Shown piece after piece: positions 1-64,000 of a DNA stretch of 64,000 bases. The notes beneath the pieces are model-generated. The model saw only the letters and a program-made list of their open reading frames with translations, made no database searches and was not told the DNA's origin. Made by a program: the position numbers and the translations under genes. This stretch comes from Anaerolineae bacterium (lineage in GTDB: Bacteria > Chloroflexota > Anaerolineae > JAAYZQ01): contig DAOTXL010000128.1 of NCBI GenBank assembly GCA_034435455.1, positions 21,653 through 85,652 on the forward strand, in the 5' to 3' direction. How positions within the stretch are numbered: the stretch's first letter is position 1; each line of letters begins with the position of its first letter.

Positions 1-908
1 ACCTTGACGGTGACGTCGGCAGAGCCGATGAAAAGCCGCCCGACTGTGCCGTCACTCACCGCTTCTGGCGAGCGGGGCAGGCACCGCAGCCGGACATCGA
101 GGCGCCTGGTAGGGCGCATCCGGCCGGGAATGGTCAGCAGGTCCCCCCGCTTCAGATCCCCGACGGCCACGTTGGTCAGATTGACGGCGACCCGTGTGCC
201 GGGCCTGGCCGTCTCGACCCGGCGTTTGTGGGTTTCCAGGGTGCGGATGCGGCTTTTTATGCCGGCAGGCAAAATCTCTACCTCCTGGCCGACGGTCAGC
301 GTGCCGTCCAGGCAGGTCCCCGTCACCACGGTGCCGAACCCGGCGATGCTGAAGGCCCGGTCGATCCACAGCCGGGGGCGTCCCAGGTCGGGGCGCGGCG
401 CCGTCTCCGACAGCACCTGCTCCAGCGCGGCCACCAGATCGGCCAGGCCCTGTCCGTTGACCGCCGAGACAGGGACCAGAGGGGAGTGGGCCAGGGTTGT
501 GCCGGCCAACGCTTCCCTGACCTCCTCGATAGCCAGATCTCGGAGCTCCGCGTCTACCAGATCGGTCTTGGTAATGGCCACCACCCCTTTTTGCACCTGG
601 AGCAGGTCCAGGATGGCCAGGTGCTCCCAGGTCTGGGGCATCATCCCATCGTTGGCCGCGACGACCAGCAGGGCGGCATCAATGCAGCCCACCCCGGCGA
701 GCATGTTCTTGAGAAACCGCTCGTGGCCCGGGACATCCACAATGCTGATCTCCTGGCCGCCGGGCAGGCGGAGCCAGGCGAACCCCAGGTCGGTGGTCAT
801 GCCCCGCGCCTTTTCTTCCGGCAGGCGGTCGGGGTCAATGCCGGTCAGCGCCTTGACCAGGCGCGACTTGCCGTGGTTTACATGTCCGGCTGTGCCTACA
901 ACGTACAT
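1..908 (-). CDS. selB: Selenocysteine-specific elongation factor SelB, N-terminal GTPase domain plus domain II. Truncated by the window start; start codon ATG at 908-906.
   Basis: Minus-strand translation starting MYVVGTAGHVNHGKS...DRLPEEKARGMTTDLGFA...DVPGHERFLKNMLAGVGCIDAALLVVAANDGMMPQTWEHL...IDRAFSIAGFGTVVTGT is collinear with E. coli SelB (MIIATAGHVDHGKT...DRLPEEKKRGMTIDLG...IDRAFTVKGAGLVVTGT). The reading frame is open to position 1. Not in the ORF track because it has no stop within the window. Confidence 0.85.
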   Translation of the reverse strand, partial: MYVVGTAGHVNHGKSRLVKALTGIDPDRLPEEKARGMTTDLGFAWLRLPGGQEISIVDVPGHERFLKNMLAGVGCIDAALLVVAANDGMMPQTWEHLAILDLLQVQKGVVAITKTDLVDAELRDLAIEEVREALAGTTLAHSPLVPVSAVNGQGLADLVAALEQVLSETAPRPDLGRPRLWIDRAFSIAGFGTVVTGTCLDGTLTVGQEVEILPAGIKSRIRTLETHKRRVETARPGTRVAVNLTNVAVGDLKRGDLLTIPGRMRPTRRLDVRLRCLPRSPEAVSDGTVGRLFIGSADVTVK

Positions 909-919
909 TTCTTTGCCAA

Positions 920-1011
920 AGAGGGCGGAGGGAATCGAACCCACCCTGGCTTGCAGCGCAAGCCCAGCTCACGATTTTGCAGACCGTGGGGAACCCAGTT
1001 CCATCGCCCTC
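920..1011 (-). tRNA. Class-II-like tRNA gene (about 92 nt) with anticodon GCA (Cys), long variable arm, candidate 6-bp anticodon stem and U discriminator. Possible tRNASec-like tRNACys / selC-like element.
   Basis: Folded by hand on the minus strand. 7-bp acceptor GAGGGCG/CGCCCUC. D hairpin GGAAC-UGG-GUUCC. Anticodon stem CACGGU/AUCGUG with loop C-U-GCA-A-A (U33, purine 37). Variable arm GGCUUGC-GCU-GCAAGCC (7 bp). T arm GUGGG-UUCGAUU-CCCUC (canonical T loop, one U-U mismatch in the stem). Discriminator U at 920. CCA not encoded. Lies 11 nt upstream of the selB ATG. Confidence 0.5.
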
Positions 1012-1035
1012 AAAGACAGGGGTAGGATGGCCTTT

Positions 1036-1105
1036 TCAGCCATCCGGGGCAGGCTGGAAGGCCTGCCCTACCGGGCCATCCGGGGCAGGCTGGAAAGCCT
1101 GCCCC
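1036..1105. repeat. Two tandem near-identical hairpins, about 34-nt period (GCCATCCGGGGCAGGCTGGAAGGCCTGCCC). Likely a tandem terminator for mop, or a structured spacer between mop and the tRNA-like gene.
   Basis: Direct repeat catccggggcaggctggaaggcctgccc appears twice with 1-2 substitutions. Each copy is a GGGCAGGC/GCCTGCCC stem with a 6-nt loop. Confidence 0.55.
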
Positions 1106-1109
1106 ACTC

Positions 1110-1319
1110 TTACGCTTTGACCGGCAGGACGTGGACCGCTTTGATGAACAGCTCTACCTCGTCGCCGACCTCGAGCTCCATCTCCTCCAGCGATTCGACG
1201 GTAATGACCGAGCTCATCACCGATTCGGCCGGGATGACGAGCTTGATCTGGGCCATCACGTCGCCGCGCTTGATGGCGGTCACCTGGGCCTTCAACCGGT
1301 TCCGTGCACCGACCTTCAT
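1110..1319 (-). CDS. Molbindin (Mop / TOBE-domain molybdate/tungstate-binding protein), 69 aa.
   Basis: MKVGARNRLKAQVTAIKRGDVMAQIKLVIP...GDEVELFIKAVHVLPVKA fits the single TOBE/Mop domain pattern. GGAGGTG RBS upstream of the ATG. Confidence 0.8.
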   Translation of the reverse strand: MKVGARNRLKAQVTAIKRGDVMAQIKLVIPAESVMSSVITVESLEEMELEVGDEVELFIKAVHVLPVKA

Positions 1320-1421
1320 GTTTTTTCACCTCCGTTCATCCTGGCCCGGACAGGCCGGAACCGAAAACTACCCACTTGCGCACCAGCCCTTGCCCGTGCG
1401 CGGCATGGCTGGTGAGGTGCG

Positions 1422-2576
1422 TCAGGCCGCCCCTTTCGCCAACCGGCGCACGGCGCCGATGGCCGCGTCCACCTCTGCGGCCGTATTCCACGCGGCCAAC
1501 CCAAAACGCACCGTGCCTGTCGGAAAGGTGCCCAGCGTCTTGTGCGCGGCGGGGGCGCAGTGCAGCCCCACCCGGCACAAAATCCCATACTCCTCGTCCA
1601 GCCGCAGGCCGACCTCAGAAGGCTCCAGGCCGGCAATGTTGAAAGAAACGGTGGCCGTCTGACGGGATGCGTCCAGGGTCCCATACACGATCACCCCGGG
1701 GATCGCCCGCAGACCATCGATCAACCGCTGCGTCAGCGCCATTTCGTGGGCGCGGATCGCCTCTGTGCCCTGTTGCTCGATCCAGCGGATGCCGGCCTCC
1801 AGCCCGGCCAGGCCAACGGCGTTGAGCGTGCCGCTCTCGCAAGAGTCGGGCAAAAAGTCGGGTTGTTCCTCTTGCTCCGAGCGGCTGCCGGTGCCCCCCC
1901 GCTTGAGCGGGTTCAGGAGCGAGGGGTTCACCCGCTCGCCGATGATCAGGCCGCCGGTGCCCATCGGCCCGTAGAGCGACTTGTGCCCGGTGAAGGCGAG
2001 CAGGTCAATGGCCTCGGCCTCCATGTCTATCGGGAGGGCCCCCGCTGTTTGCGCGGCATCGGCCAGCAGGAGCAACCCGTGGCGGCGGGCGATCAGCCCC
2101 ACCTCCGCCACCGGCAGGAGGGTGCCCACTACGTTGGACGCATGGTTGAGGATGATCATCCGGGTGTCGGGCCGGATCGCCGCCGCGATGGCGGCCGGAT
2201 CGAGGACCCCTTCGGGTGAGCAGCCGACCACCGTGACCCGGACCCCCTGGCGCTCAAGGGCGCGGAGAGGGCGCATGACCGAGTTGTGCTCCATACTGCT
2301 GGTGATCACATGATCGCCGGGGCGCAACAGGCCGCCCATCGCCAGGTTGAGCGCCTCGGTGGCGTTTGCCCCGAACACCACCCGCAGCGGGTCGGGCGCA
2401 CCCAGCAGCCGGGCCACCGCTTCACGCGCGGCATAGACGATGCGAGCCGCCTCCACCGCCAACCGGTGCCCGGACCGGCCCGGATTCGCCCCGACCTGGT
2501 CCAGGTAGTGGACCAGGGCCTCGGCCACGCCGGGCGGTTTGGGCCAGGAGGTAGCGGCGTTGTCAAAGTAGATCAT
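1422..2576 (-). CDS. Class V aminotransferase: cysteine desulfurase / selenocysteine lyase family (384 aa).
   Basis: MIYFDNAATSWPKP...TSSMEHNSV...AFTGHKSLYGPMGTGGLI (PLP lysine) ...RVGLHCAPAAHKTLG (active-site Cys). The ATG overlaps the upstream TusA-like stop (ATGA coupling). Confidence 0.85.
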   Translation of the reverse strand: MIYFDNAATSWPKPPGVAEALVHYLDQVGANPGRSGHRLAVEAARIVYAAREAVARLLGAPDPLRVVFGANATEALNLAMGGLLRPGDHVITSSMEHNSVMRPLRALERQGVRVTVVGCSPEGVLDPAAIAAAIRPDTRMIILNHASNVVGTLLPVAEVGLIARRHGLLLLADAAQTAGALPIDMEAEAIDLLAFTGHKSLYGPMGTGGLIIGERVNPSLLNPLKRGGTGSRSEQEEQPDFLPDSCESGTLNAVGLAGLEAGIRWIEQQGTEAIRAHEMALTQRLIDGLRAIPGVIVYGTLDASRQTATVSFNIAGLEPSEVGLRLDEEYGILCRVGLHCAPAAHKTLGTFPTGTVRFGLAAWNTAAEVDAAIGAVRRLAKGAA

Positions 2577-2785
2577 GGCCTTGTGATGATCAACTTGAAC
2601 TCGTCGTCCACCGGTTCGACCTGGACCTTGAGGCCGGCACCCTCGGCCATGCGGCGCACATTCTCGCGCGAGGTCACCGTGTCTACCAGGACCTCGATGG
2701 GGAACCGGGCGGCGTTGATGGCGTTTCTGGCCAGGATGACCGGCTGGGGGCACGACAGGCCACGAGCATCAACCAGGTGAGACAT
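2573..2785 (-). CDS. TusA/YedF-like sulfur (selenium) carrier protein, 70 aa.
   Basis: MSHLVDARGLSCPQPVILARNAI... carries the CPxP motif of the TusA/SirA/YedF family. Immediately downstream of the YedE-like gene, matching the yedE-yedF pairing. Confidence 0.8.
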   Translation of the reverse strand: MSHLVDARGLSCPQPVILARNAINAARFPIEVLVDTVTSRENVRRMAEGAGLKVQVEPVDDEFKLIITRP

Positions 2786-2787
2786 AG

Positions 2788-3909
2788 TTACCCTCCTCTT
2801 TGCTTTTCGCGCATAGTAAAGCCGATGAGCAGGCAGATCACCAGGCCCAGGATTACGGCAGCCATGCCGGCCGGGGTGAGACCGCCTGTCTGCACCGCAC
2901 CCTCGACCACTTTGTCCGGGCTGCCCGCCAGCGCCCAGTTGTGGGCAAACCCCGCCCCGACGATCATGCCCAGGACAAATACCGCGGCGTCGCCATCCCC
3001 TTCGCCCGAAAGGAACAGTTGTCGCCCCGGGCAGCCACCCGCCAGGGCAAAGGCCAGCCCGGCCAGTGCCATGCCCAAAAAGTTCCACAGGTGGTTGCTG
3101 TGGGCCACCGGCTGGCCGGCAAAGCCGAATTTGACCTGCCCCAGGATCAGGTTGGTGACAAAAGCCACCACCAGCAACGCCCCCACGCCGCTGATGAGGT
3201 GAAAATCGCGCATCAGGATCACGTCGCGGACGGCACCCATGGTGCAAAAGCGGGTGCGCTGGGCCAGAAAGCCGATGACCAGCCCCACCGCCAGGGAGAT
3301 GAGCAGGGGTGCATGTTGCGAGCCCGGCCCGCTCTGGCTGAAAAAGATCGGGCCGTCCTGGCTGAACTGCGGCCGGAAGAGGAGGAGCAGCAGGAGGCCC
3401 ACCATGATCAGCGGCATCACCCAGCCGACAGCGGTGTGGGTCTTGTAGCTGCGGCCCAGGTTGTAGCCGGACTTGAGGAACCAGACGCCGATGGCAATGC
3501 CGGTTGCCAGCCCGGCCAGGGCCAGGATGGCGTTCAGATCGCCGCCGGTCAGGCGCAACAAGGCCCGCCAGGGGCAGCCCAGGAAGGCCAGGGCCCCGAT
3601 CATGGCCAACATGCCCAGGACAAAGCGCACGATGGGCGCGGAGCCGGCACGGGCCTTGAACTCGCCAAACAGGTACGCAGCGACCATGGCCCCCAGGACA
3701 AAGCCGATGATCTCGGGCCGGATGTACTGCACCAGGCTGGCGCGGTGGAGCCCCAACGCCCCGGCAATGTCGCGCTCAAAGCAGGCCACGCAGATGCCCA
3801 TGTTCTTGGGGTTTCCGGCGTACTGCAAGAGCGGGGCCAGCAGCCCGATGACCGCCCCGGCCAGGATGATGCCCCACCGCGAGGCAAAAAAACGGGTCAA
3901 CTTGGACAT
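2788..3909 (-). CDS. YedE/YeeE family membrane transporter (putative selenium/thiosulfate transport), 374 aa.
   Basis: Polytopic membrane protein with the MGICVACF motif typical of YeeE/YedE. GGAGG RBS before the ATG at 3909. Confidence 0.8.
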   Translation of the reverse strand: MSKLTRFFASRWGIILAGAVIGLLAPLLQYAGNPKNMGICVACFERDIAGALGLHRASLVQYIRPEIIGFVLGAMVAAYLFGEFKARAGSAPIVRFVLGMLAMIGALAFLGCPWRALLRLTGGDLNAILALAGLATGIAIGVWFLKSGYNLGRSYKTHTAVGWVMPLIMVGLLLLLLFRPQFSQDGPIFFSQSGPGSQHAPLLISLAVGLVIGFLAQRTRFCTMGAVRDVILMRDFHLISGVGALLVVAFVTNLILGQVKFGFAGQPVAHSNHLWNFLGMALAGLAFALAGGCPGRQLFLSGEGDGDAAVFVLGMIVGAGFAHNWALAGSPDKVVEGAVQTGGLTPAGMAAVILGLVICLLIGFTMREKQRGG

Positions 3910-4315
3910 GATGCTTTCCTCCCTCGATAAATATTCCCGCACACCCCTCAGCCCCCGTTGCTGTAGAGTGCGACGCGGTCATCAAAAAAGCCGCCGCCAG
4001 CACACACCGGCAGCGGCCTGAGAGCATGGAGCACGTCCGTTCAGGATCGGACCTCCCTGCCGCCCTCCAGAAGGTGCAGGCACCCCAGTATGCACCGACC
4101 GGTACGCCGGTTTGAGCTTCAGGTTCTCCAGCCGCACATCCTCGATACGCACACCTTCCTGAGCAGGTCAGGGTACAACCAATCTATAACGAATAGCTAT
4201 GGTAGCTATATTGTGAGTATATTTTACCAGAGGGGCGGGGGATTGTCAAATGACCGGGGACCGATGGACAATGGCGGATGGCCGATGGCTCATGGATAGG
4301 TTCCCGCTGTCCGGG

Positions 4316-4555
4316 TCAGGGTTCGTCGGCCAGGAACATGCTCAATTGTTGCTGGTTGCCGGCCACGTTCAGTTGCTGCACCTGCAGTTCGGCGGCGTTG
4401 AGGGCGCTGTCGCAACGGTGGGCCAGGCACATCCCCCGCTCATAGAGGGCAATGGCCTCCTCCAACGTCAACTCCCCTTCCTCTAGGCGGCGGACGGTCT
4501 TTTCCAGTTCAGCAAAGGCCTCTTCGAATGTGAATTTTTCTATGTCATTCTCCAT
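4316..4555 (-). CDS. xseB: Exodeoxyribonuclease VII small subunit.
   Basis: 79 aa, MENDIEKFTFEEAFAELEKTVRRLEEGELTLEEAIALYERG. Confidence 0.85.
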   Translation of the reverse strand: MENDIEKFTFEEAFAELEKTVRRLEEGELTLEEAIALYERGMCLAHRCDSALNAAELQVQQLNVAGNQQQLSMFLADEP

Positions 4556-5783
4556 CTTGTCCTCCGTTTCTAGCTATAGCCTTGAATTCTCCATCGTGGA
4601 CCCGAATGGCCAGGGCGTCGCCGGCCTGCACCTGGACCACCCGGCGCACCACAGCCCCGCTATCGGCGCGGCGGACGATGGCGTAGCCGCGTTCCAGCGT
4701 CGCCAGGGGGCTGAGGGCGGCCAGCCGGGCTTGAAACCCGGCCAGGGCGGAGCGGTGCAGCGCCAGGTTGTGGTTCAGGGCGCGAGCGGCTTGCCGGGTC
4801 AGGTCGTCCACCTGCTGGCGGTAGAAGGCCACACGGGTCTGGGGCGAGAGGCGCTGCAGGGCACGCTGCTGCTGCTCCAGCATCCGACGCGCCTGGCGCA
4901 GGCGGCGCTCCAGGTTCTGCCCCAGGTAGCGGCTCCAGGCCGCCATGCGTTGCCGCAACTCGGCCTGGTCGGGGACGGACAGTTCGGCAGCGGCGGAGGG
5001 GGTCGGGGCCCGCAGGTCGGCCACAAAGTCGGCGATGGTAAAGTCGGTTTCGTGGCCTACCCCGCTGACCACGGGGTGGCGGCAGGCGGCTATTGCCCGC
5101 GCCACCGCCTCGTCGTTAAAGGCCCACAGCTCCTCCAGCGAGCCGCCTCCCCGCACCAACAGGATGATGTCCAGGTCGTCGCGGGCATCCAGGGTGCGCA
5201 GTGCGGCGGCGATCTGCGGGGGGGCCATCTCGCCCTGAACCAGGGTCGGGGCCAGCAACACGCGGACCAGTGGATAGCGGCGGCGCAGCACATTTAACAC
5301 GTCGCGCAGAGCAGCTGCCTGGGGGGAGGTGACGATCCCCAGCACGCGGGGGAAGGGGGGCAACGGCTTTTTGCGGGCGGCGTCGAACAGGCCCTCGGCC
5401 TTGAGCCGGTCGCGCAACTCCTCGAAACGGGCATGCAGGTCGCCCAGGCCGGCCGGCTGCAGGCGGTCCACATAGAGCTGGTAGCGCCCCTGAGCGGGAT
5501 AGAGCGAGATGTGACCGTGGGCCAGGGCCGCCACGCCCTGTTTCGGCTGCCAGGCCAGTTGCTCTGCTGCCGTCCGCCACATGATGCAACTCAGCGTGGC
5601 GTTGGCATCTTTCAGGGTGAAATAGAGGTGCCCGGCCGACGACCGGGTCCAGTTCGAGATCTCGCCGGTCAGCCACAGGTCCTGCAGCGTCGCATCGTCC
5701 TCCAGCACTTTTTGGATGTGCTGGGTTAATCCACTTACAGTCCAGACCCGGATATTGGGGGTTGGGGATTGGAAATGGGTCAT
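4545..5783 (-). CDS. xseA: Exodeoxyribonuclease VII large subunit.
   Basis: 412 aa. OB-fold N-terminus (SGEISNWTRSSAGHLYFTLKD) and catalytic core. Overlaps xseB by 11 nt. Confidence 0.85.
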   Translation of the reverse strand: MTHFQSPTPNIRVWTVSGLTQHIQKVLEDDATLQDLWLTGEISNWTRSSAGHLYFTLKDANATLSCIMWRTAAEQLAWQPKQGVAALAHGHISLYPAQGRYQLYVDRLQPAGLGDLHARFEELRDRLKAEGLFDAARKKPLPPFPRVLGIVTSPQAAALRDVLNVLRRRYPLVRVLLAPTLVQGEMAPPQIAAALRTLDARDDLDIILLVRGGGSLEELWAFNDEAVARAIAACRHPVVSGVGHETDFTIADFVADLRAPTPSAAAELSVPDQAELRQRMAAWSRYLGQNLERRLRQARRMLEQQQRALQRLSPQTRVAFYRQQVDDLTRQAARALNHNLALHRSALAGFQARLAALSPLATLERGYAIVRRADSGAVVRRVVQVQAGDALAIRVHDGEFKAIARNGGQDGE

Positions 5784-6730
5784 GGGCTGTTGGCCCTTTT
5801 CACGGCGCGGACAATGGCTTCGGCCACGACTTCGGCGGCATAGGCCCCGATGAGATTCACATCGGCCCGCTTCTGACCGGTGGCCAGGGCAAAGAGGGTA
5901 TCGCCGTCGAACAGGGTGTGGGCCGGGCGGATGGCCCGCGCCAGGCCGTCGTGGGCCATCTGGGCCACCTTGTTGGCCTCCTCTTTGGTCAGGCGGGCGT
6001 TGGTGGCCACAACGCCGATGACGGTGTGGCTGCCGGCGAAGCGCAGGACCGTCTTGCCGACCAGGCCCTTCATCGTCGCCAGGGTGTCGGCAAAGCCGCT
6101 GCCGGTCAGTGCCCGCGCCCCGGCCAGGATCTCCCCCGTGCGCGGGTCTACGACATCGCCAAAGGCATTGACGGCCACGAGGGCGCCTGCGACCAGGCCG
6201 CCCCCCAGGTTGACGCTGGCCGTGCCCAGGCCCGATTTGCTGGCGTGGCCCGGCCCCAGCACCTTGCCGACCGTGCAGCCGGTCCCGGCGCCGACGCGCC
6301 CTTCGGCCACCGGGCCCTCTGTGGCTGCCTGGCAGGCGGCGTAGCCCATCGCCGCGTCGGGGCGGATGCCGGCATCGCCCACGTCCAGGTCGAACAGGAT
6401 GGCGGCCGGGACGATGGGCACCCTGGCGACCCGGGCATCAAAGCCGATGCCCCGCTCCTCCAGCCAGCGGACGACCCCACTTGCCGCGTCCAGGCCGAAG
6501 GCGCTGCCCCCGGCCAGGAGCACCCCGTGGACCCGTTGCACCAGGTGCATGGGCCGCAGCAGGTCGGTCTCGCGGGTGCCGGGTGCGCCGCCGCGCTGAT
6601 CCACCCCCCCCACCGCCCCCTCCGGCGGACAGAGCACAACGGTACAGCCGGTCATCGCGTCGGCGTTGGTAGCGTGTCCCACGCGGATGCCGGGCACGTC
6701 GGTAATGGCATTGTACCACGGTTTAGCCAT
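5780..6730 (-). CDS. P1/S58 family peptidase (DmpA / L-aminopeptidase D-Ala-esterase/amidase-like).
   Basis: 316 aa with GHATN...GCTVV...GTGAT-like motifs. AGGAGG RBS. Confidence 0.7.
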   Translation of the reverse strand: MAKPWYNAITDVPGIRVGHATNADAMTGCTVVLCPPEGAVGGVDQRGGAPGTRETDLLRPMHLVQRVHGVLLAGGSAFGLDAASGVVRWLEERGIGFDARVARVPIVPAAILFDLDVGDAGIRPDAAMGYAACQAATEGPVAEGRVGAGTGCTVGKVLGPGHASKSGLGTASVNLGGGLVAGALVAVNAFGDVVDPRTGEILAGARALTGSGFADTLATMKGLVGKTVLRFAGSHTVIGVVATNARLTKEEANKVAQMAHDGLARAIRPAHTLFDGDTLFALATGQKRADVNLIGAYAAEVVAEAIVRAVKRANSP

Positions 6731-6743
6731 CCCTTTCCTCCTC

Positions 6744-7952
6744 CTACGCTTTACGCTTTACGCTCAACAACAAGGCCACCACCCGTTCCACGATCCGCCG
6801 GGCAACCTCCTCCTTGGGCAGGAGAGGGAGCTCGGCCACACTGCCGTCGTCGCCGAGAAGGGTCACCTGGTTGGTGGCTGCACCGATGGCCTGTCGGGCG
6901 TCGTTGGCGACGATCAGGTTCAGGCGTTTGCGTTCCAGCTTTTCCCGGGCGTTTTCCAGCAGGTTTTCCGTCTCGGCGGCAAAGCCGACGATGATCTGGT
7001 CGGTGCGGCGCACGTTGGCCACTTCGGCCAGGATGTCGGGCGTGCGCACCAGCTCCACCGTCAGCCCGGCCTGGCTCTTTTTGATTTTGTGCCCGGTGGC
7101 TTTCGCCGGGGCAAAGTCGGCCACCGCGGCGGCCATGAGCAGAGCATCGGCGGTGGGCAGGGCGTGCAGTACGGCGTCGCGCATCTGCCCGGCCGTCTCG
7201 ACCGATACCAGTTCGGTGCCAAAGGGGGCGGGCCTCTCGACGGTGCTGATCAGCGTCACCTGAGCGCCGTGATCGCGGGCGGCGCGGGCCAGGGCGTAGC
7301 CCATCTGCCCCGAAGAGCGGTTGCCGATGAAGCGCACCGGGTCCAGCGGTTCCCGCGTGCCGCCGGCGGTGACCACCACCCGCCGCCCGGCCAGCGGTCC
7401 GCGCCGGGCCAGCACCCAGCAGGCGGCATCCAGGATCTCGTCCGGTTCGGCCATGCGCCCCACCCCCGAGGCTCCTGAAGCCAGCCGTCCCTCTTCCGGG
7501 CCGATGAGGGTCACGTCGCGCCGGGCCCGCAGGCGGGCGAGGTTGTCCTGGGTCAGGGGGTTGGTCCACATGTGGCTCTCCATCGCCGGGGCGAGGAGGA
7601 TGGGCGCTTCGGTAGCCAGGGCGGTGGTGGTCAGCATATTGTCGGCCAGGCCGGCGGCCAGCCTGGCGATGGTGTTGGCCGTGGCCGGGGCGATGATCAG
7701 CAGGTCGGCGCGCCGGGCCAGGCTGACATGGCCGATTTCGGTCTCGGCCAGCAGGGTGAACATCTCGGTCACCACGGGGCGGTGGGTGAGGGCCTGAAAG
7801 GTGAGGGGGGCCACGAACTGGCGGGCGGCCTCGGTCATCACCACATCCACCACCGCCCCGGCCTTGACCAGACCGCTGCACAACACGGCCGCTTTGTAGG
7901 CGGCGATGCCGCCGGTAACGCCCAGGACGATCGATTTGCCTTGCAAGATCAT
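6744..7952 (-). CDS. coaBC: Bifunctional phosphopantothenoylcysteine decarboxylase / phosphopantothenate-cysteine ligase.
   Basis: MILQGKSIVLGVTGGIAAYKA (flavoprotein domain) plus a C-terminal CoaB domain. The ORF-track start at 7967 is a TTG. The ATG at 7952 has a GAGGGAAGG RBS. Confidence 0.9.
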   Translation of the reverse strand: MILQGKSIVLGVTGGIAAYKAAVLCSGLVKAGAVVDVVMTEAARQFVAPLTFQALTHRPVVTEMFTLLAETEIGHVSLARRADLLIIAPATANTIARLAAGLADNMLTTTALATEAPILLAPAMESHMWTNPLTQDNLARLRARRDVTLIGPEEGRLASGASGVGRMAEPDEILDAACWVLARRGPLAGRRVVVTAGGTREPLDPVRFIGNRSSGQMGYALARAARDHGAQVTLISTVERPAPFGTELVSVETAGQMRDAVLHALPTADALLMAAAVADFAPAKATGHKIKKSQAGLTVELVRTPDILAEVANVRRTDQIIVGFAAETENLLENAREKLERKRLNLIVANDARQAIGAATNQVTLLGDDGSVAELPLLPKEEVARRIVERVVALLLSVKRKA

Positions 7953-7963
7953 AACCCCTTCCC

Positions 7964-8779
7964 TCAACCCCCCTTATCCGATCCCCTCTTGCCCCGATTC
8001 ATCTCCCAGATCAGCCGCAGCCCTTCCAGCGTCAGCCAGGGGTCTAGGGCATCCACCACCTCTGTTTCGGCAGCGATGAGGGGAGCCAGCCCGCCGGTGG
8101 CGATGACCTTGAGCGCCGGCCCCAACTCGGCCCGGTAGCGGGCCACCAGCCCTTCCACCAGGCCGACGTAGCCGAACAGCAGGCCCGACTGCATGGCCTG
8201 GACCGTGTTTTTGCCGATGGCCGAGGGGGGGCGGACCAGTTCGATGCGCGGTAGCCTGGCGGTGCGCTGAAACAGAGCTTCGGCAGCGATGCCGAGGCCC
8301 GGCGCGATGGCCCCCCCCAGATAGTCGCCTTCGGCGGAGATGAGGTCAAAGGTGGTTGCCGTGCCCAGGTCCACCACGCAGGCCGGCCCCCCGTAGCGAT
8401 GGTAGGCCGCCACGGCGTTCACCACCCGGTCGGCGCCGACCTCGGCCGGGTTGTCGAGGCAGATGCGCACGCCGGTGTGCACCTGGGCATCCACCACCAG
8501 CGCCTGCTGGCCAAAGTAGCGTTGGGCCAGCTTCTCAAAGGTGCCGGTCAGCGGCGGCACCACGCTGGCCATGATAATCCCCTCCACCGCCTGCGGCTCC
8601 TGGGCCGCGCGCTCGAACAGGTCCAGGAGAAGCATGGCATACTCATCGGCCATTTTCTGATGGTCGGTGGCGATGCGCCAATGGCTGATCAGTTCCTTGC
8701 CCTGGTACAGGCCCATCACTACATTGGTGTTGCCGATATCTATGCAAAACAGGGACACAGGCCCTCCTTTCGCTGTCAT
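7964..8779 (-). CDS. coaX: Type III pantothenate kinase.
   Basis: VSLFCIDIGNTNVVMGLY...DLGTATTFD motifs of CoaX. Internal ATG start at 8779. Confidence 0.85.
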   Translation of the reverse strand: MTAKGGPVSLFCIDIGNTNVVMGLYQGKELISHWRIATDHQKMADEYAMLLLDLFERAAQEPQAVEGIIMASVVPPLTGTFEKLAQRYFGQQALVVDAQVHTGVRICLDNPAEVGADRVVNAVAAYHRYGGPACVVDLGTATTFDLISAEGDYLGGAIAPGLGIAAEALFQRTARLPRIELVRPPSAIGKNTVQAMQSGLLFGYVGLVEGLVARYRAELGPALKVIATGGLAPLIAAETEVVDALDPWLTLEGLRLIWEMNRGKRGSDKGG

Positions 8780-9009
8780 CAAGGCACGGGGGTCGGAGCA
8801 ACCGAACCGCCCAAGAACAGGGGCAACAGCCAGGTGAGGAGGAGAAAGATCAGCAGCGCAATACCGACCAGGATCCACATCCGGCGCAGGGCTGCGTTCG
8901 GATCGGGGGGGCGCTTCCTGGGCTCTTGCGGCCTGGGCAGCTCCCGGTCGCAGCGCCAGCAGACCTGCCGGCCCTCCGGGTTATAGACACCACAGTGGGG
9001 ACAATCCAT
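8779..9009 (-). CDS. Small zinc-ribbon membrane protein (76 aa).
   Basis: MDCPHCGVYNPEGRQVCWRCD (CxxC...CxxC) followed by one TM helix. Start chosen at the internal ATG 9009. Confidence 0.45.
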   Translation of the reverse strand: MDCPHCGVYNPEGRQVCWRCDRELPRPQEPRKRPPDPNAALRRMWILVGIALLIFLLLTWLLPLFLGGSVAPTPVP

Positions 9010-9040
9010 TCTGCCTCTCCAATCAGGGGTCCGGCACCTG

Positions 9041-10564
9041 TCACTGCCCGGCCTGCCAGCGCAGGATCGGCTGGCGGGCAGCCCGGACCTCATCCAGGCG
9101 GCGGACCGGGGTGGTGTGCGGGGCCTGGTGGAGCAGATCGGGGTTGGTCAGCGCCTCTTCGCGGATGCGGTGCAGCGCCTCGGCAAAGGCATCCAGCACC
9201 TCTTTGCTTTCCGTCTCGGTCGGCTCGATCATCAGCGCCTCGGGCACGATGAGGGGAAAGTAGTAGGTCGGCGGGTGGAAGCCGTAATCAATCAGCCGCT
9301 TGGCGATGTCCAGGGCGTGGATGTCGGGCGCTTCGGGCAGGATACCTTTGGCCACGAACTCGTGCATATGAGTTCGCTCGTGAGAGATGGGAACGATCTC
9401 TTGGATCTGGCTCTTGAGATAGTTGGCGTTGAGTACCGCCATCTCGCTCACCTCCCGCAGCCCGGCCGCACCCAACATGCGGATGTAGGTGTAGGCCCGC
9501 ACCAGCACCGCAAACTGGCCGTAGAAGCTTTTTACCCGGCCGATGCTCTTTTCCGGCATGGTCAGGTGGAAACACACCGCTTCTTCGTCCAGCTCTTCGT
9601 CGCAGCCACAGCCACAACCGGCCTCCCGGCAGCGGCGCAGTTCGACGATGGGGCCTGGCAGGAAGGGGGCCAGCCTGGCGACGACGCCCACCGCGCCGGA
9701 CCCCGGCCCGCCGCCGCCGTGGGGCGTGGAGAAGGTTTTGTGCAGGTTCATGTGCATCACGTCAAAGCCCAGGTCGCCCGGCCGGGCGATGCCCAGCAGG
9801 GCGTTGAGGTTAGCCCCATCGCCATAGACCAGCCCGCCACAACCGTGGATCAGGGCCGTGACCTGGGTCAACTGCTCCTCGAACAGGCCCAGGGTGTTGG
9901 GGTTGGTCAGCATCAGCCCGCAGACCGTGTCGTCGCACAGGCGGCGCAGCGCCTCCAGGTCCACGTTGCCCCGTCGGTCCGACGGCACCTGGACCACTTC
10001 CAGGCCGGCCATGCTCGTCGTCGCCGGGTTGGTGCCGTGGGCGCTGTCGGGCACAAGGATGCGCCGGCGCTGCCCCTCCCCCCGGTCCAGGTGATAGGCG
10101 CGCATGATCAGCACCCCCGTCAGCTCGCCGTGGGCTCCCGCTGCCGGTTGCAGGCTTACCCCGGCAAACCCCCCGATCTCTTTCAGCATCTCCTGGAGCT
10201 CATACAGCAGCCGCAGGTTGCCCTGCACGGTATGGACCTCCTGGTAAGGATGGGTGTGGGCAAAGCCGGGCAGCCGGGCGGCGGCCTCGTTGACCTTGGG
10301 GTTGTACTTCATGGTGCATGAACCCAGCGGGTAAAAGCCGATGTCAATGGCCCAGTTGAGCTGGCTGAGGCGCACGTAATGGCGCACCAGGGTCAGTTCA
10401 TCTACTTCCGGCAGGTCCACCGTGTCGCGGAGCAGCGCCGCCGGCGGCAGCTCCGCCGCCGGCACGTCCAGCGCCGGCAGGGTGACCGCCATGCGGCCCG
10501 GTTTGCTCAGCTCATAGATCACCGGCTCTACGCCGGCGCAGGGTACCCCCGCATTCGCTTTCAT
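9041..10564 (-). CDS. gcvPB: Glycine dehydrogenase (decarboxylating) subunit 2 (P-protein C-terminal subunit).
   Basis: NLHKTFSTPHGGGGPGSGAVGV and SIGRVKSFYG motifs. AGGAGG RBS. Carries a Cys-rich insertion (see findings). Confidence 0.9.
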   Translation of the reverse strand: MKANAGVPCAGVEPVIYELSKPGRMAVTLPALDVPAAELPPAALLRDTVDLPEVDELTLVRHYVRLSQLNWAIDIGFYPLGSCTMKYNPKVNEAAARLPGFAHTHPYQEVHTVQGNLRLLYELQEMLKEIGGFAGVSLQPAAGAHGELTGVLIMRAYHLDRGEGQRRRILVPDSAHGTNPATTSMAGLEVVQVPSDRRGNVDLEALRRLCDDTVCGLMLTNPNTLGLFEEQLTQVTALIHGCGGLVYGDGANLNALLGIARPGDLGFDVMHMNLHKTFSTPHGGGGPGSGAVGVVARLAPFLPGPIVELRRCREAGCGCGCDEELDEEAVCFHLTMPEKSIGRVKSFYGQFAVLVRAYTYIRMLGAAGLREVSEMAVLNANYLKSQIQEIVPISHERTHMHEFVAKGILPEAPDIHALDIAKRLIDYGFHPPTYYFPLIVPEALMIEPTETESKEVLDAFAEALHRIREEALTNPDLLHQAPHTTPVRRLDEVRAARQPILRWQAGQ

Positions 10565-11916
10565 GCGACCACCTCCTTTTGCGCTTCGGCCAGCGCCTCG
10601 ACCAGGGCTTCGATCTCTTCCCGGCGGATGACTTCGGTCACGCACAGCAACATGTGGTTGGCCAGGTGGGGATAGTCGCGTGCCAGGTCATAGCCGCCGA
10701 TGAGGCCCCACTCCTCCAGCAGGTAGCGGTTGATGGCCGCCACCGGGGCCGGACAGCGGACGACGAACTCGTGGAAGAAGGGCCGGTCGTCCCACACCTG
10801 GTAGCCTTCCAGGGCGGCGATGCGGCCGGCCGCATAGTGGGCCTTGTGGTAGCACAGTGCGGCCAGGGTGCGCAATCCCGTCTTGCCCAGCGCCGCCAGG
10901 TGGATGGCTGCGGCCAGGGCGCACAGCGCCTCGTTGCTGCAGATGTTGGACGTGGCCTTTTCGCGGCGGATGTGCTGTTCGCGGGCGGTCAGGGTGAGCA
11001 CAAAGCCGCGCCGGCCCTCGATGTCCACCGTCTGGCCCACCAGCCGGCCGGCCATCTTGCGCACATCCCTTTCCCGGCAGGCAAAGAAGCCCAGATACGG
11101 CCCGCCAAAGTTCAGGCCGTTGCCCAGCGGCTGCCCCTCGCCCACCACAATATCGGCCCCATAGTCGCCCGGCGGCTTGAGAAGCCCCAGGCTGATCGGG
11201 TTGGTCACGACGATCAGCAGCGCCCCGACGGCGTGCACCTGGTCGGCCAGCCCGGTCAGGTCTTCGATCTGGCCGAAAAAGTTGGGGGTCTGGACGACCA
11301 GGCAGGCGGTGTTGGAGTCCAGCAGGGGCACCAGGTCGGCGATCCGGGGCGTGGCCCCCTCCTCGCCGACGATCTCCAGCCCCATGCCCCGGGTGTAGGT
11401 ATGCACCACGGCCCGGTATTCGGGGTGGACCGCCGGGGAGAGGATCACCCGCGTGCGTCTGCCGCGGGCCACGTTGAGGGCCATGATCACCGCCTCGGCG
11501 GTCGAGGTCGCCCCGTCGTAGTGGGAGGCGTTGGCCACCTCCATGCCGGTCAGGGCGCAGATCATGGACTGGTACTCAAAGATGCTCTGCAACGTGCCCT
11601 GGCTGATCTCCGGCTGGTAGGGGGTGTAGGCGGTGTAGAATTCGGAGCGGCCGATCAGGTGGTCCACCACCCGGGGCACGTAGTGGTGGTAGGCCCCGGC
11701 CCCCAGAAAGCAGGGGTAGTGGCCTGCATCCAGGTTTTCTTCACTCATGGCCTGGAGTTCGGCCATGATCTCCATCTCTGACAGGGGTTGCGGCAGGTTC
11801 AGCGTCGGGAAACGGCAGGCCTCCGGCACGTCGTGGAACAGGTCCTCCACCCGCTCCACGCCGACCGCTGCCAGCATCGCAGCCCGGTCTGCCTCGGTAT
11901 GCGGAACATAGCTCAT
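10561..11916 (-). CDS. gcvPA: Glycine dehydrogenase (decarboxylating) subunit 1.
   Basis: 451 aa, MSYVPHTEADRAAMLAAVGV...YTPYQPEISQGTLQ. Confidence 0.9.
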   Translation of the reverse strand: MSYVPHTEADRAAMLAAVGVERVEDLFHDVPEACRFPTLNLPQPLSEMEIMAELQAMSEENLDAGHYPCFLGAGAYHHYVPRVVDHLIGRSEFYTAYTPYQPEISQGTLQSIFEYQSMICALTGMEVANASHYDGATSTAEAVIMALNVARGRRTRVILSPAVHPEYRAVVHTYTRGMGLEIVGEEGATPRIADLVPLLDSNTACLVVQTPNFFGQIEDLTGLADQVHAVGALLIVVTNPISLGLLKPPGDYGADIVVGEGQPLGNGLNFGGPYLGFFACRERDVRKMAGRLVGQTVDIEGRRGFVLTLTAREQHIRREKATSNICSNEALCALAAAIHLAALGKTGLRTLAALCYHKAHYAAGRIAALEGYQVWDDRPFFHEFVVRCPAPVAAINRYLLEEWGLIGGYDLARDYPHLANHMLLCVTEVIRREEIEALVEALAEAQKEVVA

Positions 11917-12491
11917 CTTTGGCTTGCCTCCTCTTTTCCAAATTTGAAATTGTTATCGGCCTCTCTGAGGCAGGGGAGACGGGCATCCTTGGGTGACAAG
12001 ATCGGCCTGGCGATGGGCCACTCGATGCCGATCTCCGGGTCGTTCCAGAGGATCCCTCGGTCCAGGTCATGGGCAAATTCGTCGGTGGTCAGGTACACGA
12101 CATCGGCCTCCTCGCTAAGCACGCAGAAGCCGTGGGCAAACCCCACCGGCACGTAGAGCATCCGGCCGTTGTCGGCCGACAGTTCTCTGCCTACCCACCG
12201 CCCGTAGGTGGGCGAGCCAGGGCGGATGTCCACCGCCACATCAAAGATGCAACCGTGGATGGCCATCACCAGCTTGCCCTGGGCGCGGGGATGTTTCTGG
12301 TAGTGCAGCCCGCGCAGCACGCCCCGCACCGAATGGGAGAGGTTGGCCTGGACAAAGGGTCCTGGAATGCCGTGGGCGGCAAAGGCGGACTGTTTGTAGG
12401 TTTCCATGAAAAAGCCCCGCTCGTCTTGAAAGGAGTGGGCCTGGATGAGGATGACCTCGGGGATCTCCAGGGGGTGGAAGTCAAAGGGCAT
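11913..12491 (-). CDS. rfbC: dTDP-4-dehydrorhamnose 3,5-epimerase.
   Basis: 192 aa cupin, RGLHYQ...GKLVMAIHGCIFDVAVDIR. Confidence 0.9.
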   Translation of the reverse strand: MPFDFHPLEIPEVILIQAHSFQDERGFFMETYKQSAFAAHGIPGPFVQANLSHSVRGVLRGLHYQKHPRAQGKLVMAIHGCIFDVAVDIRPGSPTYGRWVGRELSADNGRMLYVPVGFAHGFCVLSEEADVVYLTTDEFAHDLDRGILWNDPEIGIEWPIARPILSPKDARLPCLREADNNFKFGKEEASQR

Positions 12492-12507
12492 GGTTTCCTC
12501 TCTTTTT

Positions 12508-13890
12508 CTACAGCCGGCGCAGGATTTCGCGGGCGACGATCAGGCCCGACGCGGAAGCCTGCACCAGCCCTCGCGTCACGCCCGCGCCGTCGCCGGCCGC
12601 AAAGAGGTTGCGCACCTCGGTCTCCAGGTCGCGGGACAGCTTCAGACGGGAGGAGTAGAACTTGGCCTCCACGCCGTAGAGCAGGGTGTGCCGCGAGGCC
12701 ACGCCCGGCGCCACCTGGTCCAGGGCGTCCAGCATCTCCAGGATGTTGACCACGTAGCGATAGGGCAGCACCAGGTTCAGGTCGCCGGGGGTGGCCTCTT
12801 TGAGTGTGGGCCGGGTGATACACCGTTCCAACCGCTGGTCGGTGGTCCGTCGTCCGGCCCGCAGGTCCCCCAGGCGCTGGACGATGATCCCTCCCGACAG
12901 GAGGTTGGCCAGCCGGGCGACATACTTGCCGTAGGCGATCGGCTCTTTGAACGGTTCGGTAAAGTTTTTGCTGACCAGCACGGCAAAGTTGGTGTTCTCG
13001 GTCTTGAGGTGGGCGTAGGAGTGGCCGTTGACCGTCAGCACGTCGCCGGCCCACTCGGTCACCACTTCGCCATAGGGGCATACGCAAAAGGTGCGCACCT
13101 TGTCGTCAAAGGCCCGCGAAAAGTAGAGGAACTTGGGCTCGTAGAGCAGGTCGGTCAGGGGGGCCAGGACCTGGGCCGGCATCTCTACCCGCACGCCAAT
13201 GTCCACCGGGTTGATGCTCAGGCTGAGCTTGAGCTCGCGGGCCAGTTGGGTCAACCAGGCGGCTCCCTCACGGCCAGGGGCGACGATGACATGAGGGGCG
13301 GACAACACCTCGCCCTGGGCCGTCTCCACCCCGGTGACGAGGCCATCCTGGGTCAGGACCCGGGTCACCTCGGTGCGGGTGCGGACCTCCACGCCCCGGT
13401 TGACCAGCTCCAGGTGCATGGCCCCCAGGATGTCGCCGCTGCGCTCGGTGCCCAGGTGGCGGATGGGGTAGTGTTGCAGCCGCAGCCCGGCCAGGGCCGC
13501 TTTGCGGTGGATCTCTTCGATCTGATCTCCGTCGCCGTGATACGGTTCGCCATCGGCTCCAAAACGGACCCACAGGCTGTCCACTTCCTGCACCAGCCGT
13601 TCTGCCTCCTCTTCGCCCCGGATCTCGGCCAGCAGCCCCCCGACCTGGGTGGTGAGGGTCAGCTTGCCGTCGCTGAAAGCGCCGCTCCCGCCCCATCCGG
13701 TCATCAAGGCGCAGGTGGCGCATTTCATACAGCGGCCCGTTTCGCGGGAAGGGCAGTGGCGTTTTTCCAGGTCCGGCCCTTTGTCCAGCATCAATACCCG
13801 TGGGGTGCCGGACCGGGTCAACTCCAGGGCGGCAAAGATGCCGGCCGGCCCTGCCCCGACAATGATCACATCATAGTCTGTGCGGGTCAT
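12508..13890 (-). CDS. FAD-dependent protein (COG2509-type uncharacterized FAD-dependent dehydrogenase).
   Basis: DVIIVGAGPAGIFAA dinucleotide fold plus a C-terminal FAD-dependent domain. GGGAGGGA RBS. Confidence 0.7.
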   Translation of the reverse strand: MTRTDYDVIIVGAGPAGIFAALELTRSGTPRVLMLDKGPDLEKRHCPSRETGRCMKCATCALMTGWGGSGAFSDGKLTLTTQVGGLLAEIRGEEEAERLVQEVDSLWVRFGADGEPYHGDGDQIEEIHRKAALAGLRLQHYPIRHLGTERSGDILGAMHLELVNRGVEVRTRTEVTRVLTQDGLVTGVETAQGEVLSAPHVIVAPGREGAAWLTQLARELKLSLSINPVDIGVRVEMPAQVLAPLTDLLYEPKFLYFSRAFDDKVRTFCVCPYGEVVTEWAGDVLTVNGHSYAHLKTENTNFAVLVSKNFTEPFKEPIAYGKYVARLANLLSGGIIVQRLGDLRAGRRTTDQRLERCITRPTLKEATPGDLNLVLPYRYVVNILEMLDALDQVAPGVASRHTLLYGVEAKFYSSRLKLSRDLETEVRNLFAAGDGAGVTRGLVQASASGLIVAREILRRL

Positions 13891-14818
13891 TCCCTCCCTC
13901 TTTTCGTCGTTGAAAGTGCTGCCAGGTGCGGGTCAACCCCTCGTGCAGGCTCACCCTGGCCTGCCAGCCCAACTCCCGCTCGATCTTGCGACAATCCAGG
14001 CAGCAGTGGCGGACGTCGCCGGGACGGCGGGGGCCGCGTCGGGGGGGCACCTCCTGGCCGACCACCTCCAGCAGCGTGCGAAAGAGCCGGTTAATGCTGG
14101 TGCCCACCCCCGTGCCGACGTTGTAGGCCTGTCCATCGCCCCCTTCCAGGGCCAGCAGGTTGGCACGGGCGCAATCGCCCACATAGACGAAATCGCGGCT
14201 CTGCTCGCCATCCCAATGGATTTCAGGGGCCTCGCCCTCCAGCAGGTTCTGACAAAAGATGGCGATGACCCCTGCCTCGCCCAACGGGTCCTGGCGGGGG
14301 CCGTAGACATTGGCATAGCGCAGGCTGGTCCAGCGCAGGCCATACTGCTCGCCGTAGAGGCGTGTGTAGCGCTCGCCGGTGTGTTTGCTCAGCGCATAGG
14401 GCGAGACCGGGTGCGCCGGGTGCTCTTCGTCCACCGGCAGGTAGGCCGGGTTGCCGTACATCGCCCCGCCGGAAGAGATATAGATGACCTTGCCCACCCC
14501 GGCCCGGCGGGCAGCTTCCAGCACGCGCAGGGTGCCCAGGATGTTTTGGGTGGCGTCGAACAGCGGCCGGTGGACCGACAGGGAGACGCTGGGGTTGGCG
14601 GCGTGGTGGTTGACCACCTGCGGCTGCTCGGCCTGAAACAGGTCCACCAGGGCCGGATCGTTCACATCCATTTCCACCAGCGTTGCGGCCGGATGGACGT
14701 TCTCACGCCGGCCGGTGCTCAGATTGTCCACGACGATCACCTGGTGACCGGCGGCTATATAAGTATCCACCACGTGGGAGCCGATAAAGCCGGCCCCACC
14801 GGTGACCAGGATTTTCAT
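13871..14818 (-). CDS. NAD-dependent epimerase/dehydratase (UDP-glucose 4-epimerase-like).
   Basis: MKILVTGGAGFIGSHVV...YALSKHTGE (YxxxK) motifs. Start at the internal ATG 14818. Confidence 0.8.
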   Translation of the reverse strand: MKILVTGGAGFIGSHVVDTYIAAGHQVIVVDNLSTGRRENVHPAATLVEMDVNDPALVDLFQAEQPQVVNHHAANPSVSLSVHRPLFDATQNILGTLRVLEAARRAGVGKVIYISSGGAMYGNPAYLPVDEEHPAHPVSPYALSKHTGERYTRLYGEQYGLRWTSLRYANVYGPRQDPLGEAGVIAIFCQNLLEGEAPEIHWDGEQSRDFVYVGDCARANLLALEGGDGQAYNVGTGVGTSINRLFRTLLEVVGQEVPPRRGPRRPGDVRHCCLDCRKIERELGWQARVSLHEGLTRTWQHFQRRKEGGNDPHRL

Positions 14819-14879
14819 TCTATCAACTCCTGCAACGGCCTGTTTGCCAGTTCGCCCTGGGTCGGGTATAATAGGCTGG

Positions 14880-15230
14880 CTATTGGATGCGGACGACCAG
14901 GCGCGCCTGCTTCCACAGTTCTTCCAGGTTGTAGTAGGCGCGGAGTTTGGGGTCAAAGATGTGGACGACGACCGACCCGTAGTCGAGCACGACCCAGCCC
15001 GATTCGGGCTCGCCTTCGACGTGCAGGTAGCGGGTGTTGGCTGTCCCGACCTGTTTCTGGATCTCGTCGAGGATCGCCTTGAATTGGGGCACGCTTTCGG
15101 CGTTGCACAGGATAAAATAATCGGCCAGCAGCGAGACGCCCTGCATGTCCAACAGGACGATGTTGGACCCCAGGCGGTCGCTGATGGCGTTTACAATGGT
15201 ATGAGCGAGTTCGATCGTTTCCAGATTCAC
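14880..15230 (-). CDS. rsfS: Ribosome silencing factor RsfS (Iojap-like).
   Basis: LETIELAHTIVNAISDRLGSNIVLLDM...WVVLDYGSVVVHIF. Likely GTG/TTG start, so the start coordinate is approximate. Confidence 0.7.
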   Translation of the reverse strand: MNLETIELAHTIVNAISDRLGSNIVLLDMQGVSLLADYFILCNAESVPQFKAILDEIQKQVGTANTRYLHVEGEPESGWVVLDYGSVVVHIFDPKLRAYYNLEELWKQARLVVRIQ

Positions 15231-15237
15231 CTCCGTT

Positions 15238-15714
15238 TTAGACAAGTTGGTCCAGGAACCGGTCCATCTGCTGCCGGTGGCTGCCACGCCAGTAGACCCG
15301 CCCGCAGCCGGGGCAGAAGCGGAACTCGTTCTGAGTGTGGGCCACATAGGCCGGCACCCGTGCTGCCGCTTCCTGGCGATCCATCGCCGCCAACGGTGTG
15401 TTACACACCGGGCAGCGGGAGGGGCCTTCTGCCCCCGGCCGGCCGGGCGTCAGGTTCAGGTCGGTCAGCACCTGGCGGATCTGTTCATCCAGGCGCTCTC
15501 CGGCCACGAGCAGGGTGCGTACTCCGCGCCGCCGGGCCAGCTCCCGGTCGCGGGTGAGGAGCACCCGGTTTTCGGCACGGGCCAGGCGCACCAGTTGGTG
15601 GTCATCCAGGCCGGGATCAAAGAGGGTATCGTAGCCCAGGATGCGCAGCCATTTGGCCAGGGTGCCGAGCATACCGTCCACCACAAATGACAATTGGCCA
15701 TTCACGATAAACAA
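15238..15714 (-). CDS. Mut7-C RNase domain protein (DUF82/Mut7-C, PIN-like).
   Basis: FVVDGMLGTLAKWLRILGYDT plus a C-terminal zinc-ribbon (CPVCN...CPGCG). The true start may be the TTG at 15693. Confidence 0.65.
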   Translation of the reverse strand: MFIVNGQLSFVVDGMLGTLAKWLRILGYDTLFDPGLDDHQLVRLARAENRVLLTRDRELARRRGVRTLLVAGERLDEQIRQVLTDLNLTPGRPGAEGPSRCPVCNTPLAAMDRQEAAARVPAYVAHTQNEFRFCPGCGRVYWRGSHRQQMDRFLDQLV

Positions 15715-15740
15715 TCACTCTCCATGTCAATGAGCGGACT

Positions 15741-17054
15741 ATGATCCACGTGCAATTTTCGCTTTTGGCCCTTCTGTTCCCCCTTGGGTTGATCCTCGTC
15801 GCCGGCGGTGGGCTGGCGGGCCGTCGTCCGGTCCGATCGGCGGTGGCGGGTTTGGGCGCGCTGGCCCTGGCGGCCCTCAGCTTCTGGGCCTGTGGCTTTG
15901 CCTTTCACCTGGGCGGCGTCGGCCTGGTGAGCGATCTGCCCGGCCTGGAGGGGCTGGTCTGGGAGTGGGCCTCGCCCCTGAACCTGGACTGGGGCGTCAT
16001 GGGCCTGCGCGGCTTTCTCCTGCTGGAGGAGGCCGCCACGCCGATGGCGCTGTCGCTGTACCTGGCCTGGTTGTCGGTGTTGGCGGTGGCCGTGCTCCTG
16101 CCCTTTCTCTCGCTCCGCGAACGGATGCCCGGCTGGATGGCAGCGTTGGGCGGCCTGCTGATGGCGGCGCTGGTCTATCCCGTGGCCGGCAACTGGTTCT
16201 CCGGCGGTGGCTGGCTGATGCATATCGGCAGCACGCTGGGCCTGGCCCACGGTTACGTGGACCCCACCGGCCTGAGTTCGGCGGCCGTTGTCGGTGGGCT
16301 GGCGGCCTTGTTGGGCATCCTCTTTTTTGGCCGCCGCCTGCCCCCCCTGGCCGAGGGGGAGTTGCCCACCCTGCCGCCCGTCCACCTGGACGTGCTGGCC
16401 GTGGTGGGGGCCCTCCTGACCGTCGTGGGCGGAGGGGCGCTGACCGGGGCCAATCCCATCCTGGTGGAGGCGGGCCTGGCCACACCGCGCGCTGCGGTGA
16501 ACCTGGTTCTGGCTGCTGCCGGTGGTGCGTTCCTGCCCTGCCTCTATACCTGGTTCACCACCGGGGCCGCCGATTCGCTCATGGCCGCCCGGGGCGCCGT
16601 CGCCGCCATGCTGAGTGGGGCTGCTGGCGCGGCCTTGATCCCGCCCTGGGCCGCCCTGACCCTCGGCGTGGTGGCCGGGCTGCTGGTGCCGCTCCTCACC
16701 TTTGTCGTGCGCTATGGATTGCGCGTGGAGGACCCCACCGGTGCCATCCCTGTGGGCCTGCCGGGTGGCGTGTTGGGCGTGCTGGCCGTCGGCCTGTTCA
16801 GCGATGGCCTGGCCGGGCAGGGCTGGAACGGCATCGGCGCCGAATCTTACCTGGGTGTGGTCGGACAGGGGGTGACCGGCTTTTTCCCTGCGCCCGGGCT
16901 GGCCCCCGACTGGCCGGGGCAGATCAACGCCCAGCTTGTGGGGCTGGCAGCCCTCGCCGGGCTGACCGTGGCCCTGATGGGCGCTCTATTTCTGATTTTG
17001 AAGGTGCTCCTGGTGTTGTGGCGTGCCGTCCCCGCGCCGGACGGAGAAGAGTGA
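15741..17054 (+). CDS. Polytopic membrane protein, probably a divergent ammonium transporter (Amt/MEP/Rh family).
   Basis: About 11 predicted TM helices. GGWLMHIGSTLGLA and GVLGVLAVGLFSD resemble the Amt signature regions. The match is weak. Confidence 0.45.
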   Translation: MIHVQFSLLALLFPLGLILVAGGGLAGRRPVRSAVAGLGALALAALSFWACGFAFHLGGVGLVSDLPGLEGLVWEWASPLNLDWGVMGLRGFLLLEEAATPMALSLYLAWLSVLAVAVLLPFLSLRERMPGWMAALGGLLMAALVYPVAGNWFSGGGWLMHIGSTLGLAHGYVDPTGLSSAAVVGGLAALLGILFFGRRLPPLAEGELPTLPPVHLDVLAVVGALLTVVGGGALTGANPILVEAGLATPRAAVNLVLAAAGGAFLPCLYTWFTTGAADSLMAARGAVAAMLSGAAGAALIPPWAALTLGVVAGLLVPLLTFVVRYGLRVEDPTGAIPVGLPGGVLGVLAVGLFSDGLAGQGWNGIGAESYLGVVGQGVTGFFPAPGLAPDWPGQINAQLVGLAALAGLTVALMGALFLILKVLLVLWRAVPAPDGEE

Positions 17055-17059
17055 CCGGT

Positions 17060-17101
17060 CTTTACCACGAAGGACATCCAGGTTTTCTCTTTGTGGTGAA
17101 C
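17060..17101. repeat. Short palindromic repeat (ctttaccacgaaggacatccaggttttctctttgtggtgaa) between convergent amt-like and prs genes. May double as a terminator.
   Basis: About 85% identical to 57228-57270. Internal inverted repeat. Confidence 0.45.
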
Positions 17102-17116
17102 AAGTGAGTGGTGACT

Positions 17117-18232
17117 CTATTTCGCGCCTCGTTGGAGTCGGGGCAGTTCGCCTTCGAGCCGGAGCTGCTCAAAGATCCAGCCCACGCTTTCCTGCGTATG
17201 GATGCGCCAGATGGCGTGGGCCAGGATGCGGGCTGCCGACAGGATCTTGACCTTGCCCCCCGCCGCTTCCAGGGCCGAAGCGGTAGTATCCGATAGGACC
17301 AGGGTCTTGAGCGGCGAATCTGTCACCGCCTGCAGCGCCCCTGGAGTAAAGTCGGCGTGGACGGCGGCGGCGTGCACCTCGGTGGCCCCCCGCTCCTTCA
17401 ACAGCTTGACCACCTCCAGCAGGGTCTCACCCGATTGGATCATGTCGTCAAAGATCACCGCCGGCCGCCCCTCGACATTTCCCACCATGTCTATAACGGC
17501 CGCCTTGCCCATAGGCGTGCGCCGCTTGAAGGCGATGGCCATCTCGTCGCGGGCGATATCTTCGGGCAGGTCCCGCTTGAGGATGTCGCGGAATTCGGTG
17601 GCCCGGGCCACGCCGCCGGCATCCGGCGACACGACGACCGCCTCGGCCAGGCCCAGTTTGTCGCGAAAGTGAGCGCCCATGGCCAGGGCCATGCGCATGT
17701 GGTCCACCGGGATGTCGAAAAAGCCCTCGATGGCCGGGGTGTGCAGGTCCACGGTCAACAGGCGGTCGGCGCCGGCGGTGGTGATCAGATTGGCGACCAG
17801 CTTGGCGGTGATCGGCTCGTGGCCTTTTTTCTTCTTTTCCTGTTTGGCATAGGCCATGTAGGGCACCACGGCGGTGATCCGTCCGGCGGAAGCCCGGCGC
17901 GCTGCGTCAATCATCACCAGCAGTTCCATCAGGTTGTCGTTGATCGATTGATAGGTGCACACAGTCTTGTCGGGGCCTGCCGGGGCACCATAGGCCAGGC
18001 AGGGCCGCGCCAGGGAGCTATGGTGCGACTGGCAGATCGGCTGGATGATGAACACGTCCGTTCCCCGCACCACGCAGTCGAGGTCTACTTCGACTTCGCT
18101 GTCGGGAAAGCGCCCCACTTTGGGCTTTGCGAGCGTCAGCCCCAACTCGTTGGCGATCTCGGTCGCCAGACGTGGGTTGGCGTTGCCGGCAACCAGTCTG
18201 ATCTCACCAAAGTGTCGCTTTTGATCGGTCAT
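17117..18232 (-). CDS. prs: Ribose-phosphate pyrophosphokinase.
   Basis: PRPP synthase motifs (DLHTPAIEGFF, VVSPDAGGVARA) with an insertion and a C-terminal extension. GGAGG RBS. Confidence 0.9.
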   Translation of the reverse strand: MTDQKRHFGEIRLVAGNANPRLATEIANELGLTLAKPKVGRFPDSEVEVDLDCVVRGTDVFIIQPICQSHHSSLARPCLAYGAPAGPDKTVCTYQSINDNLMELLVMIDAARRASAGRITAVVPYMAYAKQEKKKKGHEPITAKLVANLITTAGADRLLTVDLHTPAIEGFFDIPVDHMRMALAMGAHFRDKLGLAEAVVVSPDAGGVARATEFRDILKRDLPEDIARDEMAIAFKRRTPMGKAAVIDMVGNVEGRPAVIFDDMIQSGETLLEVVKLLKERGATEVHAAAVHADFTPGALQAVTDSPLKTLVLSDTTASALEAAGGKVKILSAARILAHAIWRIHTQESVGWIFEQLRLEGELPRLQRGAK

Positions 18233-18719
18233 CTTCTTCCTCCTTCCTGCTTTTTTCGGCAGCCAGAGCGACGGCCAGCTCGACCGCCTGGGCCGGCGTG
18301 TGGGCCCGAACGACCGCCTCCACCGGTTGCCCGCTTCGACTCAGCTCCCAGGTAGCCAGCCCCACCACCGGCCGGCCCATCTTGAGCGCCAGCCCGATCT
18401 CCGACAGGGTGCCGTAGCCGCCGCTCACGGCGATCACCGTATCGGCGGTACGGACGACGAGGGCGTTGCGAGCCTCGCCCAGGCCGGTGGCGATGGGCAG
18501 ATCCACGAACGGGTTAGCCTCGTGGCGGTCGGGGCCGGGCAGGATGCCCACCGTGAGGCCACCCTCCTCCTTTGCGCCCCGGCAGGCGGCCTCCATCACA
18601 CCCCCCCGCCCGCCACAGACCAGCACCGCCCCGCGCCGGGCGACCTCACACCCTACCTCGCGGGCCAGGGCCGCTATCTCTGGGTTACAACTGGCCGAAC
18701 CGATCACGGCGATAAACAT
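18204..18719 (-). CDS. LOG / TIGR00725 family (Rossmann-fold nucleotide-binding) protein.
   Basis: MFIAVIGSASC...VLVCGGRGGVMEAACRGA...VSGGYGTLSE. Confidence 0.7.
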   Translation of the reverse strand: MFIAVIGSASCNPEIAALAREVGCEVARRGAVLVCGGRGGVMEAACRGAKEEGGLTVGILPGPDRHEANPFVDLPIATGLGEARNALVVRTADTVIAVSGGYGTLSEIGLALKMGRPVVGLATWELSRSGQPVEAVVRAHTPAQAVELAVALAAEKSRKEEEDDRSKATLW

Positions 18720-18753
18720 GGTCACGCTCTGCGGGGCGGATAGCCGATCCGCT

Positions 18754-19335
18754 CTACGATAGCCTGGCCTCGAACAGGGTCGTATAGACCGCGCCGCCGG
18801 GCCGCAGGTCGCTCTTGATGTACGAAATGGCCGTGGCGGTCATCTGACCGAGGGAGCCGACGGTGTTGGCCGCCACCACCTCGCCGATCTGGCGCACCTC
18901 CGACCGGGAGGCGTACTTTTGCACCCGGCCAAGGGTCAGGTGTGGGCTGAAGGGCCGCTTTTCGGTGGGGAAGCCCAGCGGGGTGACATGGGTCTCGACC
19001 ATCTGTTGCAGGCGGGCCAGCGCCCCCGACGGTTCCTGCACGCCCACCCACACCACGCGCGGCTGGCGGGCATTCGGGAAGCAGCCCAACTCCCCCACGG
19101 TGAAGGAAAAGGGGCCCCACCCGGCGGCGGCCCGGGCCAGGGCAGCCTTGACAGCCTCCACCTTGTCCTCCGTCGTGTCGCCCAGGAACTTGAGGGTCAG
19201 GTGGATGCCGTCCGGCTGCACCCAGCGCACGCTGCGCGGCGGCACCTGATCGCGGAGGCGTTCCTGCAGGCGGCCCAGGCTCTCCTTCAATTCCCGGCTC
19301 AACTCGATGGCGATGAATGTGCGCAGGGTCCCCAT
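18754..19335 (-). CDS. thpR: RNA 2',3'-cyclic phosphodiesterase (2H phosphoesterase, LigT/ThpR).
   Basis: Two HxTx motifs (HLTLKF, HLTLGR). Confidence 0.8.
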   Translation of the reverse strand: MGTLRTFIAIELSRELKESLGRLQERLRDQVPPRSVRWVQPDGIHLTLKFLGDTTEDKVEAVKAALARAAAGWGPFSFTVGELGCFPNARQPRVVWVGVQEPSGALARLQQMVETHVTPLGFPTEKRPFSPHLTLGRVQKYASRSEVRQIGEVVAANTVGSLGQMTATAISYIKSDLRPGGAVYTTLFEARLS

Positions 19336-19338
19336 CCC

Positions 19339-20202
19339 TTATCCCTTTCTTTGTGAGTCATGGCTCCCCAGTTTCAACACCCGCCAGGCATTTCCCCCCA
19401 GCATCCGCCGCAGGGTAGCGGTCGGCATCCGGGCTGCCTCCATCCGCTGCATCAGGCGCTCTGGCGCGATCAGGGGGTAATCGGTGGCGAACAGGACCTT
19501 GCCCGGGGCCCACCGGGCAGCCAGTTCAAAGATGTCGTCCTGGTAGAGGTACGGGGAAGCGGCCGTATCGTAGTAGACGTTCTTCATAATGTGGGCGATC
19601 TCGGGCATCAGCTCGTAAAAGATCGTCCCTCCTCCCCAATGGGCGCAGATCAGCGTGGCCTGGGGGAACAGGCGAGCAAAGCGGATCACCTCATCGGGCG
19701 TGACGGTGCCCTTGCCGGGGTAGAGGTGGCCCACCGGCTCGCTACAATGGGTCAGCAGCACCAGGCCGCAGGCCATAGCCGCCTCGACGATGGGGGCCAT
19801 GACCCGTTCGTCGTCCAGGCGGTAGCCCTGGCCGTCGGGCATCAGTTCGCCGATGCCGCGCAGGCCCCCTGCCGCGCAGCGTTCGATCTCCCGCACCGCT
19901 TCAGCGCCCGCCGCCGGATTGACGATGCCAAAGCCGATGAGCCGGTCGGGGTAGCGAGAGACGGCTTCCATGACATAATCGTTGTCCTGTTGGCACAGCC
20001 TCATATCCCGCCAGCCAAAGCCAAAGGCCACGGCCTGGGTCACCCCGGCCCGGTCCATAGCGGCGATCAGCTCCTCGGCCGAGCTAAGGCGGGCCTGGGG
20101 ATTGGCGTACAGATCGCGGAACCAGGCATCGCGGATCAGGTACTCATCCCGCCGGGCGATGATCTCTGGTGCCGTGATGTGCGTGTGAAAATCAATGATC
20201 AT
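19339..20202 (-). CDS. Amidohydrolase-2 family metal-dependent hydrolase.
   Basis: MIIDFHTH...LLTHCSE...ATDYPL TIM-barrel amidohydrolase motifs. Confidence 0.7.
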   Translation of the reverse strand: MIIDFHTHITAPEIIARRDEYLIRDAWFRDLYANPQARLSSAEELIAAMDRAGVTQAVAFGFGWRDMRLCQQDNDYVMEAVSRYPDRLIGFGIVNPAAGAEAVREIERCAAGGLRGIGELMPDGQGYRLDDERVMAPIVEAAMACGLVLLTHCSEPVGHLYPGKGTVTPDEVIRFARLFPQATLICAHWGGGTIFYELMPEIAHIMKNVYYDTAASPYLYQDDIFELAARWAPGKVLFATDYPLIAPERLMQRMEAARMPTATLRRMLGGNAWRVLKLGSHDSQRKG

Positions 20203-20314
20203 CCCTCGCCTCCGGCGGGGATTATAGCACAACCGGGGAGAAATGCCAAAAGGAACAAGACCTGACAGGCCGGCCGGGCCTGTCAGGTCTTTCTGGTGCG
20301 GTTTGCCCCTGTTT

Positions 20315-20515
20315 TCAGCGTTTGTGCAGGCGAACGTAAAAGGCTGCCCCCACTATGCCCAGGAACAGGCCGGACACCGAGGCCGCGTAGGACAAAAAGT
20401 TCAGCCAGAAGGTGGACCTGACGATCTGCAAGACCATCAGCCAGGGCATGGCTGCCCCGAACAGGACCAGCACAAAGCCAAGGGCGATGATGGCCCGGGG
20501 GTCCCATCGGCTCAT
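20315..20515 (-). CDS. Small two-TM membrane protein (66 aa) translationally coupled to the upstream ABC ATPase gene.
   Basis: The ATG overlaps the oppF-like stop (ATGA). Two hydrophobic helices. Confidence 0.4.
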   Translation of the reverse strand: MSRWDPRAIIALGFVLVLFGAAMPWLMVLQIVRSTFWLNFLSYAASVSGLFLGIVGAAFYVRLHKR

Positions 20516-21540
20516 CGGTACAACCAGCAGGCCGCAAAGTGGCCGGGATCGGTTTCAAAATCGGGCGGTACTTCGGTGTCGCACAGGCCCTTGATCGTGT
20601 GAGAGCAGCGGGGATGGAAGCGACAGCCGGGCGGGGGTTTGACCAGGCTCGGCGGCTCGCCCGGCGGTACCGCTTTGAAGGTGAGCAGGTTGTGGGGGTC
20701 CGGGTCGGGGCTGGCCTCCAGCAGGGCATGGGTGTAGGGATGGCGGGGGTTGCGCAGCAGCTCATCCACCGGCGATTTTTCGACCAGATTGCCCGCGTAC
20801 ATGACAAAGATCCGTTCCGAGAAGTAGCGCACGGTGGACAGGTCGTGGGTGATATAGATGACCGCCAGGTTGTGGGAGGCTTGTAACCCCTGCAGGAGGC
20901 GCAGGATCTCCACCCGCACCGAAGCGTCGAGCATCGAGACCGGCTCATCGGCCACGATCATCCTGGGGGCCATGATCATGGCCCGGGCAATGACCACCCG
21001 TTGTTGCTGCCCTCCGCTCAGCATGTGGGGGAACTTGGCCACAAAGTCCTCCACGGGGGTCATTTTGACCTCTTCCAGGACCCTGGTCATGCGTTGGAGC
21101 CGCTCTTCCTTATCCTTGATCTTGTTGATGATCAGCGGTTCCGAGAGGATACGCTGTACGCTCATAAAAGGCGGCAGAGCGCCGTAGGGGTCCTGCTGGA
21201 CATACCCCACCTGGGAGCGGTACCACCGCAACTGCTCGTGGCTCAACGAACTGATATCTTGCCCCTCAAAGACCACTTTACCGCCGGTGGGCCGCACCAA
21301 CCCCAGGATCGTCTTCATCAGGGTGGATTTGCCACAGCCGCTTTCGCCGACCACGGCGACCGAATCCCCCTGCCGCAGGTCGAAAGACACACCGTCCACG
21401 GCCCGGACATAGCCGGCGCGGCCAAATCCCCATCGGCGTAGCTCGAACCACACATGCAGGTCCTGGATAGAGAGCAGCGGCCCGTTGGCCGGGGCCGGCG
21501 TTGCCTTTTCCTGAACAAGTTCTTTTCCTTCGCTGGACAT
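20512..21540 (-). CDS. Oligopeptide/dipeptide ABC transporter ATP-binding protein (OppF-like).
   Basis: Walker [10 protein letters not shown], signature LSGGQQQRV, and the C-terminal oligopeptide ABC domain. Confidence 0.85.
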   Translation of the reverse strand: MSSEGKELVQEKATPAPANGPLLSIQDLHVWFELRRWGFGRAGYVRAVDGVSFDLRQGDSVAVVGESGCGKSTLMKTILGLVRPTGGKVVFEGQDISSLSHEQLRWYRSQVGYVQQDPYGALPPFMSVQRILSEPLIINKIKDKEERLQRMTRVLEEVKMTPVEDFVAKFPHMLSGGQQQRVVIARAMIMAPRMIVADEPVSMLDASVRVEILRLLQGLQASHNLAVIYITHDLSTVRYFSERIFVMYAGNLVEKSPVDELLRNPRHPYTHALLEASPDPDPHNLLTFKAVPPGEPPSLVKPPPGCRFHPRCSHTIKGLCDTEVPPDFETDPGHFAACWLYR

Positions 21541-21555
21541 GGTTCACTCCTCGTT

Positions 21556-22527
<972 letters not shown>

Positions 22528-22530
22528 GGT

Positions 22531-23883
22531 CTACATTTCCCTCAAGCGTGGATTAAAGATGCGGTCCAGAGAAAAGCCCAACAGGGCAAAGGCCAATCCG
22601 GCCAGAATCAACAGGGCGGCCGGTTCCAGCACCCAGTAGTACAGCCCCTGGTACAGAGCGCCGTTGGCCTGCGCATCGTTGATGACCTTGCCCCAGGTGG
22701 GCAGCGTCGGATCGCCCAGCCCCAACACCGCCAGGCCGGCCTCCAGAAAGACATAACTGGGGATCAGGACTACCAACTGCGGGATGAGCAGCGGGATCAT
22801 GCGTGGCACCAGATACTGGAAGATGATCCGCCAGTTGCCGGCGCCATAGGCCCGCGCCGCTTCGATGTAGGGCGATTCCTTGACCTGCAAGAACACGGCC
22901 CGGTAGGTCTTGATCCCGGAACCAAAGATGCTCAAAATGATCGTTGCCCCCAAGATCACCCAGATGCTGCGGGAGTAGAAGGTGCCGATCATGATCAGGA
23001 TCGGCAGGAAGGGCAGGACCATGTTCACTTCCGTGATCCGCTGGATGAGGCTATCCACCCAGCCCCCGAACCAGGTGCCCAGGGCGGCGATCCACATCGT
23101 CGTCAGGGTTGTGCCCAGGGCGGCGATCAGGCCGAAGGCCAGGGCTACCGGTGTCCCCCACAACAGCGCCACCCTCAGATCGCGGCGCAGGTGGTCGGTG
23201 CCGGCGAGACCATAGACCCGGCCATAGAGCACAAGCTCGGCATCCAGGTCGCTGCCCTGTTCAAAGGTGAGGGTGTTGATGCGCAGTTCGTATCGTCCCT
23301 GGACGATCGCCGGCTTGTCCGCTTTGGGATCGGCCACGAACAGGCCCTGTTCTGGGGACATCCCTCCCAGGCGGCGTTGCAGCTTTGTGTCCTGAGCAAA
23401 GCGGTAGACCTGTCCCTTGCTCACCGAAAAGTCCGCCACCCGGATCTCCCGGCCGTCCGGGGTGTGCCAGGTGATCGAAGCGTGGGGCGCTTTGGCCGTA
23501 TACCGGGGCGCAAAGTAGAGGGCCAGTTCCTGCGGGAAGGCGCTGTAGGGGAACTCGAAGGTATAGGTGATGAGGATCCGGCTCGTCTCCTGTTCGCCCG
23601 GTGTCATCGTTTTGACGACGGTGCCGCCGTGGTTCTCGGCCTCTGCCGAATTCAGGATCAGGGTGTCGGGCAGCTTGGCTCTGCGGAAGAGGTTGATCCA
23701 GGCAGGAGGGGCCAGCTTGGGGGTCTTGTACCAGATATTCTCTCCGCCCCGCCACAACTGGATCGCCTGGTTGTAGGGGATGGCGACAATAGCATAGATC
23801 CCCAGGGCCACCATGGCCAGAATGATGATGATCCCGGCGATGGCCGAGGGATATCGTTTTAACTCCTTGAGTGCGTTCAACAT
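22531..23883 (-). CDS. ABC transporter permease (OppC-like) with a large extracytoplasmic insertion.
   Basis: N-terminal TM segment, an insert of about 200 aa, then the BPD-transp_1 core. Start at the internal ATG 23883. Confidence 0.8.
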   Translation of the reverse strand: MLNALKELKRYPSAIAGIIIILAMVALGIYAIVAIPYNQAIQLWRGGENIWYKTPKLAPPAWINLFRRAKLPDTLILNSAEAENHGGTVVKTMTPGEQETSRILITYTFEFPYSAFPQELALYFAPRYTAKAPHASITWHTPDGREIRVADFSVSKGQVYRFAQDTKLQRRLGGMSPEQGLFVADPKADKPAIVQGRYELRINTLTFEQGSDLDAELVLYGRVYGLAGTDHLRRDLRVALLWGTPVALAFGLIAALGTTLTTMWIAALGTWFGGWVDSLIQRITEVNMVLPFLPILIMIGTFYSRSIWVILGATIILSIFGSGIKTYRAVFLQVKESPYIEAARAYGAGNWRIIFQYLVPRMIPLLIPQLVVLIPSYVFLEAGLAVLGLGDPTLPTWGKVINDAQANGALYQGLYYWVLEPAALLILAGLAFALLGFSLDRIFNPRLREM

Positions 23884-23887
23884 CGAT

Positions 23888-25036
23888 CTATCCCCCTTTC
23901 CCTTCACTTCCCCCGCCGATCTTGACCCTGGGGTCCACCAGCGCATAAAAGAAATCCAGAAGAAAGACGGTAATGGCCAGCAAATAGGCAAAGATGACCG
24001 TGGAGCCGACGATGACCGGCGTATCGAACAGGCCCACGGCCTGATAGAGGGTGCGCCCCAGGCCGGGCCACTGGAATACCGTCTCAAAGATGGGGGCCCC
24101 GGTCCACAGCCCGATCACCGTCAGGGCAAAACTGGTGATGATCGTGGGCAACGTCGGCCGCAGGATGTAGCGGCGCTCGACATCCCGACCGGTCAGGCCC
24201 TTGGCCTTGGCCATCTCTACATAATCCTCGCTGGAGTAGATCAGGAAGAAGGTGCGCCAGGTATAAGAGCTCAGGAAGATGGTGCTGAGGGCAATGGCCA
24301 GGACCGGCAGGATCATATGTTTGGCCAGGCTAAGGATGTAGAGCGGCAGCTCCGTGGGTGGGGGGGCATCCACCATCCCACCAAAGGGCAGCAGCCGCAG
24401 CAGGGCGGCAAAGATCAGGATCAAAAAGATGCCGTAGAACCAGCCGGGGGCGGAGGAGGTAGGGGCCAGGGCCACAAAGAGCTTGTCGAGCCAGCTTCCA
24501 TACTTGCGCGACAGGGAAAGCGCAATGAGGATTTCGACAAAGAAAAGAAAGACGTTGGTTGCGCCCCACAGCAGCAGCGTGGCCGGCAGGCGTTCTAGCA
24601 GGATCAACCTGACCGTTTTCGAGCCGCTGGCGCTGGCCATCAACTGGGCCCGGCCCAGGTTCAGCGATAGCGCGTCTATGAGAAAGCCCCAACTGCGCAC
24701 CAGGAACGGCTTATCCAGGCCCAGGCGCTTTTCCTGGAGGCGGATCGCTTCGTTGATCTGCCGGGTCCTTTCCTCGGCCGGCAAGGCCCGGAAGGTCGGA
24801 TCGGCGTTCTTGGCCAGGGCCACCGACTCGCGGATTTCGCCGCGGCGGATCTGGTCTACATAGCCGCCCATATTTGCGATCAGGATGGTCAGGTATACTC
24901 CGATAACCACGGTGATAAAGAGCAGAACGAGTCGGAAGCCGGTGTAACGCGCCACACGCGAGAGGGTGCTGGTCCCCCCTTTCTTCTTGGCCGGCACGGC
25001 GCCCGGTTCTACGGTAAGGGTCGCTTCGCTCATCAT
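23888..25036 (-). CDS. ABC transporter permease (OppB-like).
   Basis: BPD-transp_1 core. GGAGG RBS before the ATG at 25036. Confidence 0.85.
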   Translation of the reverse strand: MMSEATLTVEPGAVPAKKKGGTSTLSRVARYTGFRLVLLFITVVIGVYLTILIANMGGYVDQIRRGEIRESVALAKNADPTFRALPAEERTRQINEAIRLQEKRLGLDKPFLVRSWGFLIDALSLNLGRAQLMASASGSKTVRLILLERLPATLLLWGATNVFLFFVEILIALSLSRKYGSWLDKLFVALAPTSSAPGWFYGIFLILIFAALLRLLPFGGMVDAPPPTELPLYILSLAKHMILPVLAIALSTIFLSSYTWRTFFLIYSSEDYVEMAKAKGLTGRDVERRYILRPTLPTIITSFALTVIGLWTGAPIFETVFQWPGLGRTLYQAVGLFDTPVIVGSTVIFAYLLAITVFLLDFFYALVDPRVKIGGGSEGKGG

Positions 25037-25221
25037 ATTCCTCCGTCGTAGCTGTTCAATTCCCCCTCGATCTCGGCCGAGTGGGCCGATAAACATGGGG
25101 AAAATTTCTGGGCTTCTCGGCGGGTGGCTTGTCCAGATAACAGGTGGCCCGATGGGGACCGGTTTGTTCCCATCCCCATCGGGCCCCGCGTCTTACACCC
25201 TATGTCCCGTAACAGCCTGGG

Positions 25222-27831
25222 TTACGGGGCGGTGACGAACTCAAAGACTGCGAAGGTCGGGATGCTCACCACGTTCGAGACGATCGCCACTTCCAGCTTG
25301 TTCGAGCCGGCTTCCAGCTTGCCGGTCACGTCGGCGGGGATGACCACCTGCCACTTGCCCTCTTCGACGGCGGTGGCCATGCCGGTTGCGACCAGCGCGC
25401 CCTTGGCGTCAAACAGCAGGTACTTGACCTCTTTCAGGTTGTCGGTGGGGTACGGCTCATCCTGGAAGGTGATATACACATCAAACGCGGCCTCTTCCCC
25501 GATCTTCACCTGGCCGGGACCATCGATCTCGGCGGTGGCCAGCATCGGTGTACCAAAGCGGTTCCACTTGTCGGCGGTGTCCGCAAAGTCGGGGTTGCGC
25601 AGCAGCGACAGCGTCTGCTCGACAGGGAAGGCCTTGTTCAGGTAGTAGGGGCCGGTTCCGACCCAGAAGTGACCCTGTAGGCTGTACCAGCTCTTCAGGT
25701 TAGCCCAGCGGGCCGCCGCTTCGTCGGCGGTGACGTAGGCTTCCAGGGTCGGCGTAAAGTACAGCGACGGGCTGGCCACTTTGGCGTCCAGGTGCTTCTT
25801 CAGGACCTCCAGGCTGGGGCCGGCGATGTAGCTCATCCACTCGATCTGGTTGGCATCCGCCTTGTCGGCCGAGAAGGCCAGCTCACCCGCCCCATCGGCC
25901 AACGCTCCCAGGGCGATGGTGTGCCACGGCGCCTGACCGTAATCGTAGCTCGGCCACCAGGTCGCCACCATCAATTCGGCATCCAGGTAGAAGGTGTCGT
26001 CGTAGGTCTCGATCGTCAGCGGGTCGGTGGACAGGATCTTGACGCCCTTGAAGTGCGCCAGGAACGCTTCCAGGGTGGAGGCGGCCGCTTCGTCGTACAG
26101 GGCGCTCTCCGGTTTGCCCCGGTCGAACTGCATGATCATGTACATCACAAAGTCGCCGACCGACAGCGGGCTCCCGTCGTGCCACTTGACCGTCTGGAAC
26201 AGGTCCTTGGGATAGGTGACCACGACCTTGGTGTTGGCCGTCTGGGTCTGGGTGAACTTTTCGGCAGCGGTGATGAACTTCTGGTTCGTCGCGTCCCAGT
26301 CCACCCAGGCGTCGCCCGGCACCTCGATGCTCGGCACGAACTCCAGCGTCAGCCAGTCCAGCGTCTTGGCCACAGGCAGCCCTTCCTTGACATAGACCTG
26401 GGCCGACTCGATCCGCTGCGGCCAGACCAGGCCGGTGTACGGGTCCGGGATTACCCCCACGTCGCCCGTGGCCCGGATCGGCATCATGTCATAGATCCAG
26501 TTGCTGCCGGCCACCGGGTTCCAGGGGTCGACCAGGATGCCCGGCTGGGCGATGCGGATGGTGCCACCTTCCTGGCCTTTCCAGCGGATGGTGTACGGAT
26601 ACAGGCGGGAGCCGGAGATGCCACCCGCCAGGTCATAGGCGACCTCGATGTTGGCGTTCATCGGGCTGAAGCTCAACTGGTCCACGAGCCAGGCGCGCAC
26701 CGAATCCTGGAGCGAGAGGCGCATGGCCTTCTTGAACAGCTCGGCCCGCTCCTCCAGCGTGGTAAATTCGTTGTTGCGCAGTTTCAGGCCCACCTCGTCA
26801 TACTCGGGCGCCGGGGTATAGGCCTGGTGCAGCGGGATGGGGTAGTCGTAAGGCATGTAGAAGAAGGCAAAGTTGCTGCCATCGTCGCGGCTGATGGCGG
26901 TGGTGATCCAGCCGCCGGTGTAGATGTTCCACAGGCCGTCGGCCGGGTTGCTCTGCACCCAGATGGGCGAGGCCTCGGAGCGGGTCTTGTACTGGCGGTC
27001 TACGGTAAAGCCGACCGTTTCGAGCTGATTGGCCACATAGTCGCCGATCTGCCGGCGCTCATCCTCGGTGCGGATGACCATGACGATGGTCACCGGCTGG
27101 CCGTTGTACTGCCACTTGCCGTCCGCCCCCAGCGTCGCGCCATGGGACTCCATCTGGGCAGTGATGACCTCTTTCGCCTTCTCCGGGTTGTAGGCGTAGT
27201 AGGCTTCCAGCTCGCGGGCCGTGTCCACATAGCGGGCATAGTCGGCAAAGGCGGAGTTCAGGCAGAACAGCTTGGTCTTCCCCAGGCCGCTGTAGATCTC
27301 CTGGACGATGTGGCTGCGGTCAACCAGCCAGTTCATGGCTTCACGGATCTTGGGATCGCCAAAGGGGTTCAGCCGTCCGTCGGTAAAGTTCAAGACGGGG
27401 TTGAAGGTCAGTTCGGTGTAGGAGCCGTAGGAGTTGATATAGCTCAATTTCGGGTCGGACTTGACGGTCTCAAACACCGCCGCGTCGGCTACGCCATAGG
27501 CATAGACGTCAAGCTGACCGGCCTGGATCTGCTTGACCGCGGCTTCGGCGGAATCAATGGAGGTAAAGACGATCATGTCGGCCCAGCCACCCTTGCGCGT
27601 CACCGGGACGGGGGTGGGGGTCACCTCGACGATCTGCGTCGCGACGATGGTCTTTTCGACCTCAACGGTCTGGACGACCGTCTTTTCTTCGCCGGGCACG
27701 ACCTTGGTCTGCTCCACGACAACGGTCTGAACGATGGTGCTGGGTTCAGGCGTGGGCCCGCAGGCAGCCAACACAAGCGGGGCGATCATCACCAGGACCG
27801 CGAGGATCGCCAATTTCTTGTTCGAAAACAT
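25222..27831 (-). CDS. ABC transporter substrate-binding lipoprotein, family 5 (OppA-like), 869 aa with a C-terminal extension of about 250 aa.
   Basis: MFSNKKLAILAVLVMIAPLVLAAC signal peptide with lipobox, then a Val/Thr/Glu-rich linker and a family-5 SBP core. GGAGG RBS. Confidence 0.85.
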   Translation of the reverse strand: MFSNKKLAILAVLVMIAPLVLAACGPTPEPSTIVQTVVVEQTKVVPGEEKTVVQTVEVEKTIVATQIVEVTPTPVPVTRKGGWADMIVFTSIDSAEAAVKQIQAGQLDVYAYGVADAAVFETVKSDPKLSYINSYGSYTELTFNPVLNFTDGRLNPFGDPKIREAMNWLVDRSHIVQEIYSGLGKTKLFCLNSAFADYARYVDTARELEAYYAYNPEKAKEVITAQMESHGATLGADGKWQYNGQPVTIVMVIRTEDERRQIGDYVANQLETVGFTVDRQYKTRSEASPIWVQSNPADGLWNIYTGGWITTAISRDDGSNFAFFYMPYDYPIPLHQAYTPAPEYDEVGLKLRNNEFTTLEERAELFKKAMRLSLQDSVRAWLVDQLSFSPMNANIEVAYDLAGGISGSRLYPYTIRWKGQEGGTIRIAQPGILVDPWNPVAGSNWIYDMMPIRATGDVGVIPDPYTGLVWPQRIESAQVYVKEGLPVAKTLDWLTLEFVPSIEVPGDAWVDWDATNQKFITAAEKFTQTQTANTKVVVTYPKDLFQTVKWHDGSPLSVGDFVMYMIMQFDRGKPESALYDEAAASTLEAFLAHFKGVKILSTDPLTIETYDDTFYLDAELMVATWWPSYDYGQAPWHTIALGALADGAGELAFSADKADANQIEWMSYIAGPSLEVLKKHLDAKVASPSLYFTPTLEAYVTADEAAARWANLKSWYSLQGHFWVGTGPYYLNKAFPVEQTLSLLRNPDFADTADKWNRFGTPMLATAEIDGPGQVKIGEEAAFDVYITFQDEPYPTDNLKEVKYLLFDAKGALVATGMATAVEEGKWQVVIPADVTGKLEAGSNKLEVAIVSNVVSIPTFAVFEFVTAP

Positions 27832-27845
27832 TGTCTCCTCCTTCT

Positions 27846-27960
27846 TTTTCTTTGGGTTGGATTTTGCGTTTTTCAGGCGCGGGGATCCTGTTCTCAAAAT
27901 GGTCCCGCCTCATCACCTCCCCCTTTATGTTCCCCTCACAGGCCCTATGGCCGCCTGCTT
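27846..27960 (-). promoter_or_regulatory. Conserved 5' leader of the SBP gene. It is paralogous to the leader at 36487-36600.
   Basis: About 70% identity to the leader of the second family-5 SBP gene. Includes GGAGGTGA..GCGGG..CAGGATYCCCGCGCCTG blocks. Confidence 0.4.
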
Positions 27961-28172
27961 CGGGTCTTGTTCCCGGTAGACGAAGCATCTTTATCATACC
28001 ATATTCTGAGGACAAAGTCAAGAGCGGCGTGGCATTTTGTAACTGCCCTGCCGCTTTCCAGATGTTGCCTTCTTGGTCAAACGGTGTTATACTTTTGTTC
28101 TGGGTAGCTGCTCAGGTGGGCGACTTGGAAAGTGCCAGACACCTGAGAGGTCCCTGGCACTTGTACTATCCG

Positions 28173-28886
28173 ATGAGCAAGAAACAACGCTTCTTCCTGG
28201 TGGGGGCGAGCGCCATCCTGGCCGTGCTGGCGGCCTTGTCTGTGGCCACGGCCCAGTCGCCCCTTGGCCACAACCGAGAGAGCGGCATGGCCCCGCAAGA
28301 GCGGCTGGCCAAACCGCAGCTATCCGATCCGCCCAGGCAGATCGAGATCGGCCACGTCGAATATTGGATGTCGTGCATGGTCTGTCACGGCGATCGGGGC
28401 CAGGGGCTGACCGACGAATGGCGCAGCGTCCTCGACCCGGAGGATATGAACTGCTGGCAGTCCAAATGCCATGCGCCCAACCACCCCCCGGAGGGGTTTG
28501 AAATCCCCCAGCAGTCGCCGATGGTGATCGGGCCGGGGGCACTGTCCGGCTACCGGACGGCGGCCGACCTGTTCAACTATCTGCGCGTCAAGATGCCGTG
28601 GGCCTTTCCCGGCCTGTTCGACGAGGAAACCTACTGGAACCTGACTGCTTATCTGGCCGAGGCGAACGGCGTGGACCTGCCGGCCAGGCCCCTGGGGCCG
28701 GACAATGGCGATGAGGTGCTTCTCATCCCCAACCTGCCGCAAGCGCCCCACCCCGCTATTGCCGGGGAACAGATCGTGGCCGGCATGGTGGCCGGTCTGC
28801 TGTTCCTGGGGGCAGCCCTGTACTGGGCGGCCCACAGGCCCTGGCCGGGTGTGGCAGAGGGGGCAAGGGATGAAAAAGAGGGGTAG
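28173..28886 (+). CDS. Membrane-anchored c-type cytochrome (CXXCH plus CX4CH), component of the adjacent bc-type complex operon.
   Basis: Signal peptide, CMVCHGD heme motif, second motif CWQSKCH, and a C-terminal TM helix. Confidence 0.7.
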   Translation: MSKKQRFFLVGASAILAVLAALSVATAQSPLGHNRESGMAPQERLAKPQLSDPPRQIEIGHVEYWMSCMVCHGDRGQGLTDEWRSVLDPEDMNCWQSKCHAPNHPPEGFEIPQQSPMVIGPGALSGYRTAADLFNYLRVKMPWAFPGLFDEETYWNLTAYLAEANGVDLPARPLGPDNGDEVLLIPNLPQAPHPAIAGEQIVAGMVAGLLFLGAALYWAAHRPWPGVAEGARDEKEG

Positions 28887-29538
28887 CCTTCCACCCGGCC
28901 GGGCTGGCCGGGCGGGGCTGGCTTTCCTGGGCCTCTGCCTTCTGGTCACGGGGCAGGTGTCGGCCGGGCCGGCCCCTTCTCCGCCCGATCCGACGCCGCA
29001 GCCGGGCCTGGACCGGCTGGCCATACCGCCGTTGCCCGAATCGCCCACGCCGGTGGACCGGGGCCGCCGTCTGTACTATTTCCACTGTATGCCCTGTCAC
29101 GGCGACCGGGGCCAGGGCCTGACCGACGAGTGGCGGCAAGTGTGGGTGGAAGACCATCGGAACTGCTGGGGGCGGGGCTGCCATGCCGGCAGATCGGACC
29201 TGGATGCCTTTTATCTGCCCCATTACGTGCCGCCGGTGATCGGCTCCCCCTCTGCCCTGCACGCCTTTCCAACTGCCGGGGATCTGTTTGCCTTTTTGCA
29301 GGAGAAACATCCGCCCCAGCGGCCCGGTGCTCTCTCGGAGGCAGAGAACTGGGCGCTGACCGCCTTTCTGTGGCAGGAGAACGGTCGGCCGCTGCCGGAC
29401 CGGCTGGCCGGCTCGCAGGCGGGCCATGGCCGGGCTGCCGGCAGCGATCTGCTCCTGGCGACCTTGTTGCCCCTGCTGGCCCTGCTCCTGGTGCGCCGAC
29501 AAAAAAGCTCCGGGAGGACTCGATGCAAATCAAAATAG
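28870..29538 (+). CDS. Membrane-anchored c-type cytochrome, paralog of the preceding gene.
   Basis: Signal peptide, CMPCHGD, CWGRGCH, C-terminal TM helix. Overlaps the neighbouring genes by 16-17 nt. Confidence 0.7.
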   Translation: MKKRGSLPPGRAGRAGLAFLGLCLLVTGQVSAGPAPSPPDPTPQPGLDRLAIPPLPESPTPVDRGRRLYYFHCMPCHGDRGQGLTDEWRQVWVEDHRNCWGRGCHAGRSDLDAFYLPHYVPPVIGSPSALHAFPTAGDLFAFLQEKHPPQRPGALSEAENWALTAFLWQENGRPLPDRLAGSQAGHGRAAGSDLLLATLLPLLALLLVRRQKSSGRTRCKSK

Positions 29539-29981
29539 ACCGCCGTGCGTTCCTGACCTGGCTGGCCAGAGGTTCCGTGACCACGGCCATTGTCGCCGCC
29601 GCCGGCCAGGTGGCCCGCTTTCTCTCCTACCGGCCCCCGACCACCACTTCGACCATCCTGCCCGTTGGTCAGGCAGGGGATTACGCGCCGGGCGATCGGG
29701 TCTATGTGGCCGATGCCAGGGTCTATGTGGGCCGCGATGAGGGAGGGCTGTACGCCCTGGATGCCGTCTGTCCCCATCTGGGCTGTCTGGTGGAACCGCT
29801 GGAAGGGGGAGGGTTCCTCTGCCCTTGCCACGGCAGCCGTTTCGACCGGGCGGGAGGTGTCGAGACCGGGCCGGCGACCAAACCGTTGCGCTACCTGGCC
29901 CTGTGGTGGGACCAGGAGCGGGGGCAGCTTTTCGTTGACCGGGCCAAAGAGGTGGAAGCTACCGTCCGCCTGAGCCTCTGA
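29523..29981 (+). CDS. Rieske [2Fe-2S] iron-sulfur protein with a Tat signal.
   Basis: RRAFL twin-arginine motif. CPHLGC...CPCHGS Rieske boxes. GGGAGG RBS. Confidence 0.85.
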   Translation: MQIKIDRRAFLTWLARGSVTTAIVAAAGQVARFLSYRPPTTTSTILPVGQAGDYAPGDRVYVADARVYVGRDEGGLYALDAVCPHLGCLVEPLEGGGFLCPCHGSRFDRAGGVETGPATKPLRYLALWWDQERGQLFVDRAKEVEATVRLSL

Positions 29982-30000
29982 ACGTTCGAGAAAAGAAGCC

Positions 30001-31014
30001 GTGTCGAAACGCCGCCCCAACTTTTTCTACCACCTACACCCGCCGACCATTCCCGCCCGCGAGGTCCGGTGGAGCTACACCTTTGGTCTGGGTGGCATCT
30101 CGTTGCTGCTCTTGCTCGTTTTGGGTGTCACCGGCCTGATCGAGATGTTCCTCTATGTGCCTACGCCGGAGGCCGCCCACGAGACGATCCGCCAGATCAC
30201 CTACCTGGCTCCCTCTGGCTGGCTATGGCGCAACCTGCACTTTTGGGCCGGGCAACTCCTGGTGGGGACGGTGGTCCTGCACATGGCCCGTGTCCTGTTC
30301 AGCGGCGGTTACAAGGACCGCCGTTTGAACTGGCTTATCGGCCTGGCGCTGCTGGTCCTGACCCTCTTGTTCGATTTTACCGGCTATGTGTTGCGCTGGG
30401 ACCAGGACACGGCCTGGGCGCTGATGGTGGGCACCAATCTGATCAAAGAGATCCCCGGAGCCGGCAGCTTTTTGTATCGGCTCTTGGTGGGGGGAGAGCA
30501 GATCGGGGCGCCGGCCCTGATCCGCTTTTACACCTGGCACGTGCTGGGGTTGGGGTTGGTGGTTGCGGTCCTGGTGACATGGCACCTTTTTCGCGTTCGT
30601 CGGGATGGGGGCATCTCTCACCTCGCCCAGGAGCCTCGGGTGGGCCGCGAGCAGTTGGTGCGTCAGGAGGTGATCGCCACGCTGCTCACCCTGGCCGGCC
30701 TGTTCGGGTTGAGCCTGGCGGTCCCCGCGCCTCTCGGCCCGCCCTACGACCCCACCGCTTTTGTCGCCGAACCGCGCGCCCCCTGGTTCTTTCTGTGGAT
30801 CCAGGAGCTGTTGCGCCTGGCCCCTCCCTTTCTGGCCGGGGTGTTGACGCCTCTGCTCGTCCTGCTGGTGCTGGCCATGATGCCCTACACCCTCGACCGC
30901 AGCCAGGAGGGCGTCGCCCGCTGGTTCAATCGGCCGGGGCGCGCTGCCCAGGTCCTTTTTCTCCTCATCCTGGTCACGGTTCTGGCCCTGATCGTGCGGG
31001 GTGCTCTGCGCTGA
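30001..31014 (+). CDS. Cytochrome b (b6 / subunit IV fused type) of the bc-type complex.
   Basis: Multiple TM helices with conserved His (LHFWAG, YTWHVLG). GTG start. Confidence 0.8.
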   Translation: MSKRRPNFFYHLHPPTIPAREVRWSYTFGLGGISLLLLLVLGVTGLIEMFLYVPTPEAAHETIRQITYLAPSGWLWRNLHFWAGQLLVGTVVLHMARVLFSGGYKDRRLNWLIGLALLVLTLLFDFTGYVLRWDQDTAWALMVGTNLIKEIPGAGSFLYRLLVGGEQIGAPALIRFYTWHVLGLGLVVAVLVTWHLFRVRRDGGISHLAQEPRVGREQLVRQEVIATLLTLAGLFGLSLAVPAPLGPPYDPTAFVAEPRAPWFFLWIQELLRLAPPFLAGVLTPLLVLLVLAMMPYTLDRSQEGVARWFNRPGRAAQVLFLLILVTVLALIVRGALR

Positions 31015-31019
31015 CCCTT

Positions 31020-32147
31020 CTACCGGGACCTTTCCCGGCATTCCTCCAGGTGCACCGGGTCAAACCCCCGAAACAGGCACTCGACCGCATACTCGCCGCC
31101 GGGTGATTCGGCCCTCACCAGCACATACCCTCCCCAGCGGGCCAGGCGGGTGACGCGGGGCGAGCCGTGCCACCTCTCCTGCCGGGCCTGGAGCCAGGCC
31201 CGCAACTCTTCGCCCACCGTGAAGGCGCAGCGAAGGCAGTCGGGGGGGGTCTGGCCGGAGGTGAGGAAGGCCGGGAGCCCCTGGGTGTAGGGCAGGCCGG
31301 CATCGTAGCAAAAGGAGATCTGCTCGGCCACGACCCGGCAGAGGATCCAGGTCCCGTTGTCAAACTCGGCGACCACCAGGACGGTGTCGGAAACGCTCAG
31401 GTCCACCATGCCGATAGACAGGTCATACTGTTCGCTCATCCGGTCGCGCACGGCCGAGAGGGCGTTGTAATTGATCCCCGTCTTCAGGCTGAGGTCAAAC
31501 AGATCGCCGGGGTAGGTGCGGCCGGTGCGGATCGCCTCGTGGACCAGTTGGGGGGGCAGGCGCAGGGGCTTGTTCACGATGTTATCGCTGAAAAGGCCGA
31601 CGACTATCACCAATGGCAGGGGAATCACCAGCAGGAACCGGCCCCGCTCCCGCAGGCGACCCTGGCCATCGGTCTCGGCCACAAGCCCTTCGAGGCGGTA
31701 TGGCTGGAGCAGGCCCAGGGCCCCCAGGAGCAACAGGATGAAAAAGCCGGCCAGCATCATGCCGGTGGCAGCCGCCCGGCTGAAGGGGTAGATGGGCAGC
31801 CCCCAGGAACGGGGGTCGGCCAGCCACAGGGTCAGGGTGCGGCCCTCGTAGGGCACATGGCCGATCACCAGGGTCATCAGGCCGCCGACGATCAGCCAGA
31901 TCAGGGCGCTGGCCCAGGCCCGACCGGCCCAGGCGGCCAGCCAGCCTCCCAGCCCCCCCAGCAGCCCCAGGGCCAGGCTTCCGGCGAGCAAACTGGGGTA
32001 GGCCAGCCGCACGTGGCTGAGGGCCAGAAAAATGGCGTCGGAAGCCCACACTCCCAACGCCAGAGCCAGGCCGGACAGCAAACCGTTGAGCAGGCCCAGC
32101 CGCAGATCAAGACGCCGGCAGGGGGCGTCCGAATTGGGAACGGCCAT
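31020..32147 (-). CDS. Hypothetical polytopic membrane protein (375 aa) at the 3' end of the peptide ABC operon.
   Basis: Long ORF with TM segments. 4-nt gap from the upstream permease. No recognisable family. Confidence 0.45.
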   Translation of the reverse strand: MAVPNSDAPCRRLDLRLGLLNGLLSGLALALGVWASDAIFLALSHVRLAYPSLLAGSLALGLLGGLGGWLAAWAGRAWASALIWLIVGGLMTLVIGHVPYEGRTLTLWLADPRSWGLPIYPFSRAAATGMMLAGFFILLLLGALGLLQPYRLEGLVAETDGQGRLRERGRFLLVIPLPLVIVVGLFSDNIVNKPLRLPPQLVHEAIRTGRTYPGDLFDLSLKTGINYNALSAVRDRMSEQYDLSIGMVDLSVSDTVLVVAEFDNGTWILCRVVAEQISFCYDAGLPYTQGLPAFLTSGQTPPDCLRCAFTVGEELRAWLQARQERWHGSPRVTRLARWGGYVLVRAESPGGEYAVECLFRGFDPVHLEECRERSR

Positions 32148-32150
32148 GGG

Positions 32151-33224
32151 CTATCCCCGGATGCTGCGCAACCTCGGGTCCAGGATATCGCGCATGGCGT
32201 CGCCGATCAGGTTCCAGCCCAGGCCAAAGATGATCAGGGCCGAGCCGGGGAAGACGATGATGTACCAATAGGTGTCCAGGCTCATGATCCAGTCCCGGGC
32301 AAAACTGATGATCTGGCCCCAGTCGGCGTAGCCGATCTCGGTGCCCACCCCCAGGAAGCTCAGGGCGGCAAAGGAGAGGACGGCATCCCCCAGCCGGAAG
32401 GAGGCCAGCACCAGGATGGGGTAGATGACGTTGGGCAGGATATGGCGGATGATCAGCCGGCCATCCTTAGCCCCGATCACGCGGCCGGCCAGGACATAAT
32501 CCCGCTCCTTGGCCGACAGGATATCCCCGCGCACCACCCGGGCGTAGCGCGTCCAGCCAAATACGATCAGGGCGATGGTGGGGGGCCAGATGCTGCGGCC
32601 GAACTTGGGCACCAGGATCGAAGACAGGGTGAGGGCGGCCAGCAGAAACGGGAAGGCCATAAAGATCTCGGTGATACGCATCAGCAGGTCGTCCAGCCAT
32701 CCCCCATAGAAGGCAGAGATCGAGCCCACGATCAACCCGATGAGCACGGTGCTAAAGGTGACAACGATGCCGGCGAACAAGGCCGTGCGCGCTCCCCAGA
32801 CGACCCCATACCAGATGTCGAACTGGCCGCTGGTGGTGCCCATCAGATGGACCCAGTGGTCCTTGCCGGTCAGGATCGGGTACCAGAATGGAAGAACGTC
32901 CGGGACGCTCATTTTCCACTCCGTGCCGGGAGGCTGGGGTTTGGGGCCAAAGCCGTCGCGGGGAATCAGGTAGGGATCGCCGGCCACTTTGACAGGAGGA
33001 GCGAGCACAGGGGCCAAGATGGCCATCAGGATAAAAAGGGTGACAATGCCCAAACCGGCTACCGAGAGGGGATTGGTGAACAGGCCGTGCAGCAAACGAT
33101 ACCACTCCGGCCCCAGCAGCTTGCGCAGCCCGGTTACTTCCGGCAAAGTCCAGGCCGCTACATCGTCCCGGGTGATCGTCCGCCGGCCGGGAAGTTGACG
33201 GCCCACCATTGTTTCTGTTGCCAT
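32151..33224 (-). CDS. ABC transporter permease (DppC/OppC-like).
   Basis: BPD-transp_1 core (EAA-like loop). Confidence 0.85.
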   Translation of the reverse strand: MATETMVGRQLPGRRTITRDDVAAWTLPEVTGLRKLLGPEWYRLLHGLFTNPLSVAGLGIVTLFILMAILAPVLAPPVKVAGDPYLIPRDGFGPKPQPPGTEWKMSVPDVLPFWYPILTGKDHWVHLMGTTSGQFDIWYGVVWGARTALFAGIVVTFSTVLIGLIVGSISAFYGGWLDDLLMRITEIFMAFPFLLAALTLSSILVPKFGRSIWPPTIALIVFGWTRYARVVRGDILSAKERDYVLAGRVIGAKDGRLIIRHILPNVIYPILVLASFRLGDAVLSFAALSFLGVGTEIGYADWGQIISFARDWIMSLDTYWYIIVFPGSALIIFGLGWNLIGDAMRDILDPRLRSIRG

Positions 33225-33259
33225 TCAACACCTCATTCGTTCAATCTGATCCTCTGGCC

Positions 33260-34324
33260 TTAACTCAGGCGAACACGGGGGTCCAGGAAGGCATACAGCA
33301 CGTCAATCACCAGATTGGCTATCATCAGCACGACCGCGCTGAACAGGGTAAAGCTGACCACCGTCAGCAGGTCCAGGCTCTGGGCCGCGCGTGCCGCAGC
33401 CGACCCCATGCCGGGCAGGTTAAAGATCGTTTCGGTGATCACCACCCCCCCGATCAGGCCGACGATCGTCAGCCCGGCCACGGTGACCACCGGGATCAGG
33501 GCATTGGGCAACGCATGGCGGTTGGTCACCGTCTTTTCGGCCAGCCCCTTGGCCCGGGCGGTGGTCACATAGTCCTGGTGCAGCGATTCGAGCATGGAGG
33601 AGCGGGTCAGGCGCAGCAACATAGCCCATTCGACATAACACAACGTCACGATCGGCAGGATCATATGCCGCAGCGCGTCCCAGAAGATATCCAGCCGCAG
33701 ATTGAGCAGGGCATCAATCGTGTTCATGTAGGTATATCGGTGGAAGGAGGGGGAGGCGACCACCTGGGTGGCCCAGTCGGAGAGGCGTCCGGGCGGGAAC
33801 CATTCCAATTTGGCGTAAAAGATCATCAGCACCAACAGGGCAAAGACAAAGGTGGGGAAAGACCAGCCGATAATGCTAAATACGCGGGCCGCCTGGTCAA
33901 TCGGCTTGTTGTGGTGCTTGGCCGCCAGGATCCCCAACCAGACGCCGCCGAGGATGATCGGCGTGCCGGCCCACAGCGCCAGTTCCAACGAGACAGGCAG
34001 GCGGCTCAGAAGCAGTTCTCCGACGGGCAGGCGGCCGGTGCGGGAGTAACCAAAGTCGCCCCGCAGGATGCCGCCGATCCGCTGCCCTGTCTGAGGGTCA
34101 ATGCGGCCGACGAGCCAGCGCCAGTACTGGACGTGGAACGGCTCGTCCAGCCCATAGCGGCGGATGATGGCCTCCAGCGCGCCGGGGGTGTGGGGGATAT
34201 CCCGGACGTACAGAGCCGACCGCTCTACCGGATCGAGGGTCATGGTCATGAGAAAGACCAGGACCGTCACGCCAAAGGCGGTGATCGGCAGTTGCAATAA
34301 GCGGCGGATAATATAAGTCGTCAT
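33260..34324 (-). CDS. ABC transporter permease (DppB/OppB-like).
   Basis: MTTYIIRRLLQLPITAFGVTVLVF and the family core. Confidence 0.85.
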   Translation of the reverse strand: MTTYIIRRLLQLPITAFGVTVLVFLMTMTLDPVERSALYVRDIPHTPGALEAIIRRYGLDEPFHVQYWRWLVGRIDPQTGQRIGGILRGDFGYSRTGRLPVGELLLSRLPVSLELALWAGTPIILGGVWLGILAAKHHNKPIDQAARVFSIIGWSFPTFVFALLVLMIFYAKLEWFPPGRLSDWATQVVASPSFHRYTYMNTIDALLNLRLDIFWDALRHMILPIVTLCYVEWAMLLRLTRSSMLESLHQDYVTTARAKGLAEKTVTNRHALPNALIPVVTVAGLTIVGLIGGVVITETIFNLPGMGSAAARAAQSLDLLTVVSFTLFSAVVLMIANLVIDVLYAFLDPRVRLS

Positions 34325-34398
34325 AATTTCTGCCTCGGACCAGGGATTTCCGGCGGGGGCAATCCGCCCCCGCCGGAAAGAGATTCCAAGTCAGCCGG

Positions 34399-36474
34399 TT
34401 ATTCGGTGGCCAGGGAGTAGGCGTAGTAGTAACCGGCGAACAGGATCGGGTTGTAGTACCAGTCCTGCACCCAGCGCTGCTCGTAGCGGGCCCCTGCCTC
34501 CTGCGACAGGGTGATCTGGATGGCCGTGTCGTAGAAGAGCTTTTGCAGGTCAAAGTAGATCTTTTCGCGCTCTTTGGGATCGGAGGCCATCACGCCGGCG
34601 GTGACCAGCTCCTGGAACTGGGCTTTCAGGTCGGCCGGCAGGTTCTGCCGCCCGGCGTAAGTGCCGACCGTGAACGGCTGCACCCAGTTGTGCGGGTCGT
34701 GGATGTCCTCGATCCAGCCGCTGGCCACCAGGGGCAACTGGCTGGCGCGGAAGGCGCGCAGCATCGTCGGCCACGGCAGGCCCAGGCACTCGATCTGGTA
34801 CTTGTCGTTGATCGAGCGCAGGCTGGACTGCAGGATGGCGCAGGCGGTCTGGCGTGCCGTGTTACCGGTGTTGTAGGCCATCTGCACGCGGAAGCCGACC
34901 TCGGCCACCTTGCCGCCCCAGGCCTGCTCCATCTCTGCCTTGCACTTGTCCAGGTCGAACTCGTACATCGGGCCATCGGGGTTGTAGCCCAGCATGCCGA
35001 CGATGATCGGGCCGTTGTTGCGGATGCCTTCGCCGTTCTGGGCGTCCCGGATAAAGGCCTCATAGTCGAAGCAGTAGTTGAAGGCCTTGCGGACATGGAG
35101 GTCGCTGAAAAAGTCGGGCGGAATGCCGTTGCCGTCCAACTGGCCGCTGCCGATGTAGGGGTTGATCCCCTCTTCCTGGCTCAGGTCAAAGTTCATGAAC
35201 ACGTTGGTGCGGCTCACGCTGGGCAGTTTGGGCCACTTGCGTAGCGGCGCGTCCGGATTTTCGGTGGGGGTGCACTCGTTGGTCAGGTAGTCGCAAATTT
35301 CCCCTACATACTCATCCACCTGGGGCCGGTTGGCCGCCGGCACCGCCACCGTCTCGGCGTCCCCGGCCAGGAGGATGGCAAAGCGGGTACCCCACTCATC
35401 CACCAGGTTCTGGACCACGCGCTTGATGCGCGGGGGGCCGCTGGGGCCGCCAGGCCATATCTCGTCGCCGGGCTGGCGCCAATAGTTCTCGTTGGCGACC
35501 ATGACCCAGCCCTCGCTGGGGGTCCAGCTCTCCAGCTTGTAGGGGCCGGTGCCGTTGATGATGGTGGACAGGGGGCTGTTCTCCGAAGTCAGCGAATAGT
35601 AGTCCTGCCAGGTGTCGCACGAACCATCCCAGGCGCCGTTCTCGATGGCCCATTCCTTATCCATGGCCGAGCCCCACGACTGGGCCAGGGTGGCCAGGAA
35701 GGGGCCCCACGGCTGGGCCAGGTGGAAGGTCAGGGTCCAGTTCTCGTCGTCGGCCTCGATGGCGGCCTTGACCTTTTCGCATACCGCCTTCAGTTCCTCC
35801 GCCGTGGCGTTGGCCTTCAGCCCTTCAGGATCGCCGGCATACGCCCCCTCGGCGATCTCTTCGGTGATATCGCCCGAGGCGTAGCCCATGATCGGCTCGA
35901 TCAGCAGCCACTGCGGGCCGTCGGGGCTGGACTGCAACAGGCCGCGCTCAAAGGTGTACTCAAAGTCGCTGGGGGTCAGGTCGTTGCCGTTGTGGAACTT
36001 GACGCCCTGGCGGATCTTGAACGTGTAGGTCTTGCCGTCGGCCGAGATGCCGCCGTTCTGCACCGTGGGAATTTCAGTGGCCAGCAACGGCACGTACTCG
36101 GTCATGTTCTCCCGGTTGAAAAAGATCAACCCTTCCATGACGTTCATGATCACCGCGGCGCTGGCGGTGTCGTAGCACAGGTTCGGGTCCAGGGTGTCAA
36201 TGTCGCCAAAGGTGACAAAGGTGTAGGTGTCGGGGCGGGGCGCCACGAACTTGACCTCGCCGGGGGGCGGGGTGGGGGTGGGCGGAACGGTCACCTCAAC
36301 CTGAACCGTCTCGACAATGGTCTGGGGCGTGCCTTTTACCTCCACCACCTTGGTCACTTCGACCGGGACGGTCTGAATGATCACCTGCGGTGTTGGTGTG
36401 GGTCCACAGGCTGCCAACACAACCGATGCGATCATCCCCAGGACCGCGAGGATCGCCCATTTTTTAGAAAACAT
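34399..36474 (-). CDS. ABC transporter substrate-binding lipoprotein, family 5 (691 aa).
   Basis: MFSKKWAILAVLGMIASVVLAAC lipobox. The N-terminus is nearly identical to the SBP at 25222-27831. Confidence 0.85.
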   Translation of the reverse strand: MFSKKWAILAVLGMIASVVLAACGPTPTPQVIIQTVPVEVTKVVEVKGTPQTIVETVQVEVTVPPTPTPPPGEVKFVAPRPDTYTFVTFGDIDTLDPNLCYDTASAAVIMNVMEGLIFFNRENMTEYVPLLATEIPTVQNGGISADGKTYTFKIRQGVKFHNGNDLTPSDFEYTFERGLLQSSPDGPQWLLIEPIMGYASGDITEEIAEGAYAGDPEGLKANATAEELKAVCEKVKAAIEADDENWTLTFHLAQPWGPFLATLAQSWGSAMDKEWAIENGAWDGSCDTWQDYYSLTSENSPLSTIINGTGPYKLESWTPSEGWVMVANENYWRQPGDEIWPGGPSGPPRIKRVVQNLVDEWGTRFAILLAGDAETVAVPAANRPQVDEYVGEICDYLTNECTPTENPDAPLRKWPKLPSVSRTNVFMNFDLSQEEGINPYIGSGQLDGNGIPPDFFSDLHVRKAFNYCFDYEAFIRDAQNGEGIRNNGPIIVGMLGYNPDGPMYEFDLDKCKAEMEQAWGGKVAEVGFRVQMAYNTGNTARQTACAILQSSLRSINDKYQIECLGLPWPTMLRAFRASQLPLVASGWIEDIHDPHNWVQPFTVGTYAGRQNLPADLKAQFQELVTAGVMASDPKEREKIYFDLQKLFYDTAIQITLSQEAGARYEQRWVQDWYYNPILFAGYYYAYSLATE

Positions 36475-36486
36475 TGTCTCCTCCTT

Positions 36487-36600
36487 TTTTTAAATTTTCT
36501 GTCAGCCGAACCGATGCCAGGCGCGGGAATCCTGGGACAGAATTGCACCCCGCTTCCTCACCTCCTTTACATGTTCTCCGCAGAGGCACCCCGGCTCCCT
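36487..36600 (-). promoter_or_regulatory. Conserved 5' leader of the SBP gene (paralog of 27846-27960).
   Basis: See the paired feature at 27846-27960. Confidence 0.4.
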
Positions 36601-36676
36601 GCGGGCAAAGGCTCCAGCGTCAGGATAATGCCCTCTGATCGTACCACAAAACGCCGTTCCGGTCAAGACCCTGTTA

Positions 36677-37678
36677 TCAGGTCTCGGCGGTTTGGGGGCC
36701 TACCCGAAAGCAGGCCACCCAGTGCCCACCGCCGACGTCCACAAAATCCGGCTCTTGCTCTTTGCAGATATCCATGACCACCGGACAGCGGGTACAGAAA
36801 TTGCAGCCGACGGGCGGGTTGGCCGGGCTGGGCACGTCCCCCTCCAGGATAATCCGCTTCCGTCTTTCTTCGACCATCGGGTCGGGGATCGGCACCGCCG
36901 ACAGGAGCGCCTGGGTATAGGGATGGAGTGGGTTGTCGTACAGTTCCGTGCGGGTGGTCAGTTCTACGATCTTGCCCAGGTACATGACCGCCACCCGGTC
37001 GGAGATGTGCCGCACCACCGACAGGTCGTGGGCGATGAACAGGTAGGTCAGGTTGAACTCCCGCTGGAGGTCCTCCAGCAGGTTGATGATCTGGGCCTGG
37101 ATCGAGACGTCCAGCGCCGAGATCGGCTCGTCGCAGACGATAAATTCGGGGTTGACGGCCAGCGCCCGGGCCACACCGATGCGTTGCCGCTGCCCTCCCG
37201 AAAACTCGTGGGGGTAGCGGTTCACGAAATAGGGGTTCAGGCCCACCACCCGCAGCAGCTCCTGGACCCGCTCCCGGCGCTCTTTGCTGCCGGCCAGGTT
37301 GTGCACCAGGAGCGGCTCCCCGATGATGTCGCCCACGGTCATGCGCGGGTTGAGGGAGGCATAGGGGTCCTGGAAGATCATCTGCATCCGGCGGCGCATC
37401 CGGCGCAACGGTTCCCCTTTGAGTTTGGTGAGGTTTTCGCCGTCAAAGAGCACATCCCCTGCCGTCGGGCGGTAGAGTTGCAGGATCGCGCGCCCGGTCG
37501 TGGATTTGCCGCAGCCCGATTCGCCCACCAGGCCCAGCGTCTCGCCGCGCAGGATGTCAAAGGAGATGCCATCCACCGCTTTGATGGCCCCCACCTTGCG
37601 CTGGATAACAATCCCCTGCATGATCGGGAAGTGCATTTTGAGGTTGCGAACCTGAACGAGAACGCCGTTTTGTGTCAT
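36677..37678 (-). CDS. Peptide ABC transporter ATP-binding protein (F-type).
   Basis: [27 protein letters not shown] before the ATG at 37678. Confidence 0.85.
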
Positions 37679-37708
37679 TGGCACTCCAACTCCTCTGCGG
37701 GATAAAAG

Positions 37709-38686
37709 CTAAACAGCCTGCGTGACATCCACCCAGCAGGCGATGCGGTGCCTGGGCCCCACCGGCTCCAATTCGGGCCGTTCCTCCTGGCACCGGTCAA
37801 TGGCGTACACGCAGCGCGGCTCAAAGGGGCAGCCCTTGGGCAGGGAGATCAGGTCTGGAGGAAGGCCTTCGATGGAGGTCAGCTTTTCCCGGCGGACCTC
37901 GTCCAGCCGGGGCAGGGAACCCAGGAGCCCCAGGGTGTAGGGATGCCGCGGATTGGCATAGATCTCCTTGACCGAGGCCTCTTCCACCACGAAACCGGCA
38001 TACATGACCATCATCCGGTTGGCAATGCCGGCCACCACCCCCAGGTCGTGGGTGATCCAGATGATGGCCATGCCGATCTCGTCCCGCAGCCGCTTCACCA
38101 GGTCTACGATCTGCGCCTGGATGGTCACGTCCAGGGCGGTGGTCGGCTCGTCGGCGATGAGCAGCCGGGGATTACAGGCCAGGGCCATGGCGATCATGGC
38201 CCGTTGGCGCATGCCGCCTGAGAATTGGTGGGGGTAATCGTCCAGCCGCTCCTCTGCCTGGGGGATCCCCACCATGGAGAGCAGTTCCGTACTGCGTTTG
38301 CGGGCCTCTTGTCGGCTCATGTTCAGGTGCAGCTCCAATGCCTCGCCGATCTGCCGCCCGATGGTCAGGACCGGGTTGAGGGAGGTCATCGGGTCCTGGA
38401 AAACCATGGCGATCTTGTTGCCGCGCACCTGCCGGATCTCGTCGTCGCTCACCTTGAGCAGGTCGTGCCCGTCAAAGAGCACCTCCCCGCCGACGATCTT
38501 GCCCGGTGGTTGGGGGATCAGGCGCATGACCGACAGGACACTGACGCTTTTGCCACACCCACTCTCGCCCACGATGCCCAGGGTTTCTCCTTCTTCTACG
38601 TGAAAGGAAACCCCATTTACAGCATGGACTATCCCGTCTTGGGTGAAGAATTGCGTTTTGAGGTTCTTGACTTCCAGCAATGGCAT
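37709..38686 (-). CDS. Peptide ABC transporter ATP-binding protein (D-type).
   Basis: [27 protein letters not shown] before the ATG at 38686. Confidence 0.85.
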
Positions 38687-38747
38687 GCCTTGTTCTCCTT
38701 CTCGTAGCAAGGTTGGGTCTGGCGTGTTTCCTTTCAGTTCGGCCGGA

Positions 38748-39419
38748 TTAAGGAATGCACAACACCTGGCCAGGGTAAATGGTGTTGGCAGCACCGATCG
38801 TCAGGCCGTTTGCCGCCAGGATGCTGTAGGGCGATACTCCGTAATTCCGCGCGATCTGCCACACCCATTCGCCCGAGCGGACGGTGTGGCGGATCCGGCA
38901 GCCGGTGCCTGTTCCGCTCGAGGCACCCGTTCCGCCGGGGATTTTGAGCTTTTGCCCCGGATAGATCTGGTCGGGGTTGACCAGGTTGTTGGCCCGGGCA
39001 ATGGCCTGCCAGGTGGTGCCATAGGCCCGGGCGATGGAGGACAGGGTTTCGCCCCGTTGGACGGTGTGCCAGACCGCCCCTCCTCCGGTGCTGGAGGGCG
39101 GTTCGGCGGTGGGGGACTCGACCACCGGCGGGGCAGGGGTAGCCATCGGTTCGGCGGTAGCCATGGGGACGGCTCCGGGGGTGGCGGTTGGCTGCCCGGT
39201 GCCCGGCGTGGGCAAGGGCGTGACCACCGATACCACCGTTTGCCCTGGCCCAGGGGTTACCTCTACCGCTGTTGTCGCTGCGGCGGTGGGCAACGGCTCT
39301 TCCCCCTGGGGGACCTCGGTGGGGCGCGGCTTGGGGGTCCTGGTGCAACCGGCCAGGCTGCTCAGCATCACCGCCGCCACCAGCAAAGAGATGATCGGGG
39401 TTGACGTTTTACATTTCAT
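38748..39419 (-). CDS. LysM-domain lipoprotein (two LysM repeats).
   Basis: LAGC lipobox, a Pro/Thr-rich linker, and two LysM domains (HTVQRGETLSSIARAYG, HTVRSGEWVWQIARNYG). AGGAGG RBS. Confidence 0.75.
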   Translation of the reverse strand: MKCKTSTPIISLLVAAVMLSSLAGCTRTPKPRPTEVPQGEEPLPTAAATTAVEVTPGPGQTVVSVVTPLPTPGTGQPTATPGAVPMATAEPMATPAPPVVESPTAEPPSSTGGGAVWHTVQRGETLSSIARAYGTTWQAIARANNLVNPDQIYPGQKLKIPGGTGASSGTGTGCRIRHTVRSGEWVWQIARNYGVSPYSILAANGLTIGAANTIYPGQVLCIP

Positions 39420-39499
39420 TGGAGCCACCTCCTGAACATTTGCCACAGGATACCCGTGGCTGGCCTTGCATGGCCAATGCAATCATACCACAACTGCGG

Positions 39500-40051
39500 T
39501 CAGACGTCAAGTGGGTGATCGGCAGCCTGTGCCTCCCGCAGCCACCGGACGATCCGGTCGGGCAGGCCCTGACGGTTGGCGGGCGTGACCTCGATCAGGG
39601 TGCCAGCAGGGCGGGCCTTGATGGCGTCCACCCAGGGGTGTGGCCTGGCCATCACCGTGGCCAGCAGCGGTTTCGGGCCAGCCAGTGCCTCCTCTACCGC
39701 CTGGCGAAACGCCGGTGAAAAAAGCTCCATCTTGCCGATTTCGTCTATCACCACCACGGTTACGTTGGGCCGGGCCAGGGCGCGGCGGATGGCCGCGACT
39801 CCTACCTGCTCCAGATCGGGCAGGTGTACCCCATACCTGCCCACGCGGTATGGGCTGGCGACGTCCACGCCGGCCAGGGTTCCCACCGGCCCATCCAGGG
39901 CCACCAGCCGAAAACCGATCCGCTGCCCCTCTTCTCGCACCTCCTGGGTGTAAAAGCCGCCGGCGGCCTCCCCCAGCCGGGCGACAACCCAGCGGATGAC
40001 GGTGGTCTTGCCCACGCCCGGTCGCCCGGTCAACAGCAGTGCCTGACCCAT
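39500..40051 (-). CDS. P-loop NTPase (THEP1/NTPase family).
   Basis: LLTGRPGVGKTT Walker A and VVIDEIG Walker B. Confidence 0.65.
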   Translation of the reverse strand: MGQALLLTGRPGVGKTTVIRWVVARLGEAAGGFYTQEVREEGQRIGFRLVALDGPVGTLAGVDVASPYRVGRYGVHLPDLEQVGVAAIRRALARPNVTVVVIDEIGKMELFSPAFRQAVEEALAGPKPLLATVMARPHPWVDAIKARPAGTLIEVTPANRQGLPDRIVRWLREAQAADHPLDV

Positions 40052-40060
40052 GTGCCGGTT

Positions 40061-41257
40061 TTAGATAACGCCCAGTTCGCGCCCCACCTTCTCGAACGCT
40101 TCCAGGCCTTTGTCCAGGTCCTCGCGGCTATGCGCGGCGGTGTTCATCACCCGGATGCGGGCCTGGCCGCGGGGCACAGTGGGGAAGCCGATGGCCATAG
40201 CAAACACGCCATTTTCAAAGAGTTTCTGCGAGAACTCTTTGGCCAGCGGGGCCTCTCCCAACATCACCGGGACGATGGGTGTCTGGGTGCGGCCGGTGTT
40301 GAAGCCCAGTTCGGCCATGCCCTTTTTGAAATATTCGGTGTTGGCCCACAGCCGGTCCACCAGCTCGGAGCTCTCTTCCAGCAGGTCCACCGCTGCCAGG
40401 CAGGCTGCCGTATCGGCGGGGGTTACCGCGCTGGAGAAGAGGAAGGGCCGCGCCTTTTGCCGCAAATAGTCCACCACCACTTTTTTCCCGGCGATGACCC
40501 CGCCCACCACGCCAAAGGCTTTGCTCAGCGTGCCGATCTCCACGTCGAACTTGCCCTGCAGGCCAAAATGATGCACGATCCCCTTGCCGCCCCCCAGGAC
40601 CCCTTCACCGTGGGCATCGTCCACCATCGTCATCACCCCATACTTTTCGGCCACTTCGTACAGTTGGTCCAGCGGGGCGATGTCGCCGTCCATGCTGAAC
40701 ACCCCATCGGTCACCAGCAGGCCGCGCCGGAACCTGGGCAGGTTCTCCCGGATCACCCGTTCGGCGTCGCGGGCATCGCAGTGCTCGTAGACGATGATCT
40801 TGGCCCCCGAAAGTCGCGCTCCGTCAATGATGCTGGCGTGGTTCAGCCGGTCGGAAAAGATGACATCCTGCGCGCCGCTGGCCTTGTCCACCCCCACCAG
40901 AGGGGGGATGGCTGCCTGGTTGGCGCAGAAACCACTTTGTACATAGAGGGCATCTTCGACGCCCTTGAATTCGGCCAGGCGCTTCTCCAGTTGGATGTGC
41001 AGGGCCTGGGTCCCGGCGATGGAGCGGACGGCGGCCGGCCCCACGCCCCATTCTTCGATGGCCCTCCTGGCCGCCTCTTTCATCTTGGGGTGGTTGGCCA
41101 GGCCCAGGTAATTGTTGGTGCAAAAGTTCAGGACCCTCTTGCCATCCACGATCATCCAGGCATCCGCCGGCGAGTCCATGACCCGCAGGTTGATGAACAG
41201 GCCCGACTCTTTCAGGTTGGCGACCTCTTCTCGAATAAAATCAAACTTGTCTGCCAT
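40061..41257 (-). CDS. kbl: Glycine C-acetyltransferase (2-amino-3-ketobutyrate CoA ligase).
   Basis: 398-aa class II aminotransferase with a PLP lysine (GTLSKAFG). Adjacent to an L-threonine dehydrogenase gene. Confidence 0.8.
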
Positions 41258-41272
41258 TTTTGCTCCTTTCTT

Positions 41273-42421
41273 TCACTGCTTTTCCAGGTCCAGGATCCCG
41301 GCCCAGTCTACCGTGGCGATCCAGTTGGGGCGAACGGTCCCATCCTCGGCATAGCGGGGTCCCCGGGGGGCACTGACCCCTGGCAGGCCGACCTCTGCCG
41401 CTTTCCTCTTTAGCTCTCCCACGATTTTGTCGGCCCACGAGGGGGGCAGCCAGTAGCGGGTGCCCCACGACCCCAGAAAGTTGGAGGTCCAGGGTTCGGA
41501 GGTCAGGTCGATCCGCCGCTGCCAGTCAGCCGGTTCGAGGGTCAATCCGTCGCCGGTGGCATAGTCCACCAGGCCGTAGATCTTGATCAGATCATATTCT
41601 TTGCGCTCTGGGTAGGTTGCATGAGAGCCGCCGGCTACGTATGCAACCGGGTGGTTGCCGTCCAGGGTCACGTCACGATGTTTCCAGGGTTTGGTCAGGC
41701 GGGAATGGTGGCCTACGTAGGTCAGGTAGGCCGGCGGTTCCTGAAAGTTGCCTGCGGAGTTCAGGCGGAAAAAGAGGTACATCCCCTCCCAGTCACCTTC
41801 ATGGTCGTTCATGCCGCCGAAGGAGGTGGCCCAATCGTTGTAGCCGTAGAAGAACCAGTATTGCAGGCAAAGGTAGTCGCGGTCCCGGCTGAGGCGGTGG
41901 TAGTAGGTATAATTGGGCCGGTCGGGCTGGCTGCGGGCATAGTTTTCGGCGGCGGCCTGCTGGATTTCGGGCGGCAGGTTCAGGCGCGGCAGGTCCTGTG
42001 GAGAACGTTTGCCCTGGGCCAGCAGGCTCAGCACCAGGTCGTTCCACCAGAACAGGCCGGCTGCCTTCTGGGTCTTGGCGCTGAGCCAGCGGTAGGCCAG
42101 CCGAGCCAGTTCCTCCTGCCAGTGCGTGACCCGGTATGACACGGCGCCGAGCGCGTTCAAGATATCGGTGCCCCAGCGGGCGATCACCTCCTGATCGGCC
42201 AGGGAGGCCGATACCGATTGGAGGTAGAGGTCCGGCTGATGGCGGTAGTGCTGCGCCAGCCGGGAAGGGAAGACCTGCCCCTGGCCGGCAAGCGGGGTGG
42301 CGACCCCTTTCTGGCGGAGGGTACAGTAGCCCACGAAGTCGTCCACGGCCATGGGGTAGAACTGTTCCCCCCTGGCGAACTGCAGGATCGGGACATATTT
42401 TTCGTGCAGGGCCTCGGCCAT
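41273..42421 (-). CDS. Hypothetical protein (382 aa), possibly Vps62/DUF946-like.
   Basis: Long ORF with a YWFFYGYNDWATSFGGMNDHEGDWEGMYLFF motif. No confident family assignment. Confidence 0.45.
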   Translation of the reverse strand: MAEALHEKYVPILQFARGEQFYPMAVDDFVGYCTLRQKGVATPLAGQGQVFPSRLAQHYRHQPDLYLQSVSASLADQEVIARWGTDILNALGAVSYRVTHWQEELARLAYRWLSAKTQKAAGLFWWNDLVLSLLAQGKRSPQDLPRLNLPPEIQQAAAENYARSQPDRPNYTYYHRLSRDRDYLCLQYWFFYGYNDWATSFGGMNDHEGDWEGMYLFFRLNSAGNFQEPPAYLTYVGHHSRLTKPWKHRDVTLDGNHPVAYVAGGSHATYPERKEYDLIKIYGLVDYATGDGLTLEPADWQRRIDLTSEPWTSNFLGSWGTRYWLPPSWADKIVGELKRKAAEVGLPGVSAPRGPRYAEDGTVRPNWIATVDWAGILDLEKQ

Positions 42422-42518
42422 GACTTTCCCTTTTTGTGAGATCTCGGCCGCCTGCCGTTCAGGACTGCTGAAAAAGTCCTGAAGCCTGACCGCCGAGGCG
42501 CCGAGAACGCAGAGAATC

Positions 42519-42640
42519 TGACAGCTTGTCTGAAAACCACCAAGGACACGAAAGACACCAAGGATTTTCAGCTATTTCCTTTGTGTTCCTTTATGACCTT
42601 AGCCTGTGTGACCACCTTTTCAGACTAGCCCTGAGAGCAA
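42519..42640. repeat. MITE-like palindromic repeat, copy 1 (core 42527-42624).
   Basis: About 92% identical to the inverted copy at 58068-58165. Termini GTCTGAAAA...TTTTCAGAC. Internal direct repeat ACCAAGGACAC. Confidence 0.6.
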
Positions 42641-42707
42641 TGGCCTGAAAATCTCCGCGCCCTCCGCCTCTGCGGTTGAGACAAAGGTTTTTCAGCCCCT
42701 CCTGGCC

Positions 42708-43691
42708 TCAGGCTTCCTGGCCGCCCGGATACAGCCGGCCCTCGGCATGGCGGCGGGTCAGCCGGGCCAGCATGTCGATCACCATGGCGGGCAGGTCATA
42801 GTCGGGCTGCCAGCCCCATTCCTGGCGGGCGGCGCTGTCGTCAATGGAGCGCGGCCATGAATCGGCGATCGCCTGCCGAAAGTCCGGCTCATAGCTTACC
42901 TCAAAATCGGGGATGTGCTTCTGGATCTCGGCGGCCAGCTCGCCCGCCGAAAAGCTCATGGCGGCCAGGTTAAAGTCGGTGTGGTGCTTGAGCCGTGCCA
43001 GGTCGGCTTCCATCAGGTCTATGGTGGCCTTGATGCAGTCGGGCATGTACATCATCGGCAGGACGGTGTCTTGACGCACGAAGCAGGTGTAGCGTTTGTG
43101 GGCCACCGCTTCGTAAAAGATGGCGACGGCATAGTCGGTGGTGCCCCCCCCGGGCAGCGTTTCGGCGCTGATGATGCCCGGATAGCGCACCCCGCGCACA
43201 TCTACCCCAAAGCGCCGCACGTAATAGTTCCCCAGCAGCTCGCCGGTGACCTTGGTGATGCCGTACATCGTGGTGGGGCGGAGGACGGTTTCCTGGGGGG
43301 TGTGGTCGCGGGGGGTCTCTGGGCCGAACGCGGCAATCGAGCTGGGACAAAAGACCCGGGTCAAACCTCGCTCGCGGGCTATCTCCAGGACGTTGTACAG
43401 GCCGTTGATGTTCACGTCCCAACACAGGTGCGGTTTTTGCTCCCCGACCGCCGAGAGGATGGCCGCCATGTGGTAGATGGTATCGATCTGGTATTTTTCG
43501 ACGACCGCTTCCAGGGCTGCCCGGTCGGTGACGTCGAGAAATTCAAAGGGGCCGCCTTCATACAGAACAGCGCCCGGCTTTGTCCTGTGTCCGGCGGCCA
43601 CCACATTCTCCGCGCCGTAGCGCCGGCGCAGTTCCACCGTCAATTCCGAGCCGATCTGACCGACCGCCCCGGTTACGAGGATTTTCTTCAT
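42708..43691 (-). CDS. tdh: L-threonine 3-dehydrogenase (NAD-dependent epimerase/dehydratase-type).
   Basis: MKKILVTGAVGQIGSEL...YGITK motifs. Paired with kbl. Confidence 0.75.
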   Translation of the reverse strand: MKKILVTGAVGQIGSELTVELRRRYGAENVVAAGHRTKPGAVLYEGGPFEFLDVTDRAALEAVVEKYQIDTIYHMAAILSAVGEQKPHLCWDVNINGLYNVLEIARERGLTRVFCPSSIAAFGPETPRDHTPQETVLRPTTMYGITKVTGELLGNYYVRRFGVDVRGVRYPGIISAETLPGGGTTDYAVAIFYEAVAHKRYTCFVRQDTVLPMMYMPDCIKATIDLMEADLARLKHHTDFNLAAMSFSAGELAAEIQKHIPDFEVSYEPDFRQAIADSWPRSIDDSAARQEWGWQPDYDLPAMVIDMLARLTRRHAEGRLYPGGQEA

Positions 43692-43969
43692 TTCTCTTCT
43701 TTCTGTCATAGAAAGGTCCCCCTGTCGTTGGATAGGCGGTGTGAGTATATCACAGCTCTCCCATTTCGTCAAACCCATCTTCACCAGGGGGAGAGGGCAG
43801 GTTGGGTCCGGGCCCCTTGCGCCCGGCAGGGCCCGCCGGGGGGTTCTTCAGGGCGACCCGGTTCACAGAGATGCCGGTCAACGGCGTCCTGACCGACCCT
43901 CTGCCGCCTGCTCCTCGACGGGGGGCGCCGAAGGAGCTGCCTGTGGCGCGGAGGGGCGTCTCCGCCCCT

Positions 43970-44308
43970 TCAGGCGGAGGAACAGGGTGACGCCCTTTCG
44001 GCTCCGCCGGAACCTTCCGTACACCGATCCAGGTAGCCGTCCATGTCGGCCGAGACCACACGGGCCCGTTGGTTTATCTCTTCCAGCACGCGCATGATCG
44101 CCCAGGAGACCATGAGCTGCACCCCAACCAGGATCAACATGGCGCTGCCCAACAGGTACAGCCGCAGCCTGCTTACCGGCCAACCGGCAAAGCCGAACCT
44201 CAGGCTGATGGCGCCGGCCACCAGCCCGGCCAACACGGCCAGCAGCCCCATCCAGCCAAAGTGTCGGTCCAGTGGCGGGTCAAAGATCGGCCTGCCAAAC
44301 AGCCCCTG
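43970..44308 (-). CDS. In-frame continuation of the GT2 gene after the TGA (C-terminal two TM helices). Either a readthrough/recoding product or a pseudogene remnant.
   Basis: Same reading frame as 44309-45235. QGLFGRPIFDPPLDRHFGWMGLLAVLAGLV...LLGSAMLILVGVQLMVSWAIMRVL is typical of the GT2 C-terminal membrane anchor. Confidence 0.45.
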   Translation of the reverse strand, partial: QGLFGRPIFDPPLDRHFGWMGLLAVLAGLVAGAISLRFGFAGWPVSRLRLYLLGSAMLILVGVQLMVSWAIMRVLEEINQRARVVSADMDGYLDRCTEGSGGAERASPCSSA

Positions 44309-45235
44309 TCACACCGGCTGGCGGTGGAACAGCGATACCAGGTAGTTGAAGGTGGCTCCCAGGCTAAAGATGCTGACCCCGCTCACCGTCAGCACCTGGG
44401 CGGCAAACAGCCCCAGGGTGCCCCATGTGCCCAGTTCGGTGATGCCCCGCAGGCGCACCACCACCAACGCCAGGCCCACGAGCCCCGCCAGGGCCACACA
44501 GGCTGCCCCGATCGCTCCCAGCAGCCGCACCGGATTGTATTGCAGGGCGGTCCAGACGATCGAGTGCAGAAAGCGGGTGCCGTTGCCGAGGATGGTGAGC
44601 TTGGAGCGGCCCAGCCGTTCGGCATAAGGGATCGGGACCTCGACCATGGTCAGCCCTTCGTGCAGGGCGCGGGTGCTCATCACCGGGGTAAAGTTCAGGC
44701 CGTCGGGGAGGGGATAGAGACGGGGGAGAACCTCCCGCCGGATGAGCCGCATCCCGCTGGCGCTGTCGGAAACACGCTGGTTGCCGAGCAGGCTGACCAG
44801 GGCGGCGAACAAGAGGTTGCCTGCCCGCCGGCTGAGGGGCATTTCACTCCTGGCCCCCGCCATGTGCGAGCCGATGACCAGGTCGGCCTGCTGCTGCCGC
44901 GCGGCATCCAGCAGGGTGGGGAACTGTTCGGGCGGGTAGGTGCCGTCGGCGTCGAGGAACCCCAACCATTTCCCCTGGGCCTGGGCGAAACCGGTCTTGA
45001 GGGCCGCACCATAGCCGTGGTGGGTGGGATGGCGCACCGGCTTTACAGCGGGGTAGCGGGCGGCGATCTCGGCCGTGCGGTCGCGGGAGCCATCGTCCAC
45101 GACGATCAGCTCCAACTCTGCGCCCCTTGCCTCCAACGCCGGGCGGGTGGCCAGCACCCGCTCGATAATGCAGGCGATGCCGTCCTCTTCGTTGTAGGCC
45201 GGAATGACGATTGAGAGTATCTCTTTGTTTTGCAT
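44309..45235 (-). CDS. Family 2 glycosyltransferase (Dpm1/GtrB-like), catalytic domain plus two TM helices. Ends at an in-frame TGA.
   Basis: [20 protein letters not shown]...[10 protein letters not shown]...DADGTY. Stop TGA at 44311-44309. Confidence 0.8.
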
Positions 45236-45649
45236 GGTTCTTTTCCCTCCCCTCTGCCGAGCTGAACCTTTCCGGGGGTTGGGGGACCGCCGTTGCAAAA
45301 CCCCATTGCCTCTCCCTGCACTGCATGGCGGCGGTGATCCATTGTTCGCATCCAGTACACAATACTCTGGCGGCATTGTCAATAGCCTGGCAATGTTAGC
45401 ATTTGGATGGCGACAGGCACCACACGGATTCTGACACGGATACACGGAGGGCTCATGTTTAGATCGGGTGCAAAGGAATTGGCCGCCTACCACCGTCTAT
45501 TGTGTTCTCCTCGCTTTGCGCCGCTCAGGGGGAGGGGTGAGGCACCGCCACGCTGCACGAATTCTGGACATGAGCCACACGGAGAAGCCCCCTGCCTTCT
45601 TTCCCCGGTGAGGCCTCTGCTGCCGTTGCGCGTGAGGGGAGCATCCTCT

Positions 45650-45679
45650 TTGACACCGGTCGGACTCGTGTTATAATGC
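45650..45679 (+). promoter_or_regulatory. Sigma-70-like promoter (TTGACA - 16 nt - TATAAT) for the MttB-family gene.
   Basis: ttgacaccggtcggactcgtgttataat: both hexamers match the consensus exactly. Confidence 0.55.
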
Positions 45680-45726
45680 TCCCCGTTTGGCAACGCCAAC
45701 AGGGGCGCCCAATAGCAACCAGGGGC

Positions 45727-45797
45727 AGTTTTGAAAGAGTCGCCCTGTTCCCTGGCACGCCACCAGGGATGAAAAGGGTAGGGGCAGCCCTCGCGGC
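45727..45797 (+). ncRNA. Conserved two-hairpin leader RNA motif, copy A (upstream of the MttB-family gene).
   Basis: H1 is TCCCTGG-CACGCCA-CCAGGGA. H2 is GGGCAGCC-CTCGC-GGCTGCCC. About 80% identical to the minus-strand copy at 53128-53199, with compensatory base-pair substitutions. Confidence 0.55.
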
Positions 45798-45862
45798 TGC
45801 CCGGGGGACAGGGGCAAGCCCTGCCCCTACCGGTCCGCCGTTTATTTTCAAGGGAGTCCAAG

Positions 45863-47281
45863 ATGGCTGTCGTCCAACCTAAAATTTCTGTTCTGACGCC
45901 GGAGCAGATCGAGCAGGTTCACCATTACGCACTGGGCATCCTGTCGTCAGTGGGGGTGCGGGTGGATTCGGAGCGGGCCAGGCGGCTGCTGGCTCAGGCC
46001 GTCGGACCGGCCGGCATTGCCGGCGATCGGGTGCGCATTCCCGGTGAACTGGTCGAGTGGGCCCTGGCGGCTGCCCCCCGTGCGGTGGAGGTCTATGACC
46101 GGCGGGGCAACCTGGCCTTCCGCCTGCCGGACCGGGCGCGGTTTGGCATCGGCGTGACGGTCCTCTACTACCAGGACCCTGAGACCGATGCGGTGGTGCC
46201 CTTTGGCCGGCAGCATATGGCGGCCATGGTCCGCCTGGGTGGGGCGCTGCCCAATTTCGATGTTATTTCGACCGTAGGCATCGTTCAGGACGTGCCGCCA
46301 GAGGTGTCGGACCTGTACGCGGCGCTGGAGATGGTTGCCAATACGGTCAAGCCGCTGGTCCTCCTGGTCTCCGATGAGGAGGCCTTTCCTGTGGTGCTCG
46401 ACCTGCTGGAAGAACTGCATGGCGACCTGTCTTCTCGCCCGTTCGTCATCCCCTATTTCAACCCTATTACGCCGCTGGTGATCAACCGGGGCACGGCCGA
46501 CAAGATGGTGGCGGCCATTGAGCGCGGCCTGCCGTTCATCTATTCCAACTATGGCATGGCCGGCGCCTCTACGCCGATCACCCCGGCCGGGACGCTGGCC
46601 CTGCTGACGGCCGAACTTCTGGCCGGCCTGGTCCTCAGCCAGTTGATCCGGGAGGGTGCGCCGGTGATCCTCGGCAGCCTGCCGGCATTCTTTGACATGA
46701 GGGGCATGGGCAGCTTTTACGATCCGGCGAGCTATGGGGTGGACCTGGCCTGTGCGGAGATGATGGCTCACTATCGCCTGCCCCACGCCGGCACGTCGGG
46801 GGCGGGCATGGGCTGGGGGCCGGACCTCATCGCTGCCGGGCACCAATGGCTCAACCACCTGGTGAGCTGCATCGGCCAGGTGGGATTGGTCCCCTTTGTG
46901 GGCGATAATTTGGGGTCCAAGGCCTTCTCGCCGGCCATTATCGTCTATGCCGACGAGATCATCGCCCAGGCCCGGCGGTTTGCCCAGGGCTTTTCCCTGG
47001 ATGACGAGGCGGTGGCCCTGGAAGAGATCGCGCAGGCCGGGCCGGGCGGCAGCTTTCTGACCTCAGGCCTGACGCTCAGGCTGTTCCGCCGCGCCTGCTA
47101 CCGCAGCGACCTCTTTCCCATCCTGACCCTGGAGGAGTGGCAGGCCAGAGGGTGTCCGCGGGCCGACGATCTGCTGCGGCAACGTACCCGGCAGTTGCTG
47201 GCCGAGGCAGAGGCCCCGGCCGACCATGCCGGGCTGCTCGCAAGCGGCGAGGCTTTCATCCGTAGCCGGGCGGTCCGTTGA
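45863..47281 (+). CDS. MttB-superfamily methyltransferase (non-pyrrolysine member; trimethylamine / glycine betaine:corrinoid methyltransferase-like).
   Basis: 472 aa with COG5598/MttB-like TIM-barrel architecture and no in-frame TAG. AGGGAG RBS. Confidence 0.7.
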   Translation: MAVVQPKISVLTPEQIEQVHHYALGILSSVGVRVDSERARRLLAQAVGPAGIAGDRVRIPGELVEWALAAAPRAVEVYDRRGNLAFRLPDRARFGIGVTVLYYQDPETDAVVPFGRQHMAAMVRLGGALPNFDVISTVGIVQDVPPEVSDLYAALEMVANTVKPLVLLVSDEEAFPVVLDLLEELHGDLSSRPFVIPYFNPITPLVINRGTADKMVAAIERGLPFIYSNYGMAGASTPITPAGTLALLTAELLAGLVLSQLIREGAPVILGSLPAFFDMRGMGSFYDPASYGVDLACAEMMAHYRLPHAGTSGAGMGWGPDLIAAGHQWLNHLVSCIGQVGLVPFVGDNLGSKAFSPAIIVYADEIIAQARRFAQGFSLDDEAVALEEIAQAGPGGSFLTSGLTLRLFRRACYRSDLFPILTLEEWQARGCPRADDLLRQRTRQLLAEAEAPADHAGLLASGEAFIRSRAVR

Positions 47282-47283
47282 CC

Positions 47284-48660
47284 ATGAGCCTCTTGCGCCT
47301 TGTGCAACGTCCCCTGCACCGGGTGGCCGCCTTGCTGCTGCAACTCGACCACCCTGCTCCGCCCCGCACCGACGCCGAGTTCGCCGCCGAGGTGGAGCGC
47401 CATTACCGCTGGAACTTTGTCTTCAACCTCCTCGATGGGGCGACCTTCTGGTTTGGCATCAGCTTTGTCTCCTCGTCCACCATCGCCCCGCTGTTCATCA
47501 GCAAGCTGACCTCCAGTCCGTTGCCCATCGGCCTGTTGGCGGTCATTGCCCAGGCAGGTTGGTTCCTGCCCCAGGTCTTTACGGCCAACGGCGTGCAACG
47601 GCTGCCCCGGAAAAAGCCGGTCGTCGTCAACCTGGGGTTCTTTTTGGAACGGCTGCCGCTGGGGCTGGTGTTGGCTTCTGCCCTGGTGGCCGGACGGTCG
47701 AGCAGCCTGGCGCTGGTGCTCTTTTTCGTCGGCATCGCCTGGCACTCCCTGGGGGCGGGGGTGGTGGCCACCGCCTGGCAGGACCTGATCGCCCGGTGCT
47801 TCCCGGTGGACCGGCGCGGGCGCTTTTTCGGGATCACCAATTTTCTGGGGGCCGGCATGGGGGCGGCCGGGGCGGCGCTCAGCGCCTGGCTGCTAAAGAC
47901 CATTCCTTTTCCTGCCAGCTTTGTCTATCTGTTTGCCATCGCCGCCGGGGGGCTGTTGCTCAGTTGGAGCTTTCTGGCCCTGGTCCGGGAGCCGGCCCAG
48001 CCGGCCGACCTACCCCCGCAGAGCAACCGCCAGTTTCTGGCCGGGCTACCCGCCCTGATCCGCAGGGACCACAACTTTCGCCGGTTTCTGATAGCCCGGT
48101 CGTTGCTGGCCCTGGGGGGCATGGGCAGTGGCTTTGTCACGGTGGCTGCGCTGGCCCGCTGGCAGGTTCCCGACAGTACGGTGGGGGTCTATACTGCGGT
48201 CTACCTGTTGAGCCAGACGGTGGGCAACCTGGCCTTTGGCCTGCTGGCCGACCGGTTTGGGCACAAGCTGTCGCTCGAGCTGGGGGCGTTGGCCGCGACG
48301 CTGGCTTTTGCCGTGGCCTGGCTGGCGCCCGTGCCGGGATGGTATTACGGCCTTTTTGCCCTGCAGGGCATCACCTTCAGCTCCATCCTGGTCTCCGGCA
48401 TTCTGGTGGCGTTAGAGTTCTCCGAGCCGCAGCTCCGGCCCACCTACGTGGGGCTGGCCAATACGGCGGTGGGGCTGGTCGGCATGGTCGCGCCGTTGCT
48501 GGGGGCGGCGCTGGCGGGCATCGGCTATGGCTGGACCTTTGCCGTCAGCGCGGCCGTCAGCCTGGCGGCGACGGTCTCCCTGCACTGGTGGGTGCGCGAG
48601 CCGCGATGGATGCCGGTCACAAAACTGTGCTACCGAGAGGCAGAGGACGCAGAAGTGTAG
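47284..48660 (+). CDS. MFS transporter.
   Basis: 12 TM helices with D-R-x-G-R-like motifs (VDRRGRFFG). Confidence 0.8.
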   Translation: MSLLRLVQRPLHRVAALLLQLDHPAPPRTDAEFAAEVERHYRWNFVFNLLDGATFWFGISFVSSSTIAPLFISKLTSSPLPIGLLAVIAQAGWFLPQVFTANGVQRLPRKKPVVVNLGFFLERLPLGLVLASALVAGRSSSLALVLFFVGIAWHSLGAGVVATAWQDLIARCFPVDRRGRFFGITNFLGAGMGAAGAALSAWLLKTIPFPASFVYLFAIAAGGLLLSWSFLALVREPAQPADLPPQSNRQFLAGLPALIRRDHNFRRFLIARSLLALGGMGSGFVTVAALARWQVPDSTVGVYTAVYLLSQTVGNLAFGLLADRFGHKLSLELGALAATLAFAVAWLAPVPGWYYGLFALQGITFSSILVSGILVALEFSEPQLRPTYVGLANTAVGLVGMVAPLLGAALAGIGYGWTFAVSAAVSLAATVSLHWWVREPRWMPVTKLCYREAEDAEV

Positions 48661-48669
48661 AGAGGGACC

Positions 48670-49578
48670 ATGTCTGTCTTGTTGAATGTGGTGCTGCCGG
48701 TCTTTTTAGTGGTCGGCGTGGCGGCGCTGGCGCAGGCTCGCCTGCACCTTGAGGTCAAGACCCTGTCGCGGGCTACCTTCTACCTCTTTGCGCCGGCCCT
48801 GGTTTTCGACTCGCTCCTCAGTTCGGGCATCGGGGGCCGGGAATTCGGCCAGGTCGCTGCTGCCGTGTTGCTGCTCACCCTGTTGTTGTGGGGGCTGGCG
48901 GCCGTTGCGGCCCGGCTTCTCCGGCTGCAAGGGCCTACTCGGGCCGCTTTCCTGGCGGCGATCCTGTTGATGAACGCCGGCAACTTTGGGCTGCCCATCA
49001 ATCTGTTCGCCTTTGGGCTGCCGGGGCTGGCCTGGGCGTCGCTGTACTACACGGTCAGCGCCATGCTCAGCTCCAGCCTGGGGGTGTACCTCACGGCCCG
49101 GGGCCGGTCCTCACCCCGCCTGGCGCTGCGCCGGATGGTCGGTGTGCCGTTGGTGTATGGGGCGGCCCTGGGTCTGGCCCTGAACCTGGGGGGGGTGACC
49201 CTCCCTGAACCGGTGGGGAAAGCGGTGCACCTCCTGGGGCAGGCTTCGATCCCGGCCATGCTCATAGTGCTGGGGGTGCAACTGGCCGAGACGTTTCGTG
49301 AGCGGCAGAACCGGCTTCATCTGCCGGCTCTGGCTGTCGTCGCTGTGGCCCGGCTGGTGGTGGCCCCGGCCCTGGCCTGGGGGCTGGCCTGGCTAATCGG
49401 CCTGCGGGGGCTGGCGCACAACGTGGTCGTGCTGGAGAGCGCCATGCCCACCGCCGTGATCACCACCATTCTGGCTGCCGAGTTCGGTTCCGACTCGCGG
49501 TTCGCTGCCCTGTGCGCCCTGGTCACGACCCTGCTCAGCCTGGCGACGCTGACCTTGCTGCTCAACTGGCTCATGTAG
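48670..49578 (+). CDS. AEC family transporter (auxin efflux carrier / malate permease-like).
   Basis: MSVLLNVVLPVFLVVGVAALAQ plus 8-10 TM helices with AEC architecture. Confidence 0.75.
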   Translation: MSVLLNVVLPVFLVVGVAALAQARLHLEVKTLSRATFYLFAPALVFDSLLSSGIGGREFGQVAAAVLLLTLLLWGLAAVAARLLRLQGPTRAAFLAAILLMNAGNFGLPINLFAFGLPGLAWASLYYTVSAMLSSSLGVYLTARGRSSPRLALRRMVGVPLVYGAALGLALNLGGVTLPEPVGKAVHLLGQASIPAMLIVLGVQLAETFRERQNRLHLPALAVVAVARLVVAPALAWGLAWLIGLRGLAHNVVVLESAMPTAVITTILAAEFGSDSRFAALCALVTTLLSLATLTLLLNWLM

Positions 49579-49603
49579 GCAACCGCTTGCCGGCGGCCTG
49601 TTT

Positions 49604-50605
49604 TTGCAGGAACCTGTTGTTCGATGTGATGCTCTGGACGGTGATATGGAACCCTTTTGGCAGCGGCTGTACCTCCTCCTGGACCGGCGGTTGGGTGGCT
49701 GGCCGACCGTGCTGGTCCGGGCTGTGCTGGCTTTTGGCCGCGACGACGGACCGACCATGTCGGCCTCTATTGCCTACTATGCGCTGTTCTCCTGGTTTCC
49801 GCTGCTGCTGCTGCTGATTAGCCTGGGCAGTCTGGTGTTGGATTTGTCTCAGGCGCAGCGGTTGGCCCTCGACCTGGTGGATCGGTATGTGCCTGCTGCT
49901 GCGGCTTTGGCCCACAGCAACCTGGACCAGGTTCTCTGGGCGCGCAATGCCCTCGGTGTAGCCGCGGGGGTGGGGCTGATGTGGTCGGCCTCGGGGGTGT
50001 TTGGCGCCGTCTACCGGGCGGTGAACCGCGCCTGGGGGCAATGGTCGCCCGGCTCTTTTTGGCGGCGCCGGCTCTATGCCCTGGCGATGACGCTCAGCGT
50101 GGGGCTGCTCTTCCTGGCGACGACCGTTTACAGCACGGCCGTCAGCTTTGTGCGGGGCTGGCGGGTGCCGCTTCTGGGCTGGCAGCCCTTTGCCGATGCC
50201 GGGGTGGGCCGACTGGTGGGCTGGCTTTCGGCCCTGGTGCCGGCGCTGATCAGCGTGGCGATCCTGGCCGTCATCTACCGGACCATGCCCCGGGTCCGGG
50301 TGGCCTGGCGGGAAGTGTGGCCCGGTGCCCTGGCAGCCGGGGTGGTGTGGGAAGGGGCCAAGCAGCTTTCCACCTGGTACCTGGGCAATTTCGCCCGCTA
50401 CAGCCTGGTGTACGGTTCGGTGGGAGCCGTCATCGCTTTTGTGTTGTGGTCCTATCTGAGCGCGATGATCCTGCTGTTGGGGGCCGAATTCACGGCCCAA
50501 TATGCGCAATGGCGGCGGGCAGGCCGTCCGCTGGAAACGCGCCCGCCGCGGGAATGGATCGAGGAGTGGTCCGGGTGGAAGAATCGCTCAACATCATCGT
50601 CCTGA
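49604..50605 (+). CDS. YihY/BrkB (virulence factor BrkB / RNase BN-like) family membrane protein.
   Basis: MSASIAYYALFSWFPLLLLL...LGAEF. The true start may be the internal Met at 49646. Confidence 0.7.
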   Translation: MQEPVVRCDALDGDMEPFWQRLYLLLDRRLGGWPTVLVRAVLAFGRDDGPTMSASIAYYALFSWFPLLLLLISLGSLVLDLSQAQRLALDLVDRYVPAAAALAHSNLDQVLWARNALGVAAGVGLMWSASGVFGAVYRAVNRAWGQWSPGSFWRRRLYALAMTLSVGLLFLATTVYSTAVSFVRGWRVPLLGWQPFADAGVGRLVGWLSALVPALISVAILAVIYRTMPRVRVAWREVWPGALAAGVVWEGAKQLSTWYLGNFARYSLVYGSVGAVIAFVLWSYLSAMILLLGAEFTAQYAQWRRAGRPLETRPPREWIEEWSGWKNRSTSSS

Positions 50606-51075
50606 CGCTGACCCTGCTGGTTATGCTTGTGGGGCTGATCGGCATCGTGGTGCCGGTCCTCCCCGGCACCGTGTTGATCTTTCTGGCGGCGCTGCTCTAT
50701 GCTGTGGTCGAGGGCTTTCAGACCGTCGGCTGGCCGACGTTGCTCGTCCTGGGCCTGCTGATGATCGCCGCCACCAGCGCCGACCTGTGGGCCAGCGTCG
50801 CCGGGGCCAAAATGGGGGGGGCCAGTGGCTGGAGTGTGCTGGCGGGTTTGGCTGGTGGGCTGGTGGGGTTTGTGGCCTTGAGCCTGCCGGGGGCCATCCT
50901 CGGTGCGGTGTTGGGGGTGCTGCTGAGTGAGATGCTCCGCCTGGGCGACTGGAAAAAGGCGCTCAAGGCGGGCGGCGGCTGGATGGTGGGCTGGGTGCTG
51001 TCGGTTGTCCTGCAACTGAGCATCGGCCTGGCGATGGTGGCGATCTTTGTCTGGCAGGTGGTGCAGGGGCCGTAG
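50575..51075 (+). CDS. DUF456 family membrane protein.
   Basis: GTG start. Four TM helices (VPVLPGTVLIFLAALLY...). Overlaps the yihY 3' end in another frame. Confidence 0.55.
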   Translation: MEESLNIIVLTLTLLVMLVGLIGIVVPVLPGTVLIFLAALLYAVVEGFQTVGWPTLLVLGLLMIAATSADLWASVAGAKMGGASGWSVLAGLAGGLVGFVALSLPGAILGAVLGVLLSEMLRLGDWKKALKAGGGWMVGWVLSVVLQLSIGLAMVAIFVWQVVQGP

Positions 51076-51087
51076 CCGGGCTGTCTG

Positions 51088-53064
51088 TTACCAGGAGTGA
51101 TCGTGCGGCAGGACCTGAGGGGGATGGGCCACGTAGATGGGCATGGGCCTGGTTTTGCCCGGGATCTCCACGGGGGAGAGTGGCTCGAAAAGCCAGCCGG
51201 CCAGCGTCCCTCCCAGGGCTTCGACGACCGCTTCCGAAATGATGATCTGGCCGTGTTGGGCCAGTTCGACCAGCCGGTGGGCGGTGTTGACTGCGTCGCC
51301 CACCATGCCAAAGTTCATATGGCTTTGTGCGCCGATGTTGCCCATCACGACCGTGCCCTGGTCAATGCCTACCCCTAACCCTACTTCGATCCCCCGCTCT
51401 TCCTGCCAGCGGCGGCGCAGCCGGGTAAAGGCCAACTGCATCTCGCCGGCGGTGTGCAAGGCCCGCTGGGCGGCATCTTCCTGAGCAAAGGGCGCGCCGA
51501 ACCCGACCATCAACTCGTCGCCGGCCAGGTCGAACACGGTTCCCTGGTGGCGGTAGACCACCTGGACCATCTCCGTAAAGAACTCGTTGAGCACCTCGAT
51601 AACGGTCCCAGGGGCGAAGGAGGAGGTCAGGCGGGTAAACCCCCGCAGATCGGTAAAGAGGACCACCACATCCCGGCGTTCACGGCGCTCCAGGATCCCG
51701 GCCTCCTGGGCCAGGATGCGGTCCACCAGTTCAGGGCTGACGTACCGCTCAAAGATGTGGCGCAGGCGCTGGCGTTCTTCCTGTTCTGCCCGAAGGCGCA
51801 TCGCTTCCAGCTCTTTTAGGGGTGTGATATCCTGCACCACGGCCACCTGTCCTACGCCGGCGACCGGCGAGACGCTGATGTAGAGGGTTCGGCCGCCGTC
51901 GGCCAACACCTCTAGCGATGTGGGCTGCCCGCTGACGGCCACGCGGGCAAACAGGTTCAGCAATGGATCAGGCACCCGGCCTTGCAAGGGTTGACCTGTG
52001 GCCTCCTCGGCGTTCAGGCCAAAGGTCCGTTCGGCGGCCGGGTTGGCCAGGATCAGGTGGCCTGCCTCGTCAATGACCAGCACGGCATCGGTGGTGCCGC
52101 TGAGCACGGCCGATAGTTTGGCCTGTTCCTCGCGGGCCTGCTCGTACAGGCGGGCGTTCCGGACGGTGATGGCTGCCTGGGCAGCGATGGAGGTCAGAAC
52201 GGTGAGGTGGCCATCGTCGAAAAAGCCGGGCTGGGGATGGGTCAGCAACAGAATGCCGATGATCTCCTCCCCGGCCAGCATCGGGGCGGCGATGACCGAG
52301 CCGACCGCCTCGGCATTGGTGGGCAGCACCAGCCATCGGTGGTCCTGGGCGGTGTCCCGGACGATGGTGGCGGTCCGGTGCTGGTGGACCCAGCCGGCTA
52401 ACCCCTGTTGGAGGATGGCCGGCGTCACCGGCCCCACCACCCCCGGCGGTTGGCCGATGCGGCTGATGATCTGCTGGGCCGAATCGGCGCCCTCAAAGAG
52501 GATAATGCTGCCCATGCTGGCCGCCAGGGCGTCGCGGGTCAGGGTCACGATCTTGCCCAGCACTTCGTCCAGGGCCAGCCGGCTGTTGATCTCCTGGCCG
52601 ATGTTGTAGAGCAGGGCCAGGCGGTTGCGCTCTGTTCGCAGGGCATCGTAGGCATATTTGAGCCGCAGCAGCGAACGGACGCGGGCCAGGAGTTCTTCAC
52701 GGTTGAACGGCTTGCTCAAAAACTCATCTGCCCCGGCTTCCAGACCCTGGATGCGGTCCTGGACCCGGCTCAGAGCGGTGAGCAGGATGACGGGGATGAA
52801 CCAGGTCCGGCTGTCGGCCTTGAGCTGCCGGCAAACGGTGAAACCGTCCAGGCCGGGCATCATCACGTCGAGGATGATCAGGTCGGGCAGTTGGGCCTTG
52901 ACAATGGCCAGGGCTTCTGCGCCGCTGTAGGCGGGGATAACCCGGTACCCGGCGTGGCTGAGCTGGAGCTCCAGAAGCTGTACGCTGGCCACCGAGTCGT
53001 CCACGACCAGGATTGTGGCGCTCCTGTCCTGGCCGGCGGAGAGATCTTGTTCCGGTGCATCCAT
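51088..53064 (-). CDS. Response-regulator receiver - GAF - PAS - class III adenylate/guanylate cyclase (658 aa).
   Basis: The N-terminal REC domain contains ILVVDD and DLIILDVMMPGLDG. C-terminal cyclase motifs: VVVLFTDLRGFT...DLAGDELMVGFGAP. ATG at 53064. Confidence 0.85.
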   Translation of the reverse strand: MDAPEQDLSAGQDRSATILVVDDSVASVQLLELQLSHAGYRVIPAYSGAEALAIVKAQLPDLIILDVMMPGLDGFTVCRQLKADSRTWFIPVILLTALSRVQDRIQGLEAGADEFLSKPFNREELLARVRSLLRLKYAYDALRTERNRLALLYNIGQEINSRLALDEVLGKIVTLTRDALAASMGSIILFEGADSAQQIISRIGQPPGVVGPVTPAILQQGLAGWVHQHRTATIVRDTAQDHRWLVLPTNAEAVGSVIAAPMLAGEEIIGILLLTHPQPGFFDDGHLTVLTSIAAQAAITVRNARLYEQAREEQAKLSAVLSGTTDAVLVIDEAGHLILANPAAERTFGLNAEEATGQPLQGRVPDPLLNLFARVAVSGQPTSLEVLADGGRTLYISVSPVAGVGQVAVVQDITPLKELEAMRLRAEQEERQRLRHIFERYVSPELVDRILAQEAGILERRERRDVVVLFTDLRGFTRLTSSFAPGTVIEVLNEFFTEMVQVVYRHQGTVFDLAGDELMVGFGAPFAQEDAAQRALHTAGEMQLAFTRLRRRWQEERGIEVGLGVGIDQGTVVMGNIGAQSHMNFGMVGDAVNTAHRLVELAQHGQIIISEAVVEALGGTLAGWLFEPLSPVEIPGKTRPMPIYVAHPPQVLPHDHSW

Positions 53065-53127
53065 AGAGCGATTCACCCGTTTTGCCGATACCTTGTGAAA
53101 GCGTCGGGAACCCCCATCCAGGTTCCG

Positions 53128-53199
53128 CCACCGGGCCGCCGCGAGGGCGGCCCCTGCCATTTTCGTCCCCGGGAGTGTGCCGGGAAACAGGACGACTCT
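53128..53199 (-). ncRNA. Conserved two-hairpin leader RNA motif, copy B (upstream of the adenylate cyclase gene).
   Basis: Minus-strand sequence AGAGTCGTCCTGTTTCCCGGCACACTCCCGGGGACGAAAATGGCAGGGGCCGCCCTCGCGGCGGCCCGGTGG aligns with copy A. Same distance (about 65 nt) to the start codon. Confidence 0.55.
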
Positions 53200-53206
53200 A
53201 ACGATT

Positions 53207-54028
53207 CTAGAGAGAGATTTCCATTCCCTCTCTGGCCAGAAAGGCGGAGGGGAACAAAGCCCGGGCCTGTTGTTCGATCTCGTCCAGTTCGTCGTCGGTG
53301 TGCATCGGGTCGTGGTGAAAGAGGGCCAACTGTCGCACATTGGCCTCCTGGGCCGTCTGCACGGCTTCCAACCAGCTACTGTGCCCCCAGTCCGCCCATC
53401 GCAATTTCTCCTCTACCGTGAATTGTGCATCGTGGATGAGGAGATCGGCCCCCTGGGCCAGGTCCACGATCTCCGGAGACAGGCTTCCCAGGGGGTGGTT
53501 CACGTCGCTGGCATAGACCACAGTCTGGTCCTGGCAGCTAATCCGAAAGCCGAACACGCCACCAGGGTGCGGCAGCCGCCGGGGGAGCACGATGGTCTGA
53601 TTGCCGATGACAATCCGTTCCCCATCCAGTAGCTCTTTGATCAGCAGGTCGGCGCGCAGGTCATCCAGGGTAAAGGGCAGGTATGCATCGCTCATCTGCC
53701 CGGCCAGGACCTGTTCGAGCTGTTTGCCCACCCGCCGTTCGCCCATAATGACCAGGCGGTTGTGTTTCTGGCGGGCCGGATAAAAGAAGGGCAACCCCTG
53801 AATGTGGTCCCAGTGGGTATGGCTGAACAGCAGGACTGCAATCAGGCGGTCTATAGGCCGGCGCATCAGGTCCAGCCCCAGCAGGCGGATGCCGGTGCCG
53901 GCATCCAGGATCACCACCTCCCGGTCCTGTGTTTTGACCTCCACACACAGGGTGTTGCCGCCGCTGCGGACCGTGTCGGGACCGGGCACGGGCACCGACC
54001 CTCGGACTCCCCAAAACTTGACCTTCAT
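53207..54028 (-). CDS. MBL-fold metallo-hydrolase, class II cyclic-nucleotide phosphodiesterase-like.
   Basis: LLFSHTHWDHIQGLPFF resembles the class II PDE signature HxHLDHxxGxP. Located directly upstream of the cyclase gene. Confidence 0.7.
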   Translation of the reverse strand: MKVKFWGVRGSVPVPGPDTVRSGGNTLCVEVKTQDREVVILDAGTGIRLLGLDLMRRPIDRLIAVLLFSHTHWDHIQGLPFFYPARQKHNRLVIMGERRVGKQLEQVLAGQMSDAYLPFTLDDLRADLLIKELLDGERIVIGNQTIVLPRRLPHPGGVFGFRISCQDQTVVYASDVNHPLGSLSPEIVDLAQGADLLIHDAQFTVEEKLRWADWGHSSWLEAVQTAQEANVRQLALFHHDPMHTDDELDEIEQQARALFPSAFLAREGMEISL

Positions 54029-54093
54029 CCTCTCTCTCTAATCTCTGGCTGCTTCCATCGGTCCCGGCCGCCGGTCCCCTCTCCCTCTGTCTG

Positions 54094-54984
54094 TTAAGGG
54101 GATCTCCTTTCCAGAGCGAGGGCGGCGTAGCTGGCCAGGATCTTGAGGAGCAGTTCGTCGTGGTTGCTAAACGATCTCTTCTCCCCCCGCCGGTCTACCG
54201 ATAGGATGCCAAGGCTCCGTCCCTGCCCCTGGATGGGGACCTGGAGCACGGCCTGGACCGCCTCGCCCGTTTGTAGTTGGATGCCGGGCGTGAGGTCTGA
54301 ACACAGCCGGATGGCTACCTGGCTTTGCAGGACCGGTTGCAGCCCCTCATCGCCGGCCAGACGGGGGACATAGTTATCGGTGTGTCCGGCCTTCCCCCGC
54401 GCCACAGCCACTCTGAGCCGTTCGGCGGCGTCATCCAGCAGCAACAACAGACCGGCATCGGCCTGGGTGGCATACAATCCTGCCTCCACAATCCGCTGCA
54501 AGGCCAGGTCCCGGTCCGGGGTTGAGGTCACGAAATGCCCGACGGCCGCCAGCAGGGTGAACTGGCGGGAGTGCTCTTTCAAAGTCGCCTTCAACTGGTC
54601 TCGTTCCCGATAGATGCGCCGGTCGGCCAGTGCCTGCTCGATGCTGGAGAGGATCTCTTCCATAGTGAACGGTTTGATGAGATAGTCCCGCGCCCCCAGT
54701 TTCAGGGCACGGGCGGCGGTGCCTTCGGAACCGTAGGCGGTCATCATGATCATGGGGATGGTCATCCCCTGCCGGTTGAGCTCCTGGAGTACCTTGATCC
54801 CGTTCATATCGGGGAGTTCGAGGTCTATCAGGATGGCGTCGGGCTGCCTGGCCGACAGCAGGGCCAGGCTTTCCTGCGCCGTGCTGGCGCTGAGGGTGGT
54901 ATAGCCGCTGTCGTTCAAAATCGATTCCAGCAGGGCTCTGAGCTCATTGCTGTCGTCAATGATCAGGATCGTTTCTCCGGCCAT
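54094..54984 (-). CDS. Response regulator with REC and GAF domains.
   Basis: ILIIDDS...DAILIDLELPDMNG receiver domain and a C-terminal GAF domain. Confidence 0.8.
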   Translation of the reverse strand: MAGETILIIDDSNELRALLESILNDSGYTTLSASTAQESLALLSARQPDAILIDLELPDMNGIKVLQELNRQGMTIPMIMMTAYGSEGTAARALKLGARDYLIKPFTMEEILSSIEQALADRRIYRERDQLKATLKEHSRQFTLLAAVGHFVTSTPDRDLALQRIVEAGLYATQADAGLLLLLDDAAERLRVAVARGKAGHTDNYVPRLAGDEGLQPVLQSQVAIRLCSDLTPGIQLQTGEAVQAVLQVPIQGQGRSLGILSVDRRGEKRSFSNHDELLLKILASYAALALERRSP

Positions 54985-55102
54985 TGCCTGTTTTTGCCTT
55001 TCTGAGGGTAAGACCCCATACTATCACATGACAAATATATCACATTTGGGCCGGCTTGCCAACTTGGGGCAGGAGGCTGACACACCCGGCCCTTGAGCGG
55101 TT

Positions 55103-55128
55103 TGCCGGGTGAGAAGAGGTGTGTTATA
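55103..55128 (+). promoter_or_regulatory. Sigma-70-like promoter (TTGCCG - 17 nt - TATACT).
   Basis: tttgccgggtgagaagaggtgtgttatact lies upstream of the ATG at 55148. Confidence 0.4.
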
Positions 55129-55147
55129 CTGGCGGCGAAAGGCTGGG

Positions 55148-56293
55148 ATGATGCGCAGAAACAGCTTGCTGTTGGTCGTGGGGTTGTTGGGGACCGTGTT
55201 CTGGCCCGATTTCCAGGGGGGCGCCCTGGCCAGGGGGCAGGGCCAACGGGCCGAGGCTGAGCGCCTGGTGGTGGCCTTCTATTACGCCTGGTACGACCAG
55301 AAGACATGGAGTTCGGGGCAGGTGCCCGACCTGCCCCTGACCCCCTACAATTCGGACGACCGGCAGGCGATGGCCCGGCAGGTCGAGCAGGCGCAGGATG
55401 CCGGCCTGGATGCCTTTGTGCTCAACTGGTGGGGCACGGGGAACCGGACGGAAAAGAACCTGAAAGCCCTGCTGGAGGTCGCGGCCGAGCGGGGCTTTCG
55501 GGTGGCGGTGGATTTTGACCTCAACTCGCCGTTTATGAGTGGGGTGGATGGCTACGCCGAGAACCTGCGCCATCTGCACACGGTCCATGCGGCCCACCCG
55601 GCCTACCTGCGTTACCAGGGCCACCCCGTCATCTTTTTTTTCAACGTCGCTCGCCTGTCGGTGGCCACCTGGCAAACGTTGCGCGATCAGGTGGACCCCG
55701 GCCGGAGCGCGTTGTGGATCGCCGAAGGCACCGACCTGAAGTACCAGTCGGTGTTTGACGGGCATCACCTGTACAGCATCACCTGGCCGAACGGCATCCC
55801 CCCGGCCCAGACCCTGCCCCGGTGGGGGGACCGGGTACGCACCTACAATCGCGAGCACGGCACAAACAAGCTGTGGGTGGCCACGGTGATGCCCGGTTAC
55901 GATGATCGGAAGGTCCGGCCGGGAAGCGGCTTTGCCTGCCCGCGGGGGGATGGCGATTATTATCGTCGCTGCTGGCAGGCTGCCATCGCCAGTCAGCCGG
56001 CCCTGATTGTCGTCAATTCTTTCAACGAGTGGCCGGAGGGATCGTATATCGAGCCCAGCCGGGCGTTTGGCAACCTCTACCTGGAGATCACGCGCGAATG
56101 GGCAGCCCGTTTCAAGGGGGCCGGTTTCACCACCAACGCGGCGCGTCCGGCCCCGGCGGCCCTTCCTTCTCAAACACCTGCTCCGCGGCCGGCCCCCACG
56201 GCCCGTCCTTCCCGAACCCCTGCCCCTGTGCCGGCCGCCCCGACGGCGGCCCCGCCCTGGCCTGCCCTGGCCCACCTCCCCATCCCGTTTTAA
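55148..56293 (+). CDS. Secreted glycoside-hydrolase-like protein (GH99-like fold?) with a Pro/Ala-rich C-terminal tail.
   Basis: Signal peptide. FYYAWYD and NSFNEWPEG motifs reminiscent of GH99/GH71-like TIM-barrel hydrolases. Low-complexity tail. Confidence 0.45.
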   Translation: MMRRNSLLLVVGLLGTVFWPDFQGGALARGQGQRAEAERLVVAFYYAWYDQKTWSSGQVPDLPLTPYNSDDRQAMARQVEQAQDAGLDAFVLNWWGTGNRTEKNLKALLEVAAERGFRVAVDFDLNSPFMSGVDGYAENLRHLHTVHAAHPAYLRYQGHPVIFFFNVARLSVATWQTLRDQVDPGRSALWIAEGTDLKYQSVFDGHHLYSITWPNGIPPAQTLPRWGDRVRTYNREHGTNKLWVATVMPGYDDRKVRPGSGFACPRGDGDYYRRCWQAAIASQPALIVVNSFNEWPEGSYIEPSRAFGNLYLEITREWAARFKGAGFTTNAARPAPAALPSQTPAPRPAPTARPSRTPAPVPAAPTAAPPWPALAHLPIPF

Positions 56294-57207
56294 TCCGGTG
56301 GCTGCCGGGTGCGCCCGGTTTGGCGGGATTTCTCCGCGCTCCTGGTAGATCCGGCGGTGGAGGCGGGCGAGGGTTGTCGGGCGGTCCCCCGGCTATGCGG
56401 CGGCCGGGGCTGCAGCATGATGTGTAGCGCCTCCAGCTCTTCTGGTGTGAGCTCCCGCCACCTGCCCGGCGACAGGTTGCCCAGTTCCAGGGGTCCTATG
56501 GCCACCCGGATCAGCCGCAAGGTGGGATGGCCCACCGCAGCCGTCATGTGACGTACCTGGCGCTTGCGGCCCTCGGTCAGCACCAGGCGCAGCCAGGCGG
56601 TAGGCACCGTCTTGCGGAAGCGGATGGGCACGGGACGAGGGGGCAGGGCCGGTTCCCCGGCCAGAAGCTCCACATCGGCAGGGGCCGTTGGCCGCCCCTT
56701 GACGATCACCCCGTTGCGGAGCGCCGCCAGGGCCTGGGCATCGGGGATCCGTTCCACCTGGACCAGATAGGTCTTGGGGTGCCGGTAATGGGGATGCCCC
56801 AGACAGTGGATCAGCCAGCCGTCGTCGGTCAGCAGCACCAGGCCCTCGCTATCCAGGTCGAGGCGACCGGCGGGGTACACGCCGGGCACGTCTACATAGT
56901 TGGCCAGGGTGGGCCGCCCCTCAACGTCGGTGAAGGCACACAGCACGCCATAGGGCTTGTTCAGGATCAGGTAGCGGCAGGTGCGGTCGAGGGGCAGCGG
57001 CCGGCCATCTAGGGTAATCGAGTCACGGAACGGATCGGCACGGGCCTGGGGGTTACGCACCACCTGCCCTCCGATGGCCACCCGTCCACCGCGCACCATC
57101 CCGGCGCACCTGGGGGGAGAACCCAACCCGGCGGCGGCCAGGACGCGGACGAGCGGTTGCCTTCCGGCGATCCGACTCAGGCGCTCTTGGGATTGCCCGG
57201 CTGTCAT
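56290..57207 (-). CDS. rluB: Pseudouridine synthase (RsuA/RluB family) with an S4 domain and an Arg/Pro-rich tail.
   Basis: LDGRPL...RYLILNKPYGVLC...GRLDLDSEGLVLLTDDG motifs. ATG at 57207. Confidence 0.75.
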   Translation of the reverse strand: MTAGQSQERLSRIAGRQPLVRVLAAAGLGSPPRCAGMVRGGRVAIGGQVVRNPQARADPFRDSITLDGRPLPLDRTCRYLILNKPYGVLCAFTDVEGRPTLANYVDVPGVYPAGRLDLDSEGLVLLTDDGWLIHCLGHPHYRHPKTYLVQVERIPDAQALAALRNGVIVKGRPTAPADVELLAGEPALPPRPVPIRFRKTVPTAWLRLVLTEGRKRQVRHMTAAVGHPTLRLIRVAIGPLELGNLSPGRWRELTPEELEALHIMLQPRPPHSRGTARQPSPASTAGSTRSAEKSRQTGRTRQPPD

Positions 57208-57227
57208 TGTTTCCTCGCCCCGTCCGT

Positions 57228-57300
57228 TCTTTACCACGAAGGACACCAAAGTTTTCTCTTGTATTCCTGGTGTCCTTGGTGGTGAAAAGTTGCCCACCTG
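57228..57300. repeat. Short palindromic repeat related to the MITE-like family (ctttaccacgaaggacacc...ggtgtccttggtggtgaaaag).
   Basis: About 85% identical to 17060-17101. Imperfect 20-bp hairpin. Confidence 0.5.
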
Positions 57301-57357
57301 AGTAGCTACGACTATAGCAGGGTTTGGACAGGGTGTCAAACCCGGCCTGGTCCAGAT

Positions 57358-57386
57358 TTGCGACCCCCTGTGGCCTGTGCTATACT
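57358..57386 (+). promoter_or_regulatory. Sigma-70-like promoter (TTGCGA - 17 nt - TATACT) upstream of hpt.
   Basis: ttgcgaccccctgtggcctgtgctatact. Confidence 0.4.
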
Positions 57387-57497
57387 CGGTAAAAGTGCGG
57401 CGCACCTGGGGGAGCAACCTGGGGTTGGGGGTTCCCGGCCCAATGACGTTGCCGATGTGTCGCGCCGGGTCTCGATGGTGGAGGAAAAGGGGCGAGT

Positions 57498-58037
57498 ATG
57501 CAGGCAGAGATCATAGACCACGTTTTGGTGGGTCAGGAGGCCCTGCAGCGGCGGGTAGCCGAGTTGGGACAGGCCATCTCGGCCGACTATGAGGGCAAAG
57601 ATCTGGTGCTGATCTGCGTGCTCAAGGGGGGCGTGGTCTTTTTGACCGAACTGATGCGCCACATCACCATCCCCCACGAAATCGACTTCCTGGCCATCTC
57701 CAGCTATGGCGTCGGGCAGAGGGAGAGCAGCGGCGCGGTGCGCCTGGTCATGGACCTGAAGGCCGACATCGCCGGCCGGGATGTGCTCATTGTCGAGGAT
57801 ATCGTGGACAGTGGGCGGACGATGGACTACCTGTTGCGCCTCTTCTGGGCCAGGCAGCCGGCCAGCCTGCGGGTCTGTACCCTGCTGAACAAGCCCGGCC
57901 GCCGGGTGGTGGATGTGCCGCTCGATTATGTGGGCTTTGACATCCCCGACGAGTTTGTGCTGGGCTATGGCCTGGATTTCGACGAAAAGTACCGTAACCT
58001 GCCGTATGTGGGCGTGCTGAAACGGGAGCACCTGTAA
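57498..58037 (+). CDS. hpt: Hypoxanthine phosphoribosyltransferase.
   Basis: 179 aa with VLIVEDIVDSGRTM PRPP-binding motif. Confidence 0.9.
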   Translation: MQAEIIDHVLVGQEALQRRVAELGQAISADYEGKDLVLICVLKGGVVFLTELMRHITIPHEIDFLAISSYGVGQRESSGAVRLVMDLKADIAGRDVLIVEDIVDSGRTMDYLLRLFWARQPASLRVCTLLNKPGRRVVDVPLDYVGFDIPDEFVLGYGLDFDEKYRNLPYVGVLKREHL

Positions 58038-58049
58038 CGGCTCCCCCTC

Positions 58050-58172
58050 TGGCAGGCCTGAGAGCGAGTCTGAAAAGGTGGTCACACAGGCGGAGGTCAC
58101 AAAAGAACACAAAGGAAATAGCTGAAAACCCTTGGTGTCCTTCGTGTCCTTGGTGGTTTTCAGACAAGCTCT
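58050..58172. repeat. MITE-like palindromic repeat, copy 2 (core 58068-58165), inverted relative to copy 1.
   Basis: See 42519-42640. Confidence 0.6.
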
Positions 58173-58230
58173 GGGACCATCGGTTTAAAGGATCTGCCTT
58201 TTCTGCGGTAAACAGATCACGAGGCGCGCT

Positions 58231-61044
58231 TTGAGGAACCGTTCTGCGCTGATTGCCACCGGCCTGCTCGTGCCCATCATGCTGCTGGCGTTGGGCCTGC
58301 GCCTCTACCGCCTGGACGCCCAGAGCCTGTGGTACGATGAGGGCTTTAGCGTGTATCTGGCGCGCCTGGAGGTGGCCGAAATCACCGCCCGCACCGCTGC
58401 CGACATCCAGCCGCCGCTCTACTATTACCTGCTCCACGCCTGGATCGGCCTGTTTGGCGACAGCGAAGCGGCGGTGCGGGGGCTGTCGGTCCTCTGGGGC
58501 GTGTTCACCGTGCCCTTGATCTACGGGCTGGCCCGCCGGCTTTTCCACAGCCAGCCGGCCGGTCTCCTGGCGGCGTTGCTGGTGGCGGTATCCCCTCCCC
58601 ACGTCTGGTATGGCCAGGAGGCGCGGATGTACACCCTCCTCACCTTCCTCTGCCTGCTGTCGAGCTATTGGTTGTTGCTGATTGTGCAGCGTCTCCCCCC
58701 TTACCAACCGGGGGGAAGGGGGGGGAGCCTCCTCTGGCCAGCCTTTACCCTGACCAATATCGCTGCCCTCTACACTCACTATTTTGCCGTGTTCGTGCTG
58801 GCTTTTCAGGGGCTGTATCTGCTGCTGGTGTGGCTGCGGCAGCGTTGCCCGAGGCAGCTCATCCTGGCCGGCCTGGCCTCCGGCGCGGCGACGGTCCTGG
58901 CCTATCTGCCGTGGCTGCCTTTCCTGCTCACCCGCTACCGCGCCGATGTGAGCTACCTGCCCGGCCAGCTCAAGCTCTCGGAAGCCCTCCTCGACATCGC
59001 CCTCTTTTTCACCGGCGGCGAATCGGTCCCAGAGCCGATCGGCATCCTCCTGGCCACCGGTTGCGCCCTAGTCTTGTTGCTGTGCCTGTATCCAATATCC
59101 AATATCCAAGACCCAAGACCCAATACCCACTATCCACTCCTTTTTCTCTTTCTCTACCTCCTTCTCCCTCCTGCCCTGATCCTGGCCCTGGCCTACCGTT
59201 CGCCCAAGTTCAACGCCCGCTACGTGTTGCTCTCTCACCCGGCGCTGTTGCTTCTCCTGGCAGGGGGGCTGGCTGCCCTGTGGCAGAGGCGGCGTAGCTA
59301 TCTGGGCAACCTGTTCCGCTGGACGGTGGCCGGCCTGTCGCTGGCGTTTCTGCTGGGGGTGGCGGCCTATGCCGATCACAACGCCTACACCGATCCGGCC
59401 GTCGCCCGCGCCGATTTTCGCGGCGCGGCCCGTTACGTGCGCAAGCAGATGGAACCGGACGAAGCGGTCATCCTCTGTTCAGGCCACATGTTCCCCGCCT
59501 TTGACTATTACGCGCGCGGCCTGGAGCGCTACCTGCTGCCCGACAGCCCCACGCTGGACACAACCCGCACCCTGGACTATTCCATCGCCGGGGACCTCAA
59601 CCGCTGGCTGTCCGGCCGGGGGGGCGTGTGGCTGGTGTTGTGGCAGGATGAGGTGGTGGACCCGGTGGGCTATCTGCCGGCCATGCTGGGTGAGGTGGGG
59701 CAGGAGCAGCCGGTCCGGCGGACCTTTACCGGGGTGCGGCTGCGGCACTACCTCCTGCCGGCCACAGCCCACTTTGCGCAACCCACCATCGCCCACCCCA
59801 CCGATGTCAACTTTGGCAACCGGCTGCGCCTGTTGGGGTATACGCAAAGCGGCGATCAACAGGTGACCCTCTTTTGGCAGGCGTTGCAGGGGCTGGATCA
59901 GGATTACCGCATCTCTTTGACGCTGCGGGATGCCGCCGGCCAGGTTTGGGGCCGGTGGGATGGCCGCCCCACCGCCTATCTCTATCCCACCACCCGTTGG
60001 CGGGTCGGGCAGATTGTCCCTGGCCGCTACGACCTGATCCCAATGCCCGGCACCCCCCCCGGCGACTATGGCCTGGAGGTGGGGGTCTATGCCGAAGCCG
60101 AACCGGCCGGTCTGGACGTGCTGGACGAGGCCGGTGCCCCCCAGGGCAGGCGGGTGGTGTTGGGCGCGGTGCGGCTATCGGTCCCGGCGGTCACAGCCGA
60201 CCAGGTGGAGGTCCCTCATCCGCTTCGCGCCGACGTAGGGGGCGGGCTGCTGCTCCTGGGGTGGGACCTGGATCGGGCCGAGGCGCAGCCGGGCGATCGC
60301 CTGCGGCTGGCCCTGGTCTGGGCGGTAACCTCCCCGCCGCAGGGCGACTATCAGGTGCAGGTTTTTCTCACCGATGCAGCGGGCCAGACGGTGGAGGCCG
60401 GCACCTTCCCGCCGACCAACTCCTGGCACCCTACCCGCATCTGGCTGGCGGGACAGGCCTGGCGCGGGCAGAGCAGCTTCCGTCTGCCGATCCAAACCCA
60501 GGCGGGCCAGGCACGCCTGGGGATCCGGTTGGTGGATACCGGCGGCGCGGCCCTCGGCCCGGCCGTCGAGTTAACAACCCTTCAGGTGTTGTCCACCGAC
60601 CGCCTTTTCAGCCCTCCCCGCCCCCAGGTGCGGCGCCTGACGAATCTGGGCGACCAGATCACCTTGCTGGGCGCCGACCTGCCTGCCGGGCCGGTAGCGC
60701 CGGGAGGCACCCTGTCGGTCACCCTCTACTGGCAGGCCCGGACCGAGATGGATGTGCCCTACACCGCCTTTGTCCACCTGTTGGGAACGGACGGACGGGT
60801 GGTGGCCGGCCATGATGGTGAGCCGGTCGGCGGCACACGGCCCACTACCGGCTGGGTGCCGGGCGAGTATATCGCCGACCTGCACCAGGTGCCCATCCCC
60901 GCCGGGCTGGCACCGGGCGAGTATGTGATCGAGGTCGGGCTTTACGATGCCGGCGTGCCGGGCCTGCCCCGTCTGCCGGTGCTGGATGAGGAAGGGCAGC
61001 CAGCGGCCGACCGGGTGATCTTGGGCCCGGTGCCGATCCGGTAG
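58231..61044 (+). CDS. GT39 / PMT_2-like (ArnT-like) membrane glycosyltransferase with three C-terminal repeated beta-rich domains (937 aa).
   Basis: N-terminal polytopic domain with a DEGF-like motif (WYDEGFSVY). C-terminal repeats share LLGY...L(F/Y)WQA. TTG start at 58231; an alternative ATG lies at 58279. Confidence 0.7.
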   Translation: MRNRSALIATGLLVPIMLLALGLRLYRLDAQSLWYDEGFSVYLARLEVAEITARTAADIQPPLYYYLLHAWIGLFGDSEAAVRGLSVLWGVFTVPLIYGLARRLFHSQPAGLLAALLVAVSPPHVWYGQEARMYTLLTFLCLLSSYWLLLIVQRLPPYQPGGRGGSLLWPAFTLTNIAALYTHYFAVFVLAFQGLYLLLVWLRQRCPRQLILAGLASGAATVLAYLPWLPFLLTRYRADVSYLPGQLKLSEALLDIALFFTGGESVPEPIGILLATGCALVLLLCLYPISNIQDPRPNTHYPLLFLFLYLLLPPALILALAYRSPKFNARYVLLSHPALLLLLAGGLAALWQRRRSYLGNLFRWTVAGLSLAFLLGVAAYADHNAYTDPAVARADFRGAARYVRKQMEPDEAVILCSGHMFPAFDYYARGLERYLLPDSPTLDTTRTLDYSIAGDLNRWLSGRGGVWLVLWQDEVVDPVGYLPAMLGEVGQEQPVRRTFTGVRLRHYLLPATAHFAQPTIAHPTDVNFGNRLRLLGYTQSGDQQVTLFWQALQGLDQDYRISLTLRDAAGQVWGRWDGRPTAYLYPTTRWRVGQIVPGRYDLIPMPGTPPGDYGLEVGVYAEAEPAGLDVLDEAGAPQGRRVVLGAVRLSVPAVTADQVEVPHPLRADVGGGLLLLGWDLDRAEAQPGDRLRLALVWAVTSPPQGDYQVQVFLTDAAGQTVEAGTFPPTNSWHPTRIWLAGQAWRGQSSFRLPIQTQAGQARLGIRLVDTGGAALGPAVELTTLQVLSTDRLFSPPRPQVRRLTNLGDQITLLGADLPAGPVAPGGTLSVTLYWQARTEMDVPYTAFVHLLGTDGRVVAGHDGEPVGGTRPTTGWVPGEYIADLHQVPIPAGLAPGEYVIEVGLYDAGVPGLPRLPVLDEEGQPAADRVILGPVPIR

Positions 61045-61056
61045 CGCAGGCCGGCC

Positions 61057-63105
61057 CTACGGTTGCTTCCCCGGGGCCTGCAGGGTTGCAAACTGGTCGG
61101 CTACCTGCAGGGTGGTCAGCCACAGCAACGTGTCGCCGTGGACCAGGGGGAGTGACTGCAGCGCGCTCTGCACCACCGGCCGTACCCGTTTCTCCACCTC
61201 CCAGAACCCCGGACCCTCCACAACGCCGACCGCCACGCCGAATTGCCTGGGGGTCTCCAGGTCCCAGTGGTAGGTCTCGGTACGGATCACCCCGGCCGGG
61301 GACCAGCGGGAGGGCGGGTACCAGACCGATTCGACAAACTCCATCTCGGTGCCGGCCAGCGGCTGCCCGGAAGGGTCGGTCTGGACGAAGAACAGCCGCA
61401 GGTCGCGCTCCACCGACTGCGTAGCCTGCCAGTACAGGACCAGATAGGCCCGGGGAATGATGGGCCGTTCCCACACCAAGTCGTAGCCGATGAGCCGCAA
61501 TTCGCCAAAATCCACGGCTACTTTTACCTGGGGCGTTGGCCTGTCGGCACGGGCGAAATCGTAGAAAGGGTCGGGGATGGTCGGCTGATGCAACCCGCGC
61601 TCCAGGAGCAGGTAGCGGTAGCGGCCATCGCGCACCCCATATTTGCCGCTTTGCAATTGGCGTTGGATGGCATCGTAGCGATCCCTGGCATGAAAGGGCG
61701 CGTCGCGGTAAAAGACGTCCACAAGAATATAATCTGCATCCTGCTGCTCTGGATAGAGGTACAGGCTCTCGCGGTGGCTGAGGCGGGGATCGGGATACAC
61801 GTCGGACGAGACGCTCCCCTCCGGGGGGAGCTGCCGGATGATCGCCTTGAGGGCGGCCTGGCGCGCCGATGGCGGGGCCAGGTAAAAGTCGCGGCTGAAG
61901 GGCAGGAAGCCATGCTGCCGCTGGGCGATCAGGGCGGCGACCAGGGCCAGCCCGGCCAGGAAGGCAGCCACGGCTGTCGGCGGGTTCAGCGGTTGCCGGC
62001 GGGCCGGCAGGCTGCGCTTCAGCAGGCCGCCTGCCCGGTGGGCCAGAAAAGCGGTGCCATCCAGGGCACCGACGACGACAAAGGGCACGATCGCCACGGC
62101 ATATTGAAAAAAGCTGACCGTGCTGTGTTGGGGGGGAGCGGCACTCAGGGCGTTGAGGACCAGGGCCGGCAGGGCCAGCAGCAACATCGGCAGGCCCAGC
62201 AGCGAGAGGTAGGCCACCGGCCCCAGCAGCCGGGCCAGATAGGCGGGGCCGGTCTGGCTGACCAGGCGCTGCCAGACCAGGCCGGGATGGGTGAGCACCT
62301 GCACCACAATCTCCTGGCCGCTGTTGCCCAGCCAATCGTAGTAGCGGGAGAAGTAATGGGATTGGCCCTGGGGATTAAAGTGGGGGATGACGACGAACAC
62401 GGTCAGGGCAAACCACAGGGCGCTGAGGGCAGCCGTGGCTGCGCCCGCCGCCCGCTGCCGGTGGATGAAAAAGGCATAGAGGCCCATGCCAAAGGTGGTC
62501 AGGGGCATGACCTCTTTGGTGCTCATGGCCAGCAGGATAAAGAGGAGGAAAAGGGCAGTTTTCCGTCGGCGCATGGCGTAGAGGGCGTACAGGAGCAGGG
62601 GGGTGGCCAGGGCGCTGGGGTGGAACTCGAAGGCGTTGGCCGAGTGGAGGGCCGGCTGAAGCAGATAGGCGGCGGCAAAGGCCAGAGCCGAAAGCTGGAT
62701 CGGCCAGGAGGGCGCAGGCCTCTGGTCGGCGGTCGGTCGGCCTGGGCCGGCTGCCTGGAGCGCATCGCAGGCCAGCCGGTAAACCGGCACGGCCCCCAGG
62801 GCCAGGCCGAGCGTCTGGATGAGCAGCAGCATCTTCTGATCCGGCCAGAGGAGGTAGAGGAGGGAGAGGGGCAACAGGATCGGCTCCACGTGATCGGCCA
62901 GCAGCACCTCCCAGCCGGGCTCAAAGGTGGAGCGGAACCAGCGGCCGTGGATGGTATTCCACAGCGTCTGATCGTAGATGGCCAGGTCAAACCCACGGGT
63001 CTGACAGCGGGCGTCAGCCGTCAGTGTATACCAGCCGAAATAGAAAATATAGAGGGCGATCAGCGCCCCCAGAACAAACAGCGGCCATCGCCGGCGGTTC
63101 GACAT
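61057..63105 (-). CDS. DUF2079-like polytopic membrane protein with a C-terminal repeat domain related to the GT39 gene's repeats (682 aa).
   Basis: Membrane N-terminal domain. C-terminal LRLIGYDLVWERP...LVLYWQA motif. Confidence 0.6.
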   Translation of the reverse strand: MSNRRRWPLFVLGALIALYIFYFGWYTLTADARCQTRGFDLAIYDQTLWNTIHGRWFRSTFEPGWEVLLADHVEPILLPLSLLYLLWPDQKMLLLIQTLGLALGAVPVYRLACDALQAAGPGRPTADQRPAPSWPIQLSALAFAAAYLLQPALHSANAFEFHPSALATPLLLYALYAMRRRKTALFLLFILLAMSTKEVMPLTTFGMGLYAFFIHRQRAAGAATAALSALWFALTVFVVIPHFNPQGQSHYFSRYYDWLGNSGQEIVVQVLTHPGLVWQRLVSQTGPAYLARLLGPVAYLSLLGLPMLLLALPALVLNALSAAPPQHSTVSFFQYAVAIVPFVVVGALDGTAFLAHRAGGLLKRSLPARRQPLNPPTAVAAFLAGLALVAALIAQRQHGFLPFSRDFYLAPPSARQAALKAIIRQLPPEGSVSSDVYPDPRLSHRESLYLYPEQQDADYILVDVFYRDAPFHARDRYDAIQRQLQSGKYGVRDGRYRYLLLERGLHQPTIPDPFYDFARADRPTPQVKVAVDFGELRLIGYDLVWERPIIPRAYLVLYWQATQSVERDLRLFFVQTDPSGQPLAGTEMEFVESVWYPPSRWSPAGVIRTETYHWDLETPRQFGVAVGVVEGPGFWEVEKRVRPVVQSALQSLPLVHGDTLLWLTTLQVADQFATLQAPGKQP

Positions 63106-63244
63106 AAAGGCACTCCTGGTCTGGTTGTCGAGCAGGCCCATTATAGGGCTTTTTGGCCGCCGGTGCCAGTTTTTGCACCTGTCTTGCAGCGGTGCGGGGA
63201 GGGCAGGGAGAGCCTGCGGTTCAGGTCACAGACCGGTTTCCTTT

Positions 63245-63272
63245 TTGCAGCCGGGGCCAACCTGAGTATAAT
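63245..63272 (+). promoter_or_regulatory. Sigma-70-like promoter (TTGCAG - 16 nt - TATAAT) for the fmdB-like gene.
   Basis: ttgcagccggggccaacctgagtataat. Confidence 0.45.
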
Positions 63273-63310
63273 AGGGCGGTGAAAAAGGAAGCAGCGGGAG
63301 GTGATGGAAG

Positions 63311-63589
63311 ATGCCAATCTACTTGTACCAATGCGACTCATGTGGTGTGCGTTTTGAGCGGATGCAGCACATGACCGATGCTCCCCTGACCGACTGCCCG
63401 GAGTGTGACGGTCAGGTCCATCGCGTGGTCCAACCGGTGGGTGTTATCTTCAAGGGATCGGGCTTCTATGTCACCGACAACCGCCGTAGCTCGTCGGCCA
63501 CCCTGGGCACGACCCGGGAGAAAAAGGAAGCGGGGAGCAGCGGGGAAACCGCCGCCGGGACATCTGCCTCGACAGATAGCGCAGAGTAG
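63311..63589 (+). CDS. FmdB-family zinc-ribbon regulatory protein.
   Basis: MPIYLYQCDSCGVRFE...CPECDG CxxC-x-CxxC zinc ribbon. Confidence 0.75.
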   Translation: MPIYLYQCDSCGVRFERMQHMTDAPLTDCPECDGQVHRVVQPVGVIFKGSGFYVTDNRRSSSATLGTTREKKEAGSSGETAAGTSASTDSAE

Positions 63590-63602
63590 AAATCGGTTTT
63601 GA

Positions 63603-63642
63603 ACCTCCCGCAGGGCAGGGGCTCTGCGGGAGGTTTTTTTAT
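63603..63642. terminator. Rho-independent terminator, probably bidirectional.
   Basis: CCTCCCGCAG-gggcagggg-CTGCGGGAGG hairpin followed by TTTTTTT. Sits between convergent genes. Confidence 0.6.
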
Positions 63643-63941
63643 ATCTGGAACCGGCCGCTGGCCGGCACCACCTTGTACTGGAAATTGGTCACATATTCCA
63701 GCAAGCGGGCTTTGAGCTCTGCCCATTGGGGGCTGTCCAGGATCTCCCGCACCTTATCCACGCTGTCGGCCACGCCGGCGGTCATGATCTGCGGCGCATC
63801 GCCGTACAGGGTGTACCATGCTTCGGTTGGCTGCCAGCCCATCTTCATCAGGGCCGGGGCAAAGGTCTGCATGGCGAACTCAAAGTAGGATTGCTCTTTG
63901 CCGGGACGGATGTCCCAACTCATCAACAGTTTGATGGCCAC
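63639..63941 (-). CDS. Hypothetical small protein (100 aa).
   Basis: ORF with plausible codon usage. No family recognised. Confidence 0.4.
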   Translation of the reverse strand: MAIKLLMSWDIRPGKEQSYFEFAMQTFAPALMKMGWQPTEAWYTLYGDAPQIMTAGVADSVDKVREILDSPQWAELKARLLEYVTNFQYKVVPASGRFQI

Positions 63942-64000
63942 GATGTTTCAAATCCTCCCTGTTCTAAAAGGTTTGTCCAGCCTTTAGAGCTCGTCTGAAA

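Follow-up and report, generated by a model that had tools for sequence, protein, structure and literature searches.

Here we describe a tRNA gene of the selC* tRNACys or tRNAReC kind, in which the cysteine identity elements U73 and GCA anticodon are carried by a class-II, tRNASec-like body and which directly precedes selB. It lies in a 64,000-nt stretch of DNA (hereafter the window) from an Anaerolineae bacterium. The comparative data confirm that this odd-shaped cysteine tRNA upstream of selB is a real, conserved gene in an Anaerolineae-type (Chloroflexota) genome, and it is a Chloroflexota variant of the family with 7/5 architecture, a slimmed-down relative of the tRNAs already known. Concerning its role, we consider it probable that the gene is functional and that its product is charged by CysRS and delivered by SelB, inserting cysteine at SECIS-marked UGA codons. 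The preliminary description of this DNA had proposed a tRNASec-like tRNACys paired with SelB, rather than an ordinary tRNACys, in a Chloroflexi-like host, and on both points it was right.

The tRNA gene, selB and the selenium operon

The features of the locus, in window coordinates, are the following:

1..908, minus strand: 5′ part of selB, 302 codons; the gene runs past the window edge
909..919, minus strand: 11-nt spacer UUGGCAAAGAA, with no GGAGG-like Shine-Dalgarno and no promoter room
920..1011, minus strand: tRNASec-like tRNA-Cys(GCA), 92 nt, called by ARAGORN, best but sub-threshold match to Rfam tRNA-Sec, with covariation over 12 distinct homologues
1025..1105, minus strand: hairpin spacer with two copies of a 36-nt repeat and a third hairpin; no U tract
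1110..1319, minus strand: TOBE/Mop-like protein, 69 aa (PF03459, E 1.1e-12)
1422..2576, minus strand: class-V aminotransferase, cysteine desulfurase/selenocysteine lyase-like (Aminotran_5, PF00266, E 4e-91)
2573..2785, minus strand: TusA/YedF-like sulfur/selenium carrier (PF01206, E 1.8e-13)
2788..3942, minus strand: YedE-like membrane protein (Sulf_transp, PF04143, E 7e-20)

Within the 64 kb ARAGORN makes a single call, a tRNA-Cys(GCA) at 920-1011 with the anticodon at position 32. Read directly from the sequence, the acceptor stem has 7 bp (GAGGGCG/CGCCCUC) and is followed by A8 and U9; the D arm takes up 13 nt (GGAAC-UGG-GUUCC, 5 bp and 3 nt), with C26 after it; the anticodon stem CACGGU/AUCGUG has 6 bp and encloses the loop C-U-GCA-A-A; the variable region of 25 nt contains a 7-bp stem (GGCUUGC/GCAAGCC); and the T arm, GUGGG-UUCGAUU-CCCUC, holds a U50·U64 mismatch in its stem. 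The discriminator is U73 and CCA is not encoded. The long variable arm and the 6-bp anticodon stem distinguish this molecule from canonical class-I tRNACys, which has a variable loop of 4-5 nt and a 5-bp stem.

Among the Rfam families, RF01852 (tRNA-Sec) fits best, with 41.0 bits (E 4.5e-7); since the threshold is 47, Rfam-based annotation misses the gene. Indeed, at gathering thresholds nothing in the window matches, and the tRNA surfaces only at E-value thresholds. Likewise, RF00005 has no match at threshold in the window nor at three related loci (L045, L047 and L049), the normal tRNAs of L045, which served as control, scoring 66-75 bits. Minimum free energy folding of the single sequence gives a non-cloverleaf structure and is not significant (z = -1.27); the support for the cloverleaf comes from tRNA finders and comparative data, not from single-sequence folding.

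The ATG of selB is at 908-906, 11 nt beyond the 3′ end of the tRNA, and the product begins MYVVGTAGHVNHGKS. The full SelB of 672 aa could be taken from contig L001 (2402-4420), which is 100% identical to window positions 1-3309. It comprises the Pfam domains GTP_EFTU (PF00009), D2 (PF03144), Beta-barrel_SelB (PF25461), WHD_2nd (PF09106) and WHD_3rd (PF09107), and conserves the Sec-pocket residues F / D-R / H / R (taken from PMC4605307). The Sec-binding DRAF motif pointed out in the preliminary description is kept as IDRAF. By these features the downstream factor is a bona fide SelB, complete with its predicted SECIS-binding winged helices. The missing Shine-Dalgarno between tRNA and selB, also remarked upon earlier, is borne out by the spacer; furthermore, window positions 700-1500 contain no promoter-like or terminator-like sites, hence none between the two genes. 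Downstream of selB comes an MFS gene on the opposite strand (HGD-D or TOBE in relatives), and neither the window nor the relatives have a truncated cysS* there.

On the other side of the tRNA, the Mop/Csd/YedF/YedE selenium cluster recognized in the first reading is supported by the Pfam assignments listed above, and the gene order of the operon is conserved in four relatives (L044, L045, L047 and L049). The spacer that intervenes folds at -60.3 kcal/mol (z = -4.7), with no terminator call. The two tandem hairpins that had been seen in it are real, at 1082-1105 and 1047-1068; in fact they are units of a 36-nt tandem repeat of variable copy number, present six times in the 97%-identical relative L044 (7030-7246) and absent in L045, and a third hairpin stands at 1025-1045. 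The tRNA is presumably co-transcribed with SelB inside this yedE-tusA-csd-mop operon.

Homologues and a sister group beside UGA-selD

Each of the 12 distinct homologues of the window tRNA (group 1) is found 3-46 nt in front of a gene for a SelB orthologue, these proteins being 55-97% identical. The cloverleaf is kept in them, with 94.3% of cells paired against 44-54% in controls with partners slid. Compensatory changes among these 12 sequences affect acceptor pairs 2:71 and 5:68, three variable-arm pairs (two-sided changes at alignment columns 49:63, 50:62 and 52:60) and 50:64, a pair that is never Watson-Crick in any of them (12/12). The 7/5 model of 12 bp, with G49:C65 in 12/12 and the covarying 50:64, is therefore upheld, as is the acceptor/T-stem pairing first proposed. 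A cloverleaf of the 8/4 type with a bulge was rejected: it loses pairs, and it fails because its eighth pair would be A8·C, unpaired in 12/12. The predicted 6-bp anticodon stem is also sustained, six stacked pairs being found in all sequences; pair 25:41 takes four pair types over both tRNA groups, and the extra C:G is invariant, which is compatible with the fold but short of covariation proof.

U73 (column 92) and G34-C35-A36 occur without exception in all 31 distinct sequences, 12/12 in group 1 and 19/19 in the sister group 2 described below; although the search pattern permitted U34 (K at position 34), no UCA variant turned up. Mean column identity of the tRNA is 92%, whereas SelB drops to 55%, and the stem substitutions of the homologues all either preserve pairs or restore 50:64. 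It had been considered that covariance models might expose a tRNA pseudogene. The sub-threshold Rfam score, the U·U mismatch in the T stem and the non-significant single-sequence fold would suit a decaying tRNA, or a tRNA-like structure arisen by chance in GC-rich DNA, yet the covariation among homologues, the pattern of substitutions and the contrast in identity with SelB already contradict such a reading, and we give it virtually no weight.

Chloroflexota SelB proteins fall into two groups, of which type A is accompanied by the tRNA and type B is not, the motifs DLGF, IDRAF, ETH and GTRVAVN being conserved in both types and in outgroups. The tRNA is on the same strand at every type-A locus examined, at the 3-46 nt distance given above, while SelB identity goes from 97% down to 55%. 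This constancy, together with the covariation supporting the fold, argues for more than chance. The placement in front of a complete selB is thus conserved; in the window the tRNA lies 11 nt before the gene, within a selenium-handling operon. A calibration of the divergence between the two types by housekeeping genes found no shared orthologues on the loci compared. A search of genome contigs with SelB gave distant SelBs only, most of them from Actinomycetota with a normal tRNA-SeC, which were used as controls; ARAGORN calls a true tRNA-SeC in 27 control loci, as opposed to Cys for the window tRNA.

Sister group 2 consists of 19 metagenomic sequences (L062-L091) of 92 nt, with U73 and GCA and a selenium gene neighbourhood. 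Their 5′ 42 nt, covering the acceptor, D arm and anticodon arm, are nearly identical to those of the window tRNA. They have, however, one extra nucleotide opposite A8 (U in 16/19), giving a 13-bp branch, so that an acceptor stem of more than 7 bp is plausible in this group; their variable arm differs from that of group 1, CCA is usually encoded, and they exceed the Rfam tRNA-Sec threshold (52.8-55.5 bits). That RF01852 is the best family for the window tRNA, and that a sister group with the same 5′ 42 nt passes its threshold, speaks for a likeness to tRNASec. With the exception of L077, group 2 tRNAs adjoin UGA-selD instead of selB, some copies preceding other genes, and all 11 of the selD genes beside them (11/11) have an in-frame TGA at the catalytic site, GAG-TGA-A(C/A)K. 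This 13-bp sister group, the variable 36-nt repeat and the published selC*/tRNAReC family are additions to the preliminary description.

Possible UGA targets also occur nearby in relatives: in L049 a selD gene 8.4 kb from the tRNA carries TGA at its catalytic site, and L053 has a Prx-like gene with F-U-P-F-C. SECIS folds 3′ of the UGA in these two genes are plausible hairpins, no better than shuffles. The 64-kb window and the 9 kb beyond it yielded neither a UGA-containing gene nor selD, selA or selC. In particular, tblastn with four actinobacterial SelA queries revealed no selA in the window nor in about 50 loci, and with one SelD query no selD in the window. A search of the window for in-frame TGA flanked on both sides by coding signal gave no convincing selenoprotein gene, and Pfam on about 30 window ORFs identified housekeeping and transport genes only.

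Proposed cysteine delivery by SelB and its alternatives

A 2018 study by Vargas-Rodriguez et al. in RNA Biol is said to have described selC*/tRNAReC tRNAs that place cysteine at selenocysteine UGA codons. The selC* tRNACys have U73 and a GCA or UCA anticodon, are cysteinylated, and in two deltaproteobacterial orders are followed by a selB copy (Mukai et al. 2017, PMC5389517). As summarised in PMC11415595 and PMC13582414, the tRNACys(GCA) of D. nigrificans inserts Cys at UGA via SelB, not EF-Tu. The window tRNA shares with this family U73 and GCA, the long variable arm, the 6-bp anticodon stem, tRNA-Sec as best covariance model and the company of Sec/selenium genes, and by analogy may do the same job, supplying Cys to SECIS-marked UGA via SelB. 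It departs from it in its 7/5 structure (12 bp, A8 unpaired), where the others have 8/4 with a bulge or 13 bp, in the very small 13-nt D arm and in the sub-threshold Rfam score. Chloroflexota are absent from the 2017 selC* list (Firmicutes, Thermodesulfobacteria, Nitrospirae and Proteobacteria; PMC5389517). In turn, the location just upstream of a same-strand selB recalls the selC*-selB*(-cysS*) operon of Syntrophobacterales and Desulfobacterales (PMC5389517, PMC7609411); unlike that operon, with its UCA and A1:U72, the window has GCA and G1:C72, lacks cysS* (a feature of the Desulfobacterales subtype), and adds yedE, tusA, csd and mop. As for bacterial tRNASec (selC), the long variable arm, the 6-bp anticodon stem and the A36-A37-A38 loop context are common to both, and so is the 12-bp branch with the 8/4 tRNASec of Chloroflexi and Actinobacteria; SelB is the likely carrier here too. 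The differences are GCA instead of UCA, U73 instead of G73, 7/5 instead of 8/4 or 8/5, and a D arm of 5 bp / 3 nt instead of 6 bp / 4 nt.

In the mechanism that we favour, a minus-strand transcript would carry the yedE-tusA-csd-mop genes, the tRNA and selB together; tRNA-processing RNases would excise the tRNA, leaving a selB mRNA with an 11-nt leader, and CCA would be added post-transcriptionally. Cysteinyl-tRNA synthetase would then attach cysteine by way of U73 and the GCA anticodon, and the tRNASec-like body (long variable arm, 6-bp anticodon stem, compact D arm and non-Watson-Crick 50:64) would direct the molecule to SelB, encoded directly downstream, which would carry it in place of EF-Tu or alongside it. 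SECIS-bound SelB would bring Cys-tRNA to an in-frame UGA, where cysteine would replace selenocysteine, the G34·A mismatch being tolerated. Such a system could ensure continued synthesis of UGA-encoded proteins under a shortage of Sec-tRNASec, starting with SelD, itself required for Sec. Of these steps, the charging, the carriage by SelB and the reading of UGA are inferred from publications on related tRNAs, whereas the gene, its fold and identity elements, its conserved link to selB and that of the sister group to UGA-selD come from the sequences compared here.

Several observations count against this proposal. With 7/5 and 12 bp, the window tRNA has the canonical branch recognised by EF-Tu, and it lacks the 8-bp acceptor stem that mattered both to the functioning of the selC* tRNA of D. 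biacutus and to binding by E. coli SelB (PMC5389517; PMC7609411). Moreover, the tRNA-Sec score is below threshold, GCA has no canonical pairing to UGA, the window and 9 kb beyond it hold no UGA gene, selD, selA or selC, and the SECIS folds do not surpass shuffles. Nevertheless, since the tRNASec of Chloroflexi itself has 12 bp (8/4), a 12-bp SelB ligand would be normal in this phylum (PMC5389517).

The branch length and the cognate pairing of GCA with Cys codons could also indicate an additional Cys isoacceptor working through EF-Tu at UGU/UGC, in which the variable arm and the position before selB would be leftovers after loss of the 13th base pair; the 12-bp 7/5 branch is standard for EF-Tu (PMC5389517), and the window tRNA, unlike sister group 2, has diverged from the tRNA-Sec model. 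We deem this unlikely, as its place directly before selB is held although SelB diverges to 55%, the tRNASec-like 5′ half is frozen over both groups, a 50:64 pair that is Watson-Crick in none of the 12 sequences may weaken EF-Tu binding, and Chloroflexi SelB already works with a 12-bp tRNASec (PMC5389517). The long variable arm is also the main SerRS element, and together with the proximity of selB and other selenium genes it is consistent with a tRNASec bearing a Cys anticodon, one that would be serylated by SerRS, converted by SelA and used by SelB to deliver Sec to UGC/UGU (or UGA). tRNASec species with GCA do exist (PMC11415595), and that of Aeromonas salmonicida (Mukai 2016, cited there) likewise combines GCA with a Sec-type body and SelB; the latter, however, retains its Ser/Sec identity and places Sec at UGC, whereas the window tRNA has the Cys identity set. 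Such a Sec-inserting tRNA, entertained in the preliminary description, is improbable in view of the invariant U73 in place of G73, a D arm of 5 bp / 3 nt where SelA reads 6 bp / 4 nt (PMC7609411), the lack of selA in any of about 50 loci, and the fact that U73 with GCA is the CysRS identity set (PMC5389517).

The same early account had offered a tRNA-mimic regulatory leader of selB. The short spacer (3-46 nt), without a Shine-Dalgarno in the window and with no promoter between the genes, would fit an element acting chiefly in cis for processing or regulation, with no translational adaptor role: RNase P/Z cleavage could generate a near-leaderless selB mRNA, or the uncharged tRNA could sense Cys/Se status. 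We accord very little probability to this on its own, because the anticodon loop, U73 and the T loop are invariant in the group-1 alignment and sister copies with encoded CCA stand before selD or other genes, not selB; besides, adaptor and processing roles are compatible with each other.

Going beyond SelB-mediated insertion of cysteine at UGA, we put forward, tentatively and as a doubtful extension, a lineage scenario in which a tRNAReC-type tRNA shed its 13th base pair, turning into a 7/5 form that shares its transcript with SelB, and in which one of two further developments holds. Either type-A SelB would be a dedicated paralogue, a Chloroflexota "SelB*", maintaining a private Cys-at-UGA channel beside the Sec channel, or selC and selA would have been lost and the SelB/SECIS machinery would run wholly on cysteine, a Sec-free translation of UGA as Cys.

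Implications for the tRNAReC family

tRNAReC is among the few natural examples of a codon-anticodon mismatch that is programmed, and of a tRNA for a sense amino acid being carried by the selenocysteine factor. To this family the present locus adds a Chloroflexota lineage and a 7/5, 12-bp architecture with a miniature D arm; because this architecture falls below the usual covariance thresholds, surveys filtered by tRNA-Sec score would under-count the family. It would also be the second case, independent of the first and from outside Deltaproteobacteria, in which a tRNA and selB are co-transcribed, an argument for the two being dosed together.

Furthermore, the consistent occurrence of UGA-selD beside the sister tRNA, in 11/11 cases, suggests a testable rationale, namely that SelD is made with Cys before any Sec is available; were the tentative lineage scenario true, this idea of bootstrapping SelD without selenium could be addressed directly through that pairing. 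Finally, a warning for annotation follows: an in-frame UGA in such genomes may stand for Cys or for Sec.

A tRNA-Cys(GCA) gene with the likeness of tRNASec

The element at 920-1011 on the minus strand is confirmed as a tRNA gene, the only one that ARAGORN finds in the 64-kb window, and is called as tRNA-Cys(GCA) with the anticodon at position 32. Its parts, read from the minus strand, are:

Acceptor stem, 7 nt: GAGGGCG / CGCCCUC, with A8 U9 after the 5' strand
D arm, 13 nt: GGAAC-UGG-GUUCC, then C
Anticodon arm: CACGGU-CUGCAAA-AUCGUG, 6-bp stem, loop C-U-G-C-A-A-A
Variable region, 25 nt: core GGCUUGC-GCU-GCAAGCC
T arm: GUGGG-UUCGAUU-CCCUC, with a U50.U64 mismatch
Discriminator: U, after CGCCCUC

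CCA is absent from the gene. The preliminary description had proposed a complete 7/5 cloverleaf with a 6-bp anticodon stem, a GCA anticodon, a U discriminator and a long variable arm; all of these are borne out by the ARAGORN call, the minus-strand reading and covariation in 12 distinct homologues found upstream of selB (type A, described below). These tRNAs, each of 92 nt, align without gaps at a mean identity of 92%, and 94.3% of cells are paired on the 7/5 cloverleaf versus 44-54% with slid partners. Acceptor pairs 2:71 and 5:68 show two-sided changes (A-U/G-C each), as do three variable-arm pairs and T-stem pair 50:64, so that the proposed acceptor and T-stem pairing is upheld in homologous loci. 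At 50:64 five sequences, the window's included, show U.U, six show U.G and one shows G.U, and none of the 12 has a Watson-Crick pair there. No variation was seen in U73, the D arm, or the anticodon and T loops. An 8/4 cloverleaf with a bulge, as published for deltaproteobacterial selC* and Chloroflexi tRNASec (PMC5389517), was rejected for this set: it would leave A8 opposite C, unpaired, in 12/12 and give G49 a partner in just 6/12.

At gathering thresholds no Rfam family matched in the window. Under E-value thresholds the top family is RF01852 (tRNA-Sec), with a full-length match of 41.0 bits (E 4.5e-7); the covariance check thus names tRNA-Sec as the best family, but below its gathering score of 47. 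The single-sequence minimum free energy fold was uninformative (z -1.27).

Among the comparison loci, that of Blastococcus capsensis (L031, 4531-4626) carries, in the selC position 5' of selA-selB, a 96-nt tRNA with anticodon CUA that ARAGORN labels 'tRNA-Pyl' and that is presumably a UAG-reading tRNASec. Such tRNASec were reportedly described by Mukai in 2016.

Linkage to selB and selenium genes

The selB ATG lies at 908-906, separated from the tRNA 3' end by an 11-nt spacer, UUGGCAAAGAA, without a Shine-Dalgarno sequence, and the translated ORF begins MYVVGTAGHVNHGKS. A public contig (L001, GCA_964559445.1), 100% identical to window positions 1-3309, extends 8.9 kb beyond the window edge, so that 73 kb around the locus were covered. 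Its SelB is complete at 672 aa, with GTP_EFTU, domain 2, the SelB beta-barrel and the second and third winged-helix (SECIS-binding) domains. The Sec pocket of A. aeolicus and E. coli SelB is formed by Phe, Asp-Arg, His and Arg (PMC4605307), residues kept here as DLGF, IDRAF, ETH and GTRVAVN; the gene is therefore the bona fide selB, with its DRAF motif, that had been claimed. The Mop/Csd/YedF/YedE selenium cluster, likewise recognised at the outset, was identified upstream of the tRNA-selB pair:

1110-1319: TOBE/Mop
1422-2576: class-V aminotransferase
2573-2785: TusA
2788-3942: YedE-like Sulf_transp protein

Past the YedE-like gene the window carries genes such as xseAB, coaBC, coaX, gcvP and those for peptide ABC transporters, none Sec-related; tblastn gave no match to selA or selD in the window, and a search for in-frame-UGA genes there yielded no convincing case. 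An MttB-family (trimethylamine methyltransferase-like) gene at 45863-47281 (+), followed by an MFS transporter, is uninterrupted and so presumably a non-pyrrolysine member.

SelB homologues from the protein database split into two Chloroflexota/Anaerolineae groups, type A (the window SelB and P0001-P0018) and type B (P0019-P0120). A long tRNA-Cys(GCA) stands on the same strand, 3-46 nt 5' of selB, in every type-A locus examined, at SelB identities to the window of 97% (L044), 79% (L045/46), 69% (L047), 65% (L049/50) and 56% (L051/53 and L054-56), and in the metagenome loci L064, L072, L074, L079, L081 and L087. In the three type-B loci sampled no tRNA occurs within 10 kb of selB, which is abutted upstream by an unannotated ORF of 392-422 aa without Pfam match (L057 8780-9976; L058 8714-9982; L060 8745-9923). 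One type-A SelB, P0123 (cluster of P0014), is labelled 'Bacteroidetes bacterium' at NCBI, its cluster mates and neighbours look like Chloroflexota, and its contig is possibly mis-binned.

Recurrent neighbours of selB or the tRNA are HGD-D, its BcrAD_BadFG activator, TOBE, a TusA-DsrE fusion, Se_S_carrier (PF11823) and a Carb_kinase-like protein (L044 9326-10600; L047 11969-14946; L049 9664-9885 and 17678-18271; L075 1744-3054). To our knowledge, the HGD-D/activator pair includes no recognised selenium gene. The HGD-D family gene (424 aa), 3' of selB in relatives, is deleted in the window's genome (L001 4329-4466 versus L044 9301-10705), where 137 nt replace 1404 nt of L044 and the SelB C-terminus is rewritten, with 28 aa more (672 versus 644 aa).

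Between mop and the tRNA, the tandem hairpins noticed earlier are indeed present: the spacer at 1025-1105 (-) holds two 36-nt units, each an 8-10-bp GC hairpin, and a third hairpin besides (-60.3 kcal/mol, z -4.7). The unit reaches 6.0 copies in L044 (7030-7246; SelB 97% identical) versus two in the window, is absent from the relative of 79% SelB identity and from more distant ones, and was not found elsewhere in the window. The hairpins lack a U tract and drew no terminator call; they are regarded as a copy-number-variable structured spacer outside the tRNA system proper.

A sister group and UGA-containing genes

JGI metagenomes were searched with the string conserved across D arm and anticodon arm, either G or U being accepted at position 34, and 30 loci were recovered, all with a GCA anticodon. 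Eight are of the window type; the others, 19 distinct sequences (L062-L091), make up a second group, which shares with the window type the 5' 42 nt and the length. Its members carry one additional nucleotide between T stem and acceptor 3' strand, a U opposite A8 in 16/19, implying a 13-bp branch (8/5 or 7/6); their variable arm is unlike that of the window type, CCA is usually encoded, and the six tested all pass the Rfam tRNA-Sec gathering score (52.8-55.5 bits).

Gene order in this group is YedE, Se_S_carrier fusion, Carb_kinase-like gene, tRNA and SelD, with TusA-DsrE or HGD-D close by. The tRNA adjoins selD in at least 10 loci (e.g., L066 12265-13538), and one locus (L077, 5535-8724) has the order selD(UGA), tRNA, selB. 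The SelD catalytic Sec/Cys codon is an in-frame TGA in 10/10 loci of the group, in the context GAG-TGA-ACK, and also in the type-A locus L049 (~18375-19441; SAAG-U-AAK, with AAK in place of ACK). Another type-A locus, L053, has a Prx/AhpC-like gene with UGA at 4725-5204 (GFF-U-PFC), 2.8 kb from the tRNA. Gene callers had split or shortened both of these UGA-interrupted genes near the tRNA-selB pair. The presence of selD(UGA) beside these tRNAs, including in L049, indicates that relatives of the window locus do use UGA recoding.

Relation to known systems and possible function

selC* tRNACys, defined by Mukai et al. (2017; PMC5389517), is cysteinylated by CysRS and occurs in Firmicutes, Thermodesulfobacteria, Nitrospirae and Proteobacteria; in Syntrophobacterales and Desulfobacterales a second selB (selB*), at times with cysS*, follows selC* (PMC5389517). 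According to the accounts in PMC11415595 and PMC13582414, the group was given the name tRNAReC by Vargas-Rodriguez et al. (2018), who also showed that the GCA tRNA of D. nigrificans has SelB rather than EF-Tu as its carrier and inserts Cys at UGA with a SECIS. The window tRNA, whose gene, fold, identity elements and genomic linkages are directly observed, shares with this group its identity elements, its variable arm, its anticodon stem and its place beside selB, and tRNA-Sec is its best Rfam family. It differs in that its 7/5 branch is of canonical length and leaves A8 unpaired, that its D arm has just 13 nt, that its tRNA-Sec score stays below threshold and that, relative to the 2017 paper, its host phylum is Chloroflexota. 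It belongs to a known kind, of which it is a variant in structure and lineage; it is not categorically new and is of specialist interest. Its Cys identity elements, tRNA-Sec likeness and conserved selB linkage agree with the main reading of the preliminary description, a tRNASec-like tRNACys paired with SelB.

The 7/5 branch would also fit an ordinary Cys isoacceptor working through EF-Tu, which we consider unlikely given the conserved selB linkage and a 50:64 pair that is never Watson-Crick; moreover, a 12-bp branch is not necessarily an obstacle for SelB, since the tRNASec of Chloroflexi and Actinobacteria has one (8/4; PMC5389517). A tRNASec(GCA) inserting Sec is less probable still: U73 and the D arm speak against it, and no fetched locus contains selA. 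About as little credit is due to an element acting only in cis, as a processing or regulatory module, and practically none to a pseudogene.

We regard as probable, with some reserve, that the window tRNA is charged with Cys, carried by SelB and reads SECIS-marked UGA, the steps of charging, delivery and decoding being taken over from its relatives. Depending on whether the same genome also encodes selC(UCA), selA, selD, a class-I tRNACys or a type-B SelB, the locus may work as a safeguard of the usual tRNAReC type, as a dedicated SelB* channel or as a Sec-free Cys-recoding system. The tRNA would be transcribed together with the selenium operon and selB, cut out, CCA-tailed and cysteinylated, and SelB would take it to SECIS-marked UGA codons, so that UGA-encoded proteins, notably SelD, would still be produced when Sec-tRNASec is missing.
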